Shown in pieces: positions 1 through 39,726 of a DNA stretch of 39,726 bases. The stretch lies in IMG/VR virus record IMGVR_UViG_3300037631_003301, positions 1 through 39,726 of that record. One strand, given 5' to 3'. Positions within the stretch are counted from its first letter, which is position 1. Every line of letters starts with the position of its first letter. Source of the stretch: a virus. Taxonomy: Duplodnaviria; Caudoviricetes. The notes beneath the pieces are model-generated. The model was given only the letters and a program-made list of their open reading frames with translations, did no database searches and was not told the origin of the DNA. The position numbers and the translations under genes are program-made.

Positions 1-2
1 TA

Positions 3-203
3 ATGGGTGATGACTATACTCTTGACGACATGGACGCTATTACAGAACATAGAAACGAAGTCCAAAACACTTGTGAATACTTATGGTCACACCCATCTTT
101 TTCAAAAGGTGGTAACAACCAAGCCCCGAAGCGTATAATTATACAGCAAGACAGGGCAAGACTGATGGAACTAAGACATGGCAAGAAAAAGAAAAGCAGC
201 TAA
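3..203 (+). CDS. Hypothetical protein, possibly 5'-truncated
   Basis: 66-aa ORF at the window edge, overlapping the next gene. No recognised motif. Confidence 0.5.
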   Translation: MGDDYTLDDMDAITEHRNEVQNTCEYLWSHPSFSKGGNNQAPKRIIIQQDRARLMELRHGKKKKSS

Positions 204-372
204 GAAAAGACCTGTACCTACAAACCCAGCGTTATATGCAAGGGTAAAGGCAGCAGCAAAAAGAAAATTTAAGGTCTATCCGAGTGCATATGCAAACGGA
301 TGGTTAGTAAAAACATATAAGCAACGTGGCGGAAAGTATAGAATGGGCGTTGCAAGGAAAAGGAAAAAATGA
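178..372 (+). CDS. Small highly basic protein (resembles the N-terminal half of the DUF5872-type viral family)
   Basis: 64 aa, 23 K/R and no D/E by hand count. Motif NPALYARVK..AK.KFKVYPSAYANGWLVK.YK.RGG.Y; ends RKRKK. Family name is from memory. Confidence 0.75.
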   Translation: MARKRKAAKKRPVPTNPALYARVKAAAKRKFKVYPSAYANGWLVKTYKQRGGKYRMGVARKRKK

Positions 373-500
373 GAACTTGGTTTAAAACTAAACTAACACA
401 ATTATTAAATATAGTCACAGGCAAAGATAAGAACTGGGACGGGTCAGTAGATATCAAAGACAAATTGATTGAAGCTGAACAGAAAGCAAAAAATGGCTAA
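369..500 (+). CDS. 43-aa protein with an EF-hand/dockerin-like loop
   Basis: Not in the ORF track. ATGA overlap with the upstream stop, and it overlaps the downstream ATG at 493. Translation MRTWFKTKLTQLLNIVTGKDKNWDGSVDIKDKLIEAEQKAKNG contains DxNxDGxVDxxD. Confidence 0.65.
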   Translation: MRTWFKTKLTQLLNIVTGKDKNWDGSVDIKDKLIEAEQKAKNG

Positions 501-774
501 ACCTAAAGGCGGATTATCAAAATGGTTCAAAGAAAAATGGGTAGATATATCTAGACCCAAAAAGAAAGGTAGGTATCAACCTTGTGGAAGAGGCAAAGCA
601 AAGACCTCTAGAAAAGGATACCCAAAGTGTGTGCCTTTAGCACGTGCAAGAACAATGAGCAAGGCTCAGAAAAGGTCGGCAGTTCGCCGTAAGAGGGCAG
701 TACCTCAAGGCGTTGGTGGAAAACCTACTAACGTACGTACTTTTACTAAACGGAGACGTCGAAAGAAGAAGTAA
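493..774 (+). CDS. Small highly basic protein (resembles the C-terminal half of the DUF5872-type viral family)
   Basis: 93 aa from ATG 493, preferred over TTG 469. 35 K/R vs 2 D/E. Motif GL.KWFKEKWVD...PCGR...YPKC.P; ends KRRRRKKK. Confidence 0.75.
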   Translation: MAKPKGGLSKWFKEKWVDISRPKKKGRYQPCGRGKAKTSRKGYPKCVPLARARTMSKAQKRSAVRRKRAVPQGVGGKPTNVRTFTKRRRRKKK

Positions 775-777
775 ACT

Positions 778-951
778 ATGAATAATCTAACTCACGAAGT
801 AGAGAAAGTATTAGATTTATCACACAGATTAAAAAGAGCAGTTCAACTGGAACTAGAGTACGGTTGTAGCTTGCAAAAATTATTAAATTTACCGAGAACC
901 GCAAATAATAAGGTTCTCATTAATAGGCTAATAAGCCAAAGTACTCGCTAA
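778..951 (+). CDS. 57-aa hypothetical helical protein
   Basis: Not in the ORF track. ATG 3 nt after the previous stop and fills the gap. Translation MNNLTHEVEKVLDLSHRLKRAVQLELEYGCSLQKLLNLPRTANNKVLINRLISQSTR. Confidence 0.6.
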   Translation: MNNLTHEVEKVLDLSHRLKRAVQLELEYGCSLQKLLNLPRTANNKVLINRLISQSTR

Positions 952-970
952 GAGTAGATAGGAATTAAAA

Positions 971-1243
971 ATGGCAAGACAAGGCGGATTTTTAAGCGGA
1001 CCAAGCGTCCACTCAACTTCCAAGCTAAGAAAGCATGTATTGAAAAGAGGTTTAACTCGTGATTTAAATGCAGCAGCAGGAACTTATGTTAACACTAAGT
1101 CTCCAATGTCCACACCTGGTGGATTTTACGGGGCAGCTCCAAAGGCAGTAGGACCAAGATTTGGTAAAACAGTCAATCCTAAAAGAGCAAAGTTTGGAAA
1201 AACAACACCTTCTACTTTATTGACGAGAAGGAGAAGAAGATAA
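971..1243 (+). CDS. Small basic Gly/Pro-rich protein
   Basis: 90 aa, AGGA ribosome-binding site upstream, 20 K/R vs 1 D, ends RRRRR. Confidence 0.75.
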   Translation: MARQGGFLSGPSVHSTSKLRKHVLKRGLTRDLNAAAGTYVNTKSPMSTPGGFYGAAPKAVGPRFGKTVNPKRAKFGKTTPSTLLTRRRRR

Positions 1244-1326
1244 TATCTTAGAACGAATAAATAAACTTATGAAGTCGGGTAGACTCGACAAAGTAGTAAA
1301 GAAATCTTTACTAACAGGGATTAAAA

Positions 1327-1671
1327 ATGGCACTAACAGACGCAGAAAAGGCACGGCTCAAAAGAGCAGGACTTAGCGGACTCAATAAACCTAAGAAGAC
1401 TCCCAGCCACAAGACTAAGAAAGCTGTAGTAGCGGTAAGAGTCGGTGGTAAAATAAAGATTATTAGGTTCGGAGCCCAAGGCATGGGTCACAACTATAGT
1501 CCAGAAGCAAGAAAAAGTTTCAAAGCGCGACACGCAAAGAACATTAGAAAAGGAAAATCTTCCGCTGCTTACTGGGCAAACAAAGTTTTCTGGGCAGGCC
1601 CAGGAGGCTCAAAAAAGAGACCACCAAAGTCTCAAAAAAGAACATTAGGATTAAAAAGAAGGAGAAAATAA
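1327..1671 (+). CDS. Small highly basic protein (DUF5754-like motif)
   Basis: 114 aa, 34 K/R vs 3 D/E. Motif KIIRFGAQG...ARKSFKARH...SAAYWA.K.FW; ends KRRRK. Family name is from memory. Confidence 0.75.
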   Translation: MALTDAEKARLKRAGLSGLNKPKKTPSHKTKKAVVAVRVGGKIKIIRFGAQGMGHNYSPEARKSFKARHAKNIRKGKSSAAYWANKVFWAGPGGSKKRPPKSQKRTLGLKRRRK

Positions 1672-1898
1672 TGACAACTGCAAATGGAACACGACTATGG
1701 CTTGAAGAAGGCATAGTACATGCAGGAAAGTTACTACAAGATTTGATAAAAGCAGAAGAGTTTAGAACTTTATCCCCCGCGGAAAAGAAAATTAAGCAAG
1801 TATCTGCAACTTATTGTTATCTTTATACCAAATTACAAGAATTAGACCTTCTAATAGATGACGAAGACGTTTTATTCCCAGATGAGACATTACATTGA
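1671..1898 (+). CDS. Hypothetical acidic-tailed protein coupled to terL
   Basis: TAATG overlap upstream, AGGAG ribosome-binding site, TTGA overlap with terL. Ends IDDEDVLFPDETLH. Confidence 0.7.
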   Translation: MTTANGTRLWLEEGIVHAGKLLQDLIKAEEFRTLSPAEKKIKQVSATYCYLYTKLQELDLLIDDEDVLFPDETLH

Positions 1899-3196
1899 TA
1901 GAAATTAGCCGTACAGACATAGTTAGTAACTATCTAATGGACTTGGAACAAGAGTCACGATTCATTAAACTCCCTATAATGGAGTATCTTGAATTATTAG
2001 GAATAGAACCTAATACATCGCAGAGAGCAATTATAAATGCTATCAATAATCCAAAATATCGTTTTGTGTGTGCGGCTATTTCACGTCGCCAAGGCAAAAC
2101 ATATATTTCAAACATAATAGGGCAGTTGGTTTGTTTAGTACCTAACAGTCATGTACTATTAATGTCTCCAAACTATTCATTATCTCAAATATCATTTGAC
2201 TTACAAAGAAACTTGATCAAGCACTTCGACTTAGAAGTGCTTAGAGATAACGCAAAAGATAAAGTTATTGAACTATCTAACAATTCTACTATAAGAATGG
2301 GTTCTATCAATCAGGTAGACTCAGTTGTTGGTAGAAGCTATGACTTAATCATATTCGATGAAGCAGCTTTAACAGATGGAAGAGATGCCTTCAATGTCGC
2401 ACTAAGACCTACACTAGACAAAGAAAACTCAAAAGCAATCTTTATATCTACTCCAAGGGGTAGAAATAATTACTTTGCGGAATTCTATTACAGAGGGTTT
2501 AGCGAGGAGTTTCCAGAATGGTGTTCAGTAAAAGCAACTTACCATGAGAATCCTCGTGTTGCTGAATCCGATATTATAGAAGCAAAGAAAACAATGTCAG
2601 AGAATGAGTTTGCTCAAGAGTATATGGCAGACTTTAATGTTTATGAAGGTCAAGTATGGGCATTTAATCACGAGACTTGTATAGCAGACTTGTCTGAAAT
2701 AGATGTAAGTAATATGGATGTTTTTGCTGGACTTGACGTAGGTTATAAAGATCCCACAGCTTTCTGTGTTATTGCATATGACTGGGATGCTGAAAAATAC
2801 TATCTTATAGATGAGTACATGGACTCAGAAAAAACAACAGAACAACACGCAGTTCAGATTCAAAAATTAATTCATAAATGGGACATTGATTATATTTATA
2901 TTGATTCTGCAGCTCAACAAACAAGATACGACTTTGCACAAAATTATGATATCAGTACTATAAACGCCAAGAAATCTGTACTAGACGGAATTGGACATGT
3001 AGCTACTGTAGTTGATAACGATGGAATAATAGTTAATCAAACTTGCAAAGAAGCACTTATCTCATTGGACCAGTATCAATGGGACCCTAACCCTAATTTA
3101 TTAAAAGAGAAACCAAAACACAATATGGCATCCCATATGGCTGATGCTATGCGATATGCGTTGTATACATTTGAAACTACAGCCACATCGTTCTAA
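1895..3196 (+). CDS. terL: Terminase large subunit, T5-like
   Basis: Walker A SRRQGKT, Walker B IIFDEAA, coupling motif ISTPRG, nuclease motifs GLDVGYKDPTA and SHMADAMRYA. TTG start. Confidence 0.97.
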   Translation: MIEISRTDIVSNYLMDLEQESRFIKLPIMEYLELLGIEPNTSQRAIINAINNPKYRFVCAAISRRQGKTYISNIIGQLVCLVPNSHVLLMSPNYSLSQISFDLQRNLIKHFDLEVLRDNAKDKVIELSNNSTIRMGSINQVDSVVGRSYDLIIFDEAALTDGRDAFNVALRPTLDKENSKAIFISTPRGRNNYFAEFYYRGFSEEFPEWCSVKATYHENPRVAESDIIEAKKTMSENEFAQEYMADFNVYEGQVWAFNHETCIADLSEIDVSNMDVFAGLDVGYKDPTAFCVIAYDWDAEKYYLIDEYMDSEKTTEQHAVQIQKLIHKWDIDYIYIDSAAQQTRYDFAQNYDISTINAKKSVLDGIGHVATVVDNDGIIVNQTCKEALISLDQYQWDPNPNLLKEKPKHNMASHMADAMRYALYTFETTATSF

Positions 3197-3205
3197 TAAG
3201 ACCTA

Positions 3206-3249
3206 CAAAAAACAGTTCTTGACATTTGCTGTATGTTTTTGGTATAATT
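3206..3249 (+). promoter_or_regulatory. Strong sigma70-type promoter for head/tail genes
   Basis: TTGACA 3219-3224, 18-nt spacer, TGnTATAAT with TATAAT at 3243-3248, A-tract upstream. Near-identical copy at 30218. Confidence 0.88.
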
Positions 3250-3267
3250 CTAATTAAGAGTAGAAAT

Positions 3268-3639
3268 ATGAATTTCAAAAGAGATTTAGTTAAATACGTA
3301 CGAGACAAAGCGAAATCACAATATAATAAATCAAGCAATTGTTTTATTTGTGATTCGACTGAACAGTTAGATTTTCATCACTATCACGGGCTTACAGAAC
3401 TACTAGAAACTTGGATAAAAAAGAAAAAATTAATTATTAAAAACGAACAAGAAATACTAGAGATTCGAGAAGCCTTCATTGATGAACATCAGAAAGAACT
3501 TTACGAGGATACAGTCACACTCTGCCATAGTCACCATATGAAATTACACTCAATATATGGTAAAAGACCCAAGTTGATACACGCAGAGAAACAAAAAAGA
3601 TGGGTCGAGAAACAGAGAGATAAATATGGCATGGTATGA
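3268..3639 (+). CDS. HNH-type nicking endonuclease, T5-like
   Basis: CxxC (CFIC), LDFHH, VTLCHSHHMKLH; same position as in T5, between terL and portal. Start placed at ATG 3268 because TTG 3226 lies inside the promoter. Confidence 0.88.
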   Translation: MNFKRDLVKYVRDKAKSQYNKSSNCFICDSTEQLDFHHYHGLTELLETWIKKKKLIIKNEQEILEIREAFIDEHQKELYEDTVTLCHSHHMKLHSIYGKRPKLIHAEKQKRWVEKQRDKYGMV

Positions 3640-4834
3640 TAGATTCTTAGGAGGGGATAAGGAAGAAAAACTTAATCCTTCTCAATACGTTATTTCTAGA
3701 AATGAAGGAATGACTGTCGACTCTCGTGAGATTGTAACAAACTATAGAAATGCTTACGAACAATTAGAAATTGTTAACCGTGCAGTAAATATGATTGTTG
3801 ATGATGTAGCAGAAATACCTTTTGCAGTCGGAGAAAAAGTACTGGGTACTACTAATGTTGTTAAAAATATTCGTAGATCTAAGGTTGATTTATTACTTAA
3901 TAAAGAGCCTAACCCTTTTCAAGATGTAAGTACTTTTAAAAGAAATCTTATAATTGATTTACTTATAGATGGAAATATATTTATTTACTTTGATGGAGCG
4001 CATATGTATCATTTGCCTGCTGACAAAATAACTATCCATACTGACGACAAAACATATATAGAAAGATTTTCATATGATAACTCAATAGATTACAACCCGA
4101 ATGAAATTATACATATAAAAGAAAATAGTTTCAATTCAATTTATAGAGGTGTACCAAGACTAAAACCAGCATATAGAACTATGCAGTTGCTCTCTAGCAT
4201 GAGAAACTTCCAGGATAACTTCTTCAAAAATGGAGCAGTTCCAGGATTAGTACTTAAGTCACCAAACACTCTTTCAGAAAAAGTAAAAGAAAGAATGATG
4301 AGAGCTTGGAGTATTAGATATAATCCAACAACAGGAGGCAAAAGACCTCTTATACTTGATGGCGGACTAGAAGTAGACGCTCTATCAAAAATTAACTTTA
4401 AAGAGTTAGACTTTGCAGAATCAATTAAATCAAATGAAAGAATTATTCTCGAAGCAATGGGCATACCACCAATTTTAATGGATGGTGGAAATAATGCAAA
4501 TATTAGACCTAATCATAGATTGTACTACTTAGAGACAGTACTACCAGTAGTTAAAAAACTGGGATATGCATTAGAAAGATTTTTTGGTTTTTCACTAAAT
4601 GAAGATGTAACAGGGATTCCTGCTTTACAACCAGAATTGAGAGACCAGGCAGCATACTATGCTACTCTAGTTAACACGGGTATATTAAGTGCTAACGAAG
4701 CAAGAGAAGCATTAGGAAAAGAACCTGTAGACGGATTTGACGAGCCAAGAGTACCTGCAAATATAGCAGGCTCAGCGACAAACCCGGAACAAGGCGGTAG
4801 ACCTCAAGAGGCTGCCCCAAGCGAGGAAGAATAA
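3626..4834 (+). CDS. Portal protein (HK97 family, T5 pb7-like)
   Basis: LLNKEPNPFQ, LLIDGNIF, EIIHIK, RGVPRL, FFKNGAVPG, GILSANEAREALG; 402 aa. Confidence 0.96.
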   Translation: MAWYDRFLGGDKEEKLNPSQYVISRNEGMTVDSREIVTNYRNAYEQLEIVNRAVNMIVDDVAEIPFAVGEKVLGTTNVVKNIRRSKVDLLLNKEPNPFQDVSTFKRNLIIDLLIDGNIFIYFDGAHMYHLPADKITIHTDDKTYIERFSYDNSIDYNPNEIIHIKENSFNSIYRGVPRLKPAYRTMQLLSSMRNFQDNFFKNGAVPGLVLKSPNTLSEKVKERMMRAWSIRYNPTTGGKRPLILDGGLEVDALSKINFKELDFAESIKSNERIILEAMGIPPILMDGGNNANIRPNHRLYYLETVLPVVKKLGYALERFFGFSLNEDVTGIPALQPELRDQAAYYATLVNTGILSANEAREALGKEPVDGFDEPRVPANIAGSATNPEQGGRPQEAAPSEEE

Positions 4835-4836
4835 TT

Positions 4837-5106
4837 ATGACAAAAGATATGATGGTAAAGTCTCTTTCTGAGTACTTTAAAAAAGAAGGTGGTATAATGG
4901 ATCTACCTGCTTATAAAGCAAAAGGAGCTGATGTTCCTGTTAAAGATTACTTATTAAGAAGAGCATTTGGTTCTTGGAGTAGAGTACTTAGTGTAGTCTC
5001 AAAAAGATACCCTGTAGACGTAGTAGTCACACCAGAAGTAAAAGAAGTACCTGTTGAGAAAAAAGCACCTGCTAAGAAGAAAGTGGAGAAGAAAGATGTC
5101 AAATAA
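4837..5106 (+). CDS. Small protein with an FGSW motif and Lys/Ala/Pro-rich tail
   Basis: 89 aa between portal and protease. LLRRAFGSWSRVL; tail KKAPAKKKVEKKDVK. Confidence 0.75.
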   Translation: MTKDMMVKSLSEYFKKEGGIMDLPAYKAKGADVPVKDYLLRRAFGSWSRVLSVVSKRYPVDVVVTPEVKEVPVEKKAPAKKKVEKKDVK

Positions 5107-7135
5107 AATTTATCATTGGACTAGCACTTTTAAATCATTAGGTGAAACTGATGATGGTGGAATAGATATTAAAGGCTCAGCAAGTACAAACGGAATTGAC
5201 AGAGCTGGAGATATTATTGAAAGCGATGCATGGACAAAAGGTGGATTAGAGAACTTCAAAAACAATCCAATTATATTGTTCAATCACAACTACGACAAAC
5301 CAATTGGTCGTGCAAAAGATTTAAAAGTTACAGAAAACGGTTTAGAAATATCTGCAAAGATATCGAAAGCTGCTGGAGATGTAACACAACTAATTAAAGA
5401 CGGTGTCCTTGGAGCTTTTTCTGTCGGTTTCAAAGTCAAGGAAGCCGATTATATGACCGAAACCGATGGATACAAAATAAAGGACGCAGAACTTTTTGAA
5501 GTTTCTGTAGTATCAGTACCTTGCAATCAAGGGGCAACTTTTGGTTTAAGCAAATCATTTGATAGTATGGAGCAATACAACGAGTATAAGCAAACTTTTT
5601 ATAAGGCTAACCCAGCAGAATCAGCAGACGCTGTTAATGTTGAGCAGCCAAGAAGGGAGGAATCCCATAACATGGAGACAAATATGTCAAAAGAAAATAA
5701 ATCTCCTGAAAGCAACTCAGAGTTCAATCTTGAGGCATTCGCAAAGCAAGTAGCTGCAGATACAGCTGCTGAAATTGCAATGAAACAAGCTGAGCAAAAA
5801 GCTGCTGAACAGAAGGCTGCAGACGAAGCTGCTCAAAAAGCAACTGACGAAGCTGAAGTTCAAAAAGCTGCTGAAGTAGCAGATCAGGAAAAAACTAAAA
5901 CTATAGTTGAAGCAGGTCTTACAGGTGCTGAAAAGCTAATGAATGACGTGGAATCTAGAGTTAATGAGAACTATTCTAATTTAGAAGCAGTTGTTAAGTC
6001 TTTAGAATCTCAACTAGCTGAGAAATCAGAAGAAATCATGAACATCAGAGAGTCTAAAAGACATTTCTCTGACAGAAATGGTCAAGGCGATTGGAAGAAA
6101 ACTTTTGAGCAAGATATCGTTGACGCAAAATTTGCTGGTCTAGCGACTGGTAAAGGATGGGACAGTGAAGTTGCTAAAGGTGTGATGGAAAAAGTTAACA
6201 CTCATTCAGGTGTACAAGTTTCATCAGCTGATTTCGAGCAAATCGTTTCAACAAACATCGAAAGAGATATTCAAAATGAATTAGTCTTAGCTCCTCTATT
6301 TAGAGAAGTACCAATGACTTCTGCAAACATGATTATCCCAATCTTACCAGATAGTGGTTACGCTGAATTTACTTCAGGGTCTGCTGTAGCAAACGACAAT
6401 TTAGATATGAGGTCTGCTTCTTATGGTGATGATGCTGGGGTTTCTATGGCTGAAAGAACTCTTTCAACTAAAAAACTTATCTCTCAATCATTCTTAGGTA
6501 ATGAAACTGAAGAAGATGCAATCTTACCAATCCTTCCTTTAATTAGAGAATCAATGGTAAGATCACACGCTAGAGCAATTGAAAACTCAATCCTAGCTGG
6601 TGATGATGCTGACGGTGTCTTTGGCACTTCAGGAGCTTCTTTCGAAGGTTTACTACACTTAGCAAGAAATGACAGTGACTATACACAATCAGGAACTGCT
6701 TTTGCAACTGATAAAATTGTAGCAACTGACTTACTTGAAATGAGAAAGAACATGGGTAAATATGGTGTGAACCCAAGTGAAGTAGTATATATTGTTTCAC
6801 AAAGATCATACTACGAACTATTAGAAGATGCTGAGTTCCAAGACGCTAACCTAGTTGGCGACATGGCTACTAAGCTTTCTGGTGAAATTGGTCAAGTATT
6901 CGGTTCAAGAGTACTATTATGTGACGAGTTTGCTACACCAGCAGTTTCTAAGTTCGGAGCTATCGCTGTTAACCCAAGAAACTATGTAATGCCAAGATTA
7001 AGAGGCGTTACTGTAGAATCTGACTACGAAGTTATTAATCAAAGAAGAGTCTTAGTGGCTTCTCAGAGATTAGGCTTTATCGACTTAATTGACGGTGCAA
7101 CTTCTAAATGGGGTTGGATGTATAAAGCTAGCTAA
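5096..7135 (+). CDS. Fused prohead protease / coiled-coil scaffold / HK97-fold major capsid protein
   Basis: ATG 5096 with GGAG upstream (679 aa). Protease motifs DRAGD, NPIILFNH, FSVGF, EVSVVSVP; then an A/E/K/Q-rich coiled coil; then a T5 pb8-like capsid domain. No internal stop. Confidence 0.95.
   Translation: MSNKIYHWTSTFKSLGETDDGGIDIKGSASTNGIDRAGDIIESDAWTKGGLENFKNNPIILFNHNYDKPIGRAKDLKVTENGLEISAKISKAAGDVTQLIKDGVLGAFSVGFKVKEADYMTETDGYKIKDAELFEVSVVSVPCNQGATFGLSKSFDSMEQYNEYKQTFYKANPAESADAVNVEQPRREESHNMETNMSKENKSPESNSEFNLEAFAKQVAADTAAEIAMKQAEQKAAEQKAADEAAQKATDEAEVQKAAEVADQEKTKTIVEAGLTGAEKLMNDVESRVNENYSNLEAVVKSLESQLAEKSEEIMNIRESKRHFSDRNGQGDWKKTFEQDIVDAKFAGLATGKGWDSEVAKGVMEKVNTHSGVQVSSADFEQIVSTNIERDIQNELVLAPLFREVPMTSANMIIPILPDSGYAEFTSGSAVANDNLDMRSASYGDDAGVSMAERTLSTKKLISQSFLGNETEEDAILPILPLIRESMVRSHARAIENSILAGDDADGVFGTSGASFEGLLHLARNDSDYTQSGTAFATDKIVATDLLEMRKNMGKYGVNPSEVVYIVSQRSYYELLEDAEFQDANLVGDMATKLSGEIGQVFGSRVLLCDEFATPAVSKFGAIAVNPRNYVMPRLRGVTVESDYEVINQRRVLVASQRLGFIDLIDGATSKWGWMYKAS
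5655..5686 (+). promoter_or_regulatory. Candidate internal translation start for a capsid-only product
   Basis: GGAG 5674-5677 lies 6 nt before in-frame ATG 5684. A second in-frame ATG is at 5672. Mini-hairpin GGGA-GGAA-TCCC at 5655-5666. Confidence 0.65.
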
Positions 7136-7156
7136 TATTAGCACAATACGGTTTCA

Positions 7157-7184
7157 GGGAGTGTACCTAACACTCCCCCTTTTT
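7157..7184 (+). terminator. Rho-independent terminator after the capsid gene
   Basis: Stem GGGAGTGT/ACACTCCC (8 bp), 5-nt loop, followed by CC-TTTTT. Confidence 0.8.
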
Positions 7185-7188
7185 AATT

Positions 7189-7800
7189 ATGGCGAATTTA
7201 ATAACATTACAACAGTATAAAAACTTTGCAGGTCTTACAGGCGTATCTGAAGACGCAAAGATTAATGTTATTATACCAGCCATCAGTCAAGCAGTAAAAA
7301 CCTACTGCGGGACTAGTTTTGTAGACTATTATTCAAGTGCAAAGACAGAATACTATGACATCAATGATCAGTACACTAATGCAATAATACTCGATGAAAG
7401 TCCAATTGTGAGCGTGACTTCAGTTGCCGAAAGGAAGAAGCAATCAGACTCATATACGACACTAATAACAGAAAACTCCGACAGTAGCGGAAAATATGAA
7501 TACATAGTAGATGAAGTAGCAGATACTATTTTTAGAACTACTGAGTCAGGAGACAAAATGTTTCCACAAGGAAGAAAAGCGGTAAAAGTTGTGTATACTT
7601 CAGGGTATGCAGCAACACCGGAAGATTTAAAACTAGCGTGTTTTGATTTAGTTAAGTACTATTTAAAAGATGAGAGGAAACAAAACTTAACTATATCAGG
7701 CGCACAGATACAAAATCCTGTATCAACAAGTTTAAGAGAAAACATAGGTTTTCCAGATCATATTAAACGTATACTGGATTTTTATAAGATACATAAATAA
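7189..7800 (+). CDS. Head completion / head-tail adaptor (T5 p144-like)
   Basis: LITLQQYK, VKTYCG, VKVVYTSGY..TPEDLKLA, FPDHIKRILDFY; directly after capsid. Confidence 0.88.
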   Translation: MANLITLQQYKNFAGLTGVSEDAKINVIIPAISQAVKTYCGTSFVDYYSSAKTEYYDINDQYTNAIILDESPIVSVTSVAERKKQSDSYTTLITENSDSSGKYEYIVDEVADTIFRTTESGDKMFPQGRKAVKVVYTSGYAATPEDLKLACFDLVKYYLKDERKQNLTISGAQIQNPVSTSLRENIGFPDHIKRILDFYKIHK

Positions 7801-9398
7801 TGGCTCTTAATATAGTAGAAAGAGATATTAGAGCTGCTGTAGACAGATACTCCGATAGTGAACTAAGAAAGAAAATGGGGCAAACTTATTTACATGATAT
7901 AAGAATAAGCTCTGAAAACGCAAGTGTAGCATTTCAACAAGGAGTTGTAAATGTTATGGAAGGTATGAAGTTTACTCAAGAAGAGATGAACCAAATAAAC
8001 CAAAGCTATAATTCAACTTCAAATTGGAAAAATATAGTAAATAAATTATTTGGTCAAATGTCAAGAATGAGTACTGTAGTAGAAACAAATCATGAGATAA
8101 GAAGTTTCAGGCAGTTTTATAAACTAGGAGTAGCAAGTAGTAGAGGTATATTTTTATTAAAAGGGTCTACTAAAGATAAAATAATAATTAGACTATATAA
8201 TAATTCAAGTGAATATAAAGGTACGGGCTTAACTAAGTTTAATAAGGAATTAAGAAAAGTAGCTTGGAATCTTTGGAAGGAAACGTACTTACAAGGTGTT
8301 AATACATCAGAAGGTGAAAAATTACAGAATATAAGTTTAGAGAGTAGATTACCTCCTAAAAATCCAAAGTCAAAGACAGGAACAAGCGTAGCATCAGCTT
8401 TTGGAAGAGGTACTCCTTTTGCACATGATTCTGAAACAGCAGTTGGAACTTTCGGACTAGAAGAATTAGAGCAAGATTTAAGAACTAACCAAGATTTTAC
8501 AGCAGCGTTAGGAGCTTTACAGACATATGGAATAAGTGTTGATGTAGTAAAAAGTGTAAAAAATAGCTTAGATTTGACTTTTGAAAAGCAAATAATTGTT
8601 ATGCCCGATGGGGCAGAAGAAGAAGTCAGAGTAGTAAAAGGATCAATTAGAAAACAAGGTAAAGAGCCTGGTGACTGGACAAACATAAAACAAGACATTT
8701 TAGGAAGTAAAAGTAATAAGAAAGAAGGAAGTTTAGCAAGGTTTTTAGATAGTGCAAATGCAAAAATAAGGGCATTAGACCCGGCAACTGCTGCAGATGC
8801 AGAAGCCAGTGAACCTTACTCAAAAAGAGCAGGTAAAAGAGCTGCAGAAAGAATTGTAAAAGCAGCTTTAAAAGCAGAAGGAGCAAAAAGAACTAAAGGA
8901 AAAGCACCTAAGAAAGCAAAATCAGGAACTCAGTCTACTAAAATAAAAATGAGTACAGGCCTTTCTACTGTTGCAAAAGCTCAAATACTTACTATAGCAG
9001 GAGGAGCAAAACTAAGTGCTCGAAAAGGCAGAAGTAAGAGTAAGGAAGAAAAAGGCGGAAGTATAAGTCTACCTAAATTAAGAACAAACATTAATAGATC
9101 TTTAGGTGCTGAAATAAGAAGGAATATGGGGAAACCTGCTTTAACAAATAGAACAGGAGAATTTTCAAATAGTGCAGAAGTATTAAATTTAAGAGACACT
9201 GGAAGAACAATAACAGGTGAATATACTTATACCTTGACAGGAGGCGGAAAAAGTAGTAATAGGTCTCAAGTATATTCTACGTTTGAGAATTCAGGTAAGT
9301 GGCCTTCGGGGTATAATCCGAAGCCTTTAATAGCTAAAAGTATAAGAAACTTAGCTTTAAGATATACAGAAAGAAAATTTACACTTAGGAGAGTATAA
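7800..9398 (+). CDS. Tail completion protein (T5 p143-like C-terminus, extended)
   Basis: Gene order; C-terminal RNMGKPALTNRTGEFSNS...YSTFE...NPKPLIAKSIR; 532 aa, basic. Confidence 0.7.
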   Translation: MALNIVERDIRAAVDRYSDSELRKKMGQTYLHDIRISSENASVAFQQGVVNVMEGMKFTQEEMNQINQSYNSTSNWKNIVNKLFGQMSRMSTVVETNHEIRSFRQFYKLGVASSRGIFLLKGSTKDKIIIRLYNNSSEYKGTGLTKFNKELRKVAWNLWKETYLQGVNTSEGEKLQNISLESRLPPKNPKSKTGTSVASAFGRGTPFAHDSETAVGTFGLEELEQDLRTNQDFTAALGALQTYGISVDVVKSVKNSLDLTFEKQIIVMPDGAEEEVRVVKGSIRKQGKEPGDWTNIKQDILGSKSNKKEGSLARFLDSANAKIRALDPATAADAEASEPYSKRAGKRAAERIVKAALKAEGAKRTKGKAPKKAKSGTQSTKIKMSTGLSTVAKAQILTIAGGAKLSARKGRSKSKEEKGGSISLPKLRTNINRSLGAEIRRNMGKPALTNRTGEFSNSAEVLNLRDTGRTITGEYTYTLTGGGKSSNRSQVYSTFENSGKWPSGYNPKPLIAKSIRNLALRYTERKFTLRRV

Positions 9399-9844
9399 TG
9401 GCACTTAGAACAAAAAGAAAGAAAATAGCCGAAGCTCTTGTAGGTAAGATAAAAGAAATTGACGGGAATCACCCTTTTAATTCAAACATCTTTCAAAATG
9501 CTGATTCACGATTAGTATTTTTAGATGAAATTCAACAATACCCAAAAGTATGCGTTGTAGCAGGAGATGAGATAAGACAATATCAACCTGGCGGATTTAA
9601 ATGGAGATTTATAACAATAACAATTAGGGCATATGTAGAAGATGCAAATGACCCTCAAGAAGTTTTGTCACTATTACTTGAAGACCTCGAAAGAGTAATT
9701 GACGATAATGACATACTAGTGTATGACGATACAGTATCGCCAAACCTACAAACAACATCTGCAACTATTACTTCAATAAGTACAGATGAAGGAGTCATAA
9801 CTCCTTTAGGTATAGGCGAAATGGTAGTCGAAGTACGATATTAG
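9398..9844 (+). CDS. Tail terminator (T5 p142-like)
   Basis: 148 aa before the tail tube gene. FLDEIQQYP, LEDLERVID, ISTDEG..P.GIGE. Confidence 0.85.
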   Translation: MALRTKRKKIAEALVGKIKEIDGNHPFNSNIFQNADSRLVFLDEIQQYPKVCVVAGDEIRQYQPGGFKWRFITITIRAYVEDANDPQEVLSLLLEDLERVIDDNDILVYDDTVSPNLQTTSATITSISTDEGVITPLGIGEMVVEVRY

Positions 9845-9908
9845 GAAACAGGTAAAGCAGAAAATTCTAGCTAAACCCTTTCCAAAGTAAATATAGGAGA
9901 TAAGCAAA

Positions 9909-11462
9909 ATGGCTTTAAATCTATCAAGAAATACCTCGGTATTCGTCTCAACTGGTAATGGAGTACACTCAAGCGGTGGTTCAGTATTAAGTGTGGACGG
10001 GTTCACAGGAGGTTCAGGACATGCTGTAGGAGATGTTCTTACTTTAGGTACAACTTCTGGAAGCGGAACAGGATTAAAAGTAGTAGTAAATGCTGTTAAT
10101 TCAGGAGCCGTAACTTCAGTAGCACTTATAAACAACTTTAGAGGAGCAGATTTCGTAAATGATGAAACTGCAACTCAAACAGCATCAACAGGTACAGGTA
10201 CATCTTTCGCATTAGTTGTAGATGGAGTTAGCGCTCTAACTGCAGAAGGAAGTAGATTACCTACAGGACTTTTTAAAGGTAATGGCACAGATGCAAATAC
10301 CTTCAAATTAGGTGTATTAGACGGATATAGTTTCTCACAGGGTAGTGACGCTACTGATGTAACAATTAGTGAAGCAGGTGCTGCTCCAAATAGAGGCTCA
10401 AAAAGATTCAATGACTCTTTACCACCAGCAGAATGGTCTTTCCAAACTTATGTAAGACCTTTTAAACATGGTACACATAGTCACAGATCAAGCGGTACTC
10501 ATGACATGGTAGAAAATATTCTTTGGGCTGCAATCGCAGGTAAGGATATTACTGGAGGTTCTTTAAGTGGGACTTCAGCAACTGCTGTAGTGTGTGACGC
10601 AACAGATGCAGATGTATCTTTCGCAAGGTCTGACCACCATGAATTATTGAAACTTTCAATATTCTTTGCGTTAGAAAACACAACATACAGATTAAATGAG
10701 TGTCAAGTAAACCAAGCAGAAATTGACTTCTCAATTGATGGTATTGCTACTATCTCTTGGTCAGGAAATGCAACAACAATCGACCAGGTAAGTACCGCTG
10801 TCGAAGACCCATCAAAAGCTATAACAGTTGTTACTGATGGAACTGAAACAGTAAGTTCAGCAGCTACTTATACTGAAGCGTATAACTATGTTGATAATAC
10901 TGCACCGGGCGATGGCGACTACTTAAGAAATAAGTTATCAACTTTAAGCTTAACGCACACCAAAAACTCAGCGGGAGTATTAGAAGTTGGAGCATCAGAT
11001 AGTACAACTACTTATGATATTAATATCACAGGTGGCTCACTAACTATTGCTAATAATATTACTTACGTAACACCAGAAACTTTAGGTCTTGTAGATGTTC
11101 CAGTAGGGTCATTCTCAGGAGCTAGACAGGTTAGTGGCTCTTTGACTATGTATTTAGATACTAAGGCAAATGGCTCTAACTCGTTATTATCTGACTTAAC
11201 AGCAGCTACTGACTTAGTTAATAATGCATTTGATATGAGTCTATTTATGGGCGGCGCGTCTTCTTCTACTCCAGTAGTTGAATTTGACTTACCAAAAGCT
11301 CATTTACAGATACCTACAATTGAAACAGCAGATATTATTTCAACAACTGTTGAGTTTGCTGCTCAAGGTACTGACTTATTAACAGGGGATGAGATGACAG
11401 TTAAATATAAAGGTTTAACAAGTCATTCTGATTCTGCATATGAAACAGACGTCACTGTATAA
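9909..11462 (+). CDS. Major tail tube protein (T5 pb6-like) with an N-proximal inserted domain
   Basis: AGGAG ribosome-binding site. LSRNTSVFVS, VLDGYSFSQ, RGSKRFNDSLPPAEWSFQTYVRP, VNQAEIDFSIDGIA, NNITYVTPETLG. Confidence 0.9.
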   Translation: MALNLSRNTSVFVSTGNGVHSSGGSVLSVDGFTGGSGHAVGDVLTLGTTSGSGTGLKVVVNAVNSGAVTSVALINNFRGADFVNDETATQTASTGTGTSFALVVDGVSALTAEGSRLPTGLFKGNGTDANTFKLGVLDGYSFSQGSDATDVTISEAGAAPNRGSKRFNDSLPPAEWSFQTYVRPFKHGTHSHRSSGTHDMVENILWAAIAGKDITGGSLSGTSATAVVCDATDADVSFARSDHHELLKLSIFFALENTTYRLNECQVNQAEIDFSIDGIATISWSGNATTIDQVSTAVEDPSKAITVVTDGTETVSSAATYTEAYNYVDNTAPGDGDYLRNKLSTLSLTHTKNSAGVLEVGASDSTTTYDINITGGSLTIANNITYVTPETLGLVDVPVGSFSGARQVSGSLTMYLDTKANGSNSLLSDLTAATDLVNNAFDMSLFMGGASSSTPVVEFDLPKAHLQIPTIETADIISTTVEFAAQGTDLLTGDEMTVKYKGLTSHSDSAYETDVTV

Positions 11463-11464
11463 CA

Positions 11465-12373
11465 ATGACAGCGTACAATCTACTTCGAGAAAGTAGTGTA
11501 CACATCGTACACAATGGGAGTCGTTATTTAATTAAAACGACTCCTGAGGTGTCGTTCTCACAAACATTCGCGGAAGATGCATACGAAGTAAAGACTTTGC
11601 ACGATCAAACAAAGATGTTTCAGGGAACAAGTATAACAAAAGCAAATCCTGCGAACTTTAGTTTTGCAGTTCATCTAACTCAAGAGAAAGATGAATCAAT
11701 CGTAAAAAGTCTTCTAACAGATTACGATACAAGTAATGGAGAACAATTATTAAAATCGTTTGACTTATATATCGTAACTGGAGAAAGCACCTTCAAATTA
11801 GAAGGTTGCGTAATTACTCAAGGAGAGTTTAATTTAGCAAAAGGCTCACCACTTATATTAACTGTAAGTGGAGCTGCTCAAAAGCTAAATAGAGTAGGAA
11901 ATGCTAGTTATTCGTTGCCAGGTTCACTGGTAAACACCAGTTCAACTAGAACTCCCACCCTATCACTTATAGATGTAGAAGTGGATTCAGTAGATGTACC
12001 GAATCTTGCTGCCACAACTTTACAAGTGCAAAACAATATCAATTGGACTCCTTTTGAGACTTTACAAAATAGTTTGTCAGTTACTAATGCAAGTAATGCA
12101 ATGTACCCGACAACTTATACCTTAGGAGATAGAGTAGTAAGCGGAAATATTACACAATTTTTAACAAGTAATAATTCTGCTACTTTTCAATCATTTGATA
12201 CTTCAGCAAATGTAGGAATTAAGACAATAGTAAATAATTCCACTTTTTTAAATGCCAACTTAACAGGTTGTATGTTTACAAAAAGAAGCAATGTTGCTGA
12301 AGCTTACACGCAGACAATTGACTTCCGTTTAGTTAATAGTCCCGCAAATTTAGGAACCATTATAACATATTAG
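11465..12373 (+). CDS. Baseplate tube / minor tail protein (T5 p140-like)
   Basis: 302 aa, follows the tube gene. SFSQTF, KTLH, ANPANFSF. Confidence 0.8.
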   Translation: MTAYNLLRESSVHIVHNGSRYLIKTTPEVSFSQTFAEDAYEVKTLHDQTKMFQGTSITKANPANFSFAVHLTQEKDESIVKSLLTDYDTSNGEQLLKSFDLYIVTGESTFKLEGCVITQGEFNLAKGSPLILTVSGAAQKLNRVGNASYSLPGSLVNTSSTRTPTLSLIDVEVDSVDVPNLAATTLQVQNNINWTPFETLQNSLSVTNASNAMYPTTYTLGDRVVSGNITQFLTSNNSATFQSFDTSANVGIKTIVNNSTFLNANLTGCMFTKRSNVAEAYTQTIDFRLVNSPANLGTIITY

Positions 12374-12383
12374 GAGAAAATAA

Positions 12384-12830
12384 ATGGATTTAAAATCATT
12401 ACTGGTAGACAGTAAAACTACTTGGGCTGAGTTCCCAGGATTAGATGGATTTGAAGTAGAACTTGCAAATTTATCGAGAAAAGAATTAGTAAACTTAAGA
12501 AAAAAGTGTACTTCAAACAAGTTCAATAGAAAGACAAGAGCATTTGAAGAGTCTTTAGATGATGAAAAGTTTGTAAAAGAATTCACAGAAGCAACTGTTA
12601 AAGGGTGGAAAGGGTTAAAATTAGGATATCTTGAAGATTTAATACTTGTGGATTTAAAAGGACAAGATCCAGAAATGGAAATGGAATTTTCTGAAGAGAA
12701 CGCTCAAATACTAGTAGAAAACTCATCAGAGTTTGATAACTGGCTCAATGAGGTAGTCTTTGATTTAGAAAACTTTCGCACGAAGCAACAAGGAAAAGTT
12801 ATTAAAAAGTCTGGAGACGTTTCTAAATAA
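12384..12830 (+). CDS. Tail assembly chaperone (gpG equivalent)
   Basis: AGGAG ribosome-binding site; acidic 148 aa; VKGWKGL; position before the tape measure gene. Confidence 0.85.
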   Translation: MDLKSLLVDSKTTWAEFPGLDGFEVELANLSRKELVNLRKKCTSNKFNRKTRAFEESLDDEKFVKEFTEATVKGWKGLKLGYLEDLILVDLKGQDPEMEMEFSEENAQILVENSSEFDNWLNEVVFDLENFRTKQQGKVIKKSGDVSK

Positions 12831-12843
12831 TAAAGATATAGGT

Positions 12844-13176
12844 ATGTCAAAAGATCAGTACTTGCTTATGTGTGAGCAAACTGGAGAAGAAGTAGACTGG
12901 GATAAATGCCCCCCTGATTGGGAGGATTTTCCAGAGTTTATAGTAACTGTTTTAAATATATTTAATAGTTTAGGTGATAGGATTTATGGAGATGTAGGTT
13001 ATGTGGGCAAAGATTTCACTAACTTACAATTCCTTATAGAATTGAATGGTATAGAGCAACATCAAATGGATTTTCTTTTTGATGTAGTACTGTGGTTAGA
13101 CAGTAGAGCTATCGAAAAATCTCAGAAAAGATTAAAAGCTGAGTACGATAAGATGAAAAATAAAAATGGCAGATAA
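12844..13176 (+). CDS. Tail assembly chaperone second part (gpT equivalent), probably made by frameshifting
   Basis: Frame is open from 12769; no well-spaced ribosome-binding site at ATG 12844. MSKDQYLLMCEQ.GEE...PP...DFP. Confidence 0.8.
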   Translation: MSKDQYLLMCEQTGEEVDWDKCPPDWEDFPEFIVTVLNIFNSLGDRIYGDVGYVGKDFTNLQFLIELNGIEQHQMDFLFDVVLWLDSRAIEKSQKRLKAEYDKMKNKNGR

Positions 13177-16100
13177 TAAAGTAATAATTGAACTACTGAT
13201 TTCCGAAAAAGGGAAGAAAGTATCTATGGTTGAAAAACAGACTGCCAAACTTACTGAAACAACTAAAAAACATAGAAAAGCACAAAAAGACTCCACTAAA
13301 GAAGGAGGAAAATACCACACTCAACAGAAAGCAATACATCAAACTAACTTATCTTCTGCAAAAGGTTTTTCAAAAATGAATCAAACCATCGGAGAAGGTG
13401 GTTCATCAGGTTTAGTAGGGGCATATGCTACTTTAGCAGCTAACGTCTTTGCGGCAACTGCTGCTTTCAATGCTTTAAGACAAGCGTCTCAAGTACAACA
13501 ATTAGTAGAAGGGTTAGAGGCTCTAGGAAGAGCTTCAGGAGATAATTTAACTCTATTAGCGGATAGAATAAAAGATGCTGCAGGACAAGCCATTGCATTA
13601 GACCAAGCACTAAGAGTTGCATCTGTTGGTGCTTCTGCCGGTTTTAGTGGGGAGCAATTAGAAGGACTAGCTACCGTTGCTAGATCTGCTGCTATAGCAC
13701 TAGGTAGAGATGTAGGAGATGCGATTGACAGACTAGCAAGAGGTGCCGCAAAACTAGAACCAGAAATTTTAGATGAATTAGGTATCTTTGTTAGACTAGA
13801 CGATGCTTCCGCAAAATATGCTGCCAGTATAGGTGTAGCTACTTCTGAATTAACTAGATTCCAACAAAGACAAGCTTTTGCTAATGAAATTATAGAACAA
13901 GGAGGACAAAAGTTCTCAGAGATTGGAAATAATGTTGATGTATCACCTTTTGACGCCTTAGCTGCTACCTTAGGTGACTTATCTCGTACTTTTACAGATT
14001 TCTTTAATACTGTACTAGGTCCTATAGCAAGTTTCTTTTCTAATAATACTATTGCTTTAACGGGTTTCTTTATGGCTATAACAAAAGGCATAATGAATCA
14101 AGCGTTACCTATGCTTAACCAATTTGCTGCTTCAGCTCAAAGAGGTGCAATGTTACAAGTTAAGCAAGCTCAAGCTGCGGGTAGACGAATTGATAAAGAA
14201 ATACAAGGACAGAGAAATTTACTCAAACCTATAAAAAATAGTGAACTAGCCTACAATCAATTGTTTGGAAAAATGAAACAAGGTACTGCAACAGCTGCAG
14301 AACTAAAGTTAATGGAACAAAGTCTAGCAAAATCTATAAGACAAAGACAAGCAGCACTTTTAGGTGGCAGTGCAAAAACTCTTGCAGCAAGACAAGCAGA
14401 GTTAGCAACTACAGTACAACAACAACAAGAGTTACAAAAGTTAATAAAATTAGAAAATAGTAGAGCAGGTAAAACTGGGGACATAAGAACAGCAACTGCA
14501 GGAGCAAAATCAAAAAGAAGCGAACAAGCAGTATTTAGAGAATTAGATAAAGACCCGAGTTTTAAAGGGTATATGAGAGCTTTTGGACTATCAGGCCAAG
14601 CCCAGAAAAAGTATAGAAAGAATTTAGGAGACTCAATAAATTCAACTAAGCTGTTTGGATTTAATTTAGGATTTTTAGGCAAAGCAGCAAATAAAGCTAG
14701 ACCTGCAATTTTTGGATTTGGACTTACATCAAAAATAGCAATTAAAGGAATATTTACCGCAATACCTGTTATAGGACAATTACTATTTGCATTAGATTTA
14801 CTAATCGTTGGCCTTAAAAATACAATTAAATTCTTTGCAGGATTTCGTGGTGAAGCAAGTAGATTAGAAAAAGCAACAGATGCTTTAAATTCCCAAACAC
14901 AGTTTTATGCAGAAACTCAATCTGCTTCAGCAGAGGCAACAAAAAATATGTCAGAATCTTTACTGACCTCTTCAAAAGCAACTGCAGAGTTACTTAATAC
15001 TACAAGAGAGTTTTCAGTAGCACAAGAAGAATCTCGTAAAAAGAGTACTGTATTTGGAAAAGTTTTACAAGGAGCTTTTGTAAATATTAATTTTGTTTGG
15101 AAACTTTTTACCACAGCTTTTAACGGTTTTGATGGCATACTAGAAAGAATAGGTATTAGATTTCAGATGTTTGCAATAGATGCAGTAAAAGACTTACGAT
15201 TCCTTTTAAATTTATACATACGTGCAACTAACTTAATGAATAGAGGAACTGGCATAGAGCCAATTGAACTAATATCAGCAGAAGGACAAGAAGCAAAACT
15301 AGAAGCCTTGAAAAACAGATTAAAAGAAATGACAGTAGAAAGAACAAAATTAGCTACAGCATCTACTCTTGCAATATTTGGAAAACAGGCAGTTTCAAGT
15401 GCAGAATTAGAATCTTTTACAACAGTATTACAATCAGGGGGAGCAGCAGCTAAGGAACTACAAGAATTTTTAGGTACTGATAATATTAATAAATTTGCTC
15501 AACAAATAGCTGAGGCAAACTCAAGCAACAGTCTTGCAGGTTTTTCTCCTGCAATACAAAAAGTAATAGAAAATCTTGGGTTGATGGAAGATGGCACTAT
15601 ATCAAGCGCAGAAATAATAACTCTACTATCTTCTTCTCTAGAAAACGGAACAAAAAATACTATTGACCAAGGAGATGCAATAAATTCTTTAGGTGAAACC
15701 TTTAAAAATAGTGGTCAAAAGATAAATGAATTTTTAAATAGTTTTAATAAAACTACCTCAGTCACTACATTTAATGGACTTCTAAAAACTATTAATGATG
15801 ATTTTGAAAGACTTGATACACAAACTGCAGGAGCAGCTATATTCCAACAGTTTGAGGGAGCTAACGCTTCTTTTAAATCTTTAGTAAGTAATGGAGAGAC
15901 TCTTGCACCTTTGTTGGAAAAACAGAAAGAAGAACTCAAAAAAATCAGCGATGCAGGTGGAAAAGTTACAGATAAAGTAAAAGAAGAGATAGCAATAAGA
16001 TTAGGAATACCTGCAGCAATAAAAACTGAAATAAATTCATTAGAAAATTTAGTAGGTACAATAAATAAAGCTTTACTTTTTGATAAAGCTAGATTAGACA

Positions 16101-17848
16101 CTTTAAAGCAGCAAGAACAGGCAGTATCTAAACAGGCAAAAATGAATGCTTCAGCGACAGCAGCACAAATTACTCTTTCTAATCAACAAACACAGATTAA
16201 TTTAAGTAGACTACAAAATGAAGCAAAACTACAAGAACAAACCTTAGGACTTACTGCTGGACAATTTAAAACTGAATCCGAGCTTGCAGAAATGACTAGT
16301 GAGGAGCAACAGAAGTATGCTACCTTACTTGAAAAACGAGTAGAAATAGGAAAACAATCAGAGAAACAAATAGGAACAGAGGAAGAGTTAGCATTAATAG
16401 GACTTCAGGCAAATGCTCTTGCAACAGCTCAACTTGCAACTATAAAACAGAAACAAGCATTTTTAGCTACGGAACTAAAGACAACTCAAATATTATCAAA
16501 TGTAAGTAAAGGACTTGGTGGAAAACTATCACCTGCACAACAATTAGAAGCACAGAAAAAACTAGCTCAAAATAAGATAAAGAATTTTGAAGACGAATTA
16601 GCGTTATTGAACTCAAGATTAGCTTTTGAAATAACAATAGCAGATGCAAGACTTACCGCAGCTGGAGTAGATAAAACAATTCGAGAAGAAATTATAGCAG
16701 ATTTAAAAGAACAACAAGCAATCCAAGCAGATATATTAGGATTAAAAGTTAAAGGAGCAAAAGAAGAGGCAAAAACAGTCGGAGCAAGTAACTTTACAGG
16801 ATTATTAAGCACAGGTACTTTTGCAGACCAAAATACAGCAGCTGAGACAGCTAAAACTGAGTTAGATACAACGGCTGGAGGAACTACTCAAGGTAAATTA
16901 GAAATAATGAATGAGTTTATGAGTCCAATGAGGGATGCTTTAAGTGAACTTGGACCTGGAGGAGATTTAATAAATGCAGCTCAAGAAGGAATCTTAACGT
17001 TAGCAGCCGCTTTTGATGTTGTGGGAAGTTCTACTTCTACAGCAGCAGATAAGATGGCAGCAGTCGGAGCAGCTGTAACAGCTATAAGTGCAATAATGCA
17101 AGCAAGTTCTAAAGCCCAAGTTGCAGAGATAGATAATCAGATAAAAGCAGAAAAGCAAAGAGACGGTAAGTCAAAAGAATCTGTAAGTAAGATAGCAGCA
17201 ATGGAGAAAAAGAAAGAAGGTATCCAAAGAAAAGCTTTTGAACAAAAGAAAAAGATGGATATTGCTTCAGCAGTAATTAGTACAGCTTTGGGTGCTGCAA
17301 GAAGTATGGAAATGGGCGGAATTATAGGACCTATACTAGCTGCTATGACTATAGCTATGGGTATGGCTCAAGTAGCAATAATTAAAAAGCAACAGTTCCA
17401 AGGAAGCTCAGGCGAAGTTTCTGCTCCAAATACTGCTCTACAATTAGGTAAAAGATCAAATAGAGTTGATATATCCAAAGAAGCAGGAGCAGGAGAAGCT
17501 TCGTACTTACGTGGCGGACAAGGAGTAGGCTCTAATGCTAATAACTTTACAGGAATGTCGATGGGTAAAAAAGGGTATGCTAATGGTGGAGAAGGTATAG
17601 TAGTCGGAGAAAGGGGACCTGAAGTTATTGCACCATCAGAACCTGTAGATATTATACCAAACTTTGCGTTAGGCGGACAAGGACAAAATATTACTTTTAA
17701 CATAAACGCTGTAGACGGACAAAGTGTACAAAATATGTTAATGGATCAACAAGGAACAATTGTAGGCGTAATTAGAGACGCCGCAAACTCATATGGTGAG
17801 GACTTCTTACCAGATGTAAATATTGGTTATGACATGGGAGGTTCATAA
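13166..17848 (+). CDS. Tape measure protein (T5 pb2-like)
   Basis: 1560 aa, Ala-rich and helical. LVGAYATLAANVFA, EPEILDELGI, hydrophobic central segments, C-terminal GYANGG...VGERGPE. Confidence 0.93.
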   Translation: MADNKVIIELLISEKGKKVSMVEKQTAKLTETTKKHRKAQKDSTKEGGKYHTQQKAIHQTNLSSAKGFSKMNQTIGEGGSSGLVGAYATLAANVFAATAAFNALRQASQVQQLVEGLEALGRASGDNLTLLADRIKDAAGQAIALDQALRVASVGASAGFSGEQLEGLATVARSAAIALGRDVGDAIDRLARGAAKLEPEILDELGIFVRLDDASAKYAASIGVATSELTRFQQRQAFANEIIEQGGQKFSEIGNNVDVSPFDALAATLGDLSRTFTDFFNTVLGPIASFFSNNTIALTGFFMAITKGIMNQALPMLNQFAASAQRGAMLQVKQAQAAGRRIDKEIQGQRNLLKPIKNSELAYNQLFGKMKQGTATAAELKLMEQSLAKSIRQRQAALLGGSAKTLAARQAELATTVQQQQELQKLIKLENSRAGKTGDIRTATAGAKSKRSEQAVFRELDKDPSFKGYMRAFGLSGQAQKKYRKNLGDSINSTKLFGFNLGFLGKAANKARPAIFGFGLTSKIAIKGIFTAIPVIGQLLFALDLLIVGLKNTIKFFAGFRGEASRLEKATDALNSQTQFYAETQSASAEATKNMSESLLTSSKATAELLNTTREFSVAQEESRKKSTVFGKVLQGAFVNINFVWKLFTTAFNGFDGILERIGIRFQMFAIDAVKDLRFLLNLYIRATNLMNRGTGIEPIELISAEGQEAKLEALKNRLKEMTVERTKLATASTLAIFGKQAVSSAELESFTTVLQSGGAAAKELQEFLGTDNINKFAQQIAEANSSNSLAGFSPAIQKVIENLGLMEDGTISSAEIITLLSSSLENGTKNTIDQGDAINSLGETFKNSGQKINEFLNSFNKTTSVTTFNGLLKTINDDFERLDTQTAGAAIFQQFEGANASFKSLVSNGETLAPLLEKQKEELKKISDAGGKVTDKVKEEIAIRLGIPAAIKTEINSLENLVGTINKALLFDKARLDTLKQQEQAVSKQAKMNASATAAQITLSNQQTQINLSRLQNEAKLQEQTLGLTAGQFKTESELAEMTSEEQQKYATLLEKRVEIGKQSEKQIGTEEELALIGLQANALATAQLATIKQKQAFLATELKTTQILSNVSKGLGGKLSPAQQLEAQKKLAQNKIKNFEDELALLNSRLAFEITIADARLTAAGVDKTIREEIIADLKEQQAIQADILGLKVKGAKEEAKTVGASNFTGLLSTGTFADQNTAAETAKTELDTTAGGTTQGKLEIMNEFMSPMRDALSELGPGGDLINAAQEGILTLAAAFDVVGSSTSTAADKMAAVGAAVTAISAIMQASSKAQVAEIDNQIKAEKQRDGKSKESVSKIAAMEKKKEGIQRKAFEQKKKMDIASAVISTALGAARSMEMGGIIGPILAAMTIAMGMAQVAIIKKQQFQGSSGEVSAPNTALQLGKRSNRVDISKEAGAGEASYLRGGQGVGSNANNFTGMSMGKKGYANGGEGIVVGERGPEVIAPSEPVDIIPNFALGGQGQNITFNINAVDGQSVQNMLMDQQGTIVGVIRDAANSYGEDFLPDVNIGYDMGGS

Positions 17849-18564
17849 TGGCAAGTTTTAGTACTTTTGCAAACAGACTACCGGACCCAAATTATGGAGT
17901 ATCAGAATTTGGAAATAATGTAAACAGCGCGGTTAACTATGGCCCTGGCTTTGCTTCAGTCAAATATTCTGCTGAATATCCAACCATGGTTTCTAGAACA
18001 AATAGTGGCAGAGTTGTTACCAGGTCAATAGTAGGACAAAAATTAAAAATAGCAATAACTTATAATCCACTAACTAGAGATCAGTTTGAACCAATATACT
18101 CTTTTTTACAAGAAAAGAAAGGTAGACTAAAACCTTTCTTTGTAGTACTACCACAATATACTGACCCTAGAGATACTACTTGGTCTGGAAGCATAACTGT
18201 TGATGGTTCAATTACTGCAGGTACTGATAACTTTTTAGCAGACCACTCTTCTTTAACAGGACAACCAAAAAGAGGAGATGTTTTTACTATTACAGATTCT
18301 GGAAACAGTAATCATAAGAAACTTTACACAGTAACAAGAGTACAAGATAATTCAACTTACTATAGTGGCGAATCTCAACCTTCAGCCTCTCAATACCGAA
18401 TCTATTGTTCCCCAAATATTTTATATGATGTAACAGACAGTTCGATTTTAAAGTTTGAATCACCGGAAATAAGAGTAATTCAATCAGGAGATGTTAGAGA
18501 ATATAGCCTAGGAACAAATAACTTATATAGTTTTTCACTTAATTTAGAAGAGGCTTTACCATAA
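17848..18564 (+). CDS. Distal tail protein (T5 pb9-like)
   Basis: 238 aa directly after the tape measure gene. LPDP, GPGFASV, ITYNPLTRDQF, ends FSLNLEEAL. Confidence 0.82.
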   Translation: MASFSTFANRLPDPNYGVSEFGNNVNSAVNYGPGFASVKYSAEYPTMVSRTNSGRVVTRSIVGQKLKIAITYNPLTRDQFEPIYSFLQEKKGRLKPFFVVLPQYTDPRDTTWSGSITVDGSITAGTDNFLADHSSLTGQPKRGDVFTITDSGNSNHKKLYTVTRVQDNSTYYSGESQPSASQYRIYCSPNILYDVTDSSILKFESPEIRVIQSGDVREYSLGTNNLYSFSLNLEEALP

Positions 18565-21500
18565 TGGCAACCGAAAGAGATATAAATAGTACAATTAGAT
18601 CTATGCTTATAGATAATGAAGCATTTGAATACGCACACCTAATAAAATTTGAAAGACCTCAATTACCTGGTGCTAATAATACATTTTCAACAAATGCAAA
18701 TAGATTCGCATATATCACAGATGGAACTAGAGACCTTTCTTTTGATGATGGCTCTACTAATGATGCGGGTTCGGCCAATGGTACACAAATATATAGAGCT
18801 AATAAACTTTTAAATATATCAGGGTATAAAGAAAGTATACAAGCAAAAGCTGATACAATGACACTCACCTTAGCTTCTGAAGTATTAGGTACTACGGTAC
18901 CTGCTAATTTAACTTTTACAAGTAATACAATTACTACCAATACTGTAGGAGTTGACTTTGTAGAAGAAGGTTTAAAAGAAGGAGATAAAATAAAATTAGA
19001 AGCTAACGATGGAGCTGGGTCAAATCATAATAAACATTTTCTAATTACAGGATTCTCAAATTCAAATCAAAGTATAGCAATAGAAACTTTAGATGATTCT
19101 TTTACTGCAAATAGTACTGGAGAGCTTTATAATGTATCTATTCAATCAGAAGAAATTAAAGGGCCTCTACTCGCTAGAGGTACAGATTTAGCTAATCCAA
19201 GTTTTTTAAATAAAAATGTTGAAGTACATAAAGTATTCCTTGACCCTGAAACAGGTCAAATAAAAGGAAATGCAAGTATATTAATATTTAAAGGATTAGT
19301 CACCAAAGCTAATATAACAGAAGATCCTACTAGGTCAAGTAGAGTTCAATGGACACTAAGTAGCCACTGGGCAGATTTTAATAAAGTTCAAGGAAGAATG
19401 ACATCTGATGAAATACATAGAGCTTTAAATGCTAGTGGTAGTCCTCAGAGAGACGCAGCATTAAAAAAAGAATACGCAGATGATATGGGATTTATGCACG
19501 CAGATACAAGTGTAAATCTTGTTGCTACCTATAAAGAAAAGTATCAAGAAATGGAAGTAAAAACTTCTAAGCACGGGTTGTTTGGTTTAAAAACTAAAGT
19601 CCAGACAAAGATGGTAGATAAAGTTAGGGATAGAGATGTCGACTTAAAAGTTGATTTAGTGTCTAAATATCTTCCTGTTGTATATGGTGTTCGTAGACTT
19701 CCTGGTATTCCTGTATTTGCAGACACTCCTTCTAATGACCCAGATACACTTTATGTTCTCTACGCTATAGCGGAAGGAGAGGTAGAGGCTATATATGATA
19801 TCTATATTGATGGAGAGCCTTTAGTATGTTTAAATAAAGAAGACCAAGATAGTAGAAGCATTACAGGAAGTAATGCGGATAGTAGTGGAGTTTTATGTGC
19901 GGGTAGGGCAGATAGAGGAGAAACAATTAGAGGAACTAGTAGTTACTCGTCAAGTTTACAAAATTATGCTACAGGAAAGCAATCGAAATTTAACGATACT
20001 GAAAGAGCTTTTGATAAAAACTTTTATGACCAGTATGATGTACAAGAAATCGATTATTTAGTAGATTCAGGAAGTTATTATGACTATTATAACTCAGGTA
20101 GTGCTACATCTTATACTGGAAACACTCAAAATACTGTCGGTATAAGAGACGGACAAACATTTCAAATAAGCGTTCCACAACCTATTAAATTATGGTTTCA
20201 TGCAGGAAAACACGACCAAACAGCAAACTCAAAACTTATAGATATAGCAACAGGAGCAACAAAATTTAAACGCCAATTAGACTACTTTAATAACTCAAAT
20301 GGAGAAGAGTATTGGTCAACAAATCATAGATTACTAGACACAGCATATGTACTAGCAGAAATAACTGTAACAGAAGAAAACTCTGATATACCAGAACTGG
20401 AATTTGTTGTTAGAGGTAGAATACACGAAGGGTATAACTATGACTTTACGTATAGACATGATGATAAAGCATATTCAAGTGAAAGCTCTGCTAATTTTAC
20501 TTTAGGAGAGTCAGTAACTTTTTATAGAACAAGTGATGATACAGCTTTAAATACCACTACAGTAAGAGATGTATATGAAGAAACGGATCCAAGAACAGGA
20601 TTAGTTTATAGTAAGATTAGATTTGCAGATAGACCTTTTAATTCTACTAATTTTACTTATGTAGATGGAGCACCAGTACATACTGAATTTTATGCAAAAG
20701 ATTCAAGTAATAATATGTGGCACATGCTAACTTGGAACCATAACGATATAGATAGTTCAGATGCATATTTACCTAATCAAGGGTCTAATATTTCAAATAT
20801 TGCAAGAAACTCTTCTACAGGAAAAATAGAATTGAGTGTTGGAGATACTAATTTAAGTGGAGAGACAAAATTCAAAATAGTAGGTACAGGTAGTGGACAA
20901 TTAGAAGATATTGAAAATTCTACCCTTACAGGAACCTACTCGAACCAAGTAGTAACTTTAGATGTCTACGTAGGTACTTTATCTGGAAGCGACACTATTT
21001 CTAGTGGCAGACTTATTGGAGCTAAACAAGTTAAATTGCCTTCATCTGCTTCTTCTACAGATGATTTCTATAACGAACAATTTATTGAAATAACTTCAGG
21101 TCAAGGTGTCGGAGAGAAAAGAAGAATTACTGATTATAATGGTACTACAAAAGTTGCTACTTTAAAAACCAATTTTATTGACCATCCTAATGGAAGCAGT
21201 GATTATAAAGTATTTGGAAGAGGAAGTGATTTACGTTCAGGTAATAACCCAGCACTACACACATTAGACTACTTAACAAACGCAACTTTTGGAAAAGGTT
21301 TAGAACTAGAAAAAGATATTGCTTTAGATACTTTTACTAATTCAGCAAGAACTTGCGATTCACGTTCAGATGTTACTATAGCAACTACTTCTTCGCCAAC
21401 AGTCGGAGATGAGTATATATTAACAGATGATGGAACAAGTTCTGGAAATATACTTGCAAGAGGAAAAATTAAAAGCTCTACATTAAATGGAACACATTAT

Positions 21501-24500
21501 TCAGTAGTACTAGAAAATGTTATAGGACAATTTCAAAGAATATGGCAAAAATGGATATACTACGAAGTAGGGGATATTATTTACACAAATTCAGGAGATT
21601 TATTCAGAGTTCCTTCTTCAAAAGGTAATGGATATATTGACGTACAGCCTACAAATGGAAGCAGACAAGGTTTAAGTTTTATAAACAATATTACATTATA
21701 TAAAGCAAATTCTTTATCAACTACTCTTACAACCTTTGGCAAAAAGTATATAGAAAACTATAGTTTATATGACTCTGATTTCGTGCAGTATTGGAGATGG
21801 GTTGGTTGGGAACACGATCATCAAAGGTGGTGCACTCGACACCAAATGAATTTAGTAGTTGAAACAAGCACTTCTGTCTTTCAAAATACTACTAATATAT
21901 TAGAGCATTTCAATGGGATTCTTAGTTATTCAAATGGAAACTATGAACTAGAAGTAGAAGCGCAGGAAGATTCTCCTAGCGATAATAGTCCTTATCATAT
22001 AAAATATGAGGATATACTAGGTTCTTTGAAAGTTACTGAAGACCCGAGCAGAAAAAGTTTTAATACTATAAATGCAAGTTTATCAGATCCTGGAAACAAA
22101 TGGTCTAGTACTTCTGTTGCTTTTTATAATTCAAACTTTGTAAAATCAGATAGGAATGTAGTAAAAACAGGAAATTTACAGTTCTCTGGAATAACTAACT
22201 ATTGGAATGCAAGAATAAATGCAGAAAGATTTTTAACAGAATCTCGTTTTCCTTTACAAATATCTTTTACTACAATGCCAAAGGGCGTAATATTAAAAGC
22301 AGGACAAGTATTAAAAATAGACTATGATAGATTTGGATGGAGCAATAAACTTTTCCGTATACAAGACTTATCTATAAATCCAGATTGTTTGGTAAATATT
22401 TCAGCAGTTGAATATGATGATTCAATGTATCTAATATCAAATACAAGAACATCAGCAGTAAGTAGTACAGAAAATCCAGGAGCTCCTGGTACAGGCACTC
22501 CTACAGCTCCTACAGCTTTATCTGGTTCTACAGATAAGCAAGGAGTTTCAATACTTACGTGGTCAAATGCAAGTAATTTTATTAACTCAAGTGACTCTAC
22601 AGAGATTTGGGCTTCTGACGATAATAACAGATCAAATGCTGAAAAAATAGGTGAAGCAGACAACGAAACTACATTTAACCACGCTTTAGGTGAAGAAGCA
22701 GCAAAGTACTATTGGATTCGACATAAAAGAGTTATTTCAAAAAGAAAGTCAAAACAAAAGACAACAATATTTTCAGCATACCATCCAAGTGGTACAACAG
22801 CAGGTGTTCCTGCCACAGCTAAATCTCCAGCACAAATAACAGTTAACTTAACAAATCCTAGCATGACCTTGCAACAAACAAACGCAGGTTCTATAAATTA
22901 TGCTGCAACTGGAACTGATATTCAGGTTATACTTGGAGAAAATATACTTACAAATGACCAATCGGGCAGTCAAGCAAATAGTAGCTTTAGAGTTGCAGTT
23001 TCTGCTGCAAATATTACAGCAGGTTCAGAAAGTACTGTTAATGATGCAAACGGAAATGCAACAATATTTAGAATAGGAAATCACGGTAATGCAACTACAG
23101 ACACTCCTGTAATCACTTATACGATTACAGTAAAAGACGGAGTAGGCTCAACAACAACTTTAAATCGTTTTCAACATTTTGCAGTTGCACAAGATGGAGC
23201 ACCGGGAGATGACGGCTTTACAATTACAGGTACAAATACAAATCATACTTTTACGGGAAATAGCACAGGAGCTGCAAGTGCTACAGGATTTTCTTGTGAC
23301 TTTGTAATCAGAGAAGGCGCAACTACATGGACATATGACGGCTCCTCTCCTTACTCTTCTAATTCTTATAGATACGGTTCTTTAACAGATTCAAATGTTT
23401 CTTCTAGTGTTGCCTCAGATGGCACTATTACAATTGCTTCAAATTCTGCACTTCTATCTGGAACATCAACAGTAACAGGAAGTATAATCGTACCAATTTA
23501 TGATAATTCAGATAACACTTTACTTACTACTGCAGTAATTAGTTTAAACAAAACTATAGAAGGATTAGATGGGCAAGACGCAAAATCTGTACGACTATCT
23601 GCAAGTTCTTTAGTATTTACTGAAGCAAAGAATGGAACTTTAAGCCCAAGCTCAATAACTCTTACCGCCAACAGACAAAATGTCTCGAGCAGTTCCAGTT
23701 TTAGTACTAGTCCAAGTGTAACCTTAACAGGTAGTGGAGACACTAGAGCTTTATCTTCTGCAAATTTTGGGTCAAATGACTCAGTAACAATAACAGTAAG
23801 TGCTGACACAGTTTCAGACACAGTGACTCTTGTTAGAGTAGAGGAAGGGTCTGACGCACTTACAATTGTAAATTCAAATCCTGCACATACTGTTCCTGCT
23901 ACAAATACAGGAGTTGTTAATTCAGGAAATCTAACAGGAAGTGGCACTACTATAAAAGTATTCGAAGGAGCTACTGCACTAGATTATGACGCCAGCGGTA
24001 CAACAGCAGGGCATTGGACAGTATCTGCATCACAGAGCCCTAGTTCAACTCTTTCCACTACAAGCATTTCTGACAGTAGTAATGATGCAGTTGTAGCTAA
24101 TTATACTTCAATGGCTACTGGAACAGATAATGTAGTAGTTACTTACACAATAACAGGTAAAAGATTGAATGGAGAAAATTTCTCTTTACAAACCTCACAA
24201 AGTATTGCTAAATCTAAAACAGGTACTGCAGGTGGGGCAGGAGTTCGTGGCGGAAGTATATTTACTTTTGAGGAGTCTACTACAAGTGGAATAAGCGCTT
24301 CAGATGCTTCTGACTTTGCAGGAACTTTAGATACTGGTACAGCTCGAGCAGTAGCAGCAGCAGTAATTGCAGCAGCGTCTGATGGCACAATAAGACCAAA
24401 TGATAGAATAACCGTAACAGATAATAGCGCAGATAAAGCAGGTACAAGAGTATATACAGGAAGTGCAACAACTTCATCTTCTTCTGTAGGAACAAGTGAC

Positions 24501-25178
24501 TATAGTTCTTTAGTTGTAGAAACATTCAATGGCTCTGTGATTGTAGACGGAACACTATCTGCATCTAAATTAACAGCAGATACTACATTAACAAACAATC
24601 TAAATGTTGGAAGCAACATGAAACTTTCTAGTGGAGGTAAATTCTTTTCACAAAATAAGACAAGTTTTACTGATACAGATGCAGGTTTCTATATGGACAC
24701 TACAGGTGATTTTCATGCAGGAGACAGCGCAAGTTTTATTAAGTTTGATGCAAGTGCAGGAACAGTTGCAATAAAAGCTGATTCAATTCAATTTAGTTCT
24801 GGTACAAGTGTTTCAACTTTTGATGGAGCATATGGTAGTTTAAGTGGAGCACCTTCTTTATTCGATGGAGCATATGGGAGTTTATCCGGGACGCCTACTT
24901 TTGGAACTTTAACAATTAATGGTACAAGCTTTACTCCTACAGGGAGCAATGTGTCTATTACTCCCAGCGGTTTGGGAATTAGCACAAGTTATATTGAAGG
25001 CGAGCTAGGAGTAAGTAATATTGTAGGATTTGGAAACACAAATATTAGTGGAGGAAGAATAACTTTAACTGGAACAACTATGAACTTCAATACTACCAGT
25101 AGTTCTACAACAATAAGCACTGGCGGCATAGATATAAATGCTTTTACACAACAAATTATAATTTCGGACGGTTCATAA
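18564..25178 (+). CDS. Baseplate hub / central tail fibre (pb3-like hub with FN3/Ig-like modules and spike)
   Basis: 2204 aa. Hub motifs LSSHWADF, LPVVYG, AIAEGEV..IYDIYID, NPAL..LDYL, AVEYDDSMY; FN3 PTAPTAL...YYWIRH; G/S/T-rich C-terminus. Confidence 0.88.
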   Translation: MATERDINSTIRSMLIDNEAFEYAHLIKFERPQLPGANNTFSTNANRFAYITDGTRDLSFDDGSTNDAGSANGTQIYRANKLLNISGYKESIQAKADTMTLTLASEVLGTTVPANLTFTSNTITTNTVGVDFVEEGLKEGDKIKLEANDGAGSNHNKHFLITGFSNSNQSIAIETLDDSFTANSTGELYNVSIQSEEIKGPLLARGTDLANPSFLNKNVEVHKVFLDPETGQIKGNASILIFKGLVTKANITEDPTRSSRVQWTLSSHWADFNKVQGRMTSDEIHRALNASGSPQRDAALKKEYADDMGFMHADTSVNLVATYKEKYQEMEVKTSKHGLFGLKTKVQTKMVDKVRDRDVDLKVDLVSKYLPVVYGVRRLPGIPVFADTPSNDPDTLYVLYAIAEGEVEAIYDIYIDGEPLVCLNKEDQDSRSITGSNADSSGVLCAGRADRGETIRGTSSYSSSLQNYATGKQSKFNDTERAFDKNFYDQYDVQEIDYLVDSGSYYDYYNSGSATSYTGNTQNTVGIRDGQTFQISVPQPIKLWFHAGKHDQTANSKLIDIATGATKFKRQLDYFNNSNGEEYWSTNHRLLDTAYVLAEITVTEENSDIPELEFVVRGRIHEGYNYDFTYRHDDKAYSSESSANFTLGESVTFYRTSDDTALNTTTVRDVYEETDPRTGLVYSKIRFADRPFNSTNFTYVDGAPVHTEFYAKDSSNNMWHMLTWNHNDIDSSDAYLPNQGSNISNIARNSSTGKIELSVGDTNLSGETKFKIVGTGSGQLEDIENSTLTGTYSNQVVTLDVYVGTLSGSDTISSGRLIGAKQVKLPSSASSTDDFYNEQFIEITSGQGVGEKRRITDYNGTTKVATLKTNFIDHPNGSSDYKVFGRGSDLRSGNNPALHTLDYLTNATFGKGLELEKDIALDTFTNSARTCDSRSDVTIATTSSPTVGDEYILTDDGTSSGNILARGKIKSSTLNGTHYSVVLENVIGQFQRIWQKWIYYEVGDIIYTNSGDLFRVPSSKGNGYIDVQPTNGSRQGLSFINNITLYKANSLSTTLTTFGKKYIENYSLYDSDFVQYWRWVGWEHDHQRWCTRHQMNLVVETSTSVFQNTTNILEHFNGILSYSNGNYELEVEAQEDSPSDNSPYHIKYEDILGSLKVTEDPSRKSFNTINASLSDPGNKWSSTSVAFYNSNFVKSDRNVVKTGNLQFSGITNYWNARINAERFLTESRFPLQISFTTMPKGVILKAGQVLKIDYDRFGWSNKLFRIQDLSINPDCLVNISAVEYDDSMYLISNTRTSAVSSTENPGAPGTGTPTAPTALSGSTDKQGVSILTWSNASNFINSSDSTEIWASDDNNRSNAEKIGEADNETTFNHALGEEAAKYYWIRHKRVISKRKSKQKTTIFSAYHPSGTTAGVPATAKSPAQITVNLTNPSMTLQQTNAGSINYAATGTDIQVILGENILTNDQSGSQANSSFRVAVSAANITAGSESTVNDANGNATIFRIGNHGNATTDTPVITYTITVKDGVGSTTTLNRFQHFAVAQDGAPGDDGFTITGTNTNHTFTGNSTGAASATGFSCDFVIREGATTWTYDGSSPYSSNSYRYGSLTDSNVSSSVASDGTITIASNSALLSGTSTVTGSIIVPIYDNSDNTLLTTAVISLNKTIEGLDGQDAKSVRLSASSLVFTEAKNGTLSPSSITLTANRQNVSSSSSFSTSPSVTLTGSGDTRALSSANFGSNDSVTITVSADTVSDTVTLVRVEEGSDALTIVNSNPAHTVPATNTGVVNSGNLTGSGTTIKVFEGATALDYDASGTTAGHWTVSASQSPSSTLSTTSISDSSNDAVVANYTSMATGTDNVVVTYTITGKRLNGENFSLQTSQSIAKSKTGTAGGAGVRGGSIFTFEESTTSGISASDASDFAGTLDTGTARAVAAAVIAAASDGTIRPNDRITVTDNSADKAGTRVYTGSATTSSSSVGTSDYSSLVVETFNGSVIVDGTLSASKLTADTTLTNNLNVGSNMKLSSGGKFFSQNKTSFTDTDAGFYMDTTGDFHAGDSASFIKFDASAGTVAIKADSIQFSSGTSVSTFDGAYGSLSGAPSLFDGAYGSLSGTPTFGTLTINGTSFTPTGSNVSITPSGLGISTSYIEGELGVSNIVGFGNTNISGGRITLTGTTMNFNTTSSSTTISTGGIDINAFTQQIIISDGS
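24819..24896 (+). repeat. 42-nt period tandem repeat encoding FDGAYGSLSGxP twice
   Basis: FDGAYGSLSGAPSL-FDGAYGSLSGTP near the hub C-terminus. Confidence 0.85.
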
Positions 25179-28100
25179 TGGCGAGACGAGTATTACTAGG
25201 AAAAGAAAGTGGGTCTGATTTTGTATTAAAAATTTCAAAGCCAGGAGATGACATAATTGATGATACTATCAATGATAGAGACTTATTATTTAATTCAGAA
25301 ATATATCGAGCAGGAATTATTCGTTCCAATACTAGTTTTACTTCTTTAGGTTCAGGGTCTTATAAAACTTTTGAAAGTACTACAGATGCAAACGGCAATC
25401 ATTATATTCCTGCATATTTAATTTCAGAAAATGGAACACAGTTTGCAACCGCAGTATTTGACTATGGGTATGCATCAGTTACCTCTGGCGAAGACTATTA
25501 TGGTAGAGTAGTGGCAGGCCTTCCTACGGGTGGAGGGGGAGGTCTTTATGAGTTCAGTCTCGCAAGTTCAGGCAGTAATAGAAATAGATTAAAATTACAA
25601 TATATAAATATTGCAGATGCAGATGACCCAAGACCTGGACAAAACACAGGATACCCTTTTATAGAAGATAGAAGTTTATCAACTTCTGATAGTGTTACTG
25701 TAAAAGTAGACATTTTAGGTATTCCTTGTCAGTATGGAAAAATGGTAAATAATACTACTGTTTTTGGAAACTCTTTATTAACAGGAACTGCTTCAGGAGG
25801 AGGAGGAGGTAGTGGAGGCACAGTTTCTGCACCAGCAGATCCCACAGTTACTTTTGTATCAAGAACTTCTACTGTAGACAACTTGACAGTAACTTCAACA
25901 GCAGGTACAGGTAACACAGCAACAATTCAATTTATAGCAACAACTGCAGTAAGTCCTGTACCTAATATAGCAGCTTCCGGTTGGCAAACTTCAGGCAGTT
26001 TTACTCAACCTAGAGGAACTACTAGATGGTATTGGGCTAAACAAGGTAGTTTTGTCTCAGATGTAAATGCTCAAGGCGGGTATGTTTCTCCTGCTTATGA
26101 TAATACTCCTACTGCTTTTGATTTAGGAGGACCTCAAACTAATGCAGCTCTTAATACATATTTTCAATCTGCTGAAATTACAGTAGCTGGACTAGATAAT
26201 TCAGATTTTGCACTTGTCTCAGTAACTGGAGCTCAATTAAGTAAGAATCAAGGAGCCTATACAACAAATGGCACTATAGCAGTAAATGGAGATGATTTTA
26301 GAATAAGAGTGCTATCCAGCTCTTCTAATGGTACCTCTACATCAGGAACTTTAACTATTGGAACAGTGAGTGACACATATCAAGTAAGTACAGGACAAGA
26401 TACAACAGTTGATTCTTATGACTTTACAAATCAAAACAGCTTAGAATTAAGTACTTTAGTATATTCAAATACTGAAACAATAACAGGGATCAGCACAGGC
26501 GTCAGTGTATCTATTAGCGGAAATAGTGCTGAATTTAGTATAAATGGGGGAAGCTATGGAACTTCGGGAACTATTACAAATAATCAAACTTTAAGATTAC
26601 GAATGAATACGAGCGGAAGTTTTTCAACTAATACATCTACTACTGTAAATGTAGGCGGAGTTACAGATACTTGGACAATTACAACAAGAGGTCAAACTCC
26701 TGTTACTACTCCAGGTTCTATAACAGCAACGCAAATTACGAATACAACGGCAACTGCACAAACAGTAGATGCAACAGCAGCTCATCAATTTTTAGGTTCA
26801 GGTACTTTACAAGTATCAAACAACAATTCTACTTACTCAGCGAATGGAACAGACTTTAGTCAAAATAGAAATACAACAGTAACTTACTATGCTCGTTCTT
26901 TAGGTGGAGACGGTAATACTAGTAGTACTATTAATGTAGATAAATTTGTACCTCCAGTTGTAACAGTGGGAGGAATAGGTAATTTTGTAGGATACCCTGC
27001 AGCAGGATTTAATTATACTTATAGCGTATCTGTTCAGAGAGGTCAAGGAAACTATAATACATATAGCAGCTATTGGGGAACTACAACTACAAGTATAAGC
27101 AATAATTCGGGAGGGTGGTTAAGTACTTCTATTACTAATTCTTCTGCCGGAAATTTTAATTTAACCGCAACAGCAAATACTACAGGAAGCGCACGAACAG
27201 CAACTGTAACATATACTACAAGTACTACTTTTGGTGCGTCACATACAATGACATTTACAGTAAATCAGTTAGCTCTTGACGGAGTTCCAGATCAATTTAC
27301 GTTTACAGATCTTACAAATCAAAGTCTAAGTTCTTTAGCTTATGCTTCTGCTACAATAACAGGAATTGCTACAACAGTAACAGCTTCTTACTCAGGGGAT
27401 ACTGGAGGATTTAGAATTGGAAATAGTGGCTCCTATACAACAGCGGATAAAACTTTAACAAATAATCAAGTAGTACAAGTACAGTTAAGTACTTCTGCGA
27501 GCCATGGAACAAGTACTAATGCTACAATAACAATAGGAGGAGTTTCAGATACTTTTACAGCAACTACTATAGCTGCAGATACTACTCCAAATTCTTTTAC
27601 TTTTATTGACCAACCAGCTGCAGCAGCAAATACTTTAGTGTATACTAATATAATAACAATAGCAGGAATAAATACTTCTGTTACAGCTTCTATAAGTGGA
27701 AATTCTGCTGAAATGCAAGTTAATAGTGGTAGCTATACTTCTTCAAATCAAACAATTTCAGTTGGAGATACAATACGATTGAGGATGACTTCAAGTGCTA
27801 CTGCAGGTGCTACAGTAAATACTACTTTAACTGTTGGAGGAACCTCAGATACTTGGTCAGTTACAACTACAACAGCAACCCTTCTTTGGTCAGTAGGATT
27901 AGCTCTTGGAAGTTTTAGTGCTTTTGGATTTCTATCTCAAGGATTTAGTACTTATATAGGAGGAGGTCATGGAACTGCAACTGATACTTCTTGCGATTTA
28001 TATAATGGTCAAACTACATGGGGATTTAGTGACCAAGAAAGCTCTGCACAAAATACGTTTTTTCATGTAAGTGGAGTAACCTCTAACTCTGGTTGGACGA

Positions 28101-28261
28101 CTTTAAAAATATATAATGGAACAAGCAACTCTGCTACTCTATTAGCAACAAGAACAAGATCTTCTTTAACTTATAGTAATTCAGGAGGTAGTTTTGCAAG
28201 TTGGGATATGGGTTCTGATCTTACAGGCGGAACAGGTAATTTATTTTTGGAGTTCTTTTAA
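25178..28261 (+). CDS. Modular tail-tip adhesin-like protein
   Basis: 1027 aa, S/T/G-rich. N-terminal RRVLLGK module, four 100-aa repeats, BACON-like segment, unique C-terminal domain. Confidence 0.75.
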   Translation: MARRVLLGKESGSDFVLKISKPGDDIIDDTINDRDLLFNSEIYRAGIIRSNTSFTSLGSGSYKTFESTTDANGNHYIPAYLISENGTQFATAVFDYGYASVTSGEDYYGRVVAGLPTGGGGGLYEFSLASSGSNRNRLKLQYINIADADDPRPGQNTGYPFIEDRSLSTSDSVTVKVDILGIPCQYGKMVNNTTVFGNSLLTGTASGGGGGSGGTVSAPADPTVTFVSRTSTVDNLTVTSTAGTGNTATIQFIATTAVSPVPNIAASGWQTSGSFTQPRGTTRWYWAKQGSFVSDVNAQGGYVSPAYDNTPTAFDLGGPQTNAALNTYFQSAEITVAGLDNSDFALVSVTGAQLSKNQGAYTTNGTIAVNGDDFRIRVLSSSSNGTSTSGTLTIGTVSDTYQVSTGQDTTVDSYDFTNQNSLELSTLVYSNTETITGISTGVSVSISGNSAEFSINGGSYGTSGTITNNQTLRLRMNTSGSFSTNTSTTVNVGGVTDTWTITTRGQTPVTTPGSITATQITNTTATAQTVDATAAHQFLGSGTLQVSNNNSTYSANGTDFSQNRNTTVTYYARSLGGDGNTSSTINVDKFVPPVVTVGGIGNFVGYPAAGFNYTYSVSVQRGQGNYNTYSSYWGTTTTSISNNSGGWLSTSITNSSAGNFNLTATANTTGSARTATVTYTTSTTFGASHTMTFTVNQLALDGVPDQFTFTDLTNQSLSSLAYASATITGIATTVTASYSGDTGGFRIGNSGSYTTADKTLTNNQVVQVQLSTSASHGTSTNATITIGGVSDTFTATTIAADTTPNSFTFIDQPAAAANTLVYTNIITIAGINTSVTASISGNSAEMQVNSGSYTSSNQTISVGDTIRLRMTSSATAGATVNTTLTVGGTSDTWSVTTTTATLLWSVGLALGSFSAFGFLSQGFSTYIGGGHGTATDTSCDLYNGQTTWGFSDQESSAQNTFFHVSGVTSNSGWTTLKIYNGTSNSATLLATRTRSSLTYSNSGGSFASWDMGSDLTGGTGNLFLEFF
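26099..27870 (+). repeat. Four ~100-aa beta-sandwich-like repeats in two tandem pairs
   Basis: Units start at 26099, 26399, 27278 and 27578, with exactly 300 nt inside each pair. Consensus DxxPxxFxF...TIxGI...GxxSDT[WFY]xxxT. Confidence 0.85.
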
Positions 28262-28449
28262 TGGAAACTTTTAATAACAATGGACAATTATATGTAAGAA
28301 AAGTATATGATACAGATTTTATCATAGAAATTCCTGCAGTTTTAAATGAGGATGGCTCTTTGAACGAGTCTCAGACCACTACTAATTTAGACACTACTTA
28401 TGAAATTCATAAGGTGAATAAGGAGACATATGAAACTTATACATCATAA
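28261..28449 (+). CDS. Small acidic hypothetical protein
   Basis: 62 aa, TAATG-coupled to the adhesin gene, GGAG upstream. Confidence 0.7.
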   Translation: METFNNNGQLYVRKVYDTDFIIEIPAVLNEDGSLNESQTTTNLDTTYEIHKVNKETYETYTS

Positions 28450-28816
28450 TTCTTTAATAAATATTCCTTATTCCTTGCAAAAGTATGTAAAATCTTTTCA
28501 GCAGTGGGACAAAATTCATGCTTTTAATATTGAGTCTGCATTGAGTTACGAAGCATTTCTATCCGTATGTGAATCAAATAAAATTATGGGAAATTATTAT
28601 ATTATAAATAGTAGTCTAAAGGCTAATAAAAATTTACAAATTAAGACATTCGAAGAGTGGAAAACAGTAGGCACTCTTAAGATTGGAGATTATATTTTTA
28701 ATGATAATTATAAATATATAAAAGTTGATAGTATAGAACAAGTTTCAGAAAGTGTTGAAGCAGTTGAAATAGAAACAACAGCAAATTATTTTTTAGAGAG
28801 GTATTTAGTAAAATGA
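28430..28816 (+). CDS. Stand-alone degenerate Hint (intein-like) domain
   Basis: AAGGAG ribosome-binding site. YYIIN..LK, W..V..LKIGDYIF, VDSIEQV, NYF...YLV follow the Hint pattern, but catalytic residues are absent. Confidence 0.65.
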   Translation: MKLIHHNSLINIPYSLQKYVKSFQQWDKIHAFNIESALSYEAFLSVCESNKIMGNYYIINSSLKANKNLQIKTFEEWKTVGTLKIGDYIFNDNYKYIKVDSIEQVSESVEAVEIETTANYFLERYLVK

Positions 28817-29274
28817 GTAGACGAGTATTATTAGGTAAAATTGATAGTAATGACCATGGATTACTTATTTCAAAAGTAGGAGTAGACGTAATAAATAGTT
28901 CAGGCGTTGTCGCAAATAAAGATTTATTAGTCTTTGACAGTCGTGAAAAAGGGTATGCCCAGGTTATTGCAAGAGGTAGTACAACTGTAACACGTACTGG
29001 TTCAAATGCAGGTACATCTACGGTCACTTTTTCAACTGTAGCAATTCCTAATGCTGTAGTAATTACTTATCCTGATGATAATATTACAAATTCTCCATAT
29101 TATGAAATAACTTCAGTAAGCACTACAGCAGTACAGTTTACAGTTCCTGCAACATATGCGGATTTTTCATCTATATATGGAGTTAATTTTAGTTATTTTC
29201 AGAATTTCGGTAGTGGAACAAGTACTCCAACTTCTACAACAATAAACTATATAGTTTTAAGGGGGCATGCATAA
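28813..29274 (+). CDS. Tail-tip protein, RRVLLGK paralog 2
   Basis: 153 aa. MSRRVLLGK..GLLISKVGVDVINS...LLVFDS. Confidence 0.75.
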   Translation: MSRRVLLGKIDSNDHGLLISKVGVDVINSSGVVANKDLLVFDSREKGYAQVIARGSTTVTRTGSNAGTSTVTFSTVAIPNAVVITYPDDNITNSPYYEITSVSTTAVQFTVPATYADFSSIYGVNFSYFQNFGSGTSTPTSTTINYIVLRGHA

Positions 29275-29882
29275 TGGCAAGACGAGTATTATTAGGAAAA
29301 GCGGGAAGTGACCAAGGATTTTTTGTATCTAAATCAGGTACCGATGTTGTAAATAGTTCGGGTGTTTTAACAGGCGGAGAGAATTTACTATTTGATAGTA
29401 GAGTAGGGATCGGGAGCTTGCCTCTTAAATTCCATGGAGAAGGGTTACTAGGAGTACCACCTAATGTGGGCAATAGTTCGGGTCAAAGTATTCAAATCGA
29501 ACAGGAATTTGTTAGTAGTACAAAAGCTACAATTACACATAATTTAGGGTATAAACCATATTGCATAGTACAATGGTGTTTTCAATCAGATTTAGACTCT
29601 AATGGTATTGCAACAAAAATGTACCCAGTAACTCACACAAACTATCAATTAGAAGCAGAACAATCCGACTATGGACAAAGAATAGAAGAGTTTAGAACTG
29701 AAGGAGTTCTAGGGGTGTGGTATGAAGTAACTACTACACAGTTAATAATTTATAATAATATGCAAGGCGAATACGGCTACGAAACCCTAGATAATGTAGT
29801 GCAGTATACTCAAGGCGTTAGTGGAAGGTCTATAGCATACGCATTTTTAATTTTTGATGTACAAGGAGTAGATACAATATGA
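29274..29882 (+). CDS. Tail-tip protein, RRVLLGK paralog 3
   Basis: 202 aa. MARRVLLGK..GFFVSKSGTDVVNS...LLFDS; ITHNLGYKP motif. Confidence 0.75.
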   Translation: MARRVLLGKAGSDQGFFVSKSGTDVVNSSGVLTGGENLLFDSRVGIGSLPLKFHGEGLLGVPPNVGNSSGQSIQIEQEFVSSTKATITHNLGYKPYCIVQWCFQSDLDSNGIATKMYPVTHTNYQLEAEQSDYGQRIEEFRTEGVLGVWYEVTTTQLIIYNNMQGEYGYETLDNVVQYTQGVSGRSIAYAFLIFDVQGVDTI

Positions 29883-30205
29883 GCAAAATTACAACAGCAA
29901 CAACAGGAGTTGGAACAACAGAAACAACTATTTATACTTGCCCTACAGGCAAAGAAACAACAATATCAAGATTTAGTATAACAGGAACAAAAGATGTTAC
30001 TGATTTAAAACTTAAGTATTACAATTCATCATCCTCATCTATTATAGCTTTAGTTGATAGCGGTGTAGTAAATTCAGGAGATACAGTTAGTTATATAAGT
30101 AATTCAAATACTCTAACTATGAATCCAACTGACTACCTTAGTGCATTATCAAATGTTGACAATTCATTAGATATAATTGTAACATATGAGGAAACAGATG
30201 CTTAG
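29879..30205 (+). CDS. Small beta-rich virion protein (IYTCP type)
   Basis: 108 aa, ATGA overlap. TTIYTCP..., LTMNPTDYL..., DIIVTYEE. Confidence 0.7.
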   Translation: MSKITTATTGVGTTETTIYTCPTGKETTISRFSITGTKDVTDLKLKYYNSSSSSIIALVDSGVVNSGDTVSYISNSNTLTMNPTDYLSALSNVDNSLDIIVTYEETDA

Positions 30206-30217
30206 GCTACATAGGTT

Positions 30218-30261
30218 CAAAAAACAGTTCTTGACAAGAGGTTATAAAATTTGGTATAATT
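30218..30261 (+). promoter_or_regulatory. Strong sigma70-type promoter for the collar/fibre operon
   Basis: TTGACA 30231-30236, 18-nt spacer, TGnTATAAT with TATAAT at 30255-30260. GGAGG ribosome-binding site downstream. Confidence 0.88.
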
Positions 30262-30284
30262 AAGACATTGGAGGTATAAAAGAT

Positions 30285-30620
30285 ATGTCAGCAGGAAGCT
30301 ACAATTTCACATTAGAACAGGGAGCAACATTAGACAGAACTGTTACAGTACAGGAAAGTGGCTCGGCTATGGATTTGACAGGATATACTCCAAGAATGCA
30401 AGTTAGAAGTACACACGATTCTTCAACTGTATTACTTACTGTAACTTGCAGTATTGCTAACGCTTCAGGAGGTATAATACGTCTACAAGGCAGTGCAAGT
30501 ACTACAGCTTCTATTGAAGAAGGAATATACGTATACGACTTAGAAATTGAGTCAAGTACTGGAGTTGTTACTCGTTTATTACAGGGTAATGTAACAGTCA
30601 CTCCAGAAGTAACAAGATAA
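30285..30620 (+). CDS. Tail collar / fibre attachment protein (T5 p132-like)
   Basis: EQGAT, DLTGYT.RMQVR, G.YVYDLEI, RLLQG.VTVTPEVTR; precedes the fibre genes. Confidence 0.78.
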   Translation: MSAGSYNFTLEQGATLDRTVTVQESGSAMDLTGYTPRMQVRSTHDSSTVLLTVTCSIANASGGIIRLQGSASTTASIEEGIYVYDLEIESSTGVVTRLLQGNVTVTPEVTR

Positions 30621-30621
30621 C

Positions 30622-31020
30622 ATGGCTATTACAGTAACGGTTAATGAAGAGCCGACTTTCGTAACAGTAAACGAAACTAATACCAATGTTACAGTAAATC
30701 AAACAGACAACCCTATAACTGTGCAAACAAGTCTAGCACTGGTTACAGGAGTATTAGCCTCTGCATCAGAAATAACAGCAGATGCTCATGGGTCTTTTGG
30801 GGGTGGTACGCTTCAAGCAGCTATTAACCATCTTGCAGACCAATTTTTTAGACAATCAACAACCCCTACTGGGGCTTCATTAGGAGAAGGTGACCTATGG
30901 TATGATACTGATAATGATCAGCTAAAAGTATATAGAGAAACTTCAACTAATAACTTTGAATTCGTACCCCTTGCCGCAGCAACGGATACAATGGACAATC
31001 TAGACGGAGGACAGTTCTAG
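30622..31020 (+). CDS. Fibre adaptor-like protein ending in DGGQF
   Basis: V/T/N-rich N-terminus, P....EGDLWYDTD...LKVY motif, C-terminal LDGGQF. Confidence 0.7.
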   Translation: MAITVTVNEEPTFVTVNETNTNVTVNQTDNPITVQTSLALVTGVLASASEITADAHGSFGGGTLQAAINHLADQFFRQSTTPTGASLGEGDLWYDTDNDQLKVYRETSTNNFEFVPLAAATDTMDNLDGGQF

Positions 31021-31040
31021 AAGTCAAATAGGAAAACATT

Positions 31041-32645
31041 ATGGCACAAACAATTAAAATCAAAAGAAGTAGTAGCGCGGCGGCTCCTGGTAGCGCCTTA
31101 GCTGCGGGTGAACTGGCCTATTCCTTTAATTCCAGTAAGTTATTTATAGGTGACGGTTCCGCTAATGATATCATAGGTGGTGAGTTATTTGTAAATATGC
31201 TCGACCACACAGCGGGTACTTTAACTGCAAGTTCAGCAATCATTGTTGACTCAAATAGTAAGATAGACCAATTAAAAACAGCTAATCTTACAATAGGGGC
31301 AAACTCTATTACTGCAGGTTCAGGTAATGTTCAAATAGTATCAGCAGCAGATTTAGACTTAGATCTAACAGGTGGTTCAATAGACACAAGTAGTCAAGCT
31401 ACAGAAATCCTAATTATAGATAACAATGCAAACGCATTTGAAATCAAAGAAGGAGTAACTTCTTACTTAACTTTCGATACTACTAACTCAGCAGAGAAAA
31501 TAACACTCGGAGCAAAGCTCGAAGCAGGTTCTGTAGAAATCGAAGGTACAAACTTTGACATTAATGGCGGTACTATTGATGGTACAGTTATTGGCGGTTC
31601 TTCTGCTACAGCAGGTACATTTACTAATTTAACAGGCACAGGCACAATAAACTTTGCAGGTGCTACAGTATCTAATGGTGGTTCAGTAACTACTGTAGAT
31701 ATTAATGGTGGTACTATTGATGGTGCAGTTATAGGCGGTGCAAGTGCAGCAGCTATAACAGGTACTACAATTACTGCTACAACACTCACAGACGGTACAG
31801 CAAGTATCAGCAGTGGAGATATTACAGGTGTTACTTCATTAGCAGTAGATAATGTTACTGTAAATGGTAATGACATCTCTACAACAAATTCAAATGGTAA
31901 TTTAACACTATCACCCAATGGAAATGGCACAGTAACAGTACCTTCAGGATATAAAGATAGAACTGGATTTGGAGCTACTTCTCTTGTATCAAAAGAATAT
32001 GTAGATGCAGTTAAAGTTGGTTTAGACTTTAAAGATTCAGTAAGAGTTGCTACTACAGGTAATATTTCGATTTCAACTGCACCAGCTGCAATTGACGGAG
32101 TAACTCTTTCTAGTGATGATAGAGTACTTGTAAAAGATCAGTCTACTGGCTCACAAAACGGTATATATGTATTTAACGGTTCTGGTTCAGCAATGACAAG
32201 AGCTACTGATGCTGATGCTAACGCTGAAGTAACATCAGGTATGTTTACTTTCGTAACAGAGGGTAGTGTAAATGCTGATAGTGGTTTTGTACTAACAACA
32301 GACGGTAGTATTACAGTCGGCAGTACAGCTCTTGCTTTTGCTCAATTCTCAGGTGCTGGTCAAATAACTGCTGGTGCAGCAATGACCAAAACCGGTAATA
32401 CTCTTGATGTAGAAGTAGATGGACAATCATTAGAAGTAAGTTCAGATGCTTTAAGAATCAAAGGTATTACACAAACAGCAACTGGTGACTTAATATTTGG
32501 TAATACAAATGGAGCTAATTCAGGTTATCAAAGACTAACAATTGGAACATATGATTCTACAAATAGTGTAGGACAAATGTTACAAGTCGGAGCAAACAGT
32601 ACAGTTACTTGGACAAACACAATAGATGGGGGAACATTCTCCTAA
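31041..32645 (+). CDS. Tail fibre protein (proximal)
   Basis: N-terminal IKIKRS...LAAGELAY...KLFIG; DINGGTIDGxVIGG twice; KDSVRVATT...DRVLVKDQ..QNGIY domain; ends IDGGTFS. Confidence 0.82.
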   Translation: MAQTIKIKRSSSAAAPGSALAAGELAYSFNSSKLFIGDGSANDIIGGELFVNMLDHTAGTLTASSAIIVDSNSKIDQLKTANLTIGANSITAGSGNVQIVSAADLDLDLTGGSIDTSSQATEILIIDNNANAFEIKEGVTSYLTFDTTNSAEKITLGAKLEAGSVEIEGTNFDINGGTIDGTVIGGSSATAGTFTNLTGTGTINFAGATVSNGGSVTTVDINGGTIDGAVIGGASAAAITGTTITATTLTDGTASISSGDITGVTSLAVDNVTVNGNDISTTNSNGNLTLSPNGNGTVTVPSGYKDRTGFGATSLVSKEYVDAVKVGLDFKDSVRVATTGNISISTAPAAIDGVTLSSDDRVLVKDQSTGSQNGIYVFNGSGSAMTRATDADANAEVTSGMFTFVTEGSVNADSGFVLTTDGSITVGSTALAFAQFSGAGQITAGAAMTKTGNTLDVEVDGQSLEVSSDALRIKGITQTATGDLIFGNTNGANSGYQRLTIGTYDSTNSVGQMLQVGANSTVTWTNTIDGGTFS

Positions 32646-32657
32646 GAATTAAGTTCC

Positions 32658-32669
32658 GCGTATATACGC
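32658..32669. promoter_or_regulatory. Perfect 12-bp palindrome GCGTATATACGC between fibre genes
   Basis: Self-complementary, intergenic, just upstream of the AAGGA ribosome-binding site. Function unknown. Confidence 0.45.
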
Positions 32670-32691
32670 ATAGAAAAGGAATACCATAAAT

Positions 32692-35600
32692 ATGGCACAA
32701 ACGATTAAATTAAAAAGGTCTGCGACTCAGAACGCAGTACCTTCCACATCATCATTAGCATTAGGTGAAATAGCACTTAATACCTACGATGGTAAGTTAT
32801 TTATTAAGAAAGATGTAGGCGGAACAGAATCAATAGTTACTATAGGAGCAGTCGGAGCTGGGTCAATCGGACCTACCGAATTAGCTTCAACAGCAGTAAC
32901 AGCAGGTTCATACGGGTCTACAAGTGCCATACCAGTAATAACAATAGATGCAGATGGAAGGATAACAAGTGCTTCCACTGCAACAATCTCAGGCTTATCA
33001 GCCAACTCAGTAACATCTACAGAAATTGCGGCAAACGCTGTAGGTATCTCTGAGCTTGACGTTACGGACGGAACAGATGGTCAAGTACTTACAACAGACG
33101 GAAGTGGTACTCTTACTTTTGAAACTCCAACAGGAGGAGCTGCTTCTGCAAATGCTTTTGCTACTAATATAGCAAGTGGTGATGGTAGTACAGCAACTTT
33201 TACACTTTCTAGTACGCCAAGTGCAGAGTCAAAGATTATAGCATTTATTAATGGTGTATTCCAAAATCAAGACGCTTATACGATCAGTGGTACAGACATA
33301 ACTTTTGATACTGCTCCAATATCTGGAACAAATAATGTAGTTGTATATGTAATAGGAGATGTCTATAGTGGAGAAAGTGTACTTATAAGTAACTTTGATG
33401 GTAATGGTAGTACAACAGCTTTTACACTCTCTAATAATCCTGGAAATGAAAACAATACACAAGTATACATAGATGGTGTATACCAGCAAAAAACAACATA
33501 TAGTGTAAGTGGAACTACTCTAACATTTAACACTGCACCTCCAACTGGTACAGCAAATATAGAAGTTGTAATGTTAACTTCTACAACTGTAAATACTCCA
33601 GCAGCAGGTTCTGTTGTAACAGCTTCTATGGCTGATGATAGTGTTACAGGTGCTAAGATAGTAAGTAGTGCGGTAACAACAGCGAAGATAGCAGATGCAA
33701 ATGTTACTACAGCAAAGATAGCTGATGCAAATGTTACTACAGCAAAGATAGCAAATGACGCAGTAACTTTAGATAAGATCGCTGACGCAGTATTTGTAAC
33801 AGAATCAGAAGGTATATCTTCAAACGACAATGACACTACTTTACCTACTTCAGCGGCAGTAAAAGATTACGTTGATGGAAAAGACTTTGAGACAGGTTTA
33901 GCAGGAGATAGTGGAACAGGTACAGTAAATACAAGTCAAACTCTTACATTTTCAGGAACAACAAACGAAGTAAATACTTCCGTGTCTGGCCAAACAGTAA
34001 CAGTAGGACTACCAAATAGTGTAAACTTAACAAGTAACTTAACTGTAGGTGGTTACATAGCTGGACCTGCTTCTTTTACAATTGACCCTGCAGGAGTTGG
34101 AGATAACACTGGAACAGTTGTTATTGCAGGCAACTTACAAGTAGATGGAACACAAACAATAATTAACTCTACTTCTATGTCAGTAGACGACTTAAATTTA
34201 ACTTTAGCAAGTGGTGCAGCGAATGCGGCCGCAGCGAATGGTGCAGGTCTTACTATCGATGGAGCAAGTGCTACTTTATTGTATGCTTCTTCAGGAGATA
34301 AATTTGTCTTTAATAAGACGGTAGACGCTACAATAGGAACAGCAGCACAGCCTAATATTACAAGTGTTGGAACTTTAACCTCTTTAAATGCCAGTGGTAG
34401 TGTTAAGTTAGATAAAAGTTTTGCTTCAAGTGATTTTTTAGGTGATGCTAATATATACTCATTAAGATTAACAAATGATAACACGACCGCAGGAAATGTT
34501 GTAGGCTTAAGTTTTGGCCAAGGTGGCTATAATTTTACAAACTTTATTGCAAGTGTAAGGACAGGAACAGGAGCTAATCCCAAAGGTGATTTAGTATTTG
34601 GTGGCCGACCATCAGATGGTTCTGCATTTGTAGAAAGAATGAGAATACAAGCAAATGGCCATGTTGGTATCGGAACAGATAATCCAGGTTATGCATTAAC
34701 CATATCAAATACAACTTCAGGCAAGCTTAGTCTTGCAGGCGGAACAAATCAAAATGGAATAAGATTCGAGGCTGCAGGGAATGATGGAGTATCAAGTTCG
34801 CTGTATTATCTTGGAGCCGGCTCAGACCTAATGAGTGGTACCGATTATGGTGCCGTATTCTTAGATGTTACAAATAACCGTTCAGTATTATACGATGACC
34901 AAAGTAATAGTAGATTAGGCTTTTATAATAATAACATGGTTATTGATGCTTCTGGAAACGTTGGAATTAAACGAACAAGTATAGCTCAACCAAGTGCAGG
35001 TGCTACAACACTTGCTATACAAGGAACAGATAATAATAAAGCTGGTGCAATTAGATTATATTCAGCTAATGATTCAGTTGCAGCTTACATATATCCTGAT
35101 AGCGTAAATGGTTTATCTATTAATACAAGTACAAGCCATCCTATGGTATTTAGAACTGCAGGTGTAGAAAGACTAAAGATTGGTTCTGATGGTTTGGCTG
35201 AATTTACTTCTACTAGAAATGAATGGGCGATGCGATTAACTTCTGGTTCAAATCGCGGAGGTATAGTATTAGATAAGCCTGGAACATCAACTATAATGGG
35301 AAGCATGTTAATGCTGGCGTCAGATGAAACATTTAGACTTGGTACGGCCTCTAATTATCATATCAGAATGACTCAAAATGGTAGTACATTCTTTGGTGAT
35401 ACCGCAAATACTCATTTTTCAAGCAGTGGAAATCTCTACATGGGAACAACTACTAATTTTATAGCATATAACACAATTCCTGGGTCACAATGGACTACAA
35501 TAGCTGAATCAATAAATTATGGTTCACATGGTTATAGTTCTTCTCAAAGATATTGGCATCATCTAAAATCAGCTGGTGGAACACATATCACAGTTAATAC

Positions 35601-36654
35601 TGATGGAGCAGTAACTGCTTCTGAAAATGCATTTGATGATTTTGTAGTTTGGCAAGGAACACAGGATTCAGGCGAACCATTGTTCAGAGTTTCAAATGCT
35701 GGTAGAGTAATTGCTAAACGTAATTATGAAATTGGTAATCATAAAACAAATAAAGAAGAGTTTGGGGTCAGTGCAATAAACACTGTTGATACAGCAACTT
35801 CAGACATTAATACAACTACTACAAATACATATGAAAATAGACCGGGTGTATATTGGTTAAATTATAACAGTAAAAGATTTAGAGCATTTATAAAACCAAA
35901 TTGGTTGCAAAATAGAAACTGGGTATTGGCTGCAAAATTCTTTCACCATTCTGATATGCCGGCAGGCTCAAGTTTATGGACTAATGATGCATCATGGAAC
36001 GCAGGGGATTTTGACTTAAATAACGGTCATTTTTCTAAATATGGAATGCCTTGGAGATATTTTGGATTCACTAGGTTAGCGATGCAAATGGGGGACAGAA
36101 TTGCTCCAATTATGCAATTTAACTCAACACAAACTTTATATGGAGCATTTAGTGGAGGATTAGCTAATAATTCAGGAATTACAGCAGACAGTACAGATCC
36201 TGCAATGACGGGAACTGGAGTAACATACCATAATATGACAAATTATGCAGGTCCTGACTTTACAGATTTAGGCGGCCTAGAAGATAGAATGCAGTCTTAT
36301 GGGTTAAATAAATGGATGGGAAGTTCAACAAATTCTACTTCATCAAATAATCAAAGTTCTTTCAATAAAAATGGAACTGTAAAAGGCCATCAATTAACAG
36401 TAGAAGACTCACATCCAAATATTGGAGGTAATGTTGCTCTGGGTCGTGCAGGAGCATGGATTGGCTGTCCACTGGATGAAGGAGGTTCTACCCAGGGCAA
36501 TGCAACGGGTAACGGTGGTGCAGATTCTGCCTTTGGCTTTGGTGGGGGTTGTGGTAATAATGCAAGAACTTGGACATCAGGAATTGCTGAATGGGGTAGA
36601 GGCAATGAAGTTGCTAACTATCACCCTGCTTATATTTGGTTAAGCATAGACTAG
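32692..36654 (+). CDS. Long tail fibre with a C-terminal globular receptor-binding-like domain
   Basis: 1320 aa. IKLKRS...LALGEIALN..DGKLF; ITIDADGRIT; two GDGST..F.L/GV.Q modules; VTTAKIAD repeats; ERMRI..NG.VGIGT repeats. Confidence 0.87.
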   Translation: MAQTIKLKRSATQNAVPSTSSLALGEIALNTYDGKLFIKKDVGGTESIVTIGAVGAGSIGPTELASTAVTAGSYGSTSAIPVITIDADGRITSASTATISGLSANSVTSTEIAANAVGISELDVTDGTDGQVLTTDGSGTLTFETPTGGAASANAFATNIASGDGSTATFTLSSTPSAESKIIAFINGVFQNQDAYTISGTDITFDTAPISGTNNVVVYVIGDVYSGESVLISNFDGNGSTTAFTLSNNPGNENNTQVYIDGVYQQKTTYSVSGTTLTFNTAPPTGTANIEVVMLTSTTVNTPAAGSVVTASMADDSVTGAKIVSSAVTTAKIADANVTTAKIADANVTTAKIANDAVTLDKIADAVFVTESEGISSNDNDTTLPTSAAVKDYVDGKDFETGLAGDSGTGTVNTSQTLTFSGTTNEVNTSVSGQTVTVGLPNSVNLTSNLTVGGYIAGPASFTIDPAGVGDNTGTVVIAGNLQVDGTQTIINSTSMSVDDLNLTLASGAANAAAANGAGLTIDGASATLLYASSGDKFVFNKTVDATIGTAAQPNITSVGTLTSLNASGSVKLDKSFASSDFLGDANIYSLRLTNDNTTAGNVVGLSFGQGGYNFTNFIASVRTGTGANPKGDLVFGGRPSDGSAFVERMRIQANGHVGIGTDNPGYALTISNTTSGKLSLAGGTNQNGIRFEAAGNDGVSSSLYYLGAGSDLMSGTDYGAVFLDVTNNRSVLYDDQSNSRLGFYNNNMVIDASGNVGIKRTSIAQPSAGATTLAIQGTDNNKAGAIRLYSANDSVAAYIYPDSVNGLSINTSTSHPMVFRTAGVERLKIGSDGLAEFTSTRNEWAMRLTSGSNRGGIVLDKPGTSTIMGSMLMLASDETFRLGTASNYHIRMTQNGSTFFGDTANTHFSSSGNLYMGTTTNFIAYNTIPGSQWTTIAESINYGSHGYSSSQRYWHHLKSAGGTHITVNTDGAVTASENAFDDFVVWQGTQDSGEPLFRVSNAGRVIAKRNYEIGNHKTNKEEFGVSAINTVDTATSDINTTTTNTYENRPGVYWLNYNSKRFRAFIKPNWLQNRNWVLAAKFFHHSDMPAGSSLWTNDASWNAGDFDLNNGHFSKYGMPWRYFGFTRLAMQMGDRIAPIMQFNSTQTLYGAFSGGLANNSGITADSTDPAMTGTGVTYHNMTNYAGPDFTDLGGLEDRMQSYGLNKWMGSSTNSTSSNNQSSFNKNGTVKGHQLTVEDSHPNIGGNVALGRAGAWIGCPLDEGGSTQGNATGNGGADSAFGFGGGCGNNARTWTSGIAEWGRGNEVANYHPAYIWLSID
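33601..33789 (+). repeat. 30-nt tandem repeat encoding (A)DxxVTxAKI about six times
   Basis: GATGCAAATGTTACTACAGCAAAGATAGC is identical at 33694 and 33724; flanking units have diverged. Confidence 0.9.
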
Positions 36655-36662
36655 GAGATATT

Positions 36663-36890
36663 ATGATAAATTGGGAAGATGTAAAAACACAATCAATAAC
36701 AAATATAAATGATATTGTTGATAATGCAGGTGTAGTTTTATTAGATGGATTAACAGAAACTAAAAAGGCTGGAGTTGATTTACAAGAGCAATGTAAAGTT
36801 GCTTTAGATAATTATAAGTTAGCATGTACTCAATTATCCATAACAGAAGATTCAAGCGTAATTAATAAAGCAAGTACATATATAGGATAA
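36663..36890 (+). CDS. Small protein, possible fibre assembly chaperone
   Basis: 75 aa from ATG 36663 with AGGAG ribosome-binding site; lies between two fibre genes. Confidence 0.65.
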   Translation: MINWEDVKTQSITNINDIVDNAGVVLLDGLTETKKAGVDLQEQCKVALDNYKLACTQLSITEDSSVINKASTYIG

Positions 36891-36893
36891 AAA

Positions 36894-39726
36894 ATGGCAA
36901 AAACAACAGTACCAGGATTATACATAGCAGATGGCGCAATAACAGCAGCCAAGCTTAGTAGCACCCTCGATTTATCAGGAGTTACTATTACTGTTGCAAC
37001 AGCCAGTACAGGAGATAATGATACTACAGTAGCTTCTACAGCTTTTGTACAGCAAGAAATAGCTGCTCTTGTAGATAGTTCTCCAAGCGCACTCAATACA
37101 CTCAATGAATTAGCTGCAGCGATCGGAGATGACGCAAGTTTTAGCACTACTGTAACAAATAGTATTGCTACTAAACTACCTTTAGCGGGGGGTACTCTTA
37201 CTGGTAATCTAATAATTAATACTACAGGGTCTATACAGATACCAGTAGGTACAACGGCACAAAGACCAACAGCCGCACAAGGACAACTAAGATTTAATAC
37301 TACTACAAGTAAGCCAGAAATATACAGTGGCTCAGCTTGGACAGATGTAGGTGGCGGTGTAGAATCCGTAAATAGTGCAACTGGAGTAGTTGTTCTAACA
37401 ACAGCAAACATTACAGAGAACACAAACTTATATTACACAGACGCAAGAGCAGACGCCCGTATCGCAGCAGCAGACACCGATGATCTAAGCGAAGGCTCAA
37501 CTAATTTATACTTTACTACTGCGAGAGCAAACTCCGCATTTGATGGCAGACTTTCAGGAAGCACTGGAGTTACTGTATCAAATGGAGCAGTTTCTATTGG
37601 ACAAGATGTTGCAACGTCTACAAGTCCTACTTTCCAGAACTTAACACTAAGCGGCACAGATTCAATTAAAGTTCCTTCAGGTACTACAGCACAAAGAAGT
37701 GGCTCACCTGCAAATGGAATGTTAAGATATAATTCTAGCACTAACGAATTTGAAGGATATGCAGACAGTGCCTGGGGTGCAATCGGTGGAGACACAACTT
37801 CCAGCGTAGACTTATATACAGCAACTGGGAATGGTAGTACTGCTACTTATGACACAGGTAAGAACCCACAGTCAGAAAACAATACATGGGTATTTGTGGG
37901 TGGAGTATACCAACCAAAATCAACATATAGTTTCAGTGGTACACAAATTACACTTTCAGAAAATTTACCAAATGGGGAAGATCTAGAGGTAATCACTGGA
38001 ACGGTTTCAACATACAATCCAACGGATGCTATCTTGGGTCAGTATAACACAACTACATCAAATACCGCGTCCTATGACACAAGTTTGACGACTGAAAATG
38101 AAAATAATGTTTTCGTTTTTGTTGATGGAGTATATCAGCCAAAATCTTCATATACTTATAGCGGAAGTACTTTGACTTTAGATGCAGTTCCTACATCAGG
38201 AATGGCACTAGAAGTATTGGTTACACGTTCAATGAATGCGGCAACAGTAACAACGGGCTTTCTTGCAGACGATGCTGTAACGACAGTAAAGATATTAGAT
38301 GCCAATGTAACTGCGGGCAAACTTGCTTCGTCTTTAGACTTGACTGGAAAAACAGTAACAGTTGCAACAGCGAGTACAGGAGACAATGATACTTCTGTAG
38401 CTTCGACTGCATTTGTACGACAAGAAATAACGGCTTTAGTCGATAGCGCACCCGCTGCAATGGACACATTAAATGAATTAGCAGCAGCTTTAGGCGATGA
38501 CGCTAACTTTAGTACTACTGTAAATGCAAGTATAGCTGCAAAATTACCTTTAGCTGGCGGAACGATGACTGGTGATTTAATATTAGGAGATAATGTTAAA
38601 TTAGAAATTGGCTCAGCTTCAGGCGGCGATTTACAGATTTATCATGATGGTACTAACAGCTTTATTAAAGATACAGCTGCTAATTTGGTTTTAAATACTG
38701 ATTCTTTATTAGTATCTAATGCAGCAAATACAGAAAATATAATAGTTGCACAGGGTGATGGTGCTGTTACCTTATATCATAATAATTTAGCTAAAATAGC
38801 CACAACCTCAACAGGCATAGACGTAACAGGTACAGCCACAATGGATGGGTTGACTGTTGATGGTTATATTCAGTTTACTGATTCAGGCTCAAGTAATCGT
38901 AATGTTTTATATTTAGATGGTTCAAACAATGTAGTTTTAGCGACTGGAACTACAGCAGGAGCAAGAGGAATAGATTTATATACCAATAATAGCAAAAGTC
39001 TTTCTGTTGCCGAGGGCGGAGACATCTCCTTCTACGAAGACACAGGCTCAACAGCTAAGTTCTTTTGGGATGCAAGTGCTGAACGATTGGGTATTGGAAC
39101 TACTAGTCCTAATGGTAAGCTAACTATTTCAAATAGTAGTGCTGAAGGATTTGAATTTAGCCCAGGGGTTACTAATTTTGGTGTTGCAAATACAAACTAT
39201 ATTGCTTCATACGATAGAAATGCAAGTACCTATAGAGATATATCTTTTGATGTTGGTGGTACAGCAGGAACCGCTATAAGATTTAAAGCAGGAGGCTCGG
39301 TTGGTATTGGAACTAGTAATCCTGAAAGTAAATTAGCTGTTAAAGGAAGTTCAGGAAACGCAGATTTATTTAGTATAAGTGATATTACAGTGCCGACTAG
39401 TGGTGTTGAATATGGCACAGCTATGATTAAAACAAACTCTACTGAATATGCTTTAAATATTACAAGTTATAATGCAAATGGTAAAGGTCTAAGAATCTAC
39501 AACAATGGTGGACAAAATGCTTTTCTAATCAGTCAAGCAGGTGGAGATAGGTTTGTTGTAGATGGTTCAGGCAATGTTGGTATCGGAGAGGACGACCCGC
39601 AAACAAAATTACATGTATTTGGTACTGACCCAGTAGTAAGAATTTCTGACGATAGTACAAGTGGTTTTCCTACTTTAGAACTAAGACAACAAAATACAAA
39701 TACTGAAGGTTCAGAACTGATGTACG
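36894..39726 (+). CDS. Long tail fibre protein, 3'-truncated
   Basis: Absent from the ORF track because it has no stop in the window. Starts MAKTTVPGLYIADGAITAAKL; TLNELAAA.GDD twice, P.GTTAQR twice, NLY[YF]T.ARA twice, DLQIYHDG, GDISFYEDTG, GIGT..P repeats. Frame open wherever I checked. Confidence 0.88.
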   Translation, partial: MAKTTVPGLYIADGAITAAKLSSTLDLSGVTITVATASTGDNDTTVASTAFVQQEIAALVDSSPSALNTLNELAAAIGDDASFSTTVTNSIATKLPLAGGTLTGNLIINTTGSIQIPVGTTAQRPTAAQGQLRFNTTTSKPEIYSGSAWTDVGGGVESVNSATGVVVLTTANITENTNLYYTDARADARIAAADTDDLSEGSTNLYFTTARANSAFDGRLSGSTGVTVSNGAVSIGQDVATSTSPTFQNLTLSGTDSIKVPSGTTAQRSGSPANGMLRYNSSTNEFEGYADSAWGAIGGDTTSSVDLYTATGNGSTATYDTGKNPQSENNTWVFVGGVYQPKSTYSFSGTQITLSENLPNGEDLEVITGTVSTYNPTDAILGQYNTTTSNTASYDTSLTTENENNVFVFVDGVYQPKSSYTYSGSTLTLDAVPTSGMALEVLVTRSMNAATVTTGFLADDAVTTVKILDANVTAGKLASSLDLTGKTVTVATASTGDNDTSVASTAFVRQEITALVDSAPAAMDTLNELAAALGDDANFSTTVNASIAAKLPLAGGTMTGDLILGDNVKLEIGSASGGDLQIYHDGTNSFIKDTAANLVLNTDSLLVSNAANTENIIVAQGDGAVTLYHNNLAKIATTSTGIDVTGTATMDGLTVDGYIQFTDSGSSNRNVLYLDGSNNVVLATGTTAGARGIDLYTNNSKSLSVAEGGDISFYEDTGSTAKFFWDASAERLGIGTTSPNGKLTISNSSAEGFEFSPGVTNFGVANTNYIASYDRNASTYRDISFDVGGTAGTAIRFKAGGSVGIGTSNPESKLAVKGSSGNADLFSISDITVPTSGVEYGTAMIKTNSTEYALNITSYNANGKGLRIYNNGGQNAFLISQAGGDRFVVDGSGNVGIGEDDPQTKLHVFGTDPVVRISDDSTSGFPTLELRQQNTNTEGSELMY

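What the first reader, a model, noticed from the sequence alone, without database searches (positions are those of the whole stretch)
178..1671. Cluster of protamine-like genes with shared poly-basic C-terminal tails upstream of the terminase
Seen: four unrelated small proteins (64, 93, 90, 114 aa) carry 23, 35, 20 and 34 K/R but only 0-3 acidic residues. All end in a basic run (RKRKK, KRRRRKKK, RRRRR, KRRRK) and are packed in one run leading into terL. Known: T5 has terS at this position and no such cluster. From memory, three of the proteins carry motifs of uncharacterised families (DUF5872- and DUF5754-like) also found in giant eukaryotic DNA viruses. Inference: a multi-component DNA-condensing core or nucleic-acid-binding system, with the basic tail as a common DNA-binding or capsid-loading tag. 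This is my best candidate for an undescribed system here.
Basis: partly seen in the sequence, partly recalled or inferred. Interest (0 to 1): 0.85.

Follow-up and report, generated by a model that had tools for sequence, protein, structure and literature searches.

The report
Basic mini-protein island, marine T5-like phage
A marine T5-like phage carries, just before its DNA-packaging gene, a conserved row of four tiny, very positively charged proteins, three of which recur side by side or fused to head proteins in unrelated aquatic viruses, so they likely ride inside the capsid bound to the DNA, which would give a first role to the long-unexplained Tlr6F-like proteins.

Summary
Observation confirmed: four conserved genes (A 178-372, B 493-774, C 971-1243, D 1327-1671) with the stated charges and non-chance basic tails. 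Corrections: A and B match the two halves of one family (DUF5872). D is a folded Tlr6F/DUF5754-like domain, not a protamine. Non-basic genes are interleaved, and an acidic 75-aa gene precedes terL. A, B and D sit side by side in unrelated podoviruses. They are fused in several orders in polyproteins, and fused to prohead proteases and a portal. In T4-like phages they follow head-protease-type motifs, and one B-bearing polyprotein (S-SM1 gp115) was detected in purified virions; the Syn9 ortholog was not. Best reading: head-packaged, DNA-associated basic cargo (packaged about 0.65; charge-neutralising role about 0.45). The tail is common in this clade (D 64 of 66) but mostly absent outside (D 4 of 116), so it is a lineage add-on, not a universal tag. 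No function was tested and my searches found no paper on the system. This scan has noted the same kind of cassette before on other genomes.

The parts
178..372 (+). A: 64-aa basic protein, N-terminal half of DUF5872 (PF19197)
   Evidence: Pfam E 2.1e-10, 41.6 bits against cut-off 27.5, profile 1-41 of 116; pN/pS 0.08
369..500 (+). s1: 43-aa conserved gene with an EF-hand/dockerin-like loop (DKNWDGSVDIKD; motif name recalled); no basic tail
   Evidence: in 124 of 147 clade loci, tail in 1 of 52 unique proteins; pN/pS 0.17 n=5; no Pfam or PHROG hit
493..774 (+). B: 93-aa basic protein with two invariant Cys, C-terminal half of DUF5872; phrog_23735
   Evidence: Pfam E 6.3e-4, below cut-off, profile 51-95; PHROG E 4.4e-27; alignment
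778..951 (+). s2: 57-aa conserved gene of unknown function, no basic tail
   Evidence: 128 of 147 clade loci, tail in 0 of 43; pN/pS 0.24
971..1243 (+). C: 90-aa Gly/Pro-rich basic protein, found so far only in this clade
   Evidence: no Pfam, PHROG or isolate hit; 302 clusters at 90% identity but one full-length representative at 50% among 29 hits; pN/pS 0.11
1327..1671 (+). D: 114-aa basic protein, folded Tlr6F/DUF5754-like domain (phrog_7595) with a C-terminal extension and basic tail
   Evidence: PHROG E 4e-29; 5 of 23 aligned homologs hit PF19058; model mean pLDDT 79; fold matches to giant-virus and virophage proteins
1671..1898 (+). E75: 75-aa acidic conserved gene in the position of T5 terS, abutting terL; terS identity not shown
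   Evidence: 146 of 147 clade loci (set partly defined by this gene); no similarity to Slocum terS
1895..3196 (+). terminase large subunit, T5-like
   Evidence: Pfam and PHROG; 47-49% identity to the 25 best records, T5-like phages

Best explanation
A, B, C and D are conserved small basic proteins of a marine T5-like siphovirus that are likely packed inside the phage head, where they would bind the DNA and neutralise part of its charge. A, B and D belong to a shuffled kit of mini-modules: in other phages they are neighbouring genes or beads of one polyprotein, or hang on a prohead protease or portal (shown). In T4-like phages the beads follow motifs of the kind the head protease cuts (shown as sequence; cutting inferred). 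Here the kit is a row of free genes without such leaders, and the basic members have gained K/R runs (shown), which would favour co-loading with DNA or tighter binding to it (inferred). C is a clade-specific addition.
For: Gene neighbours D-A-B in C72C1, CRP-207 and HTVC106P, and A-B in HTVC023P. Two or three of A/B/D together in 76 of 80 and 79 of 80 loci fetched with podovirus B queries. Among 240 longer homologs: B-A 57, D-A 28, A-D 5, A-B 2, B-A-D 1. Fusions: ICP1 gp125 = XkdF protease 37-160 + D 182-268, inside the portal-protease-scaffold-coat operon; CL131 gp012 = portal + D + InPase + MuF; P0176 and P0184 = head maturation protease + B + A. [ILVM]-x-E in the 12 residues before 9 of 11 modules in proteins with T4-CTS-like starts, 2.0 expected, 0 of 2000 random draws as high; T4 gp21 cuts at L/I-X-E (PMC9026906 passages). 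S-SM1 gp115 (T4-GC119) carries B (E 1.7e-9) and was detected in purified virions with 13 counts (PMC3037559 Table S8). A few Tlr6F peptides were seen in PgVV particles, below threshold (10.1101/2022.07.28.501842 passages). Head or packaging gene within 3 kb in 23 of 23, 19 of 20 and 15 of 22 full-flank loci. Net charge +19 to +33.
Against: Nothing was measured on these proteins or this phage. Syn9 T4-GC119 carries B and A motifs by eye but was not detected in its virions. Where the S-SM1 peptides lie is unknown, and its A match is weak (E 0.03 with the first profile, absent with the iterated one). PgVV Tlr6F did not pass the detection threshold. In HTVC106P-like loci a head gene lies within 3 kb in only 6 of 22, an endolysin in 13 of 22. 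D stands without A or B in 51 of 60 other loci. The window's proteins have no CTS-like start. A charge-neutralising role does not explain the invariant aromatic motifs or the Cys pairs. D also occurs in an archaeal spindle-shaped virus that has no tailed-phage head. Loci are related and some contigs were fetched twice, so counts are not independent.
Confidence: 0.45

Rival explanations
1. They are packed in the head but act after ejection as specific effectors (counter-defence or host takeover), like T4 IPI*; the basic surface only lets them travel with the DNA.
For: Same packaging evidence as the best explanation. D has a defined fold and A, B, D have invariant aromatic motifs. The island is variable between relatives. 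Fusion partners include NUDIX, InPase and SLT domains. The IPI* precedent is in PMC3012670 passages.
Against: The same modules occur in phages of SAR11, roseobacters, cyanobacteria and Vibrio, an archaeal virus and algal viruses, which share few specific targets.
Confidence: 0.2
2. They are late cytoplasmic nucleic-acid-binding helpers of packaging or prohead assembly and are not kept in mature virions.
For: Position next to terL or between terS and terL; one D-terL fusion, P0072; weak or absent virion detection in Syn9 and PgVV.
Against: Detection of S-SM1 gp115 in virions; CTS-like starts and protease-type motifs point to the head interior.
Confidence: 0.18
3. They are cationic lysis accessories that weaken the outer membrane (disruptin-like; recalled, no call).
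For: An endolysin lies within 3 kb in 13 of 22 HTVC106P-like loci; lysozyme or peptidase M15 genes lie just upstream in CRP-207, HTVC023P and HTVC106P.
Against: No endolysin near the island in 0 of 148 clade loci with two query lysins; fusion to portal and proteases; presence in eukaryotic viruses.
Confidence: 0.07
4. The tails are a by-product of overlap with the next gene's purine-rich ribosome-binding site.
For: The D and A tails overlap AGGAG/AAGGA before the next start; tails are commoner when the next ORF is near (A 25 of 27 against 1 of 8; D 64 of 64 against 0 of 2; B 30 of 30 against 14 of 21).
Against: C keeps its tail in 41 of 48 cases with no near ORF; CGN codons are common in tails; equally coupled non-basic neighbours have no tail (E75 0 of 66, s2 0 of 43, s1 1 of 52).
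Confidence: 0.07

Closest known systems
Pfam PF19197 (DUF5872)
   Same: A passes the curated cut-off on profile 1-41 and B matches 51-95 below it; the family is listed in the giant virus CpV-BQ1 (PMC12085832 passage).
   Different: Split into two genes with another gene between them; elsewhere often fused in the reverse order B-A. No function in print (1 paper, a list).
Tlr6F / PF19058 (DUF5754)
   Same: Small basic protein widespread in PLVs, virophages, giant viruses and phages (PMC4642659, PMC12220804 passages); D links to it through homologs and predicted fold.
   Different: The window's D does not itself hit PF19058 and has a C-terminal extension with a basic tail. The passages read give Tlr6F no function.
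T4 internal proteins IPI/IPII/IPIII with capsid targeting sequence and gp21 processing
   Same: Small basic head cargo; homologous modules in T4-like phages sit behind CTS-like starts and [ILVM]-x-E motifs (PMC9026906 and PMC3012670 passages).
   Different: No homology to the IPs was found or tested; the window's proteins lack CTS and cleavage leaders; the phage is T5-like.
Cyanomyovirus T4-GC119 (phrog_727)
   Same: Polyprotein between terS and terL carrying B and A modules; detected in S-SM1 virions.
   Different: One fused gene with DUF6321 and other beads there; separate tailed genes here.
Protamine-like viral core proteins (baculovirus P6.9, adenovirus pVII)
   Same: Small, very basic, proposed to sit on virion DNA (search listing and abstracts only).
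   Different: The window's proteins are 10-16% Arg, three of four are Lys-rich, and D is predicted to fold; no homology.

Membership tests
DUF5872 (PF19197) | score above the Pfam gathering cut-off | tested here: met
   A: 41.6 bits against 27.5
DUF5872 (PF19197) | both halves of the 116-position profile in one chain | tested here: not met
   A covers 1-41; B covers 51-95 at 20.7 bits, below cut-off
Tlr6F / DUF5754 (PF19058) | score above the Pfam gathering cut-off for D itself | tested here: not met
   no hit at E 1
Tlr6F / DUF5754 (PF19058) | homology through relatives and fold | tested here: inconclusive
   5 of 23 homologs hit PF19058, best E 1.2e-4; P0206 passes the cut-off (30.5 against 27.4) and the D profile hits the same stretch at E 3e-5; Foldseek E 0.016-0.076 to Tunisvirus, iridovirus, virophage YSLV5 and CeV proteins. 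Homology likely, formal membership not shown.
T4 internal proteins | N-terminal capsid targeting sequence and gp21-type site | tested here: not met
   the window's proteins start MARKRK, MAKPKG, MARQGG, MALTDA; seen only in T4-like homologs (CTS letters recalled)
T4 internal proteins | present inside mature heads | not testable with these tools
   uncultured phage; one module-sharing polyprotein detected in S-SM1 virions, its Syn9 ortholog not
Protamine-like viral core proteins | Arg-dominated, low-complexity, unfolded chain (definition recalled) | tested here: not met
   Arg 9/64, 15/93, 11/90, 12/114; D model mean pLDDT 79
Protamine-like viral core proteins | condenses DNA | not testable with these tools
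   needs an assay
T5 terminase small subunit (for E75) | sequence similarity to T5-type terS | tested here: not met
   hhalign probability 0.2%; no tblastn or phmmer hit in the window or clade loci
T5 terminase small subunit (for E75) | gene directly abutting terL | tested here: met
   1671-1898 overlaps the terL start, as terS does in Slocum

The most novel reading that the evidence does not exclude
A, B and D/Tlr6F are parts of an undescribed, shuffled virion-chromatin kit shared by tailed phages, archaeal spindle viruses, polinton-like viruses and giant viruses. Each lineage loads it with its own address: protease-cut leaders in T4-like phages, fusion to protease or portal in others, and in this T5-like clade a portable poly-K/R tail that could carry any protein into the head.
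Probability: 0.2. Interest if true: 0.87.

Novelty: new variant of a known kind. Interest (0 to 1): 0.62.

Why it matters
Tailed phages are generally thought to neutralise packaged DNA with small ions and polyamines rather than proteins (my own knowledge). About 11,000 stored viral stretches match D's patterns (estimate), and the modules occur in abundant SAR11, roseobacter and cyanobacterial phages, so a protein kit inside their heads would be a common but unnoticed part of aquatic virions. It would also give a testable role to Tlr6F, called uncharacterised in passages from 2015 to 2026, and to DUF5872. Cultured, harmless carriers exist, so the test is direct.

Tried and rejected
Complex prediction of A with B gave no answer (score 0.00): evidence neither way. 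The D model had no match among solved structures (Foldseek best E 0.29; VIA best Z 2.5), which does not show a new fold. The B model was poor (pLDDT 62); its BFVD matches were weak (none at E 0.001). ORF 1269-1376 was rejected as a gene (pN/pS 0.87, n=15). No Rfam match in 1-4000; promoter-like sites in 1-3700 were at chance level (14 against 10.4 +/- 4.0). C: no usable Atlas hit; the two long hits were TPR and Calx-beta repeats and did not re-score; longer fusions of C were not searched with the word-index tool. The GR7B record labelled 'Peptidase_S78_2' is a stand-alone 124-aa D-like protein, not a fusion. The S-SZBM1 proteome was uninformative because its gene 194 has no A, B or D module. 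Twenty runs (16 on record as RNA, 11 studies) hold part of 100-2000 and contigs covered parts of the island in 4 of 4 runs laid, but contigs cannot show transcription or level. In the Kyanoviridae motif test (4 of 6, P 0.016) two D starts were mis-anchored, so I lean on it little. The Atlas was unreachable for D. Searches that found no description of the system: (open-licence library only). The PgVV supplement with Tlr6F peptide counts (bioRxiv) could not be seen.

Full report
Setting. The window is the whole held contig. It is the structural module of a T5-like siphovirus: terL, HNH, portal, fused protease-capsid and T5-type tail genes. TerL is 47-49% identical to the 25 best records, T5-like phages such as Slocum. 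Public runs holding the region are marine.

Observation. The four ORFs, their charges and their tails are as stated. Tail runs exceed shuffles of the same residues (P 0.0044, 0.00023, 0.00042, 0.0020), and 28 other window genes end in 0-1 basic residues. All four are under purifying selection (pN/pS 0.08-0.20), as are three interleaved non-basic genes (369-500, 778-951, 1671-1898); 1269-1376 is not. The island continues upstream of the window in near-identical contigs and varies in content between relatives.

What the parts are. A matches DUF5872 positions 1-41 above the cut-off and B positions 51-95 below it, so they are halves of one Pfam model. D matches phrog_7595 and part of a minor head protein family. 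It does not hit PF19058 itself, but 5 of 23 aligned homologs do. One protein that passes the PF19058 cut-off is hit by the D profile on the same stretch. The D model (mean pLDDT 79) matches proteins of Tunisvirus, an iridovirus, virophage YSLV5 and CeV weakly. PF19058 is Tlr6F (PMC12220804 passage), described as widespread and uncharacterised (PMC4642659, 10.1101/2022.05.02.489867, 10.64898/2026.08.29.747986, passages; 10.64898/2026.06.19.733378 passages only list it). C has no family and appears confined to this clade.

Conservation. In 148 clade loci (related, some contigs fetched twice, and the set partly defined by C or E75) the order A>B>D holds in all 97 that carry the three. Outside the clade, D-A-B are neighbours in C72C1, CRP-207 and HTVC106P, and A-B in HTVC023P. 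Two or three modules co-occur in 76 of 80 and 79 of 80 loci fetched with podovirus B queries, but D stands alone in 51 of 60 loci fetched with D. Other small basic ORFs crowd around the modules: 106 of 229 near against 8 of 146 far, 167 of 411 against 11 of 143, 67 of 390 against 20 of 183, and 231 of 1051 against 15 of 180 in the clade. A head or packaging gene lies within 3 kb in 23 of 23 (clade), 19 of 20, 15 of 22 and 6 of 22 full-flank loci, with a limited query set; in the last set an endolysin is near in 13 of 22.

Fusions. Of the best 120 of 1742 longer D homologs and the best 120 of 4884 longer A homologs, 93 hold two or more different modules, in several orders. D is fused behind the XkdF-type protease in ICP1 gp125, within the capsid operon (gp125 is called the presumed protease in PMC9040626 passages). 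It also sits between portal and MuF in CL131 gp012. B and A follow a head maturation protease in P0176 and P0184. Ten of the 240 proteins begin with a T4-CTS-like pattern (my pattern, from recalled letters; one hit is doubtful). In these, [ILVM]-x-E precedes 9 of 11 distinct modules against 2.0 expected; in other polyproteins 56 of 179 against 30. T4 gp21 cuts at L/I-X-E and a 10-residue leader suffices for loading (PMC9026906 and PMC3012670 passages).

Virion evidence. T4-GC119 lies between terS and terL in cyanomyoviruses. In PMC3037559 (passages and supplements) it is listed as detected in purified S-SM1 virions with 13 counts, absent from S-PM2 and undetected in Syn9; the column heads were not captured, so I inferred them from the rows. 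S-SM1 gp115 carries B at E 1.7e-9 and a weak A match; shuffled controls gave no hit. Which beads the peptides came from is unknown. PgVV Tlr6F gave a few peptides in purified particles, below threshold (10.1101/2022.07.28.501842 passages; supplement not visible). The S-SZBM1 proteome (PMC9146016, section 3.4 and part of Table 1) was uninformative. PMC13326640 (passages) added nothing; PMC3671162 was not read.

The tail. With four or more K/R in the last six residues as the test, unique clade proteins score A 26 of 35, B 45 of 52, C 46 of 57, D 64 of 66. Outside the clade: A 32 of 98, B 31 of 119, D 4 of 116. For the long form of D alone it is 64 of 64 against 4 of 21. Non-basic island genes have no tail. 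So the tail is real and selected in this clade, shared by unrelated basic families, but not needed by the modules elsewhere. Overlap with ribosome-binding sites may contribute but cannot explain C.

Mechanism. Shown: real genes; shared modules; fusions to head proteins; protease-type motifs in T4-like homologs; virion detection of one module-bearing polyprotein; clade-specific tails. Inferred: late expression with terL; loading into the prohead or with the DNA; DNA binding and partial charge neutralisation; the tail aiding loading or binding. I put packaging at about 0.65, split into a DNA-associated structural role (0.45) and ejected effectors (0.2). Cytoplasmic packaging helpers (0.18) and lysis helpers (0.07) follow.

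Novelty. It works like T4 internal proteins but is not a member of that family, and it is not a protamine. The families are catalogued without function, and my ten paper searches showed no description of the kit. This scan has noted the same kind of cassette on other genomes, including another marine T5-like phage (e1-6014057). Those notes are not independent support; my reading was on record before I saw them, and one prompted the terS search. Verdict: new variant of a known kind, interest 0.62.

Noticed in passing
L001 130-1395; L023 101-1201 (upstream of the window start): FecR and CHASE2 plus adenylate/guanylate cyclase genes lie just upstream of the island across the clade.
   Followed up: partly
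L071, L075, L078 (e.g. L078 6738-7043): T5-clade loci where the long tailed D is replaced by a podovirus-type short D ending NKVKW, which suggests gene exchange.
   Followed up: partly
L160 3805-4219 (CRP-207): The B frame has no near ATG and overlaps the end of A in another frame; CRP-2 shows the same offset. Possible programmed frameshift joining A and B.
   Followed up: no
D homologs: Two Cys positions co-occur strictly: 52 with both, 263 with neither, 0 with one, of 315 matched among 336; possible disulfide or metal site, perhaps one lineage.
   Followed up: partly
L099 4256-4387; L092 2104-2418 and 3183-3383; L023 5757-6008; L112 3820-3999: Optional island genes in relatives; several match beads of polyproteins elsewhere, one is DUF3721-like.
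   Followed up: partly
L171 2971-3222: A D-like gene flanked by small basic ORFs in a Nitrosopumilaceae spindle-shaped virus (E 1.9e-19).
   Followed up: partly
window 5105-7135: Prohead protease and major capsid protein are fused in one ORF; T5-like Slocum annotates a separate protease.
   Followed up: partly
window 7800-9398: 532-aa basic protein (91 K/R, pI 10.1) between head completion and tail terminator genes, with no Pfam or PHROG hit.
   Followed up: no
window 3219-3248: Perfect sigma-70-type promoter consensus (12 of 12, extended -10) before the HNH-portal genes.
   Followed up: no
window 1671-1898: No T5-type terS was found in the window or clade loci; the conserved acidic 75-aa gene may be a novel small terminase or a chaperone for the basic proteins.
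   Followed up: partly
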